Source: Smithella sp.
GTDB taxonomy: Bacteria; Desulfobacterota; Syntrophia; Syntrophales; Smithellaceae
DNA: 64,000 nt
Direction of reading: 5' to 3'
NCBI GenBank assembly: GCA_049517435.1
Contig: JBEKRZ010000003.1
Span: forward strand, 2,453-66,452
A program made the translations under genes and the position numbers. The first letter of the stretch is position 1. Every line of letters starts with the position of its first letter. The notes under the pieces were generated by a model, which saw only the letters and a list, made by a program, of their open reading frames with translations, had not been told where the DNA came from and did not search any database. Below, in pieces: positions 1-64,000 of this stretch.

Positions 1-455
1 ATTTCCTGAACCAGCGGCGTTATACCCGCTGTGGAACTCGGCGTGGCCATTAACTCGTCTACAGGCTGTCCCGCGTCTTCCACATAATCCGCCACGCGAG
101 CCCCCACCGCCAGGACTTTGCGGTTTTCTTTTTTCACGCCGGCGGCTTTGATGTAATCCAGCGCGAAAACGGAAATCTGCTCATTTAGTTGTCCGCATAA
201 ACCCTGATCGGAACCGAAAATTATCGCTCCCATGCGCTTAACAGCCGCGTCTTTGCTTTGCATCATCCCGCTCATTCGTTCCTTAAGCACAATTTGCAAT
301 CCCATTTCTACAGTCCGGTTGTAGTCGTTAAGAGACTCAACGGCCTTTTGATATTGCCGGATGCTCACGGCGGCCAGAGCCTTCATCGTTTTGACCACCG
401 ATAAAAGATCTCCCGCGCTTTTAATTCTTCTTTTCAGGGACTCAGTTGTTTGCAT
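1..455 (-). CDS. atpG: F/N-type ATPase gamma subunit (5' part of gene; runs off window start)
   Basis: Absent from the ORF track because it has no stop in the window. The minus-strand ATG at 455..453 translates to [42 protein letters not shown]..., a gamma-like N-terminus. It overlaps the atpA stop by 14 nt and takes the last position in the atpDCQRBEFAG order. Confidence 0.75.
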
Positions 456-2010
456 TTGCTTCCTCGACTTCTTCAAACGGAGCGATGGTCGGTTTGATTT
501 TATTCATGATGCTGTCACGATCCGCCATTTCCAGTTTTTTACCTTCTTCGATACGCCCGCACAATTCCGGCAATTGTTCGTTGACCGTTTGCAACAGGTG
601 TCCTTCCGCTTCGCGTATCTTATCGATCGGAACATGATCCAGGGCGCCGCCGGTCACTGACAACAGACTGGCAATTTGTTCTGACGCGCGCAAAGGCTTG
701 TACTGCCCCTGCTTCAGAATTTCACGAACGCGCCAGCCTCTCTCCAATACGCGCTTCGTGCTTTCGTCAAGCCTGGTGCCAAAACGAGAGAACGACTCCA
801 GCTCTTCAAATTGCGAGTAAGACAGGCGCAAATCTCCAGCTACGGAACGATAAGCGGGCAACTGAGTTTTGCCGCCAACACGCGAAACGGATTTGCCGAC
901 ATCCACCGCAGGCAAAATTCCTTTGTTGAAAAGCACCGGCGAAAGATAAATCTGTCCGTCCGTGATGGAAATCAGATTGGTCGGAATGTAAGACGACATG
1001 TCCTGCGCTTCCGTTTCGGTAACGGGCAAGGACGTCAACGACCCGCCGCCCAATTCCGGCCGCATATGCGTGGAACGCTCCAACAGACGCGAGTGGATAT
1101 AAAATATATCGCCGGGGAAAGCTTCACGCCCCGGTGGCCGCCGTAAAAGCAGCGACACTTCCCGGTAAGCACGGGCATGCGATGTCAGATCATCATAGAC
1201 AATCAACACATCACGTCCCTGCTCAACAAAATATTCTCCCATGCTTGTGGCCGCGTAAGGCGCGATAAACTGCAGGCCCGGCGTGTCTTCGCCCGTGGCC
1301 ACAACGACGATACACGATCCCATCACACCATGATCGCGCAATTCGGCAATCACTTTGGCCACATCGGCGCTTTTCTTGCCGACGGCGCAATAAATGGAAA
1401 TAATACCCGTTTCTTTTTGGTTGATAATTGTATCCACGGCAATGGCTGTTTTGCCGGTCATTCTGTCGCCCAAAATCAATTCGCGCTGGCCGCGGCCAAT
1501 GGGAATAAGCGCGTCAATGACTTTAATGCCGGTTTGCAGGGGCACTACCACAGGCGCGCGGTCCATAACCGCCGGCGCGGGTCTTTCGACCGGATAGCGC
1601 ATGACTGTATTGACCTCGCCCAGACCGTCGAGCGGACGTCCGAGAGGATCAACCACTCTTCCCAAAAGGCCGTCTCCCACCGGCACATCCAGAACGCGCT
1701 TGGTGCGGTGCACTTCCGAACCCACCTGCAGGTTTTCACTGGGGTCCAGAAGAATCACACCGATCTCCTCCGGATCAATATTAAACACCAGCCCCATATA
1801 GTTACCTGCAAAACGAACCAGTTCCTCTGCGCGGATGTGCGGCAGGCCGCCGACTCTGGCAATATCGCGTCCGACAAAATTGACCGTGCCGATTTCATAT
1901 TGTTTCAGTTCAGGATTCTGCTCGTCCAGAACCTTTTCCATGGTATCAAACGTATCGTCCAGGAAAGTCTTTAATTCCTTATTTTCCAATTGGCTAGACT
2001 CTTGATTCAT
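442..2010 (-). CDS. atpA: ATPase alpha subunit
   Basis: 522 aa. Walker A GDRMTGKT. Alpha-subunit similarity along the whole length ([21 protein letters not shown]). Confidence 0.95.
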
Positions 2011-2029
2011 TCTTCGCCTCCATTATTAT

Positions 2030-2187
2030 CTCTCGTCGCTTAGCTCCTTGGATAATTCCACTTACGCTTCGAATTTCATTTCATTCGTTTTACCACGGCG
2101 CTACGCGCCTGGTATAATTCGTCCAGCAAGCTTCAGCACACGCTGTTTCTGAAGTTTGGGTCTCATTATCAGCGAGTGTCATTATCA
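2030..2187 (-). repeat. H-family modular hairpin tract, copy R1 (inside the ATPase operon, between atpF and atpA)
   Basis: The minus strand reads AATGACACTCGCTGATAATGAGACCC...CGAAT-GAAATGAA-ATTCG-AAGCGTAAGTGGAATTATCC... It shares GGATAATTCCACTTRCGCTTCGA..TTCATTTCATT and AGCGAGTGTCATTA with R7. It lacks the CCCGTGATT terminus. Confidence 0.7.
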
Positions 2188-2958
2188 TCATGCCGCGTGC
2201 GCCTCTTTCTGGAGCGTTTCAGTCAGACTTTCCACCAGCGTCTCCAGATACTCATTGAGACTCCAGGCGATCTTATGCCCATTCACACGCAATTCAATGC
2301 CTGATACTATCTCCGGCTGCCTCATATACTGCAGAGTAAAACCGTTGGTTATCTGCTTCTTCAGAACTTCCTCGATTTGCGCCTGCCGGGACGCGGAAAT
2401 GCTAAAAGCGCTCTGGATAATCACCCGATTGCCGCCGCCCCTGATGGCATTGCGCATCTGAATGCTTTTTTCTTTATCGAGCGCTTTGATCCGGCGGATG
2501 AATTCATCCACAATCCGTTCCTCCAGATCGGCGTCCGCCAGATCGCGCAAGGCTTTACGCGCCGTGGCATATAATTGCTTGGCCACCCGCTGGCGCAAAT
2601 CGGAGAAAAAAGCGTCCTTTTCGCGAACCAGCATATCCTGCCAGCGCACCTTGACCTGATCAACTTCCTCGCGGACTTTTTCCATCAGTTCTTTACGCTT
2701 GGCATCAGCGGCCATTGTCGCCTCATTGAGCATCTGCTCTTTTGCTTCGTTGAGCAACTGGTTGCGCTTTTCATAAAGCCCGGCAGCCTCGGTTGCCTTG
2801 ACTTTCATATCTTCGGCGTCGGCAAACCGCGCGGTAATCTTCGCTTCTCTATCGTCCATCGCTTTAATGATTCGCCCATAAAGAAAGCGCTTCAGCAGAT
2901 AGACAAGCAAAAGAAAATTGAAGATCTGGCAAAACAAAACAAACCAGTCGATATGCAT
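2188..2958 (-). CDS. atpF: ATPase subunit b, long form with delta/OSCP-like C-terminal region
   Basis: 256 aa. N-terminal TM helix (WFVLFCQIFNFLLLVYLL) followed by a long charged helix. The C-terminal ~90 aa (RVIIQSAF...IELRVNGHKIAWSLNEYLETL) resembles the delta C-terminal domain. The operon has no separate delta gene. Confidence 0.8.
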   Translation of the reverse strand: MHIDWFVLFCQIFNFLLLVYLLKRFLYGRIIKAMDDREAKITARFADAEDMKVKATEAAGLYEKRNQLLNEAKEQMLNEATMAADAKRKELMEKVREEVDQVKVRWQDMLVREKDAFFSDLRQRVAKQLYATARKALRDLADADLEERIVDEFIRRIKALDKEKSIQMRNAIRGGGNRVIIQSAFSISASRQAQIEEVLKKQITNGFTLQYMRQPEIVSGIELRVNGHKIAWSLNEYLETLVESLTETLQKEAHAA

Positions 2959-2961
2959 GGA

Positions 2962-3237
2962 TCATCCCCCTGCCTTTACAAAGTAGCCCCAGAAAGGATT
3001 CGCAAAGATCACGATCATGGAAATAACAAAGCAGTAAATCGCGATAGATTCGATCATGGCGAGTCCCACAAATAGTGTTCTGGTCAAAGAATTTCGCTCA
3101 TCGGGTTGCTGGGCAATGGCGGCAAGAGCCTGCTGAATTGCCCGTCCTTGTCCCAGGGCCGGTCCGATTGAACCGATCGCCATCGTTAAACCCGCCGCAA
3201 TAATTGAAGCCACTGCAACTAAACTCAATTTATCCAT
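2962..3237 (-). CDS. atpE: ATPase c subunit (rotor ring), Na+-type ligand pattern
   Basis: 91 aa two-helix hairpin. Q in ALGQGR, and E-S...Y in MIESIAIY. This matches the Q32/E65/S66/Y70 Na+ ligand pattern of the Ilyobacter tartaricus c subunit, with I at the T67 position. Confidence 0.9.
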   Translation of the reverse strand: MDKLSLVAVASIIAAGLTMAIGSIGPALGQGRAIQQALAAIAQQPDERNSLTRTLFVGLAMIESIAIYCFVISMIVIFANPFWGYFVKAGG

Positions 3238-3272
3238 AAAAACTCCTCCTTATATAAATTTATTTATCAGGC

Positions 3273-3992
3273 TTATATGCCTTCGCTAACCTCTGTTTTA
3301 TGTGACTCCTCCTGGGCGCTCGCTGCCGAAGCGATATACACCATAGAAAGTATGGCAAAAATATATGCCTGGATCACCCCAATCAAAAGCCCCAGTGCCT
3401 GCATGATGACAGGGAATAACAGAGGCGTGACAGAAAGAAGAATTCCGATAACCTTCTCATGACTCATGATATTGCCAAAAAGCCGGACTGTCAGGGCGAG
3501 CGTTCTGGATATTTCCCCCATGACATGGAAAGGGAAGAAGATGAAATTGGGTTGAAAATACTCTTTCAAATAATGGAACACGCCGTTGCGCGAGATGCCG
3601 TAATAAGGAACTGCGACAAATACACACAAAGCAAGCGCCGCCGTTGTCATGAGCGATGCCGTGGGCGGAACATAACCGGGAATAATAGCCAGAACATTGG
3701 AGAGACAAATGAAAAGAAATAGAGTGCCGATCAAGGGAACATAGTCATCGACTCCCTTCTTGGTCATTTCCCTGATTTCTCCGCGGATAGTAGAAATAAC
3801 CACTTCGAGGAAATGCTGCCAACGGGAAACATTGATGCCGGTGGAAAGATTGCGCGTTATCAGCAAGGACCCGCTCACCAGAATTGCCATAACCAGCCAT
3901 GTATAGACAAGGGTTACATTTATAGTGATAAAACCCCATGTCCAGAGAATAACCTGATCTGGGCTGATTTGATTAATGGCTACTATTTCCAT
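3273..3992 (-). CDS. atpB: ATPase a subunit
   Basis: 239 aa polytopic membrane protein with the stator Arg motif LTVRLFGNIMSHE. Confidence 0.9.
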   Translation of the reverse strand: MEIVAINQISPDQVILWTWGFITINVTLVYTWLVMAILVSGSLLITRNLSTGINVSRWQHFLEVVISTIRGEIREMTKKGVDDYVPLIGTLFLFICLSNVLAIIPGYVPPTASLMTTAALALCVFVAVPYYGISRNGVFHYLKEYFQPNFIFFPFHVMGEISRTLALTVRLFGNIMSHEKVIGILLSVTPLLFPVIMQALGLLIGVIQAYIFAILSMVYIASAASAQEESHKTEVSEGI

Positions 3993-4032
3993 TTGAACTC
4001 CTAAGTTGGCTGTGGAAAAATTTTATAATATT

Positions 4033-4341
4033 CTAAATCGCTTTATCCATTCCCAGGCGTCGTGTGAGAATCATCCTCATTAAAATGAAACCGATAAGCG
4101 CCATGGCCAGACGCTCCCAATGCTCTCCGCCCATAACTAAATAAAATCCCGCCATCACCACCGCCATCCGTATAATAAAGCTTCCGAGCATCAGGCGCGC
4201 GGGACTATGAGCTTTCGGCAACTGACGCACTGTTCGCCACAGAGCGGTAAAATAAAACGCTCCAAGGGCTAGACCAGCGGCAAAAGCTACGATTGTCGGA
4301 AACAACATTGCCGGATTAAGTATGCTGTTCATCATCTTCAT
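4033..4341 (-). CDS. atpR: N-ATPase AtpR-like small membrane protein
   Basis: 102 aa with about 3 TM helices and an Arg within a helix (ALWRTVRQL). It sits between atpQ and atpB, as in N-ATPase operons, and overlaps atpQ by 26 nt. Confidence 0.7.
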   Translation of the reverse strand: MKMMNSILNPAMLFPTIVAFAAGLALGAFYFTALWRTVRQLPKAHSPARLMLGSFIIRMAVVMAGFYLVMGGEHWERLAMALIGFILMRMILTRRLGMDKAI

Positions 4342-4669
4342 CTTCCTCGATAATTTTGCTGCGAACTTTTTTTACCCAGTATGCCGCATTGATGCATCCC
4401 AACACCACACCGATAATCAGAAACATCAACGCCCAGGAATAACGGCTCGGCCAAGTACGGTCAATCCACAGACCCAGCGCAACCCCGATCAGTGTGGGGA
4501 TAGCTACAGACCAGCCGACAATGCCGAACATACCCAGACCGAACCAGACGGTCTCGTCTTTGTGCCGAAGTGCCTTCTGCCGCAGCGCCTCTTTTTTGGC
4601 CACCTGTTCGGTGAAATGATTTGCCATTTTTTGGCGTCGCGTGCTTGGTGTTCGTCTTATTTCAACCAT
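4316..4669 (-). CDS. atpQ: N-ATPase AtpQ (AtpI/AtpZ-like) membrane protein
   Basis: 117 aa ORF; the more likely start is MANHF at 4627. Two TM helices WFGLGMFGIVGWSVAIPTLIGVALGLWIDR typical of ATPase_gene1-type proteins. Position follows atpC. Confidence 0.7.
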   Translation of the reverse strand: MVEIRRTPSTRRQKMANHFTEQVAKKEALRQKALRHKDETVWFGLGMFGIVGWSVAIPTLIGVALGLWIDRTWPSRYSWALMFLIIGVVLGCINAAYWVKKVRSKIIEEDEDDEQHT

Positions 4670-4711
4670 GTTTCTTACTCCCCTGGAGATGTTCTACGTT
4701 CTAATGTCCTT

Positions 4712-4931
4712 TCACTATTCATCCCGCGTCGCTGCGCTCCTGGGATAATTTCCAATAGCCTTTGGCTATTGGATAATTCGTCTTGCAAATTTCACTACAC
4801 TTCGCTTGTGAAATTTGAGACTCATTACGACTTACACTTCAAACCTACAGTGACCTTTAGGTTATTCGCTATGCTCGTTTTCAGAGAGTCTCACTACGAC
4901 TTACTCTTCCTATAGTCAGTGAGTCTCATTA

Positions 4932-4946
<15 letters not shown>
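4712..4946 (-). repeat. H-family modular hairpin tract, copy R2 (inside the ATPase operon, between atpC and atpQ)
   Basis: The minus strand reads GTGGAACTAAAATAGTAATGAGACTCACTGACTATAGGAAG..., colinear with the start of R5. Shared modules are AACGAGCATAGCGAA, AAATTTCAC-N12-GTGAAATTT and CCAATAGCCAAAGGCTATTGGAAATTATCCC. Its first 15 nt encode the last 4 codons and the stop of atpC. Confidence 0.75.
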
Positions 4947-6705
<1,759 letters not shown>

Positions 6706-6730
6706 CTATCGAATTTATGCTGTAAATTTC

Positions 6731-7558
6731 TCAATACAGCTCTTCTACTTTTTTAATACCTTCCATAAGCCAGCCTATTACTCCGCCGATTACAACAAAC
6801 ATAACCGCTCGGACAACATCTCCTAAAATGGGCATCCCCGTCAAGAAAAGTGCATGACTGGTTAAAATCAGAACACCAAGAAAAATGGCTGCAAAGATGC
6901 CTTTTTTACCCCACCAGATAGAAGCCAGAATAATTGGGATATAGAAAAGATGAGTGAAAAGCCCTTCTGTTTTAAGGGTTGCATGATAATGATACGTGAG
7001 GATACAGGCGACAAGGAGAAAGATTGTCATCAACCCGACTTTATAGGTGCTACCTTTACCACCAATCTGCCCCTTCATCATCAGTGTTTTAATAGCGCCA
7101 AGTCTTCTCTCCACACTGCCAATGATTAACTCCTGATACTTTTCCGTGACCTGGTAGGATACATAATCGAACATGAGAATTGTTCGATTCAGACTCTCCA
7201 CCGCCTGCTGTTTTTCCAGAGCGGTCACGAAAATTCCCTGAAATTCCGCGTAAAGCCACAGATTCCGTCTCATTAACATCAGCGCGTAAATAGCTTCATG
7301 CAGGGGTGTCTTTTTCCTGTAGAAATCCTCTGCGTACTTCCAGGAAAAAGTTTTGGCCTCTTCATAGGAGTTTTCAGCCAGAGACATTCGACGAAAAAGC
7401 TTGTAAAAATCGATCCCCTGCTCAATCACCATGTCTTTCGGCAGAGAGTGATACGAGGGCGTTCTGTCATGCTTCATCACATCTGCCGCCCATTGTCTGG
7501 CAATACCCTCAGCCTTGCTTTCTATAAGGTCAAAAAGTTTTGTGGCATAAGCTTGCAT
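6731..7558 (-). CDS. Sensor-like protein: N-terminal RsbRA-N/globin-fold-like domain plus C-terminal 4-TM module
   Basis: 275 aa. The N-terminal ~145 aa is paralogous to the next gene upstream, with shared runs PLHEA.YAL.LMRR, WLYAEFQ and RTILMFDY. The C-terminal half is hydrophobic (FLLVACILTYHY, IPIILASIWWG, IFLGVLILTSHALF, VMFVVIGGVIGWL). Only 34 nt upstream of atpD. The domain name is from memory and is tentative. Confidence 0.55.
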   Translation of the reverse strand: MQAYATKLFDLIESKAEGIARQWAADVMKHDRTPSYHSLPKDMVIEQGIDFYKLFRRMSLAENSYEEAKTFSWKYAEDFYRKKTPLHEAIYALMLMRRNLWLYAEFQGIFVTALEKQQAVESLNRTILMFDYVSYQVTEKYQELIIGSVERRLGAIKTLMMKGQIGGKGSTYKVGLMTIFLLVACILTYHYHATLKTEGLFTHLFYIPIILASIWWGKKGIFAAIFLGVLILTSHALFLTGMPILGDVVRAVMFVVIGGVIGWLMEGIKKVEELY

Positions 7559-7672
7559 TCTTTCATCCCTCTTTCCATAGAGTTACTATGATAAAAAAAT
7601 CTCACTTAAGTGAATCCGTCCTGTCAATTCCGTTACTTGGAATCCCCCGGTTCCTGCTGGAGGGGGCTCCAC

Positions 7673-8143
7673 TTACTGTGTATTCTTTATCGCCAGCAAT
7701 TCCAGTTTCATTAATTTCCAGAATTGTCTGGCAATAACATACATAATGTAGTCGAACATGAGAATTGTCCGGCTAAGACTTCCCACCGCCTGTCTGTGCT
7801 CTACCTCTGCATTAAACATGGCTTGAAACTCCGCATATAACCACATATGCCTCCTCATCAGAATCAGAGCATACAACGCTTCGTGCAGAGGAATTCCCTC
7901 TCTATATCTTTCCTCCGCGTACTTTTCGAAAATTTCTTCCGCCTGTTCATACGGTGATTCATGAAAAAACATCATTTGAAAATTACTGTAAAAATCTTTG
8001 GCTTGAAGAATAATTTTATCCTCAGATGCCTCATGATAGGTATAAGTTTTCGCGTTAGTCTTCACATCCTTTGCCCATTGCTTGACGATTGTTTCAGCGT
8101 TTTTCTGAGTTAAATCTATGAGTTTTGTGGTAAAAGCTTTCAT
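7673..8143 (-). CDS. Soluble RsbRA-N/globin-fold-like sensor domain protein (paralog of 6731..7558)
   Basis: 156 aa, alignable end to end with the N-terminal half of the downstream gene. Preceded by a sigma54-type promoter and an AAGGG ribosome-binding site. Confidence 0.55.
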   Translation of the reverse strand: MKAFTTKLIDLTQKNAETIVKQWAKDVKTNAKTYTYHEASEDKIILQAKDFYSNFQMMFFHESPYEQAEEIFEKYAEERYREGIPLHEALYALILMRRHMWLYAEFQAMFNAEVEHRQAVGSLSRTILMFDYIMYVIARQFWKLMKLELLAIKNTQ

Positions 8144-8173
8144 CGCAACCCTTTCTTTTCAATAATCAGAAAG

Positions 8174-8189
8174 AGCAATGGTCATGCCA
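8174..8189 (-). promoter_or_regulatory. sigma54 (-24/-12) promoter candidate
   Basis: The minus strand reads TGGCATGACCATTGCT, against the consensus TGGCAC-N5-TTGCW. It lies 31 nt upstream of the ATG at 8143. A sigma54-dependent activator gene lies immediately upstream on the same strand. Confidence 0.65.
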
Positions 8190-8514
8190 TAAAAAGTTTT
8201 TTTGTATTTTGATGTCTTCTTGCTTCTTGATAAAAGTCCGAATTAACTTCTATCCGTCATTTCCGCTAGGGCGATAATCCAGTATTGTTGAATGGTTATG
8301 AATTCCCGTTCAAATGGAATTGCACACTTGATAAATAAATAATTTAATCGTCTTTTGCCGGACATTCATGAATTATTAATAGAGGAAATAAACGGAAATA
8401 CGAAATAAACGTCGCCAGAAAAGTCGCTCGGAGAAATTTGCGAACATTAAAAATAACAATAGTCTCTAAATACAGGAGTTTAGCAATAGAGACTTTTATG
8501 TCACCCCAAATAAC

Positions 8515-9882
8515 TTAAATGTCGCGAAGAATTGATTCCCATTGGGGATTTTTTTTCATGGCGGCGATCTTCCGCTGAAGTTGCCTGACGGTTATTCCAA
8601 GAATTTGCGCGACCTTGCCGCGATCGCCATTAGCATTGGTCAAAACATAGACCAGATGCGCTTCATCGTTTTCTTTCAAGGTGCATAATTGGCGCGCTAA
8701 AGGAGATGGAGCAGTTGACATCATCCCAAGATGACCAGGCAGAATAAGATTGGAGTCGGTTAGCAAAACGGCGTTATCAATAATTTGAGACAATTCTCGT
8801 ACGTTGCCGGGGTAATCTCTACCGTTTAATAAATCCATGGCTTCCGGGCTGAAACCGAGAACCTTTTTATTATAATTACTGCATGCCTTGCGCAGAAAAT
8901 GGGACGCGAGCAAAGGAATCTCTCCCTGTCTTTCTCTCAAAGGAGGCAGGTGGATATGGACTGATTTCAGCCGGTAGAGCAGATCCAGCCTAAAATTGCC
9001 CTTCTGGCAGGCCTTTTCAATATTACTATTGGAAGCGGATATGACTCTTACGTCCACCCAGATCGGCTTTGATGCGCCGAGAGGGTAGAAAGATTTTTCT
9101 TCCAGCACACGGAGTAGTTTTGTTTGCAGGCCTATCGGCAGTTCCCCTATTTCGTCAAGGAAAAGAGTCCCGCCGTCCGCCTGTTCAAAATAGCCCCGAT
9201 GCGGCGTCTCCGCGCCTGTAAAAGCTCCTTTAGCGTGACCAAAAAACTGGCTTTCAAACATGCTGGCCGGAATAGCGCTGACATTAACGGCGATGAATGG
9301 GCCCTGGGGCATCGGTCCGGCCTGATGAATGCCTTTGGCGACAAGTTCCTTGCCGGTTCCGGATTCTCCGGTAATCATTATGGGATTGCCGCCTCCGGCC
9401 ATAACCTGAGCATAGGACAGGATGGAACACATCTGCGGACATTGGGTGATAATCCCGGAGAAGGCATTCGGAATTTTCTTTTTATTATCCCCAGCTGTCG
9501 CCGATAAACCTATAAGTAAACCCCTGTGTTCATAGGCTCTCTTAATGGCCAGAAAAAGGAGATCGTTATCCACCGGTTTGACAAGATAATCGTAAGCGCC
9601 CAGACGAATCGCTTTAACCGTGGTAGGAATATCATCAATGGCTGTGAGAATGATGAATTCTGTATGGGGACGATAAGGTCTTGTTGATTCCAGAACCTGC
9701 AACCCCTCAACTTCCGGCATAAGCAGATCAAGAAGCACAATATCAAAATCCGTTTCTTTAATTTTGGTAATGGCATCTCTGCCGTTATTACAGATATCAA
9801 CGTTCCTGATGCCCCGCCATTTGAGCAGACGCTTCACCGAATTCAGGGCTACTTCTTCATCATCAACAATCAGAATTCTCAT
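8515..9882 (-). CDS. sigma54-dependent response regulator (NtrC family)
   Basis: 455 aa. Three parts: a receiver domain (DIVLLDLLMPEVEG), an AAA+ sigma54-interaction domain (GESGTGKE, GAFTGA) and a C-terminal Fis-type HTH (VAQILGITVRQLQRKI). Confidence 0.9.
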   Translation of the reverse strand: MRILIVDDEEVALNSVKRLLKWRGIRNVDICNNGRDAITKIKETDFDIVLLDLLMPEVEGLQVLESTRPYRPHTEFIILTAIDDIPTTVKAIRLGAYDYLVKPVDNDLLFLAIKRAYEHRGLLIGLSATAGDNKKKIPNAFSGIITQCPQMCSILSYAQVMAGGGNPIMITGESGTGKELVAKGIHQAGPMPQGPFIAVNVSAIPASMFESQFFGHAKGAFTGAETPHRGYFEQADGGTLFLDEIGELPIGLQTKLLRVLEEKSFYPLGASKPIWVDVRVISASNSNIEKACQKGNFRLDLLYRLKSVHIHLPPLRERQGEIPLLASHFLRKACSNYNKKVLGFSPEAMDLLNGRDYPGNVRELSQIIDNAVLLTDSNLILPGHLGMMSTAPSPLARQLCTLKENDEAHLVYVLTNANGDRGKVAQILGITVRQLQRKIAAMKKNPQWESILRDI

Positions 9883-12023
9883 AATCTCTGCCTTCCCATT
9901 TCAAGAATTATATTTTGTAATTGCAGCATGCTGAAAGGTTTCTTAAGTAGATAATCAGGTTTGCCCGTCATTATTCCTTCCGGTTTCCCGGCCAGAGGGT
10001 CGGATGAGTAAAAAATTACGGATAAAAGAGGAAAACGTTCTTTGATTTTTTTCACAAGCTCCCATCCGTTTATTGCCGGCAGATTTATTTCCGAAATGAA
10101 AGTGTCCACCTCGGGATGGGTCTCAAGATAAGAAATGACATCTTCGCAGGTATCTTCGAAACAGCAGCACCAATCAAATACGTCAACAAAACTCATTTTG
10201 ATCTCATTGAGATAAGAGGCGTCACCGTCACAGCAAAGTATTGCCGGACGAATATTTATCTGTGTTTTGGCATCAAGAGGAAGGTAGATGGAAAACCGGC
10301 TGCCTTTATTGGGGCGGGAAAGAACTCCTATTATTCCCCGATGCTCTTTGATGAGCCCATAAGATATGGAAAGCCCAAGACCAGTTCCTTCCCGATCCCG
10401 GCGAGTCGTAAAAAAAGGTTCAAAGACATGATCCAGCACTTCTTTTTCCATGCCGATTCCGTTGTCTTCAATTTCAATCAGAATCGCGTTCAATCTTTCA
10501 ATACTTCTGGCGGTAATAATTATTTTTCCTTTTCTGTCGGGCGTAATGGATTGATGCGCGTTAATCAGCAGATTGGCGATTACCTGTTCAATTTTTTGAA
10601 AATGTCCCTGAATGGTCGGCAGATTGCTGTCTATGTAAAGATCGATGCGGGAGACAGTTTTACGTACCTGAGCGCCTACAATAATTAATACTCCCTGAAT
10701 GACTTCCTCGATTTTAACCGGTTTTTTTTGTATTGTTTCATCCGCCCTGGCAAATTCTTTTAATCCCGTAATAACGCGCTTGATTCGTTGAGAAGCTATT
10801 TTGAACTCTTCAATGATTTCTTTCATATTTGTGCAGACTTCCACATAACCGATGCCCTTATCACCCCAATCCGGATTGGAGGCTCCGTCACTGGCCAAAA
10901 TCGGTTCAACGGCAGTCCACATTTCCTCCAGAAGAGTAATGTTGTTGGCAATAAAACTGACCGGATTGTTTATTTCGTGAGCGACTCCCGTCACAACTTC
11001 ACCCAGCGCTTTTAGTTTGTGGGATTGAATCATCTGCTGCAGACGGAGTTCCCCTTCCTGACGTATTCTTTTGTCCTCTGTGATATCCTGCCATGCTCCG
11101 ACCATATAACTTCGGGAGCGATTGCTTGGTTTAATCAAGCGGCGATGATCGGAAAACCAGCGATAAGAACTGTCGGCAGTCTGAAACCTGTATTCAAACT
11201 GGTGAGTTCCTTTGTGCGTGGCCGATTTTAACTCTTTGAGTATTTCTTTTTGTTCGTCAGGATGGATGTGCTCCTGCCAAAAAGTTGGATTATCCGTGAA
11301 TTGGGCGGGAGTGTATCCGGTAATTTCTTTGACGCGGTTGCTGACAAAAGTGATTGTTAAATTCTCATCGGCGTTGCAGGTATAGGAAACAATAGGAAGG
11401 AACTCGAGGATAAGGGACAAGTGATCTGTAGTTTCTTTCAGGGCTTTGTTGGTTTTCGCTAACTTTTGCGTGCGTTCTTTTACTTTAATTTCTAGCTCTT
11501 CATGAGCTTTTAATAACGCCTCTTCCGCCATTTTTGCCTGAGTTATATCTTCAAGCGTTTCTACTGCTCCAATAACGGCACCCTTGGAGTTTCGGATAAC
11601 GGCGGCGGTAAAGCGCAGCCATCGCCCCTTTTTTCCCAGTTCCGGAAAAAAATCGGTGGCCTCGTAAGCGCCGTCAATCAATTTTGACTTTATGAATTTA
11701 CCAGAATACCATCGGGGGATCTCTTTCTGATATTTATCGACAAGCAAATCGGCCATGCAGGGTCTTGCCGTTTTATAAAACGCCCTCCATTGCTGTCCGG
11801 TACCTACTACCTCTTCGGACTTGATTCCGCTTAGTTCTTCCAGAGCTTTATTCCAGTAGATAATCAGATGGTCCTTCCCGATTATAAACGCGGGAATAGG
11901 AGAGCTTCCAATAATGCTTTTCAGGGATTGCTGGCCGTTGCTGAAAACTTCCCGCACCCATACATTTTCGCTGTATTTGGGTTTCTTCTTTCTATCTTTG
12001 TGTTGGCAATCTTTATCTTTCAT
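9879..12023 (-). CDS. PAS-domain sensor histidine kinase with C-terminal receiver-like domain
   Basis: 714 aa. Two PAS-like regions, an H-box VTGVAHEINNPVSF, and ATPase N/G boxes (DNGIGM, GTGLGLSI). The C-terminal ~115 aa is receiver-like but has E in place of the phospho-Asp (DTFISEINLP). A 4-nt overlap with the response regulator gene suggests co-translation. Confidence 0.85.
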   Translation of the reverse strand: MKDKDCQHKDRKKKPKYSENVWVREVFSNGQQSLKSIIGSSPIPAFIIGKDHLIIYWNKALEELSGIKSEEVVGTGQQWRAFYKTARPCMADLLVDKYQKEIPRWYSGKFIKSKLIDGAYEATDFFPELGKKGRWLRFTAAVIRNSKGAVIGAVETLEDITQAKMAEEALLKAHEELEIKVKERTQKLAKTNKALKETTDHLSLILEFLPIVSYTCNADENLTITFVSNRVKEITGYTPAQFTDNPTFWQEHIHPDEQKEILKELKSATHKGTHQFEYRFQTADSSYRWFSDHRRLIKPSNRSRSYMVGAWQDITEDKRIRQEGELRLQQMIQSHKLKALGEVVTGVAHEINNPVSFIANNITLLEEMWTAVEPILASDGASNPDWGDKGIGYVEVCTNMKEIIEEFKIASQRIKRVITGLKEFARADETIQKKPVKIEEVIQGVLIIVGAQVRKTVSRIDLYIDSNLPTIQGHFQKIEQVIANLLINAHQSITPDRKGKIIITARSIERLNAILIEIEDNGIGMEKEVLDHVFEPFFTTRRDREGTGLGLSISYGLIKEHRGIIGVLSRPNKGSRFSIYLPLDAKTQINIRPAILCCDGDASYLNEIKMSFVDVFDWCCCFEDTCEDVISYLETHPEVDTFISEINLPAINGWELVKKIKERFPLLSVIFYSSDPLAGKPEGIMTGKPDYLLKKPFSMLQLQNIILEMGRQRL

Positions 12024-12144
12024 CTTCTATTACCCGAGAGAATTAAATATAATATTGCTTGGACAATTTTATGAAAAAACCTGTAATTCAGAAAGAGCCG
12101 GTTCCTGCGGGGAAGATGATCTTATATAAGAAATAACCATTATG

Positions 12145-12372
12145 ATACCATTTCGATTGGAAGTTGCCACCTGTTCGGCGTCACTTCCCGGTAGGGTAAA
12201 AAGTTATTATTGCGTGCCCCTTGGTTACGCACCCGGTCAAAGGATCAGCATCGGTAAGGAAAAGGCGATGAGGCGTATAACCTGAAGATCACGCTAGGTC
12301 ACGCGTTGCACATACGTTAAGGAAGCCGACAACGATGCCAACAAAAATAGTGCTTTGATTTAAAATTAGAAT
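12145..12372. mobile_element. M-family MITE-like element, long variant with degenerate termini
   Basis: Left end ATACCATTTCGATTGG; right end CTTTGATTTAAAATTAGAAT. The core GGCGATGAGGCGTAT...ATACGTTAAGGAAGCCGACAACGATGCCAACAAAAATAG is shared with 16086, 42094, 49433 and 63236. Confidence 0.6.
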
Positions 12373-12503
12373 AACATAAATTATTCTTATCTACAAATAA
12401 TAGTTATAACTTTTTTAAATTTTAAGAAAAGCCCCGGACTTTTTTGCATATATATAGGTTGAAACTACCGCAAAAGAGGAATATAAAACTTCTTTGAAAC
12501 CTT

Positions 12504-13400
12504 ATGCATTCAACAACAAATAAAATTGTTTTTAAAGATGCGGCAACCGTCATTTTAGTCCGGTCATCAAAGGTCAATGACGGGGAAGTATTTTTGGCAC
12601 GGCGTCACCAGAAGCAATCCTTCATGGCTGGGGCGTATGTGTTTCCCGGTGGACAAGTCGAAGAATCCGACAGTGATCCTCATCTCAAAAAATACATTAA
12701 GACCGCTGATATCTTTGATCCGTGCCGATTACTGCAGGATAGCAGTTTGCCCATAGAAAAAGCACGGGGGTTTTTTATCGCTGCCATCAGGGAAACTTTC
12801 GAAGAGGCCGGTATTCTTTTAGGCGGCAAAACCATCGGAAATTATGTTTCGTTTCATGACGAAAAAGTTCTTAAAAGATTTAATGACTACCGGCATCAGC
12901 TTAACACCTCTCAAAATACACTGGCGGGGATTGCTCAAAAAGAAGAAATTTCATTTTTCCCTGACGCTCTGGTTCCTTACGCTCACTGGATCACACCGGA
13001 ATTTGAAAAAAAGAGATTTAACACCCTCTTTTTTCTGGCCAAGTTGCCGCCCCGCCAAATGCCTGTTGCCGATGCGGCAGAGCTTACGGAATCTCTCTGG
13101 GTAACGCCGCAAAAAGCACTGGAAATGCATCGCAAGAAAAAAATTATTTTAATGCCGCCCACATTTAAAACGATAGAAGAACTGTCCGCTTTTAGAGATA
13201 TTGATGAGCTTTTCTCCGCGGCTAAAATAAAAATCATCTATCCTATTCTGCCGCAATTGGCAGGGAACATCCTTAAGCTGCCGCACGATCCCGAATACAG
13301 TATTGATGCGTATAAAAGGCCGGTTAATTTAAGCGAACCTTCCCGAATATTAGTTGAAAGAGGTGTGTGGAAAACATCTTTCTATAAAGAACAGCCCTAA
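12504..13400 (+). CDS. NUDIX-family hydrolase
   Basis: 298 aa. Nudix-box elements GGQVEE ... IRETFEEAGILL with an insertion between them. Confidence 0.7.
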   Translation: MHSTTNKIVFKDAATVILVRSSKVNDGEVFLARRHQKQSFMAGAYVFPGGQVEESDSDPHLKKYIKTADIFDPCRLLQDSSLPIEKARGFFIAAIRETFEEAGILLGGKTIGNYVSFHDEKVLKRFNDYRHQLNTSQNTLAGIAQKEEISFFPDALVPYAHWITPEFEKKRFNTLFFLAKLPPRQMPVADAAELTESLWVTPQKALEMHRKKKIILMPPTFKTIEELSAFRDIDELFSAAKIKIIYPILPQLAGNILKLPHDPEYSIDAYKRPVNLSEPSRILVERGVWKTSFYKEQP

Positions 13401-13455
13401 ATCTTATATTAAAAAGATTCAGGGCTGATTAAAATATCACAAATTAAATTCGCGG

Positions 13456-14031
13456 CTAGAATTTAACCTTGACTGCTTCTTTCGCTTCTTTTGGCGCGTC
13501 AAAGAATGCTGCTTCTTTAAAACCAAACATGCCGGCAAGCAAATTAGCCGGGAATGATTTAATTGTCTGATTATAAATTTTTACAGCTTCATTGTACCTC
13601 ATTCTTTCCACGGCGATTCTGTTTTCCGTCCCCGCCAGTTCGTCCTGCAGGTGCATGAAATTTTGGTTGGATTTCAAATCAGGGTATTTTTCTACAACCA
13701 CCATCAGTCTGCTCAGAGCGCCGGACAATTCGTTATTAGCATTAATTTTATCAGGAACATTTCCCGCGCCACCAACTTTAGCACGGGCGTTGGTCACTTC
13801 CACCATAACATCTTTTTCTTGTTTGGCGTAACCCTTGACAGTTTCCACCAGATTGGGAATCAAATCGAAACGCCGTTGTAATTGATTTTCCACCTGCGCC
13901 CACGAAGTTTTAACTGTCTGATCCAAATTGACAAATTTATTGTAGTTGCCCGCGAAAAAAGAATAAGCGGCGATAGCCAGAAAAACAATTACTGCCAGCA
14001 CAATGATTAAAGTTTTCTTTTTTGAATCCAT
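13456..14031 (-). CDS. lemA: LemA family protein
   Basis: 191 aa. N-terminal TM anchor followed by LemA-typical WAQVENQLQRRFDLIPNLVETVKGYA. Confidence 0.85.
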   Translation of the reverse strand: MDSKKKTLIIVLAVIVFLAIAAYSFFAGNYNKFVNLDQTVKTSWAQVENQLQRRFDLIPNLVETVKGYAKQEKDVMVEVTNARAKVGGAGNVPDKINANNELSGALSRLMVVVEKYPDLKSNQNFMHLQDELAGTENRIAVERMRYNEAVKIYNQTIKSFPANLLAGMFGFKEAAFFDAPKEAKEAVKVKF

Positions 14032-14057
14032 TTTTTTCTTTCCTCCTGCATTATTTT

Positions 14058-14195
14058 AAATTTATAATGAGACTTAATTTTTACAATCCCGCAGGATTGC
14101 GGGAGAAGTAAAAATTTTTAGTCGAATTATCCCGATACCAAAGCGTATCGGGATTAAATTCCAAATATGGTCTTAGGTTTTGCCCAAGAGTAATG
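14058..14195 (+). repeat. H-family modular hairpin element, copy R3 (degenerate termini)
   Basis: Starts AAATTTATAATGAGACTT. Contains hairpins TCCCGCA-GGAT-TGCGGGA and AATTATCCCGATAC-CAAAGC-GTATCGGGAT. Ends TTCCAAATATGGTCTTAGGTTTTGCCCAAGAG. Confidence 0.6.
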
Positions 14196-14207
14196 CCTTT
14201 TTACAAT

Positions 14208-14942
14208 TTATAATTCGTCAACTATGTTGCAAATCTTTTCGACTTCGTACAGATATTTTTTGAAGACACCAGCGACTTCTTCGCCAGAGAGCTTATCCAC
14301 ACCTTCTTTAATGTCGGCACAAGATAAGAATACTTCTGCGTCAACCGCAAAAAGTTTAGCCACTTCTTTTATTGTATCGCGTCTCTTATGCGGCGCCGAT
14401 CCCTGCTTTAAATAAAGCAGGGCATTGAAGATGGAAATAAAAGCCGTAAATGACCGGGTGATCAGCTGTTTCAATTGCCGCGAGTTACCTTCCGTTTCCA
14501 GATAACCCTGGCGGAGCAAAATCAGTTTGCCCTTCAGTTCCTTTTCAATTTGCAGACGTAAATCTTCCGGTTTAAAATTTAATTGTTCCAAAATATTTTC
14601 GCCATAAATTAAAATGTGGCGGTTTTTCATATTCAAAAACTCTATCGGATAACAATCCAGAGAAGACTCAATAAATGCCTTTGTCATTACCAGAGGCACG
14701 GCCACACGGCACTTTTTCCAATGTTTAACTGTGGCCAAAGAATCTTCCAGCCTGTTGATCGCTTCCGGTGTCAGAACAACGAGCAGGTTAATGTCCGATT
14801 TTCCTTTTACATAAGAACCACCGGCAGCGCTCCCGTAAAGAATAAGAGAAATCAACTCCTTGCCGAATATTTTCTGATAGTCTTGAGTTAAAGGAACAAA
14901 AACATCTTCTGGTTTATTTGGTATTTTTGCCATTTCATACAC
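14208..14942 (-). CDS. Nucleotidyltransferase-domain protein (Pol-beta superfamily)
   Basis: 244 aa. The minimal NTase motif YGSAAGGSYVKGKSDINLLVV is followed by a helical C-terminal domain. The real start may be ATG at 14933 (MAKIPNK). Confidence 0.65.
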   Translation of the reverse strand: MYEMAKIPNKPEDVFVPLTQDYQKIFGKELISLILYGSAAGGSYVKGKSDINLLVVLTPEAINRLEDSLATVKHWKKCRVAVPLVMTKAFIESSLDCYPIEFLNMKNRHILIYGENILEQLNFKPEDLRLQIEKELKGKLILLRQGYLETEGNSRQLKQLITRSFTAFISIFNALLYLKQGSAPHKRRDTIKEVAKLFAVDAEVFLSCADIKEGVDKLSGEEVAGVFKKYLYEVEKICNIVDEL

Positions 14943-14956
14943 CCGATTAATTTATT

Positions 14957-15063
14957 GTTGAAACTCTAATTCTAATGAAACTCAGATATTACAAACGTAG
15001 TGCAGTAATATCTGCAAATTGAATTATCCCACGTGTGAAGCTAAGGGGGACTATACCTGTGAT
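14957..15063 (+). repeat. H-family modular hairpin element, copy R4 (shortest, both termini)
   Basis: GTTGAAACTCTAATTC ... hairpin CAGATATTAC-N13-GTAATATCTG ... AATTATCCC ... GGGGGACTATACCTGTGATT. The 3' end abuts the TPM gene stop codon. Confidence 0.7.
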
Positions 15064-15851
15064 TAAAAATCTCCCCCGGCGCCGCCGCCGCCGCTCATGC
15101 CGCCACCAAAACCACCAAATCCTCCGCCGAAACCGCCGCCATCACCTTTACCACCGCCACGGCCGCCGCTCAATAACAGAAGCAATATCCAAGGAAGCAT
15201 TGATCTGCCTGTTCTTGTGCCTAAAAGCAAAGCAGCCGCAATCAGAAAAAAAATGATTTGAAAAACGTTAATGCTTTTTTGCTTGACCCGGGCATTGGTC
15301 CGGTATGGCGCGGGCGAACCACTCAACTGAACACCGGCATCTTTGGCAATAATAGAGCTAAGAACATACACCGTATCATAAAAAGCCTGACCATAATTAC
15401 CTGCCTGGAGTTGCGGTTTTAGATATTTGTCTCTAATTTCGCCGACTAAACCATCCGGCAATATACCCTCTACGCCGTAACCGGTTTCAATCCTGATTTT
15501 GCGTTCCTTAAGCGTCAAAAATACTAAAACGCCCTTGTCTTCGCCTTTTTTGCTGATACCCCACGCCTTATAAAGGCCATTGACATAAAGACTGGTTTCT
15601 TCCCCTTCTCCGATAGTAGGGACCGTTACCACAACAACCGCCGTGCCTGTTTTTTCTAAGACTTCACGCGACAGGGCTTCAATTTTAGCGGCGTTATCCT
15701 GATCAATGATATTGGCAAAATCATTGACGGCGCCACGCGGCAAAGGGTACTTATCGGCTGCAAATATGGCATTGGTTATCAGCGCCATAAACAGCGCGAC
15801 GGCCAGAGCCAGTATTATTTTATATCTATTGCTTAAAGATTTATTTTTCAC
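15063..15851 (-). CDS. TPM-domain (YgcG-like) membrane protein with Gly-rich tail
   Basis: 262 aa. Signal/anchor, then a TPM-like region (VNDFANII...VVVVTVPTIG...GVLVFLTLKERKIRIETGYG), a TM helix, and a GGGFGGGFGGFGGG tail. Confidence 0.8.
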   Translation of the reverse strand: MKNKSLSNRYKIILALAVALFMALITNAIFAADKYPLPRGAVNDFANIIDQDNAAKIEALSREVLEKTGTAVVVVTVPTIGEGEETSLYVNGLYKAWGISKKGEDKGVLVFLTLKERKIRIETGYGVEGILPDGLVGEIRDKYLKPQLQAGNYGQAFYDTVYVLSSIIAKDAGVQLSGSPAPYRTNARVKQKSINVFQIIFFLIAAALLLGTRTGRSMLPWILLLLLSGGRGGGKGDGGGFGGGFGGFGGGMSGGGGAGGDF

Positions 15852-16085
15852 AAATTACCAGAAGACTTTATTAATTCTACATTAATCTTTTCAACTATGG
15901 TGCAAATATAACAATCTATTTAGAAAAAGCAAGACACTGACAAAAACATTACTCAATACTGATGACCTTGTTGGCTTTATGCATTATTTCAAATACTTCT
16001 GGCCGAAACATGATAATCTTAGCTATCATGCGAGGTGACTATTACGTAAAGAATGCCACCTGTCAAGCGGCAAATAAGAACTGTA

Positions 16086-16277
16086 ATACCAATTCGATTT
16101 CTTTGGCTAACTTTGTTGGCGTCGTTGTCGGCTTCCTCAACGTATTACCAATACGCCTCGTCGCCTCCGCCTAGCCCCACTCAAGAGGGACAGTTTAACT
16201 AACGAATTACAGATTACTGCGTAACTGTAATTCGAGTTTCACTGCCGCCTCGTTATCCTTTGAAATCGGAATGGTAT
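16086..16277. mobile_element. M-family MITE-like element, full copy
   Basis: The termini ATACCAATTCGATTTCTTTGG and CCTTTGAAATCGGAATGGTAT are inverted repeats. The core is GTTGGCGTCGTTGTCGGCTTCCTCAACGTATTACCAATACGCCTCGTCGCCTCCGCCTAGCC. Confidence 0.7.
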
Positions 16278-16331
16278 AAAATTGGCCTTGCGCAGGCAAC
16301 AATTAGATACTAAAGAAATATCAAAATCCTT

Positions 16332-17873
16332 TTGTGCAGAAAACCTATGTCACTAAAAATAATTTTGATCCATCCGCCGATTGCCAAATGTTCTGAACCG
16401 CCAGCGGGCATCGCCAAATTATCCGCCTGTCTGAATGCGAATAAAATTTACCATAAAGTTATTGACGCCAATCTGGAAGGCATCCTCTACCTGCTTAAGC
16501 ATGTTTCCAATAACAATACAACCACCGATAGATGGACAACACGTGCCGTAAAAAATCTAGAACGCAATCTTGTTGCTCTGCAAGACATCGCCACCTACAA
16601 AAGTCCAAGCCGCTACCAACGGGCAGTTATGGATATTAATCATCTTTTAAAGGTGGCGGGTAAATCATTGGGAGTTGATCTATCGCTTGCCGATTATCAC
16701 GATCTATGTCTATCCCCGATAAAGAGTACCGACTTAATATCCGCGGCCGAAAAACCGCGGGCTAATCCTTTCTATCCTTACTTTCAACATCGCCTGATTA
16801 ATGCGCTGGAAGAAAATCCGGATTTTGTCGGTTTTTCTTTAAATTACCTCAGCCAGGCGCTTTGTACTTTTGCCATGATCGGTTTCGTCAAGCAACTTCA
16901 GCCGCGACAAAAAATTATATTAGGCGGATCGCTGGTTACTTCCTGGATTAGACTCGGCACAGATAGGAATATTTTTCATGGGCTTGTGGATGAAATGATT
17001 GCAGGTGCGGGAGAACAAAAATTATTGGAGCTTCTAGGCGTTGAAGACGACTCGACCACCCACCCACCTGATTACAATTGTTTTCCACTTGATCAATATT
17101 TATCGCCTGGTCTGATCCTTCCCTACAGCAGCGCGCGTGGCTGTTACTGGCACAAATGCGCTTTTTGCCCGGAAAAAGCGGAAGGCAATGCTTATTTGCC
17201 TCTTGAGATTTCTCAGGTCACACAAGATTTGCAAATCTTAACAAGGCAGATGAATCCCACACTGATTCATATTCTGGATAGCTCTATTTCTCCGTCACTG
17301 CTCAACGCTCTGGCGCAAACGCCACCAGGCGTTCCCTGGTATGGTTTTACCCGGATCACTCAACATTTAACTGATGAAGATTTTTGTTTTTCCTTAAAAC
17401 GTAGCGGCTGTGCCATGCTCAAACTGGGAATTGAATCCGGCGATCAAGAAGTGCTTGATCAACTGAACAAAGGAATAGATTTGCCGACAGCGTCAGCTGT
17501 TTTAAAAACGCTGAAAAAAGCAGGCATTGCCACTTATTGCTATTTTCTGTTCGGCACACCACCGGAAAATCAGGAAAGCGCAGCAAAGACGATGGATTTT
17601 GTTTGTCAGCATCATGATTGCATTGATTTTTTAAATCTGGCAATTTTTAATTTGCCGTCTCAGAGCGTTGAAGCGCAAAGCCTGGCGACGCATGATTTTT
17701 ATGAAGGCGATTTGTCTTTGTACAAAAACTTTCAGCACCCCTTTGGCTGGCAGAGACCTGCCGTGCGCAATTTTTTAGAGAAGACTTTTAAAAAGCATCC
17801 GGCAATAGCTCCAATACTCCGACGCACACCGGAATTTTTCACCTCCAACCACGCACCGTTTTTTTGTTCGTGA
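16332..17873 (+). CDS. B12-binding-domain radical SAM protein
   Basis: 513 aa; the likely true start is ATG at 16347 (MSLKIILIHPP). Radical SAM cluster motif CYWHKCAFC (CX3CX2C). Confidence 0.85.
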   Translation: MCRKPMSLKIILIHPPIAKCSEPPAGIAKLSACLNANKIYHKVIDANLEGILYLLKHVSNNNTTTDRWTTRAVKNLERNLVALQDIATYKSPSRYQRAVMDINHLLKVAGKSLGVDLSLADYHDLCLSPIKSTDLISAAEKPRANPFYPYFQHRLINALEENPDFVGFSLNYLSQALCTFAMIGFVKQLQPRQKIILGGSLVTSWIRLGTDRNIFHGLVDEMIAGAGEQKLLELLGVEDDSTTHPPDYNCFPLDQYLSPGLILPYSSARGCYWHKCAFCPEKAEGNAYLPLEISQVTQDLQILTRQMNPTLIHILDSSISPSLLNALAQTPPGVPWYGFTRITQHLTDEDFCFSLKRSGCAMLKLGIESGDQEVLDQLNKGIDLPTASAVLKTLKKAGIATYCYFLFGTPPENQESAAKTMDFVCQHHDCIDFLNLAIFNLPSQSVEAQSLATHDFYEGDLSLYKNFQHPFGWQRPAVRNFLEKTFKKHPAIAPILRRTPEFFTSNHAPFFCS

Positions 17874-18159
17874 AACTACAATTTAATGAGACTCGCTGAC
17901 TATAGGAAGCGTTAGTTGTAGTGAGACTCAAATTTCATAAGCGCAGCAGAATGAAATTTGTAAGTCGAACTAATGACACTTGCTAAGAACGAGCATAGCG
18001 AAGTTCGAAGCACAAGTGGAATTATCATGCATGCAAAGCATACAGTGGTATCCAATAGCCAAAGGCTATTGGAAATTATCCCGCATAAGCGGGGTATGAT
18101 ACCCAACAGCTTGCCGAGAAATGTTTCCAAAGTTTGCTTTTGGTTTCATACCCGTGATT
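17871..18159 (+). repeat. H-family modular hairpin element, copy R5 (longest, both termini)
   Basis: Begins at the rSAM stop codon (TGAAACTACAATTTAATGAGACTCGCTGACTATAGGAAG). Carries at least 5 hairpin modules. Ends TTTCCAAAGTTTGCTTTTGGTTTCATACCCGTGATT. Confidence 0.8.
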
Positions 18160-18349
18160 GATAATAAGCAATAATATTATGATTACAATATTTGTTACAC
18201 CTACAGAGTTTCGGGAGTAGGCAGTTATCCGAATTGAGGATTACCATTTTAATTGTGGTATCCGACATAATCTAATGAGACAAGTAAGGACTTGCCCTGC
18301 ATTTGTAATGGCAGTGCGATCTGGAAACGCTGGGGTGTCAAGCGGAACT

Positions 18350-19969
18350 TCACTGCATTTTAGGTTCTGCTGTGAAAAGGGGTAGCAGCTTTTTATACCT
18401 AAGGGTGGAGATAACTTTCAGAGCCTCATCCTCGCTGTTGAATTTCCCGACTACAACTCGATACCATGTCTCGTTAGGGGTTGCTTTTTTGGATACAATC
18501 TCGATTTTTTTTCCTCTTAATGACGGTTCACTTCTGTAAACCTCGGCGAATTTAGGACTCCAGAACGTTCCGACATTAATTTTATACGTTCGATCGGAGG
18601 ATTTGACAATCAGGCTTTCTTCCGTAATTTTCGGCATCCTGACTTTTTGGTTTACAGAAATTAGATTGGCATTGGTAATCTCGGGGTTAGAATCTAAGAT
18701 GAGGCCAGCGCGGGTTATATTCGACCCTCCGTAATATTGTTGCGCTAAGCGACTAATGCTTTGCCCTTTCTTAACTATAATAGATTCCGTTGATATTGCA
18801 TCCTTACTTACGAGAATCGAAGATGCGGACGGCGGCATAGCTGTTTTGGTGGATTCAACGGGCAGCACCCTTGTCTCAACAGGTAGATAATGCACGTCTA
18901 CTTTTGAAGTCTTTGTGGTTGTTGTTTTAGGACCTGTGACAAGAGATCGTTCAGTATGGAAAAGAGAAGTCCACATGGATTCGATACCCCATTGATTTGA
19001 ATGCCCATATCGAAGGAATCCCAACATCAGAAAAAATATTACTACCAAACCAAGCAGGAACAGGAGGCTAACAGAGATCTTCCTTAGAGAAAGAATTCTT
19101 TCACGACGGATTGGATGCGTTCTTTTGACGAACATGGAGATTTTCCTGGGCTTGAATCTACGGGGTGACGGGCCTTCCAGATTTTTTATAACTTCACGAA
19201 TGATCTTTTCATCTATTATTTTTTGGGATTCACTGAAACCGTTTAGCAAGGCGTTGTCGCACACGATGTTGATGACGCGCGGAATTCCCTTCGCATGCTC
19301 GATGATTATAGAGATTGCCTTGGGGGTGAATGTCTTAGAAGTACTGCTCCCAACGAGTTTAAGGCGATGCTCAATATAGCCACGCGATTCTTCAGCGGTC
19401 ATGGTCGTAATTTCGTGTCTGATTCCTATATGTTGGTTGAGTGTTTTTAGGTTCGGTGAATTGAGCATATTTATAAATTCTGGTTGTCCCACGAAAACAA
19501 TTTTAAGACGCCCTGATACCAGGCAGGCCAAATCGGATAATTCCTCCAGTTCTTGCAGTGTTTCTTCCGAAAGATGCTGTGCCTCATCGATAATCACCGC
19601 CAGCGTCTCATCTCTGCCGATACGTGACAGATATTCAACAAAATGATGTAGAAGAGTTTTCTTGTCCTTTCCTATAACCTCAAGGTATCGCTCCTTGAGG
19701 ATGATTTCCAGAAGTTCTTCAAAGGTGATTGATGGATGAAAAATGAAGGCTGTTTTTACTTTATCATCGAGGTTCATCAAGAGATAGTGAATAAGGGTTG
19801 TTTTGCCTGTTCCCACTTCCCCTGTTATGCTAATAAATCCCTGCCGACTTTCTATGCCCTTCATCATCGCATCCAAGGCTTTTCGGTGGCTCGATGTTAA
19901 ATATAGAAATTTGGGATCCGGCGTGATTTCAAAAGGCTTTCCCGAAAATCCGTAAAATTCATTATACAT
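18350..19969 (-). CDS. ExeA-like AAA ATPase with TM segment and C-terminal LysM + SPOR-like peptidoglycan-binding domains
   Basis: 539 aa. The N-terminus YGFSGKPFEITPDPKFLYLTSSHRKAL...ITGEVGTGKTTL is ExeA/MshM-like. It is followed by a TM helix (LLFLLGLVVIFFLMLGFL), a LysM-like region (IVKKGQSISRLAQQYYG) and a SPOR-like end (WYRVVVGKFNSEDEALKVISTL). Confidence 0.75.
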   Translation of the reverse strand: MYNEFYGFSGKPFEITPDPKFLYLTSSHRKALDAMMKGIESRQGFISITGEVGTGKTTLIHYLLMNLDDKVKTAFIFHPSITFEELLEIILKERYLEVIGKDKKTLLHHFVEYLSRIGRDETLAVIIDEAQHLSEETLQELEELSDLACLVSGRLKIVFVGQPEFINMLNSPNLKTLNQHIGIRHEITTMTAEESRGYIEHRLKLVGSSTSKTFTPKAISIIIEHAKGIPRVINIVCDNALLNGFSESQKIIDEKIIREVIKNLEGPSPRRFKPRKISMFVKRTHPIRRERILSLRKISVSLLFLLGLVVIFFLMLGFLRYGHSNQWGIESMWTSLFHTERSLVTGPKTTTTKTSKVDVHYLPVETRVLPVESTKTAMPPSASSILVSKDAISTESIIVKKGQSISRLAQQYYGGSNITRAGLILDSNPEITNANLISVNQKVRMPKITEESLIVKSSDRTYKINVGTFWSPKFAEVYRSEPSLRGKKIEIVSKKATPNETWYRVVVGKFNSEDEALKVISTLRYKKLLPLFTAEPKMQ

Positions 19970-20195
19970 TTTTTGCCTCGTAAACTTCCTTTTGCGGTTT
20001 CAATGAGTTTGCACCTGAGTGCTGGGTCCGGTTGACCCGCCTTGGATATTTGTACCACATGTTAAGTTAGAGTTCAGCAGTTTTTTGATTATTTCCAATT
20101 GAAATGTTGTATGAATTTGGAAAATAAGAAAAACAACCAGGAAGAAATGCTTGCTGAAAACAAATTATGAAAAACGAATGATACTTATTCTAATC

Positions 20196-20330
20196 TGGCA
20201 GAGACATGCCGTGCGCAATTTCCTGGAAAAGACTTTCAAAAAGCATCCGGCGGTAGCTCCGATAATCAGACGCGCACCGGAATTTTTCACCTCCAACCAC
20301 GTACCGTTTTTTATTGACAACAAGCAATAA
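20196..20330 (+). pseudogene. 5'-truncated remnant of a paralogous B12-radical SAM gene (last ~40 codons)
   Basis: In-frame match to codons WQRPAVRNFLEKTFKKHPAIAPILRRTPEFFTSNHAPFF of 16332..17873. Over 39 codons I counted 7 synonymous-only and 5 replacement differences. No homology upstream of 20196. Confidence 0.7.
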
Positions 20331-20342
20331 TATTATAATTAT
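20314..20342 (+). promoter_or_regulatory. Promoter-like box (TTGACA, AT-rich -10 region) conserved after three rSAM gene tails
   Basis: TTGACAACAAGCAATAATATTATAATTAT. Related boxes occur at 18158 (TTGATAATAAGCAATAATATTATGATTAC) and 28665 (TTGACAACAGATGGTTAATATTATAGATA). The -10 assignment is ambiguous: AATTAT at a 17-nt spacer, or TATAAT at 14 nt. Confidence 0.45.
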
Positions 20343-20416
20343 AAGACTTGTTACGCAGGTCCACACAGTCTAAATAAATTGCAATAAATAATTGATTATT
20401 AAAGTTTAGGAGGTTA

Positions 20417-20522
20417 ACATAGATAAAGGCAAACATGGGGTAATCCGGCAACGCAAAACCACGTGTCCGAAAGTATTCGTTAAGAGGATACACGGAAAGA
20501 CGGGTTACCGAAGTGCATATGG
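20417..20522 (+). promoter_or_regulatory. Candidate c-di-GMP-I (GEMM-I) riboswitch in the adhesin leader
   Basis: Ordered blocks: AAAGGCAAAC (20425-20434); a short hairpin UGGG-GUAA-UCCG with a GNRA loop (20436-20447); ACGCAAAAC (20451-20459); a hairpin CGUGUCC...GGAUACACG (20462-20494); and GGGUUACCGA (20502-20511). From memory, Vibrio cholerae Vc2 has GGGCAAACC / GAAA hairpin / GACGCAAAGCC / P3 hairpin / GGGGUUACCGA. Confidence 0.55.
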
Positions 20523-20557
20523 AGAATACTCAGGTAGGATGACCTCTCCCTCTCTGT

Positions 20558-23500
20558 ATGGGAAATAAAAGCGTTTTTACCGGTGTTGTATTGATTATTT
20601 GTTATGGGAAAAAACTGGTTGACCAAGCGAGTTCAAGCCTGAACAATTGGCGTATCATGGCGACGCGCATTATGCTTTTGCTGATGGCTAGTGCCATTTG
20701 GCTGGTATGCGCCGGTGCGTCGTACGGAGCCATCATTATCAATGCTCCGATGACCGATACCAATAGCGCTGGCTGGGTATTGGGCGGCACACCCACTTCA
20801 TCCTTGCTGACAGGAAACGGTACAATCGATCCCGCTGGTTCGGGGTGGCTACGCCTGACCAACAATTCTGGTAACCAGACCGGTTTTGCCTATAATACAA
20901 CATCTTTCGATCTGAGCCAGGGAGTTCTCGTCCAGTTTGACTATGCCACATGGGGAGGAACCGGAGCAGACGGCTATAGTGTCTACCTGTTCGATGCAGG
21001 GGTAAGTACCTTCAACATAGGCGCCTTCGGAGGTTCTCTCGGCTACGCGCAAAAACTGCCACCAGCCGTTACCCCAGCCGTTCCGGGGATCAGCGGCGGT
21101 TATGTGGGGGTTGGCGTCGATGAGTACGGTAACTTTAGCAATCCCACTGAAGGGCGTTATCTAGGCCCCGGCGCTTATCCCAATACGGTAACAGTCCGTG
21201 GTCCTGTCGTCGGTTTCGGAGGGGGTGCAATCGGTGATACGATCAACGCCTCCTCCTATCCCTGGATAGCAACGTCCGCCAACAACGGCTCACTCTGGTA
21301 CAACGGCACAACCAGACCGGATCAGACCAGCACGAACTATCGGAAGGTGGTGATACTGGTCAGCCCTGCGCCGAATCCGGTCGTCAATGCCTGGATTCAA
21401 TTCGGTTACAACCAGCCGCTTACCCAGATGATTACCAATCAAGCGCTTCCCGCGATCTCGACGTCGCAACTATTGCATATCGGCTATGCCGCAAGTACCG
21501 GCGGTTCTACCAACTATCATGAAATCCGTAACCTGCTGGTAACCAGCCTAAACACGAGCACCGGAATCGACTTGGGCATCACCAAATCTGTTCTCGACAC
21601 GACGACAAGTTCGACAACTATCACAGCCGTAGGGGATGGCATCCGCTATACCGTTACCGCCCGTAACTACGGCCCCAACAACGTGACCGCTACCGGCGTG
21701 GGGATTGTCGACAACGTGCCGGCAACCATAACAGGGGTCACTTGGACCTGCGCCGTCGTTTCCGGCTCGCCGGCTGGGACAAGCTGCGGGGCGGCCTCCG
21801 GCTCAGGAAACAACCTGAACACCACTGCCAACCTTCCATATGGCGGAGCGGTTACTTATACCATCAATGGTACCGTGGGCGCGTCGGCACCAAGTACGCT
21901 CAGTAATACTGTAATCCTCGTCATCCCTGGATCGGTCGTAGATTACAATTCAGCCAACAACAGCGCCACAGCTAGCATTGCTGTTACATCCAACCTCTCG
22001 ACTTCGACCAAAACATGGCAGGATTTAAACGGAGGCGATCAGAATCCCAACGACGTGTTGCAGTTCACAATCAATCTGAAAGAGACCGCTGGCGCTGCCG
22101 CTTCAGGCGTTTCGGTAACGGACACACTACCGCTTACTCTGACTAATCTGACGGTCATAAGTTTCCCCGCCGGTGCGACCAACAACTCCACCAGTAGCGC
22201 TCTTAACATCACCGGCGTGTCGGTCCCGGCAAACGGCTCTGCTACGATCGTCTTCCAGGCAACCATCGCGAACGGGACGGCGGCAGGAACCCTGATCAAT
22301 AATACAGCGACCATCACCAACCCGAACGGCGCTATCGCGAGCCCTTCTTCGCCGACGATCACGGTCTCCGCGTCGCAGATTCCCGCCACTGGCAACAAGC
22401 CGCTCTATCTCTATGGAGGGGCTGCATCACCTTACAAGATGTCCCGTTACCCTACGCCGGGCACACCCACCACCGCTGCCATCGCTGCCAACGGAGGTTC
22501 GGCGGTCTGGAACGGGAATTGGAACGGGCTTGCCAGCAGCACGTTGCCCCTGCAGCTCAACGACACGATAACATCGGCCACCGCCACGCTCTACATCAAC
22601 GGTAGCTCCAATAACACTCGTAATGTCGAAGTACGCTTATACTGCTCCTCGAACGCTGCGGCCTACGCCTCCTGGCCATCAGCGGCCCTTGCCACGAACC
22701 CGCCCGTACCACCGGCGACGCCGACGGCGTATATCTTCAATCTGACGACTCTCAACGGTGGATTTACCTTCCCCGCCACCTGTGCCACGCCTAACTACTG
22801 GGTGCTGCAGGTGTTCAACAGAACCACAACTGCCGGACGGACGATTACCGTTGTTCCGGTGAGTGGCACGAACATTTCACAAGTCCTATTGGCCTCTAAC
22901 AACGTTATCAACGTGAACAGCGTCAACAACTACAGCGCGCCCTATCCCAGCGTTTCAACTCCCGCTGCGGGATATTATGTGGGAAGCCAGTGGGTCTATG
23001 TGCGGGCTTTGGTGAGCGACCCCTTTGGCAGCTACGATATCACTTCGGCATCAGTCACGATCAAGGATCCCAATAACAATGTCGTTGTAACCGCCGCCCC
23101 AATGTCTGTGCCCACCGGCGGCGACTCGGGCGCTGCGACCAAGTACTACGAGTACGCCTACCAAATCCCTTCCGCCGGCCCGGCGGGATACTGGACCGCC
23201 AGCGTGACGGTAAAAGAAGGGACTGAGAACACGGTCTCACATACCGCCGCGGGCGCATTCCAGGTGGTTCTGCCGCCGCTCCTGACTGTCGTTAAGTCAT
23301 CGAGTCCCAGTCCCAGCGTAAGCCCCGGAGGGGTTGTCATCTACACGGTACTTGTTACCAACACCGGCGCCGGAACAGCTACCAGCGTAGTTATAAATGA
23401 TATCTTAAGTCCCTACGTCCAGTGGGGGCTTAATTCCTATGGTACAGGAATCGCATTCCAGTTTACGGACGGTACGCCCGCTTCGGGGCTAACCCTCGGC

Positions 23501-23656
23501 ACGCCTGTCTATTCCAATAACCACGGAGCCACGTGGACCTATGTGCCCTCTGGCACGTACGACGGCAATGTTACTAACTGGCAGATTCCCATGAGCGGTA
23601 CGATGAACGCTAACGGGGCTAATTTTACTATCAAATATAAGGTGCGCGTCAATTAG
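20558..23656 (+). CDS. Large secreted surface protein: N-terminal lectin/ConA-like domain plus DUF11-type repeat domains
   Basis: 1032-aa ORF. The probable start is ATG at 20657 (MATRIMLLLMASAIWLVCAGASYGA, a signal peptide). GWLRLTNNSGNQTGFAYN is lectin-like. DUF11-like units are present (DLGITKSV...GDGIRYTVTARNYGPNNVTATGVGIVDNVPATITG; LTVVKSSSPS...VIYTVLVTNTGAGTATSVVINDIL). GC is about 55% against 30-38% in the flanks (hand-counted 60-nt samples). Confidence 0.75.
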   Translation: MGNKSVFTGVVLIICYGKKLVDQASSSLNNWRIMATRIMLLLMASAIWLVCAGASYGAIIINAPMTDTNSAGWVLGGTPTSSLLTGNGTIDPAGSGWLRLTNNSGNQTGFAYNTTSFDLSQGVLVQFDYATWGGTGADGYSVYLFDAGVSTFNIGAFGGSLGYAQKLPPAVTPAVPGISGGYVGVGVDEYGNFSNPTEGRYLGPGAYPNTVTVRGPVVGFGGGAIGDTINASSYPWIATSANNGSLWYNGTTRPDQTSTNYRKVVILVSPAPNPVVNAWIQFGYNQPLTQMITNQALPAISTSQLLHIGYAASTGGSTNYHEIRNLLVTSLNTSTGIDLGITKSVLDTTTSSTTITAVGDGIRYTVTARNYGPNNVTATGVGIVDNVPATITGVTWTCAVVSGSPAGTSCGAASGSGNNLNTTANLPYGGAVTYTINGTVGASAPSTLSNTVILVIPGSVVDYNSANNSATASIAVTSNLSTSTKTWQDLNGGDQNPNDVLQFTINLKETAGAAASGVSVTDTLPLTLTNLTVISFPAGATNNSTSSALNITGVSVPANGSATIVFQATIANGTAAGTLINNTATITNPNGAIASPSSPTITVSASQIPATGNKPLYLYGGAASPYKMSRYPTPGTPTTAAIAANGGSAVWNGNWNGLASSTLPLQLNDTITSATATLYINGSSNNTRNVEVRLYCSSNAAAYASWPSAALATNPPVPPATPTAYIFNLTTLNGGFTFPATCATPNYWVLQVFNRTTTAGRTITVVPVSGTNISQVLLASNNVINVNSVNNYSAPYPSVSTPAAGYYVGSQWVYVRALVSDPFGSYDITSASVTIKDPNNNVVVTAAPMSVPTGGDSGAATKYYEYAYQIPSAGPAGYWTASVTVKEGTENTVSHTAAGAFQVVLPPLLTVVKSSSPSPSVSPGGVVIYTVLVTNTGAGTATSVVINDILSPYVQWGLNSYGTGIAFQFTDGTPASGLTLGTPVYSNNHGATWTYVPSGTYDGNVTNWQIPMSGTMNANGANFTIKYKVRVN

Positions 23657-23810
23657 GCTATTGCCGCTGCATAAGCAAACTGTTTACAGAAAAAAATGTG
23701 ATGTTATTTTAATAGCTCATTGGGGAGTAATGACAACGATCCCGCTTTTATTCCATGCGGGCCGGAATTGGAGAGAACTACTGCGAAATCGGGTTACAAA
23801 GCCTACTTGT

Positions 23811-24305
23811 TCATAACTGCGATTGATCGGTCACTTCTAAAATGGCATCTACAGCCGGTTGCACAAGCGCCTGCACCTTGGGCGAAAGGGTTCGTTTAAA
23901 ATCAAAATCGTAACCGCGTATGGATACCAGATGCGCCTTGGGTTCACTCTGATGCATAGTTTTGAGAAATGCCAAAAGTGTCGCAGGCGTCATGTGATGG
24001 GTAAATGAAGAAGAAACATATTGTGCTTCAACCGGCGAGCAGTTGAGATCTTCCAGATCGGAACCGACATGGGCATCAACAAAAATTATTTTATCATAGC
24101 CCGTGAGCAGTTCCATTATTTCCGGCACAAGCTGGAGTAGGAAGATTGAATCATTGTCGCCACTCAGTTCATCCAGACCGGTATCACCTTCTTCCAGCAG
24201 TTTCTGCCCCAGTTGCCGGCGCAATTCGTTTATGACAGCAAAAGCAACGCCATCGTCCGCGCAGTATATATTGCCATAACCAATAATAATTGTTTTGGAA
24301 TTCAT
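23811..24305 (-). CDS. [NiFe]-hydrogenase maturation endopeptidase
   Basis: Start reassigned to ATG at 24305 (MNSKTIIIGYGNIYCADDGVAFAV), a HycI/HoxW-type motif. The 58-codon N-terminal extension in the ORF track runs through repeat R6. Confidence 0.8.
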   Translation of the reverse strand: MNSKTIIIGYGNIYCADDGVAFAVINELRRQLGQKLLEEGDTGLDELSGDNDSIFLLQLVPEIMELLTGYDKIIFVDAHVGSDLEDLNCSPVEAQYVSSSFTHHMTPATLLAFLKTMHQSEPKAHLVSIRGYDFDFKRTLSPKVQALVQPAVDAILEVTDQSQL

Positions 24306-24311
24306 TTTATT

Positions 24312-24448
24312 GTTGAAACTCCAATTTCGAAAGCGAAGCGCAGCGGAATTGGTAAGTTGAACAATCCCGCGAAGCGGAGGGTTTAATACCCCGCAGCTTG
24401 CTGCGGAATCTGTTTCCAAAGCTTGCTTTAGGGTTCGTTCCCGTGATT
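24312..24448 (+). repeat. H-family modular hairpin element, copy R6 (both termini)
   Basis: Starts GTTGAAACTCCAATTTCG-AAAGCGAAGCGCAG-CGGAATTGG. Contains CCGC-GAA-GCGG and CCGCAG-CTTG-CTGCGG. Ends TTTCCAAAGCTTGCTTTAGGGTTCGTTCCCGTGATT. It is antisense to the hydrogenase operon. Confidence 0.8.
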
Positions 24449-24454
24449 TTTCAG

Positions 24455-24492
24455 AAAAAAACAGGCGGGCAAGCATCACACTTATCCGCCTG
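24455..24492 (-). terminator. Intrinsic-terminator-like hairpin after the hydrogenase large subunit
   Basis: The minus strand reads CAGGCGG-N17-CCGCCTG followed by TTTTTTT. It starts 21 nt after the stop at 24513. Confidence 0.5.
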
Positions 24493-24512
24493 AAATATTA
24501 TTTGTGCCTGCA

Positions 24513-25940
24513 TTAGCGGCTGATGCGGTCAAGAACGGTGCCATCAGCAGCGATCAATGTAACTTCCAGCGGCATTTTGCCGATGGCATGTGTGGAACAT
24601 GACAAACAGGGATCATAGCAGCGAATAGCCGCCTCCACTCTATTTAACATTCCTTCAGTCAGCTTTGTACCGTCAACATATGCCTTAGCCACAGCTCCGG
24701 CCGCTGTGTGCATGGCCCAGTTGTTATTGCCTGTAGCCACAATGAGATTAACTCTGGTCAACACACCGTTTTCATCTGTGCCATAGTCATGGAAAAGCGT
24801 TCCGCGAGGCGCCTCAATTACGCCCACACCCTGACCGGGAACATTCGAAAGCGGCGGATAGTTGCGAACATTAGTAGACATAATATCCGGATCATCCAGC
24901 AACTGGCCGATGCGTTCCAGACCATAAAGAACTTCAATCATCCGCGCGTAGTGATAATACAGAGAACCCTCTACAGGTTTACCGCCATTTATTTGCCGGA
25001 ACAGTTTGAATTCTTCCTGAGCCAGCGGTGTGCCGATTTTATCGATGACATTCAGTCTGCCTAAAGGTCCGACGCGATAGAAACCCTGAGGGAAGCCCAT
25101 CTTACGCAGGTAAGGATGCTTCAAGAATGACCACGGCTCGACATGCTCGGCAATGAAAGACAGATAGTGCTCCGGTTTAAACTGAGCCAGAAAATTGCCC
25201 TGCGCGCCTTTCACGCGAATTTCACCATCATATAGTTGAAGTCCTCCTTCCGCATCCACCAGCCCCATATAGCTGGAGGGAAAAGAGGCAAAAGATGAGG
25301 CGGTCTCCTTATTAGCTTCAAGCCAGCCTTTAGCAATGCTGATCGCCTCCTGAGCTATTGCGGTCATTGCTTTTAGCTCTGACGCTATGGTTTTACGATC
25401 TTCCTTGGTCAACGGAGCATTAACTCCGCCCGCAACAGCAAAATTAGCATGAACGCGTTTTCCGCCCAGCTTCTCGATTATCTGCTGACCATAGCGGCGC
25501 AGGTTAACCGCTTTCAGCGCCAGTTTCGGATTTTCTTTTATTATTCTGAAAACATTGCGCGTTGCGGGATCAGAATCAAAGCCAAAGAGAAGATCAGGTG
25601 CCGCCAGATGGAAAAAATGCATGCCATGTGACTGAACTGTCTGTCCCATGTGCATCAATTCGCGCAGTAGCTTGGCGGTACGCGTAGGCTGCACACGAGA
25701 AATCGCATCGCATGCCTTGGAAGCCGCCAGGTGATGGCTGATCGGGCAAATTCCGCATATGCGCTGTGTAATTTGCGGCATTTCATAATACGGACGGCCT
25801 TCGCAAAATTTTTCCAAACCACGGAATTCATCAACGTGGAAAAAAGTTTTTTCCACCACGCCTTGATCATCCAGATGTATTGTTACACGTCCATGACCTT
25901 CGATACGTGTTACAGGCTCAATAGTTATCTTCCGACCCAT
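24513..25940 (-). CDS. [NiFe]-hydrogenase large subunit (group 3-like, cytosolic)
   Basis: 475 aa. N-terminal RIEGH and RICGICPISH; C-terminal DPCLSCSTHA metal-site motifs. Confidence 0.92.
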   Translation of the reverse strand: MGRKITIEPVTRIEGHGRVTIHLDDQGVVEKTFFHVDEFRGLEKFCEGRPYYEMPQITQRICGICPISHHLAASKACDAISRVQPTRTAKLLRELMHMGQTVQSHGMHFFHLAAPDLLFGFDSDPATRNVFRIIKENPKLALKAVNLRRYGQQIIEKLGGKRVHANFAVAGGVNAPLTKEDRKTIASELKAMTAIAQEAISIAKGWLEANKETASSFASFPSSYMGLVDAEGGLQLYDGEIRVKGAQGNFLAQFKPEHYLSFIAEHVEPWSFLKHPYLRKMGFPQGFYRVGPLGRLNVIDKIGTPLAQEEFKLFRQINGGKPVEGSLYYHYARMIEVLYGLERIGQLLDDPDIMSTNVRNYPPLSNVPGQGVGVIEAPRGTLFHDYGTDENGVLTRVNLIVATGNNNWAMHTAAGAVAKAYVDGTKLTEGMLNRVEAAIRCYDPCLSCSTHAIGKMPLEVTLIAADGTVLDRISR

Positions 25941-25952
25941 AAAAGTTCTCCT

Positions 25953-26498
25953 CTAATCGTATGTAAATAATTCGGGCGGCAAAATTACCGGTGTGCGTCC
26001 CGCAAGCAACTCCGTTAATGCATAAAAAAATGCATCCGCCCTCGGCGGACAACCCGGAATGAACAGATCAACCTTGACCACTTTATCTACTCCAACAACC
26101 ATATCCAAAGGCTTTCCCAACTCATCGGAATCCGGAATAACTCCATCAACCGTGCTTTCCGTTTCCAGGTACGCGCGCCTTAAGGCCGCATCGGTACCCA
26201 CCAGATTACGCATGGCCGGAACACCGCCGAATGTTGCGCAGTCGCCAACAGCGATGAGGATATCGCAACGCTCACGCATTTGTTTGGCTACTTCAACATT
26301 ATGAGTATTGCAAATAGCTCCTTCCAGAATGCCCACAGTTACGCCTTCTTTAGGCGGATGCTTGAGATCCGTTATCGGGCTCGATGTAAATTCAACCAAT
26401 TCCGACAACGCTACAATACGCTCATCAATATCTAGAAACGACATATGACATCCTGCGCAGCCTGCCAACCAGTCTGTCGCTACCTTGACTTTTACCAT
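25953..26498 (-). CDS. [NiFe]-hydrogenase small subunit (short, HoxY/delta-type)
   Basis: 181 aa. ATDWLAGCAGCHMSFLD and IPGCPP motifs. No Tat signal. Confidence 0.88.
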   Translation of the reverse strand: MVKVKVATDWLAGCAGCHMSFLDIDERIVALSELVEFTSSPITDLKHPPKEGVTVGILEGAICNTHNVEVAKQMRERCDILIAVGDCATFGGVPAMRNLVGTDAALRRAYLETESTVDGVIPDSDELGKPLDMVVGVDKVVKVDLFIPGCPPRADAFFYALTELLAGRTPVILPPELFTYD

Positions 26499-26511
26499 CC
26501 AGGTTCTCCTT

Positions 26512-28326
26512 TCATTTAAGTGACTTCATCACTTCGGCTGAAACTTTATCTATAGACACGGCAATATTCTTGCCCAGTTCTGCGGATAATAATTGCAATG
26601 CTTCCCAGTCCGGCTTAGCATCGCCCGCAGGTTCTACCGCTTTATTGATATTCTGTATTCTTCCTTCGATATTGGTCAAACTGCTGTTTTGTTCCGACCA
26701 GATTGTCACAGGCAATACCAGATCCGCCCGTTCTGTAAGAGGCGATAAGTAACTTGCCTGCGCCACGATAAACGTATTTTTGGGAACCCCCTTGAATAAA
26801 TCATCGCTCTCGTAATTTTGCTCACCCATTAAGACATATAAAAGTTTGAGGCCGGCCGGATTATAACCGTTATTTAATCCTAACGCCGCCGCGGCTTTCG
26901 TGTTGACGCCCGATTCAATTATAATGTAGTTTGCTTTATCTTTCAGTTTCTTGAGCTCGGCCATGGCAGTTTTGGTAATACCAGTGCCGTAGAGAATAAA
27001 CGGATTATTGGCTCTTTTGGCAACTTCAATGGCTTTATTTATATCAGCCATATTGACATTCATGAAGGCAAACGGAGCCAGACCGTTTTTCTTATTATCA
27101 ACCACAATCAGTCTTGCTCCTTTGTCCACGGCGCGTTTAATAATGAAGGAAGCAACCGGCTGGTCGTTTAAAGGATCGGCACCGGCAACAAGAATAATAT
27201 CGCTTTTGGCAATATCCTCCAACTTGCTCTGAACCTTGTCGAAAATCCTGGGAGCCACAGTATTGGTGAGGCCGATATTGGAGACCTTCAATTTCTCATT
27301 GAATAATTTTTTAATTAAATACAGGGCTTCATTAGAAGAATAACTTCCCGTAAGCACGCCTATTTCCGAAGCCTTGACTGTGTTAATCTGTTTAGCCAAA
27401 GTCTGGATTGCTTCTTCCCAGCTTACTTCTTTGAACTTTCCTTTAGTGCGTAAAAGAGGAGCGGTAAGTCTCTGGCGGCTATCATATAAGGGTTCAAAAC
27501 GGCCCATTTTGCAGAGCAGTCCTTTATTGACCGGAGCATCCCAATCACCCAAAACACACAGAACATTTCCGCCGCGTGTTACAACTTCCGTACCACAGCC
27601 GATGCCGCATTGATTGCAGGTGCTTTTAACTTTTGTAGTCAGGCTGTCTTTGCCCATAAAAGCGCTTCTTTTATAAAACAGCGCTCCCGTTGGACAAACC
27701 TGAGTACAGGTGCCGCAGGAAATACAGGAAGATTCACCAAGCGGAATATTGGCATCCGCTCGAACCATACTCTCGCTTCCGCGTTGCCCTAAACCCAAAG
27801 TGTGATTGGCCACAAGCTCATCGCAGGCGCGAATACATCTTCCGCAAAGAACACACCGGTTGTGTTCCATCAGGTAGTATTTATGCGTGGCATCCAGTGG
27901 AAAAGCTTTTGTATAAGTGGAGAATACCCAGTGATCTACATGATAACGGTAGCCGAGATTCTGCAACTCGCAACTGCCGCTCATCTCACAATATGGACAA
28001 AAATGATTTCTTTCCGAAAAAATCATATCCAGAACAAGCTTGCGGGCATCAGTCACCATTTTGGAATCTGTCTGTATTTCCATTCCTTCGGTTACAGGAA
28101 ATGTACATGAAGTCTGCAAAGCACGCTGCCCTTTTATTTCTACGATACACATTCGGCAAGCCCCAACCGCAGACAGCGCGGGATGGTCACAAAGCGTGGG
28201 GATATCAATGCCCGCTTCCCTTGCGGCCTGCAGAACGGTAATTCCCGCCTTTGTGCTGATTTTCTGGCCATTAATAATAATATTTGCCATAGTCATCTTT
28301 TGTCTCGCCTCCTTATCATTAACCAT
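26512..28326 (-). CDS. Fe-S electron-transfer subunit, HoxU/NuoG-like (2Fe-2S + multiple 4Fe-4S + truncated molybdopterin-oxidoreductase-like domain)
   Basis: 604 aa. Cluster motifs: CDHPALSAVGACRMC (2Fe-2S), HFCPYCEMSGSC, CVLCGRCIRAC, CISCGTCTQVCP and CNQCGIGC. These are followed by a roughly 360-aa NuoG/FdhA-like C-terminal domain. Confidence 0.8.
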   Translation of the reverse strand: MVNDKEARQKMTMANIIINGQKISTKAGITVLQAAREAGIDIPTLCDHPALSAVGACRMCIVEIKGQRALQTSCTFPVTEGMEIQTDSKMVTDARKLVLDMIFSERNHFCPYCEMSGSCELQNLGYRYHVDHWVFSTYTKAFPLDATHKYYLMEHNRCVLCGRCIRACDELVANHTLGLGQRGSESMVRADANIPLGESSCISCGTCTQVCPTGALFYKRSAFMGKDSLTTKVKSTCNQCGIGCGTEVVTRGGNVLCVLGDWDAPVNKGLLCKMGRFEPLYDSRQRLTAPLLRTKGKFKEVSWEEAIQTLAKQINTVKASEIGVLTGSYSSNEALYLIKKLFNEKLKVSNIGLTNTVAPRIFDKVQSKLEDIAKSDIILVAGADPLNDQPVASFIIKRAVDKGARLIVVDNKKNGLAPFAFMNVNMADINKAIEVAKRANNPFILYGTGITKTAMAELKKLKDKANYIIIESGVNTKAAAALGLNNGYNPAGLKLLYVLMGEQNYESDDLFKGVPKNTFIVAQASYLSPLTERADLVLPVTIWSEQNSSLTNIEGRIQNINKAVEPAGDAKPDWEALQLLSAELGKNIAVSIDKVSAEVMKSLK

Positions 28327-28490
28327 TTTATGCTTTTACGTAATAATGACTGATCCTGTTGATGTTAATCAGGTACTTTTACTTAAATATTATCTAGTGG
28401 TATGCCTTTCTTGTCAATAAAAAAATGTCATAAGGCTAAAAAACTGCAAGTTATGAAAAATAAATATTCGTAATCTTGTAGGAGGCTGAT

Positions 28491-28601
28491 GTACATAATT
28501 TCTCGGAGAAAAGTTTCAAGAAACATCCGGCAACAGCTCTAATACTCAGGCGCAAAACAGGATTTCTTTCCTTCCAACTACACACCATTTTTCATTTTTA
28601 A
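28491..28601 (+). pseudogene. Second, more diverged 5'-truncated rSAM gene-tail remnant
   Basis: The in-frame translation VHNFSEKSFKKHPATALILRRKTGFLSFQLHTIFHF* aligns with VRNFLEKTFKKHPAIAPILRRTPEFFTSNHAPFF. A TTGACA box follows at 28665. Confidence 0.5.
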
Positions 28602-28785
28602 TAAATCCGGCTAATACACCTTTGCTTCCAGCTGAATTAACGCAATAGAGATTCATTGACAACAGATGGTTAATATTATAGATATTTCAGCCAACCCGGA
28701 TAATAAATGATTTTTACTCAGAACACTAAACTTCAGGTTACAAGACCTTGATATTAAATTCTAAAGATGTGATGAATATATCATA

Positions 28786-30039
28786 ATGATATTTGATAAT
28801 ATAAACATATCCCAAGCTATAATTCTTTTTGCGATCTACTCTTTCATGGGGTGGATCATAGAAGTCGTGTACAGGTCCATCTCCGAACGCGAATTTATCA
28901 ACCCCGGTTTTGTATACGGGCCGTTCATTCCCATCTACGGTTTCGGGGCCGCTTTTATTATCATCTTGGAATTTCTGATCCATCACTGGCCACTTCCAAT
29001 CAAACTGATCGTGTACGGCATTGTTTTGACCATAACCGAATATTTTACCGGTTTCATATTCGAAAAAGTATTCAAATTAAAATTGTGGGACTATTCGGAT
29101 AGTAAGTTTAATATCCATGGAAGAGTCTCTCTGCTTTTTTCACTGTGCTGGGCAGCCCTGGCTCTAATATTTATCACCTTCATCCATCCGGCTGTTTTGC
29201 GGTATGTGCAATCGCAAGACGGATACTTTCTCCGCATCGTTTCTATTGTCTTGCTGGTTTACGGCGTTACGGACTTCGTTTTTTCTATTGCTACGATTAC
29301 CGCTTTCAGGAGAAAGATCTCTTATCTGTATTCTGAATATTTTAATCTGAGTGACGCTGAAATTGATAAGATATTTAGTTCTTTCCAACGGCTCCGCTCC
29401 GCGTACCCCAATCTGAGAAGGTATATCGATAACAACATCGACATGGAGATCAAGAACAGGATTAGCACGTTTTTAAAATCCATTCTGAGCAAAATCAGCC
29501 TGAACATAGAAGGACGGAAGCCTTTTGAAAATGAATTTTACGGCATAATCAACGACATTTACGAACATGATGAATTTTTGAAACTCAAACTGCATCATCA
29601 TCATAATTCTTCAATTTACGAACACGTGATGGATGTGTCCTATTTTTCATATAGTGCATGCAAGTTTCTAAAACTTGATTATCAATCCGCCGCTCGAGGC
29701 GCGCTCCTTCATGATTTTTTCCTGTACGACTGGAGAGATCATGATGTTCCTGATCTTCCCGATGATAAATTTCATGGCATCGAACATCCCAAAATTGCCC
29801 TTGCTAATGCTGAAAAACATTTCACTCTGAACGATATCGAAAAGGATATTATCATAAAGCACATGTGGCCGCTTACACTGGTTCCACCGAAATATAAGGA
29901 ATCCTTTATTGTTTCTTTTGCGGATAAATATCTTGCTTCAAAAGAATTTGTCACCAAATTTAAACGGAACAAGAATAGTTCGCGCACGAATAAACGGCAC
30001 AAAACTCATCAGCCGCGGAAGAAACACAAGAATGGTTAA
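28786..30039 (+). CDS. Membrane protein (CmpB/DUF1113-like N-terminal half) fused to an HD-domain hydrolase
   Basis: 417 aa. The N-terminal ~190 aa is polytopic. The C-terminal part has an HD signature (YEHVMDVS...GALLHDFFLYDW...HGIEHP) and a basic tail. Confidence 0.65.
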   Translation: MIFDNINISQAIILFAIYSFMGWIIEVVYRSISEREFINPGFVYGPFIPIYGFGAAFIIILEFLIHHWPLPIKLIVYGIVLTITEYFTGFIFEKVFKLKLWDYSDSKFNIHGRVSLLFSLCWAALALIFITFIHPAVLRYVQSQDGYFLRIVSIVLLVYGVTDFVFSIATITAFRRKISYLYSEYFNLSDAEIDKIFSSFQRLRSAYPNLRRYIDNNIDMEIKNRISTFLKSILSKISLNIEGRKPFENEFYGIINDIYEHDEFLKLKLHHHHNSSIYEHVMDVSYFSYSACKFLKLDYQSAARGALLHDFFLYDWRDHDVPDLPDDKFHGIEHPKIALANAEKHFTLNDIEKDIIIKHMWPLTLVPPKYKESFIVSFADKYLASKEFVTKFKRNKNSSRTNKRHKTHQPRKKHKNG

Positions 30040-30351
30040 CGCTCTAGTGGGGCCACCTCCGAGATAAAATGATATCCGGCACTTTACACAAACAATAGAA
30101 AAGAAATTTCAACTTAATCAGATCATTCAAGCAGATGATGCAAAAAGACACTACGTCATCTGCTTGCCCCTGCCGATTCTCCATTTTTCCGGACGAACCA
30201 AAAATATTATCTGAAAAAATATTTACGTCTCTATATGTATGATAACAATTTTATTTAACTTCTATTAAAAAAGGTTTATAGTATGCAACAGCCATTTACA
30301 AACCGGCAGCGGATTACTATATTTACAACGTAGCCGCTTAAAAACAAACAG

Positions 30352-30801
30352 GTGAGAGATATGAACTTCATAAAAATCAGGTTCGGCAATAATTTTGAAG
30401 ATGAATTCCAGAAGGCCGTTGACGAGGTGTTTCATCTTGTCCTCCCGTCATACAGACATTTTGAATGTATCTGGAGGCCCAATGTCGATGTTTATGAATC
30501 GCTGGAAGAAATAATCGTTCTGGCCGACATGGCGGGATTAAATAAGGAAGAACTGCATATTGAACTCGACCGGAAAAAAATAAAAATCGCCGGAGTGCGC
30601 AAAGCCATCCAGCTTTTGAAAAATGCGCGTTACTGCCAGGCAGAAATACCGCATGGTTATTTCGAAAAAAACGTGCTCCTTCCTGCACCGGTGGATGCTC
30701 GATCAGCGGTTGCCTCTTATGCCGATGGAATCTTGATGGTAAGGATCAATAAGTTGCCGGCAAACAAAACGCATCGGATTTCCGTTAAGACTGGACAATA
30801 G
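30352..30801 (+). CDS. Hsp20/alpha-crystallin small heat-shock protein
   Basis: 149 aa; the likely start is ATG at 30361. WRPNVDVYE...ELHIELDRKKIKIAG...FEKNVLLPAPVD...ASYADGILMVRI. Confidence 0.85.
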   Translation: MRDMNFIKIRFGNNFEDEFQKAVDEVFHLVLPSYRHFECIWRPNVDVYESLEEIIVLADMAGLNKEELHIELDRKKIKIAGVRKAIQLLKNARYCQAEIPHGYFEKNVLLPAPVDARSAVASYADGILMVRINKLPANKTHRISVKTGQ

Positions 30802-30832
30802 CCGGATGCTGTAATTCTTTTCGATTGCGAAT

Positions 30833-33259
30833 TTGGAGGGTTTAATGACTGAACAAAAAATATTTGAAGATAACAATAAATTTTCCATCCCGGAAGTGAT
30901 TCCCATTCTTCCTCTGCATAATGCGTTGGTGTTTCCCAAAACAATGATTCCTCTGGAAGTATCAGGTAGCGCAGCGCAGCTGATTGACGAAGCGATGATG
31001 AAGGACAGGCTGGTCGGTCTGATTATGGCCAAACAAGAGCCGGATACTCAAAGCGGTATTTATACGCTGGAGGGGCTACATGACATGGGCACCTGCGCCG
31101 CCATTCTGAAAATGGCTAAGACATCAGAAAATAGAACCCAGATGCTTTTGCAGGGAATCAGCCGTTTTAGGATAGTGGAACTACTGGAAGGCAAGTCTTA
31201 TCAGCGAGCACGCATCAAATTAATTGAAGAAAAGGAAATCAAGGATATTGAAACGGAAGCGCTCATGTCCAACCTGCTGGTGCTGTTTGATCGTATCCTG
31301 AAGCTCTCTCCGTTTCTGCCGCCGGAATTCGGTCCGATGGCCAAAACCATTACCGATGCTGGAATTCTTGCCGACCTGATTGCGTCGATTATCAATGCGC
31401 CGGTTGAAGAAAAACAAAAGATACTGGATATTGCCGATGCCAAGCAGCGCCTGAAAGAGTTGACCCGCATGGTTAACCACCAGATGGAAATCCTTGAACT
31501 GGGCAATAAAATTCAAACCAAGGTTAAAGATGATATTGATAAAAACCAGCGTGATTATTATCTGCGCCAGCAGTTGAAGGCCATAAAGCAGGAGCTTGGC
31601 GAAACGGAAGAGAATGTTGTTGAGACCGACGAATATCGCAAAAAGATTGAGGCAAAAAATCTTCCGGAGGAAGCTAAAAAAGAAGCAGAGAGGGAACTGG
31701 AACGCCTTTCCCGCATGCATCCCTCCTCCGCGGAATACACGGTTGCCTCGACATATCTGGACTGGATCACAGCGCTGCCTTGGAATGAATCAACCACGGA
31801 TAACCTGGATATCAAAAAGGCCCGCAACGTTCTGGATGAAGATCACTACGGGTTGGCCAAGGCTAAAAAACGCATCATTGAATATCTGGCCGTGCGCAAA
31901 CTTAAACCGGATTCCAAAGGGCCGATCTTATGCTTTGTGGGGCCTCCGGGCACAGGCAAAACATCGCTTGGCCATTCCATCGCGCGAGCGCTTGAGCGCA
32001 AATTTGTACGCATGTCGCTCGGCGGGGTGCATGACGAAGCGGAAATACGCGGCCATCGCCGCACCTACATTGGCGCTCTGCCCGGACGCATTATCCAGGG
32101 ACTGCGGCGGGCGGAATCGAATAATCCCGTTTTCATGCTTGATGAAATTGATAAAGTAGGCAGCGATTTTCGCGGCGATCCGTCATCAGCCTTGCTGGAA
32201 GTTTTAGACCCGCAGCAGAATAATACCTTTGCCGATCATTATCTGGATGTGCCGTTTGATCTATCGCACGTTATGTTTATTACTACGGCGAATATTCTGG
32301 ACACTATTCCACCGGCGCTGCTGGATCGCCTGGAGGTGATTGAGCTTACGGGATACACCCAGGAAGAAAAAGTAAAAATTGCCGAACGGTATTTGATCCC
32401 CCGGCAATTAAACGAAAACGGCTTGACCGCAGAACAATTCATGATCACAACCAAAGCGCTCAACGAGATAATATCAGGCTACACAAGGGAAGCAGGCGTG
32501 CGGAATCTCGAAAGAGAAATTGCCAACGTCTGCCGCGGTGTTGCCGCACAGATTGCGGAAGATAAAATCACATCCAAAACTATCAAGAGCGGAGATATTC
32601 ACAAGTATCTTGGTCCGGTGCGCGTCATAACGGATATAGATGCGCGTATTGCCAAACCCGGTATTGCCATAGGCCTTGCCTGGACACCGGTTGGCGGTGA
32701 TTTGCTCTTCATCGAAGCTACGGCCATGAAGGGCAAAAAAGGATTGACTCTGACCGGACAACTGGGAGATGTGATGAAAGAGTCAGTGTCCGCGGCACTG
32801 AGTTTTATTCGCACCAATGCGAAGGATTTAGGAGTGAAGCCGGATTTCTTTGATGACCTGGATATTCATATCCATGTGCCGGCCGGGGCTATTCCCAAGG
32901 ATGGCCCGTCGGCGGGTGTGACAATGCTTACGGCCCTGACTTCTCTTTTGACCAACCGCAAGATTAAGAAGAATCTGGCCATGACGGGAGAAATCACATT
33001 GCGCGGAGCTGTGCTGCCGGTAGGCGGGATTAAAGAAAAGGTGCTGGCGGCTTACCGCGCCGGTATTAAAACGATCATTCTTCCTGCCTGGAATAAGAAG
33101 GATCTCGAAGACATTCCAGCCAATGTACAAAAGAGCATCAAGTTTCTTTTTGTGAGCGATATGCTGGAAGTGGTGAAACTGGCTCTGGAAAATGGCAACT
33201 GGAAAAAACCGGCAAAGCCGCAGGTGAAGAAGCGTAAAGCGGTTACGAAAAAAAGATAA
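30833..33259 (+). CDS. lon: ATP-dependent Lon protease
   Basis: 808 aa. Lon N-domain, Walker A GPPGTGKT, and proteolytic DGPSAGV with a downstream Lys. Confidence 0.95.
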
Positions 33260-33375
33260 GTGGAGCCCCCTTTGGCATGAGCCGGAGGCTCCCCAAAATA
33301 ACGCGACCTCCCGCGGATTACACCGCATTCCTCCCCCGGCTGAAGCCGGGGGATTCTAAACCGCGGGATTGAAGG
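33260..33375 (+). repeat. L-family ~115-nt structured repeat, copy A
   Basis: GTGGAGCCCCC...GGAGGCTCC..AATAACGCGACCTCCCGCGGATTAC.CCGCATTCCTC...CCGCGGGATTGAAGG. Aligns with 52825..52940. Sits between the convergent lon and hrpA genes. Confidence 0.65.
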
Positions 33376-33380
33376 CTTTT

Positions 33381-36300
33381 TTAAAGTTTTTCAATCTCCT
33401 CAATCAACTGGTTCATTTTTTTCGGTGATACAGGGTAAGGGGTTTTGAGTTCCTGCGCGAACAGAGATACTTTGTATTCTTCAATCATCCAGAATAATTC
33501 TTCAATCAACTTTTTTTTCTCTTCCGGATAATCCACTGAAATATCATCCTTAAACCGGCTGATTTCCTGGATTCCGGTACTCGATGGCATAAAGTCGTTT
33601 GTGGCTGGGGTAAGCATTTGCTGCAGCTGCCGGGAATAAATCATAACTTGCTGCATTTTATTTTGCGCCGCGGCGAGATTAAGACTTCCCCGCTCGGCCC
33701 GCAGAGCAAGGGCTTTGCTATAGCGCGGCAAATCCTTCATGCGGTCAAATGCATAAAGCTCGGGAAAATCAACAGGCGTAAGGCTCTGCAGCTCTGTCTG
33801 GATGTCCTGGAGAAATTTCAACACGGGATTATTGCCGGTGTTCTTTATCATGAGCTTGTGCACACAAGCATGAGTATCGTTAAAGCCTTTCAATACCGGT
33901 TCTATGGAAACAAGCACATGCTGACCATATTGCAGAATTTTAGAATTCAGGGAATCGGCGTGTTGAATAAAATCTCCCTGCTTACGCCATGGTTTTAAAA
34001 ATAAATCCTTTTTAACTCTGTTGATAATTGATTGTTCCAGGTGTTTGGGATTGCCGATATTTGCCGCAATTGCTTTCATCCCGGCGTTCAGAGCAACATT
34101 CTTTTTGAGTTGCTTCAGTTTATCGGCAAAATGAATTTCATAAAGAGCCGCAACGCCCGTGGTGTGATTAGCGGCGCTTTCTTTTTGATCGGAAAAGAGC
34201 CGGAGATTAACAGAATCATTCATTAAATGCAGGGCCGGATAGGCATAATCGATAAGACCTTGAATACCGGTGAGAGGAATTTGCCGTGGCAATTCGCCGA
34301 AGTCCCAGCGGGTGATTCCTTCTTTTTCCCAATCACCGCGGATTTTATCCAGCGCTAATGTATTTATCGTGTCCGCAAGTTCCTTTTGAAGCAGATTGAT
34401 GTCCCGGCTGTTTTTTATTTCTTTTCCTGTTTCATCAATCACACTGTAACGAATATTTAAGTGAGCCGGCAGCTTTTCCAACGCCCAGGCATCACGAGGA
34501 ACTGTTATTTTGTATTTATCGTATAGCAATTGGCTCAAGGCTTGCGGCAAAGATTTATTTAAATATGATTTCTGCTCCAGTAATAACTGCGCGGTTTGCA
34601 CAGGCGAGGGAAGTTTTTGCCGCAGTGATTTAGGAAGCGACTTCAATAAGTAAACGGCCTTCTCCTGCAATAATGACGGCAGGTAGCTGTCGATATTTTC
34701 CGCGGCCGCCCGCGAAACAAATCCCAGGGGAACATTTACGGTCACGCCATCATCGGCTTTGCCGGGCTCAAAACTATAATGGCAAGCAAAAGCAGCCTCG
34801 CCGATTTTTATTTGATCGGGATATTGAGATATTTCTTCAGGATCAGGTTCATTGGCAATCAAATCCTCTTCCCGAAAACGTAGGAATTCATCGCTGCCTT
34901 TTTCTTTAATGAGATTCAGTAAAGACCGGGTATCGGAAATCACCGGCAGCCTTTGTTCGTAAAGACGGGCGATTGTTTCTTCATCAACAACAAGACCGCG
35001 TTTACGCAGTTTTTCTTCCATAGTCTTTACATGATTGAATAAAGACAAATTGTGTTCCAGAAAAGGAATCCTGCGGGGAACTTCTCCGGCAACAAGGGCT
35101 TCCCGGATAAAAATTGATCTGGCTTCCTCGGGATTAATTATTTCATAAGCTACGGGTCTTTGTTCCACAATTGTCAAACCAAAAAGAGTTACTTTTTCCA
35201 AAGCGACAACTTGCCCGCGATTTTTCTCCCAATGAGCGGCGGCATAAGTATAGCGGCAATTATCACGTCCCAGCTCCTCCAACCACTCGCATTTAATATT
35301 GGCAACATTGCGGGCGAAGACCCGTGAGGTCATACTTATTTCTGCCGCCACGATCCAACCTCCGGCGCGATTGAATAAGCCGGAACCTGGGAAAATCATC
35401 ACAGATCTGCTCTTGGCCGCGTTGTAAAAGTTTTTTTCCTTTTTTTGGGCAATATTGGAAAGATAACCGCTGAGAATGCAGCGATGAATTTTATCGGATA
35501 TTATCTGATCTATTTCAATCTTGATGTGTTTTTTACCCCGCGGCAGAAAGCCCCCGGCTCCTGCCGGATGGGCTCCACTTTTTGCCGTTTTGCTTTTCCC
35601 GCCGATAATGTCCATTATTTGATGATAGATGTCACGCCATTCAATCATTCTTTTATAGGAGAGAAAATGATCGCGGCAGAATTTTCTTAGTTTGCTCTGC
35701 GAAGGCAGGCTTTCCAGCGATCCATGGTAGCGATTCCAGATGTTAAGATAGGTTAAGAAGTCTGACTCGGGATGCGCGAATAGAGCATGGGCTTTTGAGG
35801 CCTTATCGGCCTTGTCATAGGGCCGTTCGCGGGGGTCCTGAATGGAGAGAGCCGCGGCAATGACGGCAATCTCGTTTACGCATGCTTCTTTTTTAGCTTC
35901 GATCAGCATTCGGGAAACTCGGGGATCAAGCGGAAACTCGGCCATTGTCCGGCCAACTTCAGTCAGTTTATAGTGGTTTGCGTCTTCGGAACGATCATCT
36001 TTGGTCAGAGCTCCCAAGTCATGCAAAATATCAATGCCATCGCGGATACTTTTTGGTTGGGGCCGGTCAACAAAAGGGAAGGAGTTGACAGAGCCGAGAT
36101 TAAGGGAAAGCATCCGCAAAATAACGCCGGCCAGATTGGAACGCATTATCTCCGGAGGTGTGTATAAAGGCTTTTGGGAGAAATCTTCCTGTGAATAGAG
36201 CCTGATACAAATACCGTTTTGCACCCGGCCGCAGCGTCCCTTTCTTTGTTCGGCGCTGCTCAGTGATATTGGTTTTATCGGCAGACCGGTAGTTTGGCTG

Positions 36301-37433
36301 CGGGGATTATATTCCAGTATGCGCGCGAGCCCCGCGTCAATCACATATTTAATTCCGGGAATGGTTAATGAAGTCTCCGCGATATTTGTGGCCACAATGA
36401 TCTTTTGCTGACCAGCAGCGGCAAAAATAAGTTTTTGCTGAGCACCAGAAAGCCTTGCGTATAAAGGCAGAATAAGACCTGTGCATTTTCTGGCTAAAAG
36501 ACCGCAGGTTTCCCGGATATCCTGTTCGGTGGGCATAAAAATCAAAATATCTTCGTAGCGTCTTTCCTGCTGTAAATTCTCCACGCAGGCAATAGCTTCA
36601 TCTATATATGTTGTTTCGCCGTTTTCTTCTTTGACCGGATCAACCGGACGGTAGCGGATTTCCACAGGATACATCCGGCCGGAAACTTTGATTACCGGCG
36701 CATTATTAAAAGCCTCGGAAAATTTTTCTGTATCAATCGTTGCCGAGGTGATGATCAGCTTTAAATCTTTTCTTTTGGCCAGCAGTGTTCGCAGATAGCC
36801 TAAAATAAAATCGATGTTCAGGCTGCGTTCGTGAGCTTCATCCACAATGATGGTATCATAGGCCAGCAAATTGCGGTCTTTAACCGTTTCCGCAAGCAGA
36901 ATTCCATCGGTCATAACTTTGATCAGCGGCTCGGAGGATGTCTTTTCTTCAAAGCGGATTTTATAGGCGATGGATTTACCGCATTCTTCACCACATTCTG
37001 CCGCAATGCGCTGAGCAATGCTGACAGCAGCAATGCGCCGTGGCTGGGTAAGACCAATTATTCCCCGCAACCCGCAGCCGGCGGCAAGACACATTTTGGG
37101 AATTTGTGTCGTCTTTCCCGATCCGGTTTCGCCGGTAATAATGATCACTTGATTGTTTTTGATGCTGTCAATAATATTCTGTTTCTTTGCTGATATAGGC
37201 AAGTCCGGCGGAAAGTTGATATTGGGAATACTTTGTGACCGCTGATGATAACGTTTATTGGAAAGAGTTAAGATTATTTTCAGCCTGTTCAATTTTCTGA
37301 AAGAAGCGGCTTCATCCTTAAATTTATTTTGTTCAATATTCTTCAGTTCGCGGGTAATATTATAATAATCCGCAATCATGACAGAATCAAGGGTTTGTCT
37401 AATTTGCCGAATATATTGTATTGTACTTGGCAA
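33381..37433 (-). CDS. hrpA: ATP-dependent RNA helicase HrpA
   Basis: 1350 aa. Walker A GETGSGKTTQ and a DEAH box (VDEAHERS). HrpA-length C-terminal extension. Confidence 0.92.
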   Translation of the reverse strand: MPSTIQYIRQIRQTLDSVMIADYYNITRELKNIEQNKFKDEAASFRKLNRLKIILTLSNKRYHQRSQSIPNINFPPDLPISAKKQNIIDSIKNNQVIIITGETGSGKTTQIPKMCLAAGCGLRGIIGLTQPRRIAAVSIAQRIAAECGEECGKSIAYKIRFEEKTSSEPLIKVMTDGILLAETVKDRNLLAYDTIIVDEAHERSLNIDFILGYLRTLLAKRKDLKLIITSATIDTEKFSEAFNNAPVIKVSGRMYPVEIRYRPVDPVKEENGETTYIDEAIACVENLQQERRYEDILIFMPTEQDIRETCGLLARKCTGLILPLYARLSGAQQKLIFAAAGQQKIIVATNIAETSLTIPGIKYVIDAGLARILEYNPRSQTTGLPIKPISLSSAEQRKGRCGRVQNGICIRLYSQEDFSQKPLYTPPEIMRSNLAGVILRMLSLNLGSVNSFPFVDRPQPKSIRDGIDILHDLGALTKDDRSEDANHYKLTEVGRTMAEFPLDPRVSRMLIEAKKEACVNEIAVIAAALSIQDPRERPYDKADKASKAHALFAHPESDFLTYLNIWNRYHGSLESLPSQSKLRKFCRDHFLSYKRMIEWRDIYHQIMDIIGGKSKTAKSGAHPAGAGGFLPRGKKHIKIEIDQIISDKIHRCILSGYLSNIAQKKEKNFYNAAKSRSVMIFPGSGLFNRAGGWIVAAEISMTSRVFARNVANIKCEWLEELGRDNCRYTYAAAHWEKNRGQVVALEKVTLFGLTIVEQRPVAYEIINPEEARSIFIREALVAGEVPRRIPFLEHNLSLFNHVKTMEEKLRKRGLVVDEETIARLYEQRLPVISDTRSLLNLIKEKGSDEFLRFREEDLIANEPDPEEISQYPDQIKIGEAAFACHYSFEPGKADDGVTVNVPLGFVSRAAAENIDSYLPSLLQEKAVYLLKSLPKSLRQKLPSPVQTAQLLLEQKSYLNKSLPQALSQLLYDKYKITVPRDAWALEKLPAHLNIRYSVIDETGKEIKNSRDINLLQKELADTINTLALDKIRGDWEKEGITRWDFGELPRQIPLTGIQGLIDYAYPALHLMNDSVNLRLFSDQKESAANHTTGVAALYEIHFADKLKQLKKNVALNAGMKAIAANIGNPKHLEQSIINRVKKDLFLKPWRKQGDFIQHADSLNSKILQYGQHVLVSIEPVLKGFNDTHACVHKLMIKNTGNNPVLKFLQDIQTELQSLTPVDFPELYAFDRMKDLPRYSKALALRAERGSLNLAAAQNKMQQVMIYSRQLQQMLTPATNDFMPSSTGIQEISRFKDDISVDYPEEKKKLIEELFWMIEEYKVSLFAQELKTPYPVSPKKMNQLIEEIEKL

Positions 37434-37684
37434 TTCTTTTCTCCGGAAAAATATTAATGAATGTTTTATTTCATATGTAGAGTGTCACTGTCAATGCCGG
37501 AATTGTAGTACCAATTTTCGAATTAATTATTTATCCAGTAATCTATATGATCTGGTGGGGCCGGTGCTTAGCGAAAGATTACGAGCTTAGCCGAATGAAT
37601 ATTCCCTATTGTGCTGTACGGAGTTTACCTACAAACACGTATTTATAGCCACCTGTAAATTCTTTGAAATACCAAGTGAAACGT

Positions 37685-37733
37685 CCAGAACATCAAAATC
37701 AATCGGGTGTGTAACACACGTCTGGGTTTTTTT
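37685..37733 (+). terminator. Hairpin + T7 run (plus-strand terminator-like; possibly bidirectional)
   Basis: CCAGA...GTGTG-TAA-CACAC..TCTGG followed by GTTTTTTT. There is no plus-strand gene upstream. It lies 90 nt downstream of the minus-strand ALDH stop. Confidence 0.35.
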
Positions 37734-37820
37734 GTTGACGAGGCAGAGATAAACACAATCTTTAAGTTGGGACTCTTGCAGCCTTTGTAACTAGCGCCAC
37801 AGCAACTGAGGCAGTTTGCT

Positions 37821-39239
37821 TTACGTCAACCAACTCGTCGAGAGCTGGATGCATTTTTTCACCCACGCGGTATATGGTGGATAAATCATTTTCAATAGAT
37901 CCGGCCACCCTTGCGTAAGCACCGCACGCTGGTGCGAGAAAGTCACAAACCCGAAGTGGCCGTGGTAGTTGCCCATGCCGCTGTTACCGATACCGCCAAA
38001 AGGCAAGTTTCCATTGGCAAGATGCATGATGAGGCTGTTCACACATGTACCGCCAGCCGTTGTTTCACCAAGAATCTTTTCGATGTTCGCGTGGCTTTGA
38101 CTGAAGATGTAGAGCGCCAGCGGTTTCTCGCGTCTGTGGATGATCTCGATCGCTTCATCCAATGTATGAAACGAAATAACAGGCAGAATCGGCCCAAAAA
38201 TCTCGTTTTGCATGATGGGTGAATCGTTACGGACATGAGTGAGCATAGTGGGCGCGACAAAACGTTCATCAGGAGCAGCTTTCCCTCCAAATGCCACCTG
38301 CGCTCCTGCGGCAATGGATTTATCGAGGAGCGTTTCCAGTTCGCGGGCTTTACCGACGGTTACAATGCGACAGAAGTCCGGGCTTTCGCTTTGGCTCGCA
38401 ATCGATGCTCCAAATCGTGCCGCGATCACCTGCCGGGCGATTGTGACGAAGTTATCCACAATGGATTCGTGCATCAGGATGTAATCTGGTGCAACGCAAG
38501 TCTGACCGGCATTGATGAACTTGCCCCACAGAATACGCTCGGCTGCCGTCCGGGGATCTGCGGTTTCATCGACGATGACTGGCGACTTTCCGCCAAGCTC
38601 AAGCGTCACGCTGGCAAGGTTTTTCGCGGCTGCGGCCATTATTTTTTTCCCGACCGAAGGACTACCCGTAAAGAAAATGTGATCAAACGGAAGTTCTAGA
38701 AGGGCATCCGATACCAATGAGTTTCCTTCAAAGAAAGCAACTTCGTTTTCGGGAAAAACATCGACAAGCAACGCCTTCATCATGGCACTTGTTTTCGGTG
38801 TCTTGCTCGATGGCTTAACGATAACGCAGTTGCCAGCGGCAATCGCGGATGTGAGCGGTGTGATTGTCAAGTTGAAGGGGTAGTTCCACGGTGAAAGGAT
38901 GAGTACCATACCTTTGGGTTCGTGCCGATATTCCGAGCGCGTACCAAAGAGAGAAAGCGGTGTGGGCACTCTGACCGGTTTCATCCACGAAACGAGGTGA
39001 GCAATTGTATGTTTAATTTCAGAAATAGCCGGAATAATTTCGGTGAGATCCGATTCTGCGGGGTTTTTGCGAAAGTCTTCGTAAATTGCTTTTTGGATCA
39101 ACGGCGTTCTAACCTCGATCAGATCCCGTAGGCGTTTCAGTTTACCAATGCGTTCCAAGGCGGTGGTCTTAGCAACCTTCCAACGGTTGGCTCTCTGGAG
39201 TTCGAAAACGCGTGTGATTTCGTTTTGTATGTTGTCCAT
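37821..39239 (-). CDS. NAD(P)-dependent aldehyde dehydrogenase (class-3-like)
   Basis: 472 aa. ELGGKSP and the catalytic Cys in GQTCVAPDY. GC is about 55% against about 35% in the next gene (hand-counted samples). Confidence 0.9.
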   Translation of the reverse strand: MDNIQNEITRVFELQRANRWKVAKTTALERIGKLKRLRDLIEVRTPLIQKAIYEDFRKNPAESDLTEIIPAISEIKHTIAHLVSWMKPVRVPTPLSLFGTRSEYRHEPKGMVLILSPWNYPFNLTITPLTSAIAAGNCVIVKPSSKTPKTSAMMKALLVDVFPENEVAFFEGNSLVSDALLELPFDHIFFTGSPSVGKKIMAAAAKNLASVTLELGGKSPVIVDETADPRTAAERILWGKFINAGQTCVAPDYILMHESIVDNFVTIARQVIAARFGASIASQSESPDFCRIVTVGKARELETLLDKSIAAGAQVAFGGKAAPDERFVAPTMLTHVRNDSPIMQNEIFGPILPVISFHTLDEAIEIIHRREKPLALYIFSQSHANIEKILGETTAGGTCVNSLIMHLANGNLPFGGIGNSGMGNYHGHFGFVTFSHQRAVLTQGWPDLLKMIYPPYTAWVKKCIQLSTSWLT

Positions 39240-39363
39240 AAAATTTCCTTTCTAATTTGCCACACTTCTTTGGCCTTGGGTCAAAGAGAAAAACGATGCA
39301 GAATAATTATTATGTTTATAACGCTTCTTCGGCAAGTCTACTAGCCCAACCTTACTAAACATA

Positions 39364-40287
39364 TTAAATTTTAATGCCCTTAATGAAATCTATATAATGC
39401 GTTGCTGTTTCCTGCGGTTTTTCCATCATGGGCACATGGCCGCAATTTTTTATGATCACAGTTTTGTGATTCTTTAGTCCCTTTTCAAAAACCGGTACGC
39501 TGGAAACATCAATAACTTTATCCTGATCGCCCCAAAGGATTAAAGCTGGTGCTTTTATATTTTGCAGGTCTTTTTCGAGAGAGTACAAATCAGGAGCGAA
39601 TTCTTTGCGTTCCTTTTCATAAAACTGACGATTGGCTAAAGCAGTTTTGATCATTACCTTTTTGATCGGATAAGGTAAACTTGGCTCGTTGACACAAAGG
39701 AGTGCCGTCAAGCGTGGAACATCGTTGCTGTCTTTTAATAAAAGTGGATTTTCGCCTTTTTCTGCCATTTTATATACTACACTTTTCCCCAGGGATGTGA
39801 CTCCTCCGGCATCAAACAGTCCCACGCTGATAACTTCATCAGGATAGCGCACAGCATAAGTACCTGCAAATAAACCGCCCATGGAATTACCGGCGATATG
39901 AAATTTTTTCAACTCAAGCGCCTGTACGAATTTATGCAAACGCGACATTTGATTGGATAAGTCGTAGGAGTCCTTCTCGATCATCGAGCTTTCTCCATAG
40001 CCGGGAAGATCGGGGATCACCACATGGTAATCCTTAGTTAAATAAGGAGCTAGCATTATCCAGTTGTCTTTGCTTCCCATATAACCGTGTAAAAGTAATA
40101 TTGTCGGTCCCTTGCCTCCCTCCAGATAAACAATGTTATGGTCATCGATCTTGATTTCTTTTTTAGTCAGGCCAGCCTTGCTTCTGGCCGCGTTGATCAT
40201 ATAATCGGCTACTTTTTCCGGGAAAGCATAATAACAGGCCACTAACGCGACGATAATAACTAATACAGCAATTAAGAATTTTTTCAT
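39364..40287 (-). CDS. alpha/beta-fold hydrolase with N-terminal anchor
   Basis: 307 aa. HG oxyanion motif (LLLHGY), nucleophile elbow GNSMGG, and a C-terminal His (CGHVP). Confidence 0.8.
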   Translation of the reverse strand: MKKFLIAVLVIIVALVACYYAFPEKVADYMINAARSKAGLTKKEIKIDDHNIVYLEGGKGPTILLLHGYMGSKDNWIMLAPYLTKDYHVVIPDLPGYGESSMIEKDSYDLSNQMSRLHKFVQALELKKFHIAGNSMGGLFAGTYAVRYPDEVISVGLFDAGGVTSLGKSVVYKMAEKGENPLLLKDSNDVPRLTALLCVNEPSLPYPIKKVMIKTALANRQFYEKERKEFAPDLYSLEKDLQNIKAPALILWGDQDKVIDVSSVPVFEKGLKNHKTVIIKNCGHVPMMEKPQETATHYIDFIKGIKI

Positions 40288-40311
40288 TTTCCCCTCCTCA
40301 TACTTTTGGTA

Positions 40312-41466
40312 TCAGAATGCAGGATTCGGCTTATTTTTTTTGGGCAGAATCCTCACGATTCTTTCTTTGCCTTCAACCATTGATATCGCGTTTTGCGGAC
40401 AGAAATGCGCGCACACCCCGCATCCGATACAGCGTTCTACCTTGCGGCGGGCTTTTTTATCGTCGTTTAAATAAGCTGCGTAGGTGTGACATTTCTTCAC
40501 GCATGTGCCGCACCCGATGCAGAGATCGTCGTTGACCACGGATAGAAAATTGGTCGTATTGGCTATAGGCACGATCATGTTATCGACTCCGTTGGCACAG
40601 CAGCATCGGCAGCAGTTGCAGATGCTCGTTTCATCCTTGCTGGTATCGAAATTCGGATGATAGGCCTTATGCACAAGCCCCGCGTCCTCTGCCTTCTTTA
40701 AAACCATCAATGCTTCATCCTTCGAGATCATCCTCGAAAAACCCTGCTCCGATGTGAATCTTGCTGATTTGCCGAAAGTAAAACAGTTTTCCCTTTCATC
40801 CGTCTGTTTGCAGGGCGTTCCGGACATGTCTTTATGATGCCGGCAAAAGCAATGTCCCAGTGCGATTTCATCAAATTTTTGTATTAGCTCCTCAACCTTT
40901 TTAGTCGGAACAATTTTGTCCGCGGCGGCGCTGATTTCTTTATCAATAATAATTTTTATTTTTTCATTTTTAGGTTTGTTGTCAAAGACAGGCACTGTTC
41001 TGTCGACCGGCGGCAAATTCGATAAATGAGGGATGAGAGCGTCATAATTCTGCTGGACCATATTATCAAATTCCCCGAACAATTTATCGAATAACAGGGA
41101 TAGTTCCCTGTTTCTTTCATTCATCTCAATCTTGCCCATAAAAGTATATTCAAAGGCTCCCACGTTTATCAGCGGCAGTAATCTGAAAACCATAATCCCC
41201 TTGCTGTTGGGCTGATTGAAGATAACGCCCCTGCTGGCCAGGTCCTTCACTTTTTTATTGATTTCTTCTTCCGATAAGCCGCTCGATAACTTTAACTGTT
41301 CCATCGTCTGGGATTTTTTATCATGGAATGCAGAGATAAAATCCAATTCATCTTCAATAATATAATATTTTAAAATTTTAATCAGAGTATCATTGACAGG
41401 AATCGGGGTCCCTCCGGCTGTGCTTATGATTTCGCCGGCTTTTTTGTATTTTTCATCAATATTCAT
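40312..41466 (-). CDS. 4Fe-4S dicluster-containing protein of unknown function
   Basis: 384 aa. CIGCGTCVKKC and CIGCGVCAHFCP at the C-terminus, extra Cys clusters (CNCCRCCC), and a helical N-terminal domain. Confidence 0.6.
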   Translation of the reverse strand: MNIDEKYKKAGEIISTAGGTPIPVNDTLIKILKYYIIEDELDFISAFHDKKSQTMEQLKLSSGLSEEEINKKVKDLASRGVIFNQPNSKGIMVFRLLPLINVGAFEYTFMGKIEMNERNRELSLLFDKLFGEFDNMVQQNYDALIPHLSNLPPVDRTVPVFDNKPKNEKIKIIIDKEISAAADKIVPTKKVEELIQKFDEIALGHCFCRHHKDMSGTPCKQTDERENCFTFGKSARFTSEQGFSRMISKDEALMVLKKAEDAGLVHKAYHPNFDTSKDETSICNCCRCCCANGVDNMIVPIANTTNFLSVVNDDLCIGCGTCVKKCHTYAAYLNDDKKARRKVERCIGCGVCAHFCPQNAISMVEGKERIVRILPKKNKPNPAF

Positions 41467-41510
41467 ATATTTTCCTCCGGATTTAATTTTATAAACAAGT
41501 TAGCATTGAA

Positions 41511-42068
41511 TTAAAACATCGCCTTATCCAGTGTATTCAAATACACTATTTCGGAGATTGGTTTGCGTGGAGGCCCTTCTCTCGGCGGCACGGCAGGCTT
41601 TCCAATCGGAATGACGGCAACAACTTTATGCCCTTCCGGAACAGCGAGAATATTTTCACAACCTTTATGATCCATCAAGCCAACCACAACAGTGCCTAAC
41701 CCCAACTCGTGTGCTTTTAAGCAAAGTGTTTGGACGGCTATACCCAAATCGAACATATACCAGTTATGAATCGCCGTGACTTCTTTCCCGCCGTAACAGC
41801 CGGATATGCCGGTTTTCGCGCAAGCGACAATCAAGGCGGAAGCAGCAAGCGAACATTTTGTCGCCGGATTCTTTTCGACATAAGTCCCGGTTACCTTTTC
41901 AATCAACGCCTTATCGCGGATAACTATAAATTCCCATGTTTGAGTATTAGCCCAGGAAGGAGCCCAACGCACCGCCTCGAATATCTGCCGAAGCTCCTCG
42001 TCAGTTACAACATTTTCGGTAAATTTTCTTATGCTCCTGCGTTTTAAGATAGCTTCTTGTAGTTCCAT
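41511..42068 (-). CDS. Nitroreductase-family flavoprotein
   Basis: 185 aa. N-terminus ILKRRSIRKF and WAPSWANTQTWEF. Confidence 0.8.
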   Translation of the reverse strand: MELQEAILKRRSIRKFTENVVTDEELRQIFEAVRWAPSWANTQTWEFIVIRDKALIEKVTGTYVEKNPATKCSLAASALIVACAKTGISGCYGGKEVTAIHNWYMFDLGIAVQTLCLKAHELGLGTVVVGLMDHKGCENILAVPEGHKVVAVIPIGKPAVPPREGPPRKPISEIVYLNTLDKAMF

Positions 42069-42093
42069 AGTCTGATCTCCATTTTTTTATTTT

Positions 42094-42218
42094 ATACCAA
42101 TTCTAAATCAAAGCGCTATTTTTGTTGGCGTCGTTGTCGGCTTCCTCAACGTATGTATAATACGCCTCGTTGCCTCCGCCTAGCCGCCCCAATATCATCT
42201 TTGATTTAGAATTGGTAT
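42094..42218. mobile_element. M-family MITE-like element, compact copy with perfect 20-bp terminal inverted repeats
   Basis: ATACCAATTCTAAATCAAAG ... CTTTGATTTAGAATTGGTAT. The interior carries GGCGTCGTTGTCGGCTTCCTCAACGTAT-GTATAAT-ACGCCTCGTTGCCTCCGCC. Confidence 0.8.
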
Positions 42219-42394
42219 TATTTATAAACTGCATCTGACGTCTCGGATTTACTTGATTTAGTCTTTGTAATTTTTTCATCAAAAAAACTTCGGGCTTGAT
42301 CAGCGACGGCGGAAATGGGGAAAATATTTCCTTTGTAATCCGGTTCCAAAGAGCCGATTAATTCTATAAATATATGAATTGCAACGAACTTGCA

Positions 42395-43123
42395 TCAGCA
42401 TATTCCGCCATTAATGCTCAGGACCTGTCCGGTTATGTAAGAGGCGTCAGTAGAACACAAAAAGCGAATGACGTTGGCTACTTCTTCCGGTTTTCCCAGA
42501 CGTGCCATGGGAATCATTTTTTTGATTTCGGCCACAGGCGCGTCCTTAATCATGTCGGTTTCAATTAAACCCGGGGCAACGAGATTAACGCGAATACCAA
42601 AGCGCGCTACTTCCGTGGCCAGCGCACGGGAAGCGGCAATTATTCCCGCCTTGGCCGCGGCATAATTTGTCTGCCCGCGATTAGGCATCAGTGCAGATAA
42701 GGAGGAAACGGAAACGATGGAACCGCATTTACGCCGGACCATTTCGCGCAAAACAGGTTTCGTGATGTTATAAAAACCTTTCAGCGTTGTGTTGATGACA
42801 CTGTCCCATTCTTCTTCTCCCAATAACATAAAAAGACCGTCGGCATTAATTCCGGCATTGTTAACGAGCACCTGAATATTTTTATGACGTTCGATAATTG
42901 TTTTAACAGCATCTCTAGTTTGTGCCGTGTCGGCAACATCAAATTGAAAAATTTCTCCGTCTCCACCGGCGGATTGCACAAGCTTTAATGTTTCCGCCGC
43001 CGCATCTTCATTGGACTTAAAGTTGATGATTACAAAATATCCGGTTTTTGCCAGTTCCACGGCTGTGGCGCGACCGATGCCGCGACTTGCTCCTGTAATT
43101 ATCGCTGTTTTTTTATCGTCCAT
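42395..43123 (-). CDS. fabG: 3-oxoacyl-ACP reductase-type short-chain dehydrogenase
   Basis: 242 aa. TGASRGIG cofactor motif, NNAG, and the catalytic Y-x3-K in NYAAAKAG. Confidence 0.85.
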   Translation of the reverse strand: MDDKKTAIITGASRGIGRATAVELAKTGYFVIINFKSNEDAAAETLKLVQSAGGDGEIFQFDVADTAQTRDAVKTIIERHKNIQVLVNNAGINADGLFMLLGEEEWDSVINTTLKGFYNITKPVLREMVRRKCGSIVSVSSLSALMPNRGQTNYAAAKAGIIAASRALATEVARFGIRVNLVAPGLIETDMIKDAPVAEIKKMIPMARLGKPEEVANVIRFLCSTDASYITGQVLSINGGIC

Positions 43124-43180
43124 ATTCTAATAGTGCTCCTAAAAAATAATTTCCTTATTGTCTTCATTCATGCGTAAGGA

Positions 43181-43336
43181 CTAAAGTGAATTCAAAGAGT
43201 TTCCGTCATAAAGAGGCCATTGGGTATTTACAAAAGCAGTGCTGATGGCAGTGGCGGCTTTTATTTCCAGAATTCCACTGATAATTTTTATTTTCTCCCG
43301 ATGCGGAATCAAACTTTCAATATCAACGTTAATCAT
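43181..43336 (-). pseudogene. Possible truncated hotdog-fold (3-hydroxyacyl-ACP dehydratase-like) gene remnant
   Basis: MINVDIESLIPHREKIKIISGILE... resembles the N-terminus of FabZ/ApeI-type dehydratases (LLPHR.PM.L.D). It stops after about 51 aa, only 57 nt before fabG. Confidence 0.3.
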
Positions 43337-43513
43337 AGGCAACTTTTGGAAATATTTTTTATATAATAAATGAAAAAACCACGTAGAAGTCAATAAGAAT
43401 TGTTCTTTTTACGGTAAAAAAGTAAAAAAAAAGATGTTATTTTTTTCGGATACAGCTTCGGCTATGTATTCAAATTACTTGCCATTCCCCTACTTTTCGA
43501 TACATAATATCTC

Positions 43514-43542
43514 TTGACAAGAAAATACAGCCCTCATATACT
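43514..43542 (+). promoter_or_regulatory. sigma70-type promoter for the enolase-PilZ-HD-GYP operon
   Basis: TTGACA, a 17-nt spacer, then TATACT. Located 93 nt upstream of the ATG at 43635. Confidence 0.6.
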
Positions 43543-43634
43543 TAATAAGCTGTATAAAAGTTACAACGAATAATAAACTATATTCATATTTTGCATTATA
43601 AGCGGCAATTAAGGTTAGAGGAGAAAATCGAAGG

Positions 43635-44846
43635 ATGAAGCAGGCCCTAGTAATAAAAGCTGAACCATTACGGTTAAATTTGAAAACAACTATTCGTCAT
43701 GCCGCGGCAACGAGAGATGAAGGAGAGAGCATCTGGGTCCAGGCAAAAAGGCATGGACATACAGGGTACGGTGAGGGTTGTCCTCGAGTCTATGTGGCCG
43801 GCGATGATCTCGACACAAGTCTCACTTGGATAAAGGAAAATTTTTCCTCCGGCAAGGTGAATTTTGAAACACTGGAAGATCTGAAACAGTGGGCAGAAGA
43901 GAAAGAAAAAGAAATTGATAACTACCCGTCGGCATGGTGCGCCATAGAAATGGCGATGCTTGACCTGCTTTCCCGGGAGAGGGGTTGCACTGTTGAAAAG
44001 CTACTGGGACTCGACGACGGCAAACTTTGTAGCCGTTACACTGCTGTGCTGGGAGACGGCAAGAAATGGAAATATACCACAATGGCAGAGCAATATCTGA
44101 TCCGCGGGATTTCGGATTTTAAAATCAAATTAAGCGGCAATCTGGAACGTGATATTGAAAAACTCGATATTCTTGAAAAATTATCTGTAGAGCATCATGC
44201 CAAGCCCATACGTGTTCGTCTTGATGCCAATAATTTATGGAAGGATCGCTGTGACGAAGCTATAGAGTATACAATTATGCTGGGGGCTGGGCGGATCTTT
44301 GCCATGGAAGAACCTGTGCGGGCGAAAAATGCCGAAGATATAAGCAGGTTCAGCACCGCTACGGGACTCCCCGTTATTCTAGATGAAAGCCTTTGCACCC
44401 TCGATGATTTGTTGCTCTACAGAAAGATTGAAGGGAAATTCATAGCGAACATTAAAGTATCGAGGGTGGGTGGCCTTATAAGAGCCTTGAAAATGATTGA
44501 AGAGCTGAAAAAACTGCGCTGGCCAGTTATTATCGGATGCCATGTGGGCGAAACATCTTTGCTTACAAGGGCTGCTCTTGTTGTCTCCGGCGCTACCGGA
44601 GATAGTCTTATTGCCCATGAGGGAGCATTTGGCGACTATCTGGTGAAACGGGAACCGGTAAGCCCAATGTTAAAATTTGGCCTCGAGGGGCTGCTGGATT
44701 TGAATTCTCCCTACTACCTCAAGACTGTTCAGGGACTTCAGGTTATCCCTCCCGAAAACTGGAGCGTTGGATTCGGGATGCAGTGTCGTATGCCAATCAT
44801 TACGGAAGTTACCACCGAAAATTTAACCTTTACTCGGAAGAACTGA
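43635..44846 (+). CDS. Enolase-superfamily enzyme (MLE subgroup: OSBS / N-acylamino-acid racemase / dipeptide epimerase-like)
   Basis: 403 aa. KxK motif (FKIKL); metal ligands in RLDANN, AMEEP and ILDESL; second catalytic Lys in NIKVSRVGG. Confidence 0.8.
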   Translation: MKQALVIKAEPLRLNLKTTIRHAAATRDEGESIWVQAKRHGHTGYGEGCPRVYVAGDDLDTSLTWIKENFSSGKVNFETLEDLKQWAEEKEKEIDNYPSAWCAIEMAMLDLLSRERGCTVEKLLGLDDGKLCSRYTAVLGDGKKWKYTTMAEQYLIRGISDFKIKLSGNLERDIEKLDILEKLSVEHHAKPIRVRLDANNLWKDRCDEAIEYTIMLGAGRIFAMEEPVRAKNAEDISRFSTATGLPVILDESLCTLDDLLLYRKIEGKFIANIKVSRVGGLIRALKMIEELKKLRWPVIIGCHVGETSLLTRAALVVSGATGDSLIAHEGAFGDYLVKREPVSPMLKFGLEGLLDLNSPYYLKTVQGLQVIPPENWSVGFGMQCRMPIITEVTTENLTFTRKN

Positions 44847-44937
44847 TGAAAAAATAAGACTCATGAGAAAAAACCACTTTATCGATTTTCTGTTTTTTAC
44901 AAAACAGTCGATAATAAATTAGGAAACCTTATCAACA

Positions 44938-47079
44938 ATGAAGGGTTTTAATATGTTTAGCATAGATCGAAATATTAAGCCAGTATTCAAGCTGTATAAA
45001 GGCCTAGCTGAACGCAACGAAATAACTGCCCCTTGGCGTTTCCGCAATCAGGATCTTATCCGAAATCACAAACCCAACAAGAAGATTATCAAACAGAAAG
45101 AACTGATTAATCTATGGAATAGTCATCACTTTACGGATGGCATGGTATACGTGCAGCTCCATCACCCTCAGTATAACGAAGATATTCTAGTCCGGGCACA
45201 TCCGGAACCTTGCGGCAATGGCTCGATGACCTGCCGCTGGCCGGAGAAGAGCCGCAGCATTACAGAAAGGGCAGATATTTTAAATATCATTTTCACGGAC
45301 GGTCTTTCGGTGTTTCTTATCCCCACCCGGCTAAAGGACGTTCAAAAGGATTATTTCACCATTCACCTGCCCGACAAGGGTTATATACTTGGTCAACGTC
45401 GGGCCAGACGCTATCTTTGCCAAGGCATTGAGGTCGCAGTGGTGCAAAACGGTTTTTGGTCTCAAGGCCGGCTTGTTGATTTCAGCGCCCTGGCTTTTAG
45501 CGTTGAGGTCAGCCCTGAGCCAGCGGGGTCTTTTCGCTGGTTTAATGCCGACAGCCCATCAACCATCCATCTTTATCGGAATGAGCAGATAATTTTTTCG
45601 GCATCCTGCAACTTAATCCGGCAGACATCTGATCAGACAACACGGGATATGGTCTTTGCCCCGGCAACCAGCCAAACGAGTCGTGTTCTTAAGAAGAAAT
45701 CGCGCAATTCCCGCGTCGGGGTCACCCCCATGCCGAATATTACTTTTGATCACCCGGCAACAAGAGAAAAAATTCAACTGGATATTTATGATCTTTCAAC
45801 CTCGGGCTTTGCCGTTTATCTATCGGCCGAAGAGGATGTACTGATGACCGGAATGATCATTTCTGGTCTGACCATTAATTATGCCGATGCCTTGAAAATG
45901 AAATGCAATGCCCAAATCCTCTACCGTCGCGAGGAGAAAAAGGGAAATATTCGCTACGGCTTTGTCATCCGTGATATGGATATCGTCAATTATAACCGTT
46001 TGGGTCATATTATCATGAATATTATCGATCCGAACACCCATATTGCCGATGAAGTGGATGCGGATAAATTATGGAAATTTCTTTTTGAGAGCGGTTTCAT
46101 TTATCCTAAAAAATATAATCTGGTTCAGTCTCACCGGCAGCCCATGAAAGAATTCTATCGGAGGCTTTATCGCGACAATCCGGAATTCATCGCTCAACTG
46201 ACATACCAGCGAAACGGCCGGATTTACGGACACATCTCCATGATCCACTCCTACGAGCGGACATGGATGATTCATCACCTTGCCGCCGGTACGCTCAACA
46301 ATAAGCGGACAGGCGTGCAAGTTCTGAAACAAGCCCTCCGTTATATTGATGGTATCTATCGTCTCCCCGCCGCCCAAATGGACTATATGATGTTTTATTA
46401 TCGTCCCGAAAACAGTTTTCCCGATCATTTTTTTGGCGGTTTTGCCAGGCATCTCAATAATCCGCAAGCCTGTTCTCTTGATCTCTTTTCCTATCTTAGT
46501 TATCCGACGTCCGGTGTCCGTCAACCGCTTCCGGCGGGGTGGTCACTGGAACCGTTTATATCATCCGATTTCGGTGAAATAGACCGTTTTTACCGGAATA
46601 TCTCCGGAGGTCTCTTCCTAGAAATTTTACGTTTGGACAAAGAACAGGAAAACACTGAATCTCTGTCGCAACTGTATGCCCGGAACGGGTTCAAAAGAAG
46701 TTGTCAAAGCTTTTCATTGAAAGAAAAAAGGAGGTTAAAGGCTGTACTCATTGTAAACCAATCGGATCCGGGCCTTAGCCTGTCGGACTTCCTCAATGGG
46801 ATTAAAATTATAGTCAATGATGCGGACGGATTGCCCTGGGAAGCGCTATCGTCTGCCATTTCTCAATTAGTCGGCTCTTATACGATTGACAAAATACCTA
46901 TTCTAGTTTATCCATCAAGTTACTTGGAGTCAAAAGAAGTTCCTTCTAAAAAACAATATAATTTATGGGTCATGGATGTGAATTATGGTAAAGAGCTTGG
47001 TGAATATTTTGTGGCAAATACAAAACATTGGTTTAAATCTTTAATCCGTTTTCTCATTAGGAAATATCTGAAAAAATAA
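44938..47079 (+). CDS. Tandem PilZ-like domains fused to a large GNAT-like C-terminal half (function unknown)
   Basis: 713 aa. PilZ-like 1 has QRRARRY (RxxxR) followed by DFSALA. PilZ-like 2 has KSRNSRV followed by DLSTSG (DxSxxG). The C-terminal region WMIHHLAA..NKRTGVQVLKQALRYI...MMFYYRPENSFPDHFFGGFA resembles GNAT motif A/B topology. All domain calls were made by eye. Confidence 0.55.
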   Translation: MKGFNMFSIDRNIKPVFKLYKGLAERNEITAPWRFRNQDLIRNHKPNKKIIKQKELINLWNSHHFTDGMVYVQLHHPQYNEDILVRAHPEPCGNGSMTCRWPEKSRSITERADILNIIFTDGLSVFLIPTRLKDVQKDYFTIHLPDKGYILGQRRARRYLCQGIEVAVVQNGFWSQGRLVDFSALAFSVEVSPEPAGSFRWFNADSPSTIHLYRNEQIIFSASCNLIRQTSDQTTRDMVFAPATSQTSRVLKKKSRNSRVGVTPMPNITFDHPATREKIQLDIYDLSTSGFAVYLSAEEDVLMTGMIISGLTINYADALKMKCNAQILYRREEKKGNIRYGFVIRDMDIVNYNRLGHIIMNIIDPNTHIADEVDADKLWKFLFESGFIYPKKYNLVQSHRQPMKEFYRRLYRDNPEFIAQLTYQRNGRIYGHISMIHSYERTWMIHHLAAGTLNNKRTGVQVLKQALRYIDGIYRLPAAQMDYMMFYYRPENSFPDHFFGGFARHLNNPQACSLDLFSYLSYPTSGVRQPLPAGWSLEPFISSDFGEIDRFYRNISGGLFLEILRLDKEQENTESLSQLYARNGFKRSCQSFSLKEKRRLKAVLIVNQSDPGLSLSDFLNGIKIIVNDADGLPWEALSSAISQLVGSYTIDKIPILVYPSSYLESKEVPSKKQYNLWVMDVNYGKELGEYFVANTKHWFKSLIRFLIRKYLKK

Positions 47080-49421
47080 TGAATGACACCCCCCTTTATA
47101 ATAGTCGTATCTTCAAGAGCTATGTGGAGTATCTGAACAGGTACTTTCCGGATATTGATATTGCTCCCATTTTAAAATATGCGAATATTGAAGCCTATCA
47201 ACTGGATGATGAGGGGCATTGGTTGACGCAGGAACAGGGTGATCGTTTTAACGCAATAATTACAAAGATGACCCAGGATCCGGACATTTCCAGAAAAGTA
47301 GGACGGTTTTCCGCTACCTCCCGTGCCTCCGGGGCGTTGGGACAGTATGTGATTGGCCTCATTAATCCGAAGATGGCTTATGCCATTCTCGGGAATCTTA
47401 ACGCCCGTCTCAGCCGGGGGACCATTTTTACGACCAAAGTCGTTGGGCCTTATCAAGTTGAGGCAAGAGCTGTATTACAGCCGGGGGTGGTTGAAAAACC
47501 TTATCAGTGTCTTAACCGGCTGGGTACACTGGAGTCGATGACGAAACCTTTCACCGATGAATTTGCCAATATAGAGCATCCTGTCTGTATTCATAAGGGA
47601 GGGGACTGCTGCCTCTATATCATCAGATGGAAAAAAACACGCGCCTTTGTCTGGAAAAAGATCCGCAGTTATTCTTTGATTATCGGTTTTGTGATCTCCC
47701 TCGTCTTATTTGACATTCTCAAACCCGCTCACTGGGATGCGCTGATCTTGATGTATATGATCATGGTCATGGGCGTTACGCTATATACAGAACATCTGGA
47801 AAAAAAGGAGCTCCTCGCCAATATCCAGAACCAGGGGGATTCAGCGGAACGTCTCCTGGAGCAGATCAATAAACGATATAATGAGTCCCTGTTGATCCAG
47901 GAAATCGGCCAAGCCTCCTCCATGATCATGGAGGAAGATCAACTGCTCAACTTCATAATGGAGTCCCTGGGAAAAAGACTGGATTTCGACCGGGGCATGA
48001 TTATGCTTGCCAACAAGCAAAAAGACAGTCTCGTTTATACGGTCAGTTATGGATATAACCCAAGAGATGAAAATTTCGTGAAGAACATTAAATTTCATCT
48101 GGATAACCCTCTCTCCAAGGGTGTGGCGGTAAATGCTTTCAAAAACCAAAAACCAATCTTGGTTAATGATATCTCCGAAATCGCGAATGATCTTTCAGCG
48201 AAAAGCATCGATTTTGTCCGCGCCATGGGCGCCCAATCTTTTATCGTCGTTCCTATTGTTTATAAAGGGGAATCCATAGGTATTATGATGGTGGATAATG
48301 TGCAGTCAAAAAAACAACTCGGCCAGACGGAGATGAGTCTTTTGATGGGCATTGCCCCGCAGATCGGTATCAGCATCAATAATGCCATCTCTTATCAGAA
48401 AATAAAAGAGAGCGAGGCGCGGTTCAGATCGCTCAGCGAAAATGCGCCGGATATAATTTATACCTTGGGTATCAACGGGGAATTTACCTATGTCAACCCG
48501 GCAATTGAAACGATTTTGGGGTATCGGCCCGAGGAAATCATTGGTAAACATTTTATAAATATTGCCAGAAAAGAAGAGATAGCGACATATATTAAAGCCT
48601 TTAAGCAAGTCAGAGACCGGAAGCAAACCATTAAAGAAGAGATAGGCACCCTTCTTCATAAGGATGGTACGGAGCGGTACTTCAGCCTCAGTGGTGCGCC
48701 AAATTTTGATTCAGAAGGAAATTTTATCGGATTGGTCGGAACATTTAAAAATCTGACTGACATCAGAAGATCGGAAGCAGAACTGAAAAAGAGCCTTGAA
48801 AAGCTTCAATCAGCCATGAGCAGCACCATTGATGCTATTTCCCTGATTGTTGAATCAAGGGATCCCTACACGGCAGGTCATCAAAGACGCGTAGCTAAGC
48901 TCGCCGTGGCCATAGCCGAAAAATTGGGTTTATCGGAAGAGAAAATCGAATTTATTCGTATGGGCAGCCTGATCCACGATATAGGGAAAATATATATTCC
49001 CGCTTCTATCCTGACAAAACCATCACGATTGAGTGACCTTGAATTCGCAATGATGAAAACTCATCCGACCGTGGGTTATAAAATATTGAATAAAGTTGAT
49101 TTTATTCCAGTTATCGTTGATATAGTTTATCAACACCACGAAAGAATAGATGGTTCGGGATATCCATTAGGGATTTCCGGTGATAAAATATTTTTAGAAT
49201 CCAGAATTGTCGCCGTTGCAGACACGGTTGAAGCCATTGCCAGCAACCGTCCATACAGACCTGCACGGGGAATAGCGTTTGCGCTGGAAGAAATTAAAAA
49301 ACAACGCGGTCTTGGCCTCGACGCCAGAGTTGTTGATACCTGTCTGGATCTTTTTGAAAAACAAGGCTTCGAGTTTAAGCAGGATGACGCAGAATTGGAT
49401 ATTGGTGTTCAATGGATTTAG
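47079..49421 (+). CDS. Sensor-TM-GAF-PAS-HD-GYP protein (putative c-di-GMP phosphodiesterase)
   Basis: 780 aa. The start overlaps the upstream stop (ATAATGA). An unassigned N-terminal sensor (~190 aa, Cys-rich HPVCIHKGGDCCLY) is followed by 2 TM helices, GAF, PAS (NAPDIIYTLGINGEFTYVNP) and HD-GYP (HDIGKIYIP; HHERIDGSGYPLG). Confidence 0.85.
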   Translation: MNDTPLYNSRIFKSYVEYLNRYFPDIDIAPILKYANIEAYQLDDEGHWLTQEQGDRFNAIITKMTQDPDISRKVGRFSATSRASGALGQYVIGLINPKMAYAILGNLNARLSRGTIFTTKVVGPYQVEARAVLQPGVVEKPYQCLNRLGTLESMTKPFTDEFANIEHPVCIHKGGDCCLYIIRWKKTRAFVWKKIRSYSLIIGFVISLVLFDILKPAHWDALILMYMIMVMGVTLYTEHLEKKELLANIQNQGDSAERLLEQINKRYNESLLIQEIGQASSMIMEEDQLLNFIMESLGKRLDFDRGMIMLANKQKDSLVYTVSYGYNPRDENFVKNIKFHLDNPLSKGVAVNAFKNQKPILVNDISEIANDLSAKSIDFVRAMGAQSFIVVPIVYKGESIGIMMVDNVQSKKQLGQTEMSLLMGIAPQIGISINNAISYQKIKESEARFRSLSENAPDIIYTLGINGEFTYVNPAIETILGYRPEEIIGKHFINIARKEEIATYIKAFKQVRDRKQTIKEEIGTLLHKDGTERYFSLSGAPNFDSEGNFIGLVGTFKNLTDIRRSEAELKKSLEKLQSAMSSTIDAISLIVESRDPYTAGHQRRVAKLAVAIAEKLGLSEEKIEFIRMGSLIHDIGKIYIPASILTKPSRLSDLEFAMMKTHPTVGYKILNKVDFIPVIVDIVYQHHERIDGSGYPLGISGDKIFLESRIVAVADTVEAIASNRPYRPARGIAFALEEIKKQRGLGLDARVVDTCLDLFEKQGFEFKQDDAELDIGVQWI

Positions 49422-49432
49422 ACCTTCTCTTA

Positions 49433-49484
49433 ACGGAAGCCGACAACGACGTCAACAAGAATATCACTTTGATTTAGGATTGGA
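49433..49484. mobile_element. M-family half element
   Basis: GGAAGCCGACAACGACGTCAACAAGAATATCACTTTGATTTAGGATTGG matches the right half of the family. Sits between the convergent HD-GYP and PEBP genes. Confidence 0.6.
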
Positions 49485-49487
49485 GAA

Positions 49488-50069
49488 CTACCTCTTATAT
49501 CTGACCATCACCTGCGCTTCCGCCAGCACATGACCCTTCATCGCTTTGAGCAGTTCTTCTTTAGATAATCCGGCATTCAGATTCAGCATAGTATCCAGAG
49601 CATACAATTTAAAGTAATAGCGGTGTGTGCCGCCAGGAGGACAGGGGCCATCGTAGCCAAAACGGTGGGAAGTGTTTTTGCCGCTTTTTCCCAAACCAGC
49701 GATTTCTTCCTGTCGGGAAACTTTTTCCGGCAGAGAATTGACATTTGCCGGTATATCGAAAATTACCCAGTGTACCCAGATACCCGCGGGCGCGTCGGGA
49801 TCATCGCAGATGAGCGCGAAACTTTTTGTTTCTTTCGGCGCGCCACTCCAGGCAAGCGGCGGCGAAATATTCTGGCCGTCACAGGTGTACCTAGCCGGGA
49901 TCATATCTTCATGGTTAAACGACGAACTTTTTATTTCCATGGTTTTTCCTCCTTTTATTTTAGTGTTCATTTGATCTTTTGCTTGCGCGAGCATGTTTCC
50001 GCCGCCAGCAATTAAAAAGATGGTCAGGAAAAAACAAAATGGATAGTTTTTCATTTCTGTTCCCTCCAT
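49488..50069 (-). CDS. YbhB/YbcL-family PEBP-like periplasmic protein
   Basis: 193 aa. Signal peptide, DDPDAP and HRYYFKLYALD motifs. Confidence 0.85.
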   Translation of the reverse strand: MEGTEMKNYPFCFFLTIFLIAGGGNMLAQAKDQMNTKIKGGKTMEIKSSSFNHEDMIPARYTCDGQNISPPLAWSGAPKETKSFALICDDPDAPAGIWVHWVIFDIPANVNSLPEKVSRQEEIAGLGKSGKNTSHRFGYDGPCPPGGTHRYYFKLYALDTMLNLNAGLSKEELLKAMKGHVLAEAQVMVRYKR

Positions 50070-50230
50070 ATATCAAAACAAACTAAAATCAATTTAATAA
50101 TGTTATTACACTCAAAAAGTTTCGCCGCCTCACTCTGAATCGTGCACATCTCCCTGACAAATCCTAGTAATGCCAGAGACACAGTCATGTGCGCCACACA
50201 CCCCAGCCCAGCGTATGGGGGCAATATTTC

Positions 50231-50259
50231 TTGACATACAAGACTGAAATTCCTATAAT
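50231..50259 (+). promoter_or_regulatory. Consensus sigma70 promoter
   Basis: TTGACA, a 17-nt spacer, then TATAAT: a perfect match to both hexamers. The -10 hexamer ends 6 nt before the ATG at 50266. Confidence 0.7.
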
Positions 50260-50265
50260 TCAAAA

Positions 50266-50397
50266 ATGAAGAAGCAATGTTTTATCAAAAATGAACTTGA
50301 AACGGATTTCATATATCCGGAAAAGTACAACCACATATATCAGAGCCGTCAGGTATTAAAAGAAATATATGATATATTGTACAGGATGGCAATGTGA
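50266..50397 (+). CDS. Unannotated 43-aa ORF, possibly leaderless, translationally coupled to the radical SAM gene
   Basis: MKKQCFIKNELETDFIYPEKYNHIYQSRQVLKEIYDILYRMAM. Below the ORF-track size cutoff. Its stop overlaps the rSAM GTG start (ATGTGA). The ATG is 7 nt after the TATAAT. Confidence 0.3.
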   Translation: MKKQCFIKNELETDFIYPEKYNHIYQSRQVLKEIYDILYRMAM

Positions 50398-51731
50398 AAA
50401 TATTGTTAATTCACCCATTAAAACGTGGTAGACTTGGCAGCAAGAAACTAATCAAACCTTACCTACCTCCTCTCACCATCCCAACCCTCGCAGGTTTGAC
50501 ACCGAGAGGTGTTCACGTAGAGTTGTGCGATGAAAGCGTCGATGAAATAGATTTTAACACTGATGCGGATCTAATAGGAATCACTGGAATTACAAGTCAA
50601 ATAAACCGCGGCTATGACATTTCCAAGGCTTTTCGTAATAAAGGCAAAAAAGTGATTATGGGTGGGATTCATGTTTCTTCACAAAGAGATGAAGCGCGGC
50701 AGTTTGCCGACAGCATAGTAATTGGCGAAGCGGAAGATGTCTGGTCTGACATTATAGAAGATTTTCAAAACAACAATTTAAAAGAAGAATATAAGGCCGA
50801 TAACTACTGCGATTTAAAGACCTTGGTAATCCCCCGATATGAATTGCTGAAACTTGATAGATACCGAAAGTCTACTGGCACTAATATGCCGCGCTTGCCA
50901 ATCCAGGCTACAAGAGGTTGTCCGTTCAACTGTAATTTCTGTACTGTCACGAAATTCTGGGGTCCGAAGATCAGGAAGAAACCTTTGGAGAATGTTGAAA
51001 GAGAATTATTAAATATTAAAGCTCTGGGTACGAACAGAGTTTTTTTTACAGATGACAATTTTATTGCCGATGTACAATACACCAGAGATCTGCTTAAATT
51101 GATAAAAAAGCATGATTTTACCTTCTTTTGCCAGGTAAGTACGAATATCGAAAAACATGAAGACATTATAATTGCGATGGGTGAAGCCAAATGTACAGGG
51201 GTCTTCATGGGCATTGAATCATTGTCAGAGGATAATTTGGCAAATATGAATAAAGAATTCAACAAATTGGTTGATTACAAAAAATTATTTGCATTATTCG
51301 ATAAATCAAATATTCAGGTCACTGCAAGCTTGATCATGGGCTTGGATGGCGATAATAAAGAAACGATGGAAGGCACAATACAAAAACTCAGCGATCTAGG
51401 TGTAAACTATATTCAACTATATGTGCCTGCATTACTCCCTGGTACTGAGTTAAGAGAACAGTATGTGAAAGAAGACAGAATTACGGATTACAACTGGGAT
51501 AATCAAGATGGCATCAGTGTCACATTTCGGCCCAAACTGATTACCGCTGACGAACTGCAGCATGCATATTGGGAAATATATAAGGCCTTCTACTCTTATC
51601 GATCCATAAAAAAGCGCATCATTAATTTGAATAATTTACGACGTGGGCTGAAGACTATGTTAATTAGGCTAAGAACAAACATATATTTTAATCACAGATT
51701 AAAATACGGATTACATCCATATGAGAATTAA
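50394..51731 (+). CDS. B12-binding-domain radical SAM protein
   Basis: 445 aa. N-terminal B12-binding-like region (DLIGITGITSQ...KVIMGGIHVS) and cluster motif CPFNCNFC. Confidence 0.85.
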   Translation: MKILLIHPLKRGRLGSKKLIKPYLPPLTIPTLAGLTPRGVHVELCDESVDEIDFNTDADLIGITGITSQINRGYDISKAFRNKGKKVIMGGIHVSSQRDEARQFADSIVIGEAEDVWSDIIEDFQNNNLKEEYKADNYCDLKTLVIPRYELLKLDRYRKSTGTNMPRLPIQATRGCPFNCNFCTVTKFWGPKIRKKPLENVERELLNIKALGTNRVFFTDDNFIADVQYTRDLLKLIKKHDFTFFCQVSTNIEKHEDIIIAMGEAKCTGVFMGIESLSEDNLANMNKEFNKLVDYKKLFALFDKSNIQVTASLIMGLDGDNKETMEGTIQKLSDLGVNYIQLYVPALLPGTELREQYVKEDRITDYNWDNQDGISVTFRPKLITADELQHAYWEIYKAFYSYRSIKKRIINLNNLRRGLKTMLIRLRTNIYFNHRLKYGLHPYEN

Positions 51732-51879
51732 CGCGGATACCTCTGAATGACAGCAATGGATAAACATACCTTTAAATTAGCTTAGCGATCATTTCCAGCT
51801 TCATCCTCTTCTTGAAAATAAGTTTTCGCTATCAGCGGCATTTGCGGATAACACCATTTAATAATGAAAGGAAAATATT

Positions 51880-52209
51880 ATGTTCTGTCCAAAATGCAAA
51901 AGCGAATATCGCGATGGTTTTTATAAGTGCGTCGATTGCGGCGCTGATCTGGTTACCGAACAGCCTCCGGAACTTATGGAAGAAGTAAGTTATGTCGATC
52001 TCGTTGAAGTCTATTCCACGTATCAGCAAAGCGATATCGCTTTTATAAAATCTGTCTTTGATGGCGAAGGCATAACATATTTTTTTGAAGGAGAAAGTTC
52101 TATTATGATCGTCGCGGGGGGAGCTTATGCCCGTCTTTTGGTGAAGGCCGAAGAAGTTCAGAGGGCAAAAGAGATTTTGCAGGACTTGGGATTTTTGGAA
52201 AGAGTTTGA
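51880..52209 (+). CDS. Zinc-ribbon + DUF2007-like small protein
   Basis: 109 aa. CPKC...CVDC ribbon, then a DUF2007-like fold (IAFIKSVFDGEGITYFFEGE). AAGGA ribosome-binding site. Confidence 0.55.
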   Translation: MFCPKCKSEYRDGFYKCVDCGADLVTEQPPELMEEVSYVDLVEVYSTYQQSDIAFIKSVFDGEGITYFFEGESSIMIVAGGAYARLLVKAEEVQRAKEILQDLGFLERV

Positions 52210-52297
52210 ACTTTGATAGGCCCCGAGCCGATAATCAAAACTTTCTTTATATCTTTGCGTTTTCCCCTTTGTTATCCTTTCATCATTAATGAATTAA

Positions 52298-52741
52298 TCA
52301 TTTCTTGTATTCTGTATCGACTGTTATCCCAATGCCCCCGCGCGCTGCAAATTCCGCACTTACCTTGCACCAGCGCGGCTGGAGCGCGACTACCAAATCA
52401 TCAAGCATTATATTGGTGACGTGTTCGTGGAAAACGCCTTCATTGCGGAAAGACCACAAATACAATTTTAATGATTTGGATTCGATAATTTTCTTATCCG
52501 GAATGTATTGAATTTTAATTTTGGCGAAATCCGGCTGGCCCGTTTTGGGGCAGACACAGGTAAATTCTTCGGTTTGCAGTGTAATCACATAATCACGTCT
52601 ATCATTGTGATTGGGAAATGTCTCCAGCTTGCGTATAGGCTTTGCCGGTTTGCCCAGCAGAGTTAAACCTGCCAGATCATTTTTTTTTGTGTTTTTTGCC
52701 ATGAGTTCCCCTGAAAAATAAGTAGTATGTTTGGTTACCAA
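52298..52741 (-). CDS. queF: NADPH-dependent 7-cyano-7-deazaguanine reductase
   Basis: Unimodular QueF: EFTCVCPKTGQPDFAKI and ESKSLKLYLWSFRN. The likely start is MAKNTKK at 52702. Confidence 0.88.
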   Translation of the reverse strand: MVTKHTTYFSGELMAKNTKKNDLAGLTLLGKPAKPIRKLETFPNHNDRRDYVITLQTEEFTCVCPKTGQPDFAKIKIQYIPDKKIIESKSLKLYLWSFRNEGVFHEHVTNIMLDDLVVALQPRWCKVSAEFAARGGIGITVDTEYKK

Positions 52742-52824
52742 AAGAAAGGATTAATATCAAGAATATTTGATGCGCAAAAAAATCCCCCTTTTGGAGATGT
52801 TTTTGTGATAAATTTACAGCAAGA

Positions 52825-52940
52825 GTGGAGCCTCCTCATTCAGGAGCCAGAGGCTCCTTACAATAACGCGACCTCCCGCGGGTTACGGCGCATTCCTCAC
52901 CAAACTGGAGCCGGATGATTACAAGTCGCGGGATCAAAAA
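52825..52940 (+). repeat. L-family ~115-nt structured repeat, copy B
   Basis: GTGGAGCCTCC...AGAGGCTCC..AATAACGCGACCTCCCGCGGGTTACGGCGCATTCCTC...GTCGCGGGATCAAAAAGGG. Sits between the divergent queF and zinc-ribbon genes. Confidence 0.65.
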
Positions 52941-52954
52941 GGGAGAAATGCACT

Positions 52955-53137
52955 ATGACAGAACAAAAGCCAGCCATTCCGGAAAATACCTGGAAATGCA
53001 GTAATTGCGGCAACACGGTTGTGGAAATTCAGCCGCCGGAAGTATGCCCTTCCTGCCAACAGAAATGCGAATTTCTGAATGTGACCTGCTACCAGCCGGA
53101 TTGCGGCTTTACCGGAATGGATAAACGATTAAAGTAA
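52955..53137 (+). CDS. Rubredoxin-like zinc-ribbon protein
   Basis: 60 aa. CSNC...CPSC plus additional Cys residues. Confidence 0.5.
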   Translation: MTEQKPAIPENTWKCSNCGNTVVEIQPPEVCPSCQQKCEFLNVTCYQPDCGFTGMDKRLK

Positions 53138-53138
53138 G

Positions 53139-53993
53139 CTACTGGATTTCATCTTGAATATATTCCACAATAATACGTCCCGCTTTTTCGCTGTGAGTTT
53201 CCATATTACTTTTAAGCTCTATGTAAGTGGAATCAGGTAGTATCTTTATAAGATGCTTTATGTTTTCTGTATCATGGAGCGTGTCTGTCGTAGCGCCGAT
53301 AATGAGACATGGAACAGTGATGTTGTCTATGCGATCCCATATCGCGTAGTTTCTAATAGCAAGCGCGTTAGCTTTCAGTTTGTATGGATCTGCGCAGTCT
53401 ATGGTGTTTTCATATTTTTCAATCTGTTCTTTACAGTTTTTTTTATCCAGCCTGAAGTTTCTTAGATACCATTTTATTACAGGCTTTACCGTAAAGTAGA
53501 GTGAAGGATGTATTGCTGGAATTATTGTTCCCAGTATTTTGGGGAATCTAAACTCGGTATTTGGAGCGATCAATACCGCGGATGAAGGTTTCTGCTTCTC
53601 TGATCCGCAGTATTCAAGAATCGCAGAAGCACCGAGTGAACTTCCCGCAAGTATAAATTTTTCTGATGGTGAGATAACTTTTTCTACGATCTCACCTATG
53701 TCGAGTTTAAGACGCTCAATGGAGAAGCTTACTTTTTTTACATCAGGAACCGTTGATGACTGTTTTTCCCTCGACTCAAGGTAGATGACTCTGTACTCAG
53801 CGGTTAGAACTTTCAGCACGTCTTTCCATCCGGAGATCAGTGAAATCCATCCTGCTACAAAAAAAATAACAGGTTTTCCCTGCGAAACATTTTGTGGAGT
53901 GAAATCAATTATCTTAAGAGAAACTCCATCTGAAACGTTAAGCATATATTCTTTAACGCTTGTTGAATGGTCAGTGTATAGGGAATAATCCAT
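53139..53993 (-). CDS. alpha/beta-fold hydrolase
   Basis: 284 aa. Nucleophile elbow GSSLGA. Confidence 0.7.
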   Translation of the reverse strand: MDYSLYTDHSTSVKEYMLNVSDGVSLKIIDFTPQNVSQGKPVIFFVAGWISLISGWKDVLKVLTAEYRVIYLESREKQSSTVPDVKKVSFSIERLKLDIGEIVEKVISPSEKFILAGSSLGASAILEYCGSEKQKPSSAVLIAPNTEFRFPKILGTIIPAIHPSLYFTVKPVIKWYLRNFRLDKKNCKEQIEKYENTIDCADPYKLKANALAIRNYAIWDRIDNITVPCLIIGATTDTLHDTENIKHLIKILPDSTYIELKSNMETHSEKAGRIIVEYIQDEIQ

Positions 53994-54119
53994 ATTATTT
54001 GCCTTGGACTATTTGCATTTGAAAGAGTTCTACATTAATCTATTTAGGTTAATCTAAAAATTATTTATAAATCTAACGAATATGAAGAACAGCTTTTCCT
54101 CATCTCTACCGGATCCCAA

Positions 54120-54467
54120 CTAGCCGGGTACAATGATTTTAGATGCTTCCTGACGCCTCATCTCTTCTGCTTCGGCAATCATATCCTGAACTGATTTTTC
54201 AATGGCTGCAGGTAATTTCGCCGCCGCTTCGCTTAAATTTTTTGCACCTTCAATAAGGCACTGAACCGGAATCGGTCCGTTGGGCGACATAAGCTGAGTC
54301 ATGCCGGTAAAAATGGCCTCTCGGCTCTCATCAATCGAACCGTCAATTTTCACCGGCGTGAGGCGCCGGATTGTGGCAAAAGTCAGATCGGTGAAGGCTT
54401 CTTCTTTGTAAAGGTTATCTATATTTATTTTAATATCCGTTATTTTGGTTCCGTTGGCGTTATTCAT
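54120..54467 (-). CDS. Hypothetical cytoplasmic protein
   Basis: 115-aa ORF with coding-like composition and no recognisable motif. Confidence 0.45.
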   Translation of the reverse strand: MNNANGTKITDIKINIDNLYKEEAFTDLTFATIRRLTPVKIDGSIDESREAIFTGMTQLMSPNGPIPVQCLIEGAKNLSEAAAKLPAAIEKSVQDMIAEAEEMRRQEASKIIVPG

Positions 54468-54650
54468 GGATTGTCTCCTCCTTAAATATGCGGGCTTCTT
54501 CGTATGCCCCGAAAAACAACGGAAACTGTAAGCTAAACGGCCTCCTCTTTTTTCGGATCATTACTCACTTCAATATAATTTAAAAACCAGTTACGTTAAA
54601 TTGATGAAAACTTCAATTAATATTTTTGCCGATTCCAGATAAAAGCGCAA

Positions 54651-56237
54651 TCAGCTTTTTTCCATCGTTTTATGGAATTGAATCCGCGGCCATTCTTCCA
54701 TGGTGTGGGACAGGCGCCATTCACTCAAGGCCAGATAAACTAGGTTTCCTTCGGTGTCTAAAGCAAGGTTGGTCTGATTTTTCTTTTGAAAATCTTCCAT
54801 TATTTTGGCGTCGTCACAGGTTACCCAACGCGCAGCGGCATAATCGGTTTTTTCATAGTCGGCATAGACGCTGTATTCGTTTTTAAGGCGCGACATTGTT
54901 ACGTCAAATTGCAGAACGCCGACGGCGCCAAGGATATTGTCCGAGCCCCACAAGGGTTTGAAAACCTGAATCGCGCCTTCTTCGGATAGCTGAGTAAGCC
55001 CTTTTTGCAGGTGTTTTATTCTCAGCGGATCTTTTAAGCGTACGCGGCAGAAGTGTTCCGGAGCAAAATGGGGAATGCCGGTAAACTTCAACGGCTCCTT
55101 CTGCGTGAAAGTATCTCCAATTTTGATTGTTCCGTGATTATGGATGCCGATGATGTCTCCCGGATAAGCTTCTTCAATATTGGTGCGATCCTGCGCCATA
55201 AAAATTGTGGCATTGGATAAAGATATTTCTTTGCCGATACGGTGATGGATTACATGCATTCCTCGCTGGAACTTTCCGGAGCAAATCCGTAAAAACGCGA
55301 TGCGGTCGCGGTGCGCCGGATCCATATTGGCTTGTATTTTGAAGGCGAAACCGGAAAAATCATCTTCATCGGGGCTAACTTCTCTGGTTGTTGTGGGACG
55401 CGCGACAGGCGGCGGCGCTATTTCCACAAAAGCATCCAGTAATTCCTTCACGCCGAAATTGTTGATGGCACTGCCGAAGAAAACAGGTGTTTGGCTGGCT
55501 TTTAAGTATTCTTTCAAATCAAATGGATTGGCCGCCCCTTCCAGCAAGGCAACTTCTTCGCGGAGTTCATTAGCCTGACTTTCCAATAATTCATCAAGAA
55601 GCGGATCGGATAAATCATTAATGACAACTCCGTCCTCCGAACGCCGCGCTTTGCCCGGTGTAAACAGATGCAGTTTCTTATCATATATATTGTAAACGCC
55701 CTTGAAACGCTTGCCCATGCCGATGGGCCAGGATAGCGGCGAACACTCAATTTGCAGTTTGTCTTCAATATCCGCCAGAATATCCAGCGGCGCCAGAGAA
55801 TCACGATCCATCTTATTAATAAAAGTTATTATCGGAGTATTGCGCAGACGGCATACTTCCATGAGTTTCTGGGTTTGGGATTCCACACCTTTGGAACCGT
55901 CAATAACCATCAGCGCGCTATCCACGGCGGTCAGCACGCGGTAAGTATCTTCCGAAAAGTCCTGATGACCGGGCGTGTCCAGAAGATTTATTTCGCAATC
56001 CGCGTATTCGAATTTCATGACTGACGAGGTGACGGAAATGCCACGGTCTTTTTCGATGGCCATCCAGTCGCTTAAAGCGTGCTTTGACGCTTTACGGGCT
56101 TTGACCGCTCCGGCAAGTTGAATGGCTCCGCCGAAAAGCAGAAGCTTTTCAGTTAAAGTGGTCTTGCCTGCGTCGGGATGGCTGATAATGCCGAATGTGC
56201 GGCGGCGTTCGATTTCTTTTTGTAAATGCTTACTCAA
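54651..56237 (-). CDS. prfC: Peptide chain release factor 3
   Basis: 528 aa. GTPase G1 [23 protein letters not shown], and RF3-wide similarity. Confidence 0.93.
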
Positions 56238-56250
56238 AATAACCTCATCA

Positions 56251-58074
56251 TCAATTATCTCTTTGTCCTTTTTGCATTGACGCCCGCCGTGTCGCGTCCA
56301 GTTCCATTTTCCGCAGGCGCACGCTTTGGGGAGTTACTTCCACCAACTCATTCTCGGAAATGAATTCGATGGCCTGATCCAGAGACAGAACACGCGGCGG
56401 CCGGAGAATTATTGTGGCATCAGATGTGGATGCTCGCATATTCGTCAACTTTTTTTCTTTAGTGATATTAACATCCATATCGCCTGTACGGTTGCGCTCT
56501 CCCACTACCATTCCTCCATAAACTTCCGTGCCGACTTCCACGATCATTTCTCCACGGTCTTCCATGGCGAAGCTGGCGTAAGACGTGATCCGTCCGGGAC
56601 GGTCAGCCACTAAAACACCGCTCATGCGTTGAGGAATCGGGCCGAACCAGGGAGCATAACTTTCCAACAGCGAATTCATTACTCCGCCGCCTTTGGTGTC
56701 CGTCAAGAACTGGCTGCGAAAGCCGATTAAACCTCGAGACGGGATTAAAAATTCCATGCTGACTCTGCCACTGCCTTTATTCACGAGGCTCTCTAACCGA
56801 CCCTTGCGCACAGCCAGTTTTTCCGTAATTTTTCCGACAAATTCTTCCGGTATATCCAAAAATAATCTTTCCACCGGTTCCACCGTTTTGCCGTTTTGTT
56901 CTTTGGTGATAACCTGTGGGCGGGAAACCATTAATTCATAACCTTCGCGGCGCATGGTTTCAATTAATACTGCCATTTGCAATTCACCGCGCCCACAAAC
57001 TTCAAAGGCGTTGGTTTTTCCCAATTTCTTTATTTTGATGGCAACATTTCTCAGCGATTCTTTTTCCAGCCTCTCCAGCAAATGGCGAGAAGTGAGAAAT
57101 TTACCTTCTTTGCCGGCGAAGGGACTGTCGTTTACATAAAATATCATAGATATGGTTGGTTCATCGACCAGCAAACGGGGCAGCGGCTGCGGAGATATAA
57201 AAGAAGAAATTGTATCGCCGATAGTGACATTTTCCACTCCGGACAGAGCAATAATATCTCCGGACTCAGCGATAGTCACCGGTTTTTTTGCCAGACCATA
57301 AAAAGTATAAAGAGCGCTTAATTTGACACCGGGAATTATTTTATCTTGGGAGCAAAGGCTGTAATTGGTGTTCATTTCCAATTTGCCGCTTTGCAGACGG
57401 CCGATGGCAATTTGTCCAACATAAGAATCATAATCCAAATTGGTAACCAGAAATTGTGTAATGGCTTCATCATCTCCCTCAGGAGCCGGTACATAATCAA
57501 TGATTGTCTGAAGCAGCGGCTGCAAATCGGCGGAGTCATCGCCCAGCTTTCTATGGCTGACTCCGATTTTGGCATTGGTGTAAAGGATGGGAAATTCAAT
57601 TTGTTTTTCTTCCGCGCCTAAATCGATGAAAAGATCGTAGGAATCATTGATCACTTCGTCAATACGGGCATCACTTCTATCAATTTTATTTATGACTAAA
57701 ATAATCGGCAGGCGCAGTGCCAGAGCTTTTTTTAAAACAAATCTTGTTTGCGGCAATGGTCCTTCACTGGCATCAACCAGAAGGATTGCGCCATCAACCA
57801 TATTAAGGCTGCGTTCCACTTCGCCACCGAAATCGGCATGGCCGGGCGTATCAACGATATTAATTTTTACCCCGTTGTACTCCACGGCGGTATTTTTTGC
57901 AGTGATTGTGATTCCACGCTCTTTTTCCAGATCCATCGAATCCATCACGCGATCCTCTACAACTTGATTAGAACGAAAAACCCCCGTCTGTTTTAATAAG
58001 GCATTAAGCAACGTTGTTTTGCCATGATCGACATGGGAAATAATGGCAATATTTCTTAAATGATCTTTTTTCAT
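56251..58074 (-). CDS. typA: Translational GTPase TypA/BipA
   Basis: 607 aa. [24 protein letters not shown], and BipA-specific C-terminal domains. Confidence 0.95.
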
Positions 58075-58318
58075 TTTTTAAAATCCTTTTGGGTTATGGT
58101 TTTGAACTGAATTCTCTGATTTACAGCAGTTTTGAACACAACCAATTTTTACTTAGGGATGGTTAAACATAATCTTTCTTCAAAAATCATAGCAAAAAAC
58201 TCATATTTTAACCAGCTATTTCTTTTATAACAATTTATACTGTTTGTTATTCAAAACTTTGATGAGGTCGCTATGACGAGGCGCTACGTTTTTATATTAC
58301 GGTAAGTCAATAATGTTC

Positions 58319-58347
58319 TTGACTTGCAACCACCTTTTTTTTATGCT
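58319..58347 (+). promoter_or_regulatory. sigma70-type promoter
   Basis: TTGACT, a 17-nt spacer, then TATGCT. Located 45 nt upstream of the ATG at 58392. Confidence 0.5.
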
Positions 58348-58391
58348 CCGTGAAATTAATATAAATATTTTGTATCTTTAGGAATACTATT

Positions 58392-59300
58392 ATGCTGAAT
58401 TTTTTGCCGTCAAGTCTTGTGGGAGTGATCGCGGGATTTCTTCTTTTCATTAATGTGTTATTTTGGGTAACTATTTTATATGTGTTCTCCATTCCGAAAA
58501 TCCTTTTTCCCTGGCCACCGTTGCTCCGGGTGATCAACAGAATTCTTCATTGGATTGGAGAAAATTGGATTGCCTGTAACAGCGGGTGGATGCGCCTTAC
58601 TCAAAAAACCCAGTGGGATGTGCAGGGCGTAGAGGGCTTGAATTATCACGGTTGGTATTTGGTCGTCAGTAATCATCAATCCTGGGTTGATATACTAGTG
58701 ATGCAGCATCTGTTGAATCGCCGCATTCCCCTGCTGAAATTCTTTATTAAGAGGGAACTTATTAAAGTGCCGTTAATGGGTCCTGCCTGGTGGGCGCTGG
58801 ATTTTCCGTTCTTATATCGCCACGGCATTGAATACCTGAAAAAGTATCCCGAACAAAAAGGCAAGGATTTTGAAACAACGCGCCGGGCCTGCGAGAAATT
58901 TGCGTATATTCCTACCAGCGTGATGAATTTTCTCGAAGGCACACGCTTTACCGAAGCAAAGCACGACCGGCAAAATAGTGAATACAAATTTCTCCTGCGT
59001 CCCAAATCCGGCGGACTTGCATTGGCGTTAAACGTGCTGGGCGAAAAATTTAATTCCATACTGGATATTACCATTGTATATCCGGATGGAATTCCAACAT
59101 TTAAGGAATTTCTCTGCGGCAAGGTCAAACGTATAATTGTGCGTATGAAGACAATAGAAATTCCGCAACAGTTTTTGCACGGCGATTACGAAGGCGATCA
59201 GGCCTTTCGTGTTGCCATTCACAAATGGGTGCAGCAGCTTTGGCAGGAAAAAGATCTGCAGATACAAGAGCTGAGGAAAAAGGCCGGAGCCATCGAATAA
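58392..59300 (+). CDS. Lysophospholipid acyltransferase family protein (YihG-like)
   Basis: 302 aa. N-terminal TM, HX4D motif (NHQSWVD) and EGTR motif. Confidence 0.8.
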   Translation: MLNFLPSSLVGVIAGFLLFINVLFWVTILYVFSIPKILFPWPPLLRVINRILHWIGENWIACNSGWMRLTQKTQWDVQGVEGLNYHGWYLVVSNHQSWVDILVMQHLLNRRIPLLKFFIKRELIKVPLMGPAWWALDFPFLYRHGIEYLKKYPEQKGKDFETTRRACEKFAYIPTSVMNFLEGTRFTEAKHDRQNSEYKFLLRPKSGGLALALNVLGEKFNSILDITIVYPDGIPTFKEFLCGKVKRIIVRMKTIEIPQQFLHGDYEGDQAFRVAIHKWVQQLWQEKDLQIQELRKKAGAIE

Positions 59301-59413
59301 CCTGGAATTTCCCAACTTGCTTAAATAAAGTATTAATATAACGAAAATCGGAAAATACCAACTTGGTATATTAAATGTTGGCCTAGACAATGTCAGACCA
59401 GAGGTGAGAAATC

Positions 59414-60313
59414 GTGATACAGAGGCACCTAGTTCACAGCTTTCCTCGGCCGAAACCAAGAGAGACTGAGGAATCGACCTTAAGAAGAGCACTTGCGATT
59501 CTTGCATTGATCCGAAAAATCGGACTAGTTCTCGCTCCTGAAATTCTCGATTGGGACCTACGAGCAATTGCCGCAGGAAGCGAAAAACTTCAATTGCTTC
59601 AGCGACGGCTTTGCTTGACAGAAATTTCTCCCTCCGAGCTTTGCCAGCACAGCACAATGTTCGGGCCTATCGCCATTGCATTTGATGTTGAAAAGATGCG
59701 TGACGCATACCACACGAAGTATGTTTTAGAGCGTCTGCAGGAGCTCAAGAACTTAAGCGATCCTGCCTTCGTTGCGGAACATATCCAGAAGCCGGTGGAC
59801 CCAAACTACAACTTGAATTTGCGTAATTCAGATCCTGCTGGAAACATAATTGCTACGTATGACGTACCTGCCAAACAAGTTCAAAGTATGCTCAAGTACG
59901 TTGGATTCAACAACATTCCGTTTGACCATAGCATTGGCATCTTAAGCATATTCCTGAACATGTTTTGTCCCACGGATAATACTCAAACAGGTGAGCAGCT
60001 TGGTTACTATCGTCAGAGGGAGTGGCGCGTGATAGCCGGCGACGTGAAATTAAATGACCGATCGCTCGGGCGGCAACTCTTGGATGAGGAGAAGGCGGAA
60101 CTGTTGGCAATCGATCAACTGTTCTGGGATAAGGTTCTTACTTACGGCGATCACCAAAGTCGACGCTGTGACTTAGCATTGGTTTACAAACCAATCACAG
60201 GTTGGAACGCTTTCGAGTTTGCTGAGGCAATCTATGCTCCCGGACACGCGCTCGAACAAGTTCGGGCAGTAGTAGGTGATGACATTCCCATTTATAGCCT
60301 TCCGAAAGGATAG
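59414..60313 (+). CDS. AbiGi/DUF2971-like protein (possible abortive-infection-type defence gene)
   Basis: 299 aa with a GTG start. N-terminal LVHSFPR and an internal YYRQREWRV motif recall AbiGi-type proteins; this is from memory and the family assignment is uncertain. GC is 47-58% against 30% in the flank. Confidence 0.45.
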   Translation: MIQRHLVHSFPRPKPRETEESTLRRALAILALIRKIGLVLAPEILDWDLRAIAAGSEKLQLLQRRLCLTEISPSELCQHSTMFGPIAIAFDVEKMRDAYHTKYVLERLQELKNLSDPAFVAEHIQKPVDPNYNLNLRNSDPAGNIIATYDVPAKQVQSMLKYVGFNNIPFDHSIGILSIFLNMFCPTDNTQTGEQLGYYRQREWRVIAGDVKLNDRSLGRQLLDEEKAELLAIDQLFWDKVLTYGDHQSRRCDLALVYKPITGWNAFEFAEAIYAPGHALEQVRAVVGDDIPIYSLPKG

Positions 60314-60432
60314 ATTCTTGAGCGCGCACTGGCCCATCAATCGCTTCCAGCCCTCGCTCCGCCATGGCAAATCCGCGGCTGAAGCGGAGCGTTATGCCCA
60401 GCATTCGCCGGGGTTCCCTGCCGGGATGTGTT

Positions 60433-60461
60433 ACCAACAAAAATAACGCTTTGATTTAGAA
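60433..60461. mobile_element. M-family right-end fragment
   Basis: ACCAACAAAAATAACGCTTTGATTTAGAA matches GCCAACAAAAATAGCGCTTTGATTTAGAA of the 42094 copy. Confidence 0.5.
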
Positions 60462-60467
60462 ATGAAA

Positions 60468-61778
60468 TCAAACCGCCATTGGTGATCTGGGCGACCATAA
60501 AGACCGATTACTATTGTCGAAGGAACGCTGCGTCGGCCTTCTTTTTGCTTGCGGCCGGGTAGAAAAAAGCTTTCTGCCTCCATTGAACTTCATTTCGTTC
60601 GCGCCTCGATTGCTATGGGCTGGGGCTTTGTCTGACGGCATTCCGCTGGTTAATCCGTCAACACTGCGGTATTGGAGTTTTTCTCCGAGCACTCTTTTCA
60701 GAGAATGAGCAAGGCCGGCATCCTCGGCTGTCACAAAAGTAAAGGCATCGCCGATTTTGGAGGCGCGCCCTGTTCTGCCGATGCGATGAGTATAGGCATC
60801 CGCAGTTGACGGCATATCATAATTAATAACATGGGAAATTCTTGTCACATCAATGCCGCGGGCGGCGATATCGGTCGCCACCATAATTTCATAACGGCCG
60901 TCGCGGAAGCCGTCAAGAGATTGCTGACGTTTCTGCTGCGATAAATTTCCATGCAGTGAAGTAACCTTATATCCTGATTTATCCAACTGCTGGGCAACGC
61001 TTTTTGCGCGCGATTTTGTCCGGGTAAAGACGAGAACGGAATCAGTTTCGGTACTATCAAGAATATTTTTCAACAGCTCTGTTTTAGAACTCATTTGTAC
61101 CGGGTAAAATTTATGTGCAACCGTTTCTACCGGCGCTGCGTGGCCGATTTGGATATTGACCGGATTTAGCAGAAGATCATTAGCCAGGCTTTTTATATCG
61201 TTGGGCATGGTCGCGGAGAAAAGCAACGTTTGACGCTGCTTGGGAAGATGTTTCACGATTTTCCGGACATCCGGCAGAAAGCCCATATCGAACATATGAT
61301 CCGCCTCATCAAGTACCAGCACCTCTACATGGGATAAATCAATTGTGTTGCGTTGGATATGGTCAAGCAGGCGGCCGGGACACGCGGAAACAATGTCAAC
61401 TTTATCGCGGAGCCTTGATATCTGGCCATTAATGTTCACTCCGCCATAGATGGAGGCGCTGTGGATTTGCGCCCTGCGACCTAATTGCCCTATCGCTTTG
61501 TGTGTTTGTTCACTCAACTCCCGCGTCGGCGCTATGATCAGGGCGCGGATACGGCCGCGCGGCCCCTGCATAAGGCGCTGCAGAATCGGTAGAACAAAAG
61601 CGGCTGTTTTCCCGGTTCCGGTTTGGGCAAGCCCCATAACATCTCGGCCTTCCATAATCGGCGGGATTGATTCTAATTGAATTGGTGTCGGCACTTTGTA
61701 GCCTTGCGCCTGCACGCCGGCAAATATTTTCGCATGTAACTCAAACTTCTCAAAACTCATTATTTCTTTTTCCTTCAT
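60468..61778 (-). CDS. DEAD-box ATP-dependent RNA helicase (RhlE-like)
   Basis: 436 aa; the likely start is MSFEKF at 61760. Motifs AQTGTGKT, DEAD, SAT and HRIGRTGR. Basic C-terminal tail. Confidence 0.92.
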   Translation of the reverse strand: MKEKEIMSFEKFELHAKIFAGVQAQGYKVPTPIQLESIPPIMEGRDVMGLAQTGTGKTAAFVLPILQRLMQGPRGRIRALIIAPTRELSEQTHKAIGQLGRRAQIHSASIYGGVNINGQISRLRDKVDIVSACPGRLLDHIQRNTIDLSHVEVLVLDEADHMFDMGFLPDVRKIVKHLPKQRQTLLFSATMPNDIKSLANDLLLNPVNIQIGHAAPVETVAHKFYPVQMSSKTELLKNILDSTETDSVLVFTRTKSRAKSVAQQLDKSGYKVTSLHGNLSQQKRQQSLDGFRDGRYEIMVATDIAARGIDVTRISHVINYDMPSTADAYTHRIGRTGRASKIGDAFTFVTAEDAGLAHSLKRVLGEKLQYRSVDGLTSGMPSDKAPAHSNRGANEMKFNGGRKLFSTRPQAKRRPTQRSFDNSNRSLWSPRSPMAV

Positions 61779-62089
61779 TTTCAGTATTGGTGACTATTGA
61801 ACCCATTTCTAATCGTTGCGGCTTTTCAATATATGCCATATGCCGCTTTATTGTGCCGGGCAGCATCCGCAAAGATGATATGCATTCATGGCACTATAGC
61901 TGGATTCTATTACGATTAGCTGGATTTTCCTGCCGAAGTTTCCAAGAGAAAAAAGTTAGGAAGGTAATTAACTATCGCTATCACGAGGCACTCTTTACAG
62001 GCATAATTAATAAATAGCAAGGAATATCTTTATGCCGGGATTAATACCAATTAGCTATCGGATACTAAAAGGTTGCTTAACCGGGCATA

Positions 62090-62144
62090 ATACCAAGTAA
62101 GCTTTCAAAAATTCTTATCTTAATTTTTGAAAGCAACTTGGTAT
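62090..62144. repeat. 55-bp near-perfect palindrome with M-family-like ends
   Basis: ATACCAAGTAAGCTTTCAAAAATT-CTTATCTT-AATTTTTGAAAGCAACTTGGTAT. Confidence 0.6.
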
Positions 62145-62204
62145 TATCTTCCTTAAATCATATAAATTGCCGATTCGACATTTTGCCTTCATAGATGCCA
62201 ATAT

Positions 62205-62375
62205 AATCACGGGTATGACCCCCAAAGCAAGCTTTGGGAAATTGTACCCCACAAAGCGGAGGAGAATTCGCTAACTGTAAAGTCCCACATGGCTTCGCAT
62301 GTGGGATAATTCCACTTGCGCTTCGATCTTCATTTCATTTGATCTTAGCGAGTGTCATTAAATTGGAGTTTCAAC
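62205..62375 (-). repeat. H-family modular hairpin element, copy R7 (both termini, inverted orientation)
   Basis: The minus strand reads GTTGAAACTCCAATTTAATGACACTCGCTAAGATC...GGAATTATCCCACATG-CGAAGC-CATGTGGG...TTCCCAAAGCTTGCTTTGGGGGTCATACCCGTGATT. Confidence 0.8.
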
Positions 62376-62552
62376 AACAAAAATACCTTGACATATTCCT
62401 CATAATATTTAAACGTTTGGTTAAACTGGACGGTTAAAAAAGACTTCGTAAAAAACTCTCGGCACGTGTGACCTTCAGGTTATAAGCCGGAATGACTGGT
62501 AATACTTAGAAAAGATTTCTCGAAGCTTTGCTTCGAGAAATGAGAAGCAGTC

Positions 62553-63200
62553 ATGGTGTCAACATTGATTAAAAAAGTAATTGATATAGAAAAACCGGGA
62601 AAGACCGCTGAGAAAATTTTAACGGCGGCACGCGCCGTATTTGCCGAAAATGGTTACAACGGGGCTCATGTTGATGAAATCGCCGAGCGCGCCGGTGTGA
62701 ATAAAGCGACTCTCTATTATCAGATTGGCGACAAGGATACTCTTTACGCCAACGTGATCCATCAGGTACTAGGCAACACTGCCAAAAATATTGCCGGAGC
62801 AGTGGCCAAGGCTGATCATCCGGAAGAAAAGCTTAAAGCTTATATACATTATATCGCTAACACCGTGGATAAAAATCCGGAATTACCGCCGATCATGATG
62901 CGGGAGATTGCCTCGGGCGGCCAAACCTTGCCGCAAGTCGTCGTTGAAGACATTGCTTCAGTCCTGAAAGTATTAATTAGCATTCTCGATCAAGGGAAAA
63001 AGAAAGGAATATTTACGGATACCATACCTTTCCTTATCCACATGATGATTGTGGGAACAATTCTTTTTTATAAAAAGGCTCTGCCGATTAAAGATAGGCA
63101 GTCATGGCTGCCTGCCGCGATTAAAGCCCGTGATAAAAAATTAAAGGGGACTCTGGGTGAGGAAGTGGCGAAGTTGGTGCTAAAGGCGATAAAGAGATGA
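62553..63200 (+). CDS. TetR/AcrR-family transcriptional regulator
   Basis: 215 aa. N-terminal HTH (FAENGYNGAHVDEIAERAGVNKATLYYQIGDK). Confidence 0.88.
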   Translation: MVSTLIKKVIDIEKPGKTAEKILTAARAVFAENGYNGAHVDEIAERAGVNKATLYYQIGDKDTLYANVIHQVLGNTAKNIAGAVAKADHPEEKLKAYIHYIANTVDKNPELPPIMMREIASGGQTLPQVVVEDIASVLKVLISILDQGKKKGIFTDTIPFLIHMMIVGTILFYKKALPIKDRQSWLPAAIKARDKKLKGTLGEEVAKLVLKAIKR

Positions 63201-63235
63201 TCGTCAGGATGGTAAAATCATTATAAATAGCAGTA

Positions 63236-63360
63236 ATACCAATTTGCAGTCAAAAGTATACCGAGGCAGCAAGGAAGAGGCGACGCAGGCGTATTCTAAT
63301 ATACGTCGAGGCGCCGATGACGTAGCCAACAAAGGTAGACGAATGAATGCGAATTGGTAT
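63236..63360. mobile_element. M-family MITE-like element, diverged copy
   Basis: Ends ATACCAATTT... and ...GAATTGGTAT, with flanking GCAGTA/TACTGC extending the inverted repeat. Core is GAGGCGACGCAGGCGTAT-TCTAAT-ATACGTCGAGGCGCCGATGACGTAGCCAACAAAGG. Lies between tetR and the hlyD-like gene. Confidence 0.7.
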
Positions 63361-63398
63361 AAATACTGCGGACAAAAATGTGAAACGGAGGTTGAGCG

Positions 63399-64000
63399 TT
63401 GAAAAAAAGAATAATAATTATCGTTTTTATAATTCTCTTTGTAACAGTCGGATCGCTGGTTTATTTCGGCCAAAAAAATAATCGCGAAAAGGGGCTTTTT
63501 TATTCCGGCACAATAGAAACAACACAGGCGAATTTATCTTTCCAGATTCCCGGGCGTGTTGTTAAGGTCAATGTTCAGGAAGGGCAGCCCGTTACTAAAG
63601 ACCAGATTATCGCTGAGTTGGACCGCGTGGAATTTGAATCACGTTATGAGCAAGCCAAAGCAAATCTGGATCGGGCGCAAAAAACAAAACAGCAACTTCA
63701 AACAGTGCTGGATATCAACAAGAAAACGCTGCCCTCGGAAGTGGCCAGAGCCACGGCGGCCGTGAATAGCGCCAGAGATACTTTGATAGATGCCAAAAAG
63801 AATTACCAGCGGTTCGAGGAACTATTTGGAAAGGGTGTGGCTACGGAAAAAGAGAGGGATACATTGAAGCTCAACTATGAAGTGGCCCAATCACGGCTCG
63901 CTGAAAGTGAATCCATGCTGAAACTGGCGCAGGGTAATTTAACCAGAATAGACGCCGCCAAGCAGGATATCGAGGTAGCCTCTGCGCAAATCAATTCGAT
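63399..64000 (+). CDS. HlyD-family periplasmic adaptor / membrane fusion protein (5' part; runs off window end)
   Basis: Absent from the ORF track. A TTG start follows a GGAGG ribosome-binding site. The translation is LKKRIIIIVFIILFVTVGSLVYF...GTIETTQANLSFQIPGRVVKVNVQEGQPVTKDQIIAELD..., followed by a coiled coil. tetR lies upstream. Confidence 0.8.
   Translation, partial: MKKRIIIIVFIILFVTVGSLVYFGQKNNREKGLFYSGTIETTQANLSFQIPGRVVKVNVQEGQPVTKDQIIAELDRVEFESRYEQAKANLDRAQKTKQQLQTVLDINKKTLPSEVARATAAVNSARDTLIDAKKNYQRFEELFGKGVATEKERDTLKLNYEVAQSRLAESESMLKLAQGNLTRIDAAKQDIEVASAQINS

Follow-up and report, generated by a model that had tools for sequence, protein, structure and literature searches.

Does the intergenic region described here carry a genuine c-di-GMP riboswitch and, if so, which ligand does it sense, how would it control the gene downstream and is this copy still in working order? 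A preliminary description had placed a c-di-GMP-I (GEMM-I) aptamer in the leader of a surface-protein gene and had named a covariance-model search with Rfam RF01051 as the check. We ran cmscan with the 4,227 families of Rfam 15 over the entire window, i.e. the whole 64-kb stretch of DNA that was analysed, and obtained a c-di-GMP-I match at 20418-20512 on the plus strand (RF01051, 48.3 bits, E = 2.2e-6), which exceeds the gathering score of 35 bits by 13 bits and covers the model from end to end (positions 1-87 of 87). With the search restricted to positions 20250-20750 (501 nt), the E-value is 1.7e-8. None of the other families in this search of the 64-kb window attained its own gathering score, and RF01051 outscored its clan variants, RF03167 and RF03168; our own covariance model, R1, gives the window aptamer 91.3 bits. 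The aptamer is intergenic and lies between divergent genes, on the same strand as and upstream of the gene that it would regulate, its neighbours being a minus-strand open reading frame that ends at 19969 and a plus-strand one that begins at 20591. The conserved blocks listed in the preliminary description were found on the plus strand (AAAGGCAAAC at 20425-20434, ACGCAAAAC at 20451-20459 and GGGUUACCGA at 20503-20511), and so was the GNRA-capped hairpin UGGG-GUAA-UCCG (plus strand, 20436-20447). The coordinates are collected in Table 1, in which the 3' limit of the aptamer follows the way P1 is annotated in RF03167, a related model.

Table 1. Features of the leader and of the regulated gene, with their positions in the window and the basis of each assignment
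Feature	Position	Strand	Basis or remark
Promoter-like site, TTGACA-17 nt-AATTAT	20314-20342	+	Consensus scan, 10/12 matches; prediction only
c-di-GMP-I (GEMM-I) aptamer, including P1 3' strand	20418-20515	+	RF01051, 48.3 bits; model R1
P1 5' strand, CAUAG	20418-20422	+	Partners C20509 and G20513-G20515; A20421.G20510 mismatch
G20 equivalent	20428	+	Unpaired G directly 5' of paired GC; CM alignment
P2 hairpin, CAUGGG-GUAA-UCCGGC	20434-20449, loop 20440-43	+	CM alignment
Junction, AACGCAA	20450-20456	+	CM alignment
P3	20457-20506	+	CM alignment; pair counts in 12 copies
C92 and C93 equivalents	20508-20509	+	CM alignment; C93 is the first P1 pair
Hairpin CAUAUGGAGA/UCUCUGUAUG, between aptamer and ribosome-binding region	20516-20560	+	MFE and centroid folds
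U-tract and Shine-Dalgarno region, UUUUUACCGGUGUUG	20574-20588	+	Putative OFF-state partner of 20415-20428
Regulated gene, 1,021 codons	20591-23656	+	Probable TTG start at 20591; ORF open from 20558

About a dozen orthologous genes are preceded by intact aptamers at the equivalent position, with RF01051 scores of 61.6 bits at locus L003, 53.7 at L001, 56.8 at L018 and 53-56 at L019-22, L024 and L025. When the fold is mapped onto 12 ortholog-locus copies, 94.4% of the cells are paired and six pairs have changed on both sides, values that 0 of 500 shuffles attain, and alignments that were slid out of register are 21-51% paired. These copies support the GEMM-I fold. The alternative that AT-rich intergenic DNA resembles the GEMM-I consensus by chance would agree with the short and mismatched P2 and with a leader whose single-sequence fold is no more stable than its shuffles (z = -0.53). 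However, a whole-window E-value of 2e-6 speaks against it, and the recurrence of RF01051 at the same position before orthologs, in homologous copies above the gathering score (53-62 bits) with compensatory changes in the helices, indicates that the match is beyond chance; covariance-model score, ortholog copies and compensatory changes together effectively refute accidental resemblance already, leaving it a vanishingly small probability. We are thus nearly certain that positions 20418-20515 of the plus strand form a real GEMM-I aptamer.

The helices of this aptamer depart in several places from those of its orthologs. In P1, the column of the A20421.G20510 mismatch is C-G or U-A in the orthologs, and between L003 and the L001 type the change is compensatory. 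P2 had been called unusually short, and indeed the window has four standard pairs plus an A.G mismatch (the series runs C.C and A.G, both non-standard, then U-G, G-C, G-C and G-U) versus five pairs in the orthologs, where the helix is CCGGA/UCCGG and covaries (CAGG/CCUG, CCAGG/CCUGG). In the unconstrained ensemble P2 has a probability of ~0.01, out-competed by an alternative 9-bp pairing between 20439-47 and 20501-09. Within the junction, C20452 is equivalent to C44, G20453-C20454 pair with C20430-G20429, and A20455 and A20456 are equivalent to A47 and A48. At the conserved G42 column the window has A20450, while 11 of 12 family copies have G; the covariance-model score passes even so. An A.A pair may stand in for the sheared G.A pair. 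The A25.G42 sheared pair and the tertiary roles of C44-G83 and A48-U90 have been described (PMC11705072), and the equivalents of the tertiary contacts are intact at the sequence level (C20452 for C44, G20499 for G83, A20456 for A48 and, for U90, a U within GGUU 20503-06).

P3 is built from AACC (20457-60) with GGUU (20503-06), CGU (20462-64) with ACG (20500-02), UCC (20466-68) with GGA (20494-96) and GUAU (20473-76) with AUAC (20488-91), with A20461 as a bulge and G20499 as the G83 equivalent. In the unconstrained ensemble the UCC/GGA and GUAU/AUAC pairs reach probabilities of 0.98-0.99, except for the U-A of UCC/GGA, at 0.59. The preliminary description had instead drawn a longer bulged hairpin, CGUGUCC (20462-68) with GGAUACACG (20486-94); this sequence is present, yet the conserved P3 follows the Rfam register, and we rejected the other pairing as P3 because its partner is absent in L001-type copies and the ensemble prefers UCC/GGA with GUAU/AUAC. 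The UAAG to which attention had been drawn in that hairpin is not a tetraloop receptor. The window aptamer belongs to the subtype with a GYRA tetraloop (here GUAA) and no 11-nt receptor, and this receptor-less GEMM-I subtype has already been described (PMC1950547).

The ligand contacts are canonical in the covariance-model alignment (G20 = G20428, A47 = A20455, C92 = C20508), and the equivalents of the G21-C46 and C22-G45 pairs are followed by an AAA linker (20455-57) of the kind that is near-invariant in GEMM-I RNAs (PMC1950547). G20 reads the G-alpha base of the ligand, a variant with A20 having also been characterised, and C92 is the Watson-Crick partner of G-beta (PMC6140456, PMC5888326). 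The window and every one of the 12 family copies have G at position 20, and the adenine that marks GEMM-Ib is absent. The preliminary description had likewise read a G at the Vc2 G20 position, which is borne out by G20428, and the G20/A20 rule (PMC6140456) favours c-di-GMP. Hence c-di-GMP rather than cGAMP is predicted and, judging from the aptamer sequence, is very probably the ligand. A sensor of the GEMM-Ib kind, responding to 3',3'-cGAMP alone or to cGAMP and c-di-GMP alike, as in Geobacter, would have an identical fold, would suit a Desulfobacterota-like lineage, a group rich in cGAMP riboswitches (PMC8835794), and would draw on the observation that position 20 is not the sole determinant of selectivity in every natural sequence (PMC6140456). 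Nevertheless, the published cGAMP binders carry A at this position (A14 in Gs1761) and wild-type Vc2, with G20, discriminates against cGAMP (PMC6140456), which, with G in 12 of 12 family copies, makes such a sensor very improbable here.

The gene under control required a revised model. It had been described as a giant adhesin starting at 20657 behind a leader of ~340 nt. Coding sequence upstream of that ATG is conserved in frame, so that the gene most likely starts at TTG 20591, not at ATG 20657, and the leader is reduced to ~240 nt. The N-terminal extension thereby gained, (M)IICYGKKLVDQ..., shows coding conservation and lines up with the start of the L001-type orthologs, whose ATG stands exactly at the TTG of the window and is in each case preceded by GGUG. 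The Shine-Dalgarno (SD) sequence of the window is GGTG (20582-85), ahead of TTG 20591, and L018 carries a full GGAGGUG at the same spot. An upstream open reading frame or a -1 frameshift at GGGAAAAAAC (20606-15) was considered and dropped, since the main frame is open through this segment and encodes the conserved G-K-K-L. The product is of more ordinary size than had been supposed (~1,000-1,021 amino acids) and is secreted, with a weak L-type-lectin-like N-terminal domain followed by DUF11 repeats (Pfam: DUF11, 63.7 bits, and Lectin_L-type, 30 bits, under its cutoff; NCBIfam: TIGR01451 and TIGR04226). Its nearest relatives are found in Smithella and other uncultured 'delta proteobacterium' MAGs, in place of the Geobacter-type setting of the preliminary description. 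Transcription is predicted to start near 20349, in the region between the divergent genes. The PilZ and HD-GYP genes also reported in the window are indeed there, at 44923-47079 and 47061-49421, and the HD-GYP protein has a GAF-PAS-HD-GYP architecture; as biological context they speak for the c-di-GMP reading.

The orthologs suggest how ligand binding could be passed on to this gene. In their leaders the P1 5' strand and the junction (AACACYGAUAAAG) are complementary to the U-tract and SD, with 14 of 14 pairs at L003, L021, L022, L024 and L025 and 13 of 14 at L001 and L019; this switch helix (-11.7 to -16.8 kcal/mol) beats all of the 524-1,315 background windows at these loci and is recovered independently by the RNAalifold consensus. 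The changes within it are one-sided only, with no double-sided covariation. Such pairing of the P1 5' strand with the U-tract and SD points to a translational switch, and because the helix shares with the aptamer both the P1 5' strand and the invariant GAUAAAG, G20 included, helix and ligand pocket should be mutually exclusive. The window helix has 12 of 14 pairs, with 1x1 mismatches at A20421.G20582 and A20423.C20580, and its energy of -4.8 kcal/mol is equalled by 7.6% of background windows. The modelled gain in SD accessibility in the window is small (0.29 to 0.39 in one calculation, 0.30 to 0.60 in another). The modelled opening is small in the L001 type too, since there the freed SD can pair with the local downstream segment CCGGAAAAA.

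We propose that without ligand the segment 20415-20428 (P1 5' strand and junction to G20) would pair with 20575-20588, and ribosome binding would be blocked. With c-di-GMP bound, the same segment would be taken into P1 (partner CG..GUG, 20509-20515) and into the binding pocket; the SD would be freed, and the surface protein would be made at high c-di-GMP, as by an ON switch. As an overall explanation, we consider a c-di-GMP-I riboswitch exerting translational control from the leader of a lectin/DUF11 gene to be likely. SD occlusion as the platform in this gene family, for which the orthologs provide most of the evidence, is almost as probable, and for the ON polarity with c-di-GMP the balance tips slightly in favour. 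Across the window leader no other anti-SD partner stands out; the best, a window-specific pairing of GCAAACAUGG (20429-38) with the SD region, has a probability of ~0.5 in the ensemble and an energy of -10.2 kcal/mol, and is not claimed because 7% of background windows equal this energy. As a separate observation, a hairpin between ACCGGU (20579-84) and ACUGGU (20613-18) shows C-G, U-G and U-A across three leaders; both arms lie in or adjoin coding sequence, and the variation may therefore be a codon-level coincidence.

A real c-di-GMP riboswitch in this leader might nonetheless have another output, be it OFF control, Rho-dependent or intrinsic termination, or an effect on mRNA stability. The leader is long and has an extra hairpin at 20516-20560, of which an equivalent, divergent in sequence, is found in L003 and the L001 type and none in L018; a run of six to seven U directly follows the P1 3' strand in the L001-type and L018 orthologs, and GEMM-I switches of either polarity, including some that act through terminators, have been described (PMC1950547, PMC4933901). 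Moreover, when the aptamer core is fixed in the fold, the outer pairs of the long-range helix can form alongside P2 and P3 and close a multi-branch junction, in which case the ligand could stabilise SD occlusion. The inner 5-8 pairs of that helix, however, use invariant pocket nucleotides including G20, so that the helix should compete with the ligand and ON polarity is favoured, and it accords with known biology that high c-di-GMP should induce an adhesin-like protein. In the window itself no U-run follows P1 and no terminator-like site scored between aptamer and start codon (20512-20600); an intrinsic terminator platform was accordingly rejected, the hairpin at 20516-60 being followed by GGGAAAUAAAAGCG with no U-tract. 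We therefore regard these other outputs as unlikely and retain SD occlusion relieved by c-di-GMP as the preferred reading.

Somewhat more weight, but still well under an even chance, goes to the possibility that the window copy is a weakened or decaying relic whose regulation is lost or marginal, with the gene constitutive or controlled otherwise. Of the intact RF01051 copies in the gene family, this one scores lowest with the Rfam model (48.3 versus 53-62 bits); it carries uncompensated changes in the P1 5' strand, in the 5' arm of P2 (where C has become A, giving A.G) and at G42 (to A), its P2 is predicted to lose to an alternative helix, and its anti-SD helix, with two mismatches, does not rise above background. 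The gene family, furthermore, tolerates loss of the aptamer: GGC has become GUU at L037 and GAU at the paralogous locus L010, where C92 is also A and the score falls to 31 bits; the aptamer of L006 is degenerate, that of L059, whose protein is 88% identical, is deleted, and the leaders of L002, L016 and L017 have none. The leader segment that runs from ~20349 onward matches the L010 leader almost letter for letter, and the 5' leader and P2 5' arm of the window resemble that decayed copy. Against decay, the score remains 13 bits above the gathering score, all of the checked ligand- and tertiary-contact nucleotides except G42 are intact, of the five changes that fall in paired positions three preserve a wobble pair, and the U-tract/SD partner segment is retained. 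The core aptamer is also 81-91% identical to the orthologs, against 72-88% identity in the coding sequence; this extra conservation was set aside as too modest a sign of selection (90.5% versus 88% for L003, core 84% versus 72% for L001). Given the P1 and P2 mismatches, the change of G42 to A and the two anti-SD mismatches, the window copy may be weakened, as far as its sequence can tell, and we put the chance that it still regulates efficiently at a little over one half.

More tentatively, the leaders may represent one riboswitch at successive stages (intact, weakened mosaic, core-mutated and deleted), with the window copy being rewired or in the course of being lost. Read in this way, L003 and L021-25 would be intact, with the 14-bp anti-SD helix, the window copy a weakened mosaic with a 5' half like that of a decayed paralog, L037, L010 and L006 core-mutated, and L059 a clean deletion. 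A candidate rewired pairing may also be noted, between the mutated P2 arm of the window, ACAUGG, and CCgGUGU at the SD.

The archetypal c-di-GMP-I/GEMM-I riboswitch is Vc2, from the Vibrio cholerae VC1722/tfoY leader (RF01051; PDB 3IRW, 3MXH). The window aptamer shares with it the three-helix junction, G20, A47 and C92, the AAA linker, the C44 and G83 partners and a GNRA loop on P2. It differs in having GUAA where Vc2 has GAAA and no 11-nt receptor in P3 (GYRA subtype, PMC1950547), in the A at G42, in a P2 of only four standard pairs and in its proposed platform, a long-range helix that occludes the SD. A similar genetic setting is that of Bc2, the c-di-GMP-I ON switch that precedes cap, the collagen adhesion protein gene of Bacillus thuringiensis BMB171 (PMC4933901). 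Both aptamers belong to the 5' UTR of a gene for a surface adhesion protein, the ON response having been demonstrated experimentally in Bc2 and being inferred here, but phylum and protein family differ, and Bc2 works by transcription anti-termination (PMC4933901), whereas the window has no terminator and the orthologs point to SD occlusion. The GEMM-Ib RNAs of Geobacter (Gs1761, Gm0970) resemble the window in fold, in Rfam family and in coming from a similar lineage (the former Deltaproteobacteria), and they often precede extracellular or surface functions; they carry A where the window and all family copies have the G of G20. The scaffold is common also to RF03167 (c-di-GMP-I-GGC) and RF03168 (c-di-GMP-I-UAU), of the same clan (CL00126), but the RF03167 consensus has G at the A47 site and that of RF03168 has U at the equivalents of positions 20 and 92, as opposed to G, A and C in the window.

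This copy is an ordinary, perhaps somewhat weakened addition to a known RNA family, and leaves what is known of the riboswitch class unchanged. What it adds is a new and confident c-di-GMP-I riboswitch for an uncultured, probably Syntrophia- or Smithella-like lineage of Desulfobacterota, a placement drawn from the relatives of the regulated gene, together with a corrected gene model whose probable TTG start lies 66 nt upstream and restores a conserved N-terminal extension. The ortholog leaders offer a clear and testable platform design that uses the P1 5' strand a second time, as the anti-SD. Close relatives differ in whether they keep the aptamer and in how far it has decayed, which gives a modest yet workable record of riboswitch turnover and, should the succession of stages prove true, a useful natural system for the loss or re-tuning of a riboswitch. 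In this lineage, the riboswitch would tie c-di-GMP directly to the production of a secreted surface protein with lectin-like and DUF11-repeat domains, a link in keeping with the general rule by which adhesion is promoted when c-di-GMP is high.

The aptamer in the leader of the lectin/DUF11-repeat protein gene is a member of the c-di-GMP-I (GEMM-I) riboswitch family. When the whole window was searched against Rfam 15 with cmscan, RF01051 was the sole family to reach its gathering score, matching 20418-20512 on the plus strand over the full length of the model (48.3 bits versus a gathering score of 35, E = 2.2e-6). On a 501-nt sub-region the E-value was 1.7e-8, and two variants of the same clan, c-di-GMP-I-GGC and c-di-GMP-I-UAU, had lower scores and were suppressed. 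This search had been proposed as a check in the preliminary description, whose list of conserved GEMM-I blocks on the plus strand is borne out; a score under the gathering threshold, which would have refuted the proposal, was not obtained. Tests of the score, the architecture, the nucleotides of the pocket and the position in the genome all agree with membership.

We assigned the anatomy in window coordinates from the covariance-model (CM) alignment; for P1 we followed the way this helix is annotated in the related model RF03167. The conserved core deviates at one nucleotide: G42 (numbering of Vc2, the V. cholerae archetype), the sheared partner of A25 in Vc2 (PMC11705072), is A20450 in the window and G in 11 of 12 family copies. 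The longer hairpin described earlier, CGUGUCC with GGAUACACG, is present as sequence but competes with the conserved P3 register; it is missing in the L001-type homologues and not favoured by the ensemble, and was rejected as P3. The UAAG motif was ruled out as a tetraloop receptor, since a GUAA loop without the 11-nt receptor corresponds to the GYRA subtype described at the discovery of GEMM (PMC1950547).

Features of the leader, the aptamer and the neighbouring genes (window coordinates)
Feature	Position	Strand	Assignment
Divergent upstream gene	18350-19969	-	AAA ATPase related to PEP-CTERM-system ATPases (XrtA/PEP-CTERM-type; TIGR03015, 240 bits, below its cutoff), with fused LysM and SPOR peptidoglycan-binding domains
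Promoter-like TTGACA-17-AATTAT	20314-42	+	predicted
P1	G20422-C20509; A20421.G20510 mismatch; two-A bulge; U20420-G20513; A20419-U20514; C20418-G20515	+	RF03167 annotation
G20 equivalent	G20428	+	CM alignment
G21-C22 paired with G45-C46	20429-30 with 20453-54	+	CM alignment
P2	CAUGGG 20434-39; GUAA loop 20440-43; UCCGGC 20444-49	+	CM alignment; pairs C.C, A.G, U-G, G-C, G-C, G-U
A47 equivalent	A20455	+	CM alignment
P3	AACC 20457-60/GGUU 20503-06; CGU 20462-64/ACG 20500-02; UCC 20466-68/GGA 20494-96	+	CM alignment
P3 bulge; distal P3	A20461; GUAU 20473-76/AUAC 20488-91	+	CM alignment
G83 equivalent	G20499	+	CM alignment
C92 equivalent	C20508	+	CM alignment
Downstream cluster, unrelated to the riboswitch	23811-28326	-	molybdopterin/Fe-S (NuoG-like or formate-dehydrogenase-like) subunit, NiFe hydrogenase small and large subunits, maturation-protease-like ORF
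PilZ-domain protein, 718 aa	44923-47079	+	
GAF-PAS-HD-GYP protein, 786 aa	47061-49421	+	

Protein-guided scans covered 15 genomic loci (from Smithella MAGs, 'uncultured delta proteobacterium' MAGs, Geomonas and Nitrospirota MAGs) and 80 metagenomic loci with relatives of the regulated gene. With Rfam and R1, a covariance model built in this analysis, intact aptamers of 53-62 bits were found before the orthologs at L001/L020, L003, L018/L063, L019, L021, L022, L024 and L025. These end 156-176 nt before the position that aligns with the window ATG 20657; further intact aptamers lie 311 nt upstream in L041 and, with an ORF in between, 810 nt upstream in L029. Pairing in the core helices amounts to 94.4% over 12 copies, with 6 pairs changed on both sides; none of 500 shuffles reached the observed pairing values, and a control with slid 3' partners reduced pairing to 21-51%. 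The L001-type aptamers carry a pyrimidine-rich insertion of ~35-45 nt in distal P3 (CUUUCCCCCACUCCUCUUCUUU...; L001 2770-2820 and the matching region of L019-L025), and in them the P1 3' strand is followed at once by a U6-7 run. The L041 copy (1095-1187) also scores 68.5 with RF03167 (c-di-GMP-I-GGC), above the gathering score of 59 despite A at A47 where the RF03167 consensus has G; this variant model, with P1 included, thus also picks up canonical sequences.

The window aptamer has the c-di-GMP configuration, with A47, C92 and, at position 20, G. Natural cGAMP binders carry A there, and Vc2 with its wild-type G20 selects against cGAMP (PMC6140456; PMC5888326). Position 20 is G in 12 of 12 family copies, which rules out membership in GEMM-Ib, and the position-20 rule predicts, with good confidence, c-di-GMP as the ligand, as had been proposed from the same residue. 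The PilZ and HD-GYP genes noted before are indeed c-di-GMP signalling genes of the organism in the same window; they overlap by 19 nt and likely form one operon of a c-di-GMP receptor and a phosphodiesterase.

The regulated product, previously called a giant adhesin, is a secreted repeat protein of ~1,000 aa with DUF11/TIGR01451 repeats, DUF7619 and an RrgB-like isopeptide domain (Pfam, NCBIfam), together with a weak L-type-lectin-like N-terminal domain that lies below its cutoff; it has no PEP-CTERM tail. The reading frame is open from 20558 to 23656. A signal peptide follows the M at 20657, which the preliminary description took as the start, but orthologs keep in-frame coding further upstream, (M)I[IL][CY]Y[GR]KKL[VI][DE]..., with conservative replacements in L024. 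The TTG at 20591, shared with L003, occupies the exact position of the ATG in L001-type orthologs, and GGUG lies 5 nt upstream in every case (a full GGAGGUG in L018). Because of this conserved coding, the aligned ATG and the spacing of GGUG, we consider TTG 20591 the most likely start, with a Shine-Dalgarno sequence (SD) at 20582-85 and 1,021 codons. The resulting extension of ~22 residues, (M)IICYGKKLVDQASSSLNNWRI, lies ahead of the hydrophobic core of the signal peptide (window 20591-20656, L001 2935-3000, L016 from 1453, L017 from 1017). In L018 it has no canonical start codon, with ATT 5 nt after GGAGGUG; an additional insertion of ~25 codons is present in L018, L037 and L059, and the L059 one contains an in-frame stop. 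From the promoter-like site, transcription would start near 20349, and the leader would measure ~240 nt rather than the ~340 nt first estimated, with the aptamer beginning ~70 nt into it.

No intrinsic terminator was scored between the aptamer and the start codon in the window. When the leaders are compared, variation downstream of the aptamer is lowest in GCRUUUUUAYCGGUGUU, which directly precedes the start codon. In the orthologs this segment is complementary to the P1 5' strand and the junction up to G20 (UAACACYGAUAAAG). Pairing extends over 14 of 14 positions in L003, L021, L022, L024 and L025, 13 in L001 and L019, and 11 in L018, with duplex energies of -11.7 to -16.8 kcal/mol; in L003 and the L001-type loci none of the 524-1,315 background windows of that locus does as well. 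RNAalifold predicts this long-range helix too, with the aptamer and a downstream hairpin inside it. The helix shows one-sided changes only. The SD-side CGGUG mimics the P1 3' strand CG(AA)GUG, and the inner pairs use the invariant GAUAAAG, G20 included, so that the helix and the P1-closed, ligand-bound pocket are mutually exclusive.

The simplest reading of this arrangement is a translational ON switch: without ligand, the aptamer 5' strand would pair with the SD, the P1 3' strand becoming part of the intervening hairpin at its base, and with ligand P1 would form and free the SD. Such induction of an adhesin-like protein fits Bc2-cap, where induction of an adhesin at high c-di-GMP was shown experimentally, although there the mechanism is anti-termination (PMC4933901). 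The modelled opening of the SD is small in L001-type leaders because the freed SD can pair locally with CCGGAAAAA. The opposite, OFF polarity is conceivable from the modelling, in which the outer part of the long-range helix can coexist with the folded aptamer core. Under the ON reading, the window copy would resemble other c-di-GMP-I switches of surface and adhesion genes.

The window copy is probably a weaker switch than its orthologs. Two 1x1 mismatches, A20421.G20582 and A20423.C20580, interrupt its version of the long-range helix (20415-28 with 20575-88), and the energy of -4.8 kcal/mol is equalled by 7.6% of background windows; no other anti-SD partner in the window leader is statistically distinguishable. 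P1 and P2 each have an A.G mismatch, two other pairs of P2 are wobbles, and A stands in place of G42; these changes all lie on 5' strands and none is compensated. In the unconstrained ensemble a perfect 9-bp helix, GGUAAUCCG (20439-47) with CGGGUUACC (20501-09), replaces P2, whose pair probability is ~0.01. Both segments, the P2 loop with its 3' arm and the P3 3' end with C92/C93, are conserved across the family. Imposing the bound-like fold costs ~5-8 kcal/mol and raises SD accessibility from 0.29-0.30 to only 0.39-0.60. Conservation of the aptamer core is similar to that of the coding sequence. The aptamer probably still binds c-di-GMP; a relic with little regulatory effect is a less likely reading.

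Across the gene family the distribution of the aptamer is patchy. None was found in the inspected upstream regions of L002, L016 and L017, where a Fur-family-like gene (HHH..C..CG / CP.C motifs) lies directly upstream of the ortholog, which suggests a different regulatory context in these genomes; this gene occupies ~100-400 nt upstream of the gene start and ends ~50-100 nt before the lectin/DUF11 gene. L059 encodes a protein with 88% identity across the 115 matched N-terminal residues; here the aptamer is deleted and the U-tract/SD segment kept, and the deletion (1290-1350) leaves only GGGGTTAC, adjoining an upstream terminator-like hairpin. Decayed copies occur in L037 (1165-1260; invariant GGC to GUU), in L010, a paralog from the MAG of L003 (1187-1263; GGC to GAU, C92 to A, 31 bits), and in L006 (2824-2911; degenerate, 22 bits with R1). 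The window leader is itself a mosaic, since its 5' part, from ~20349 through the P2 5' arm, resembles L010 and the remainder resembles L003, which suggests recombination between paralogous leaders. Window 20349-20439 is nearly identical to L010 1113-1206, which precedes a paralogous DUF11 gene; the platform and the remaining part of the aptamer are like L003.

The window aptamer adds another member to the already-known family RF01051. Beyond that, the gene model of the regulated protein is corrected, the orthologs show a clear anti-SD design, and close relatives provide a natural series in which the aptamer decays and is lost.
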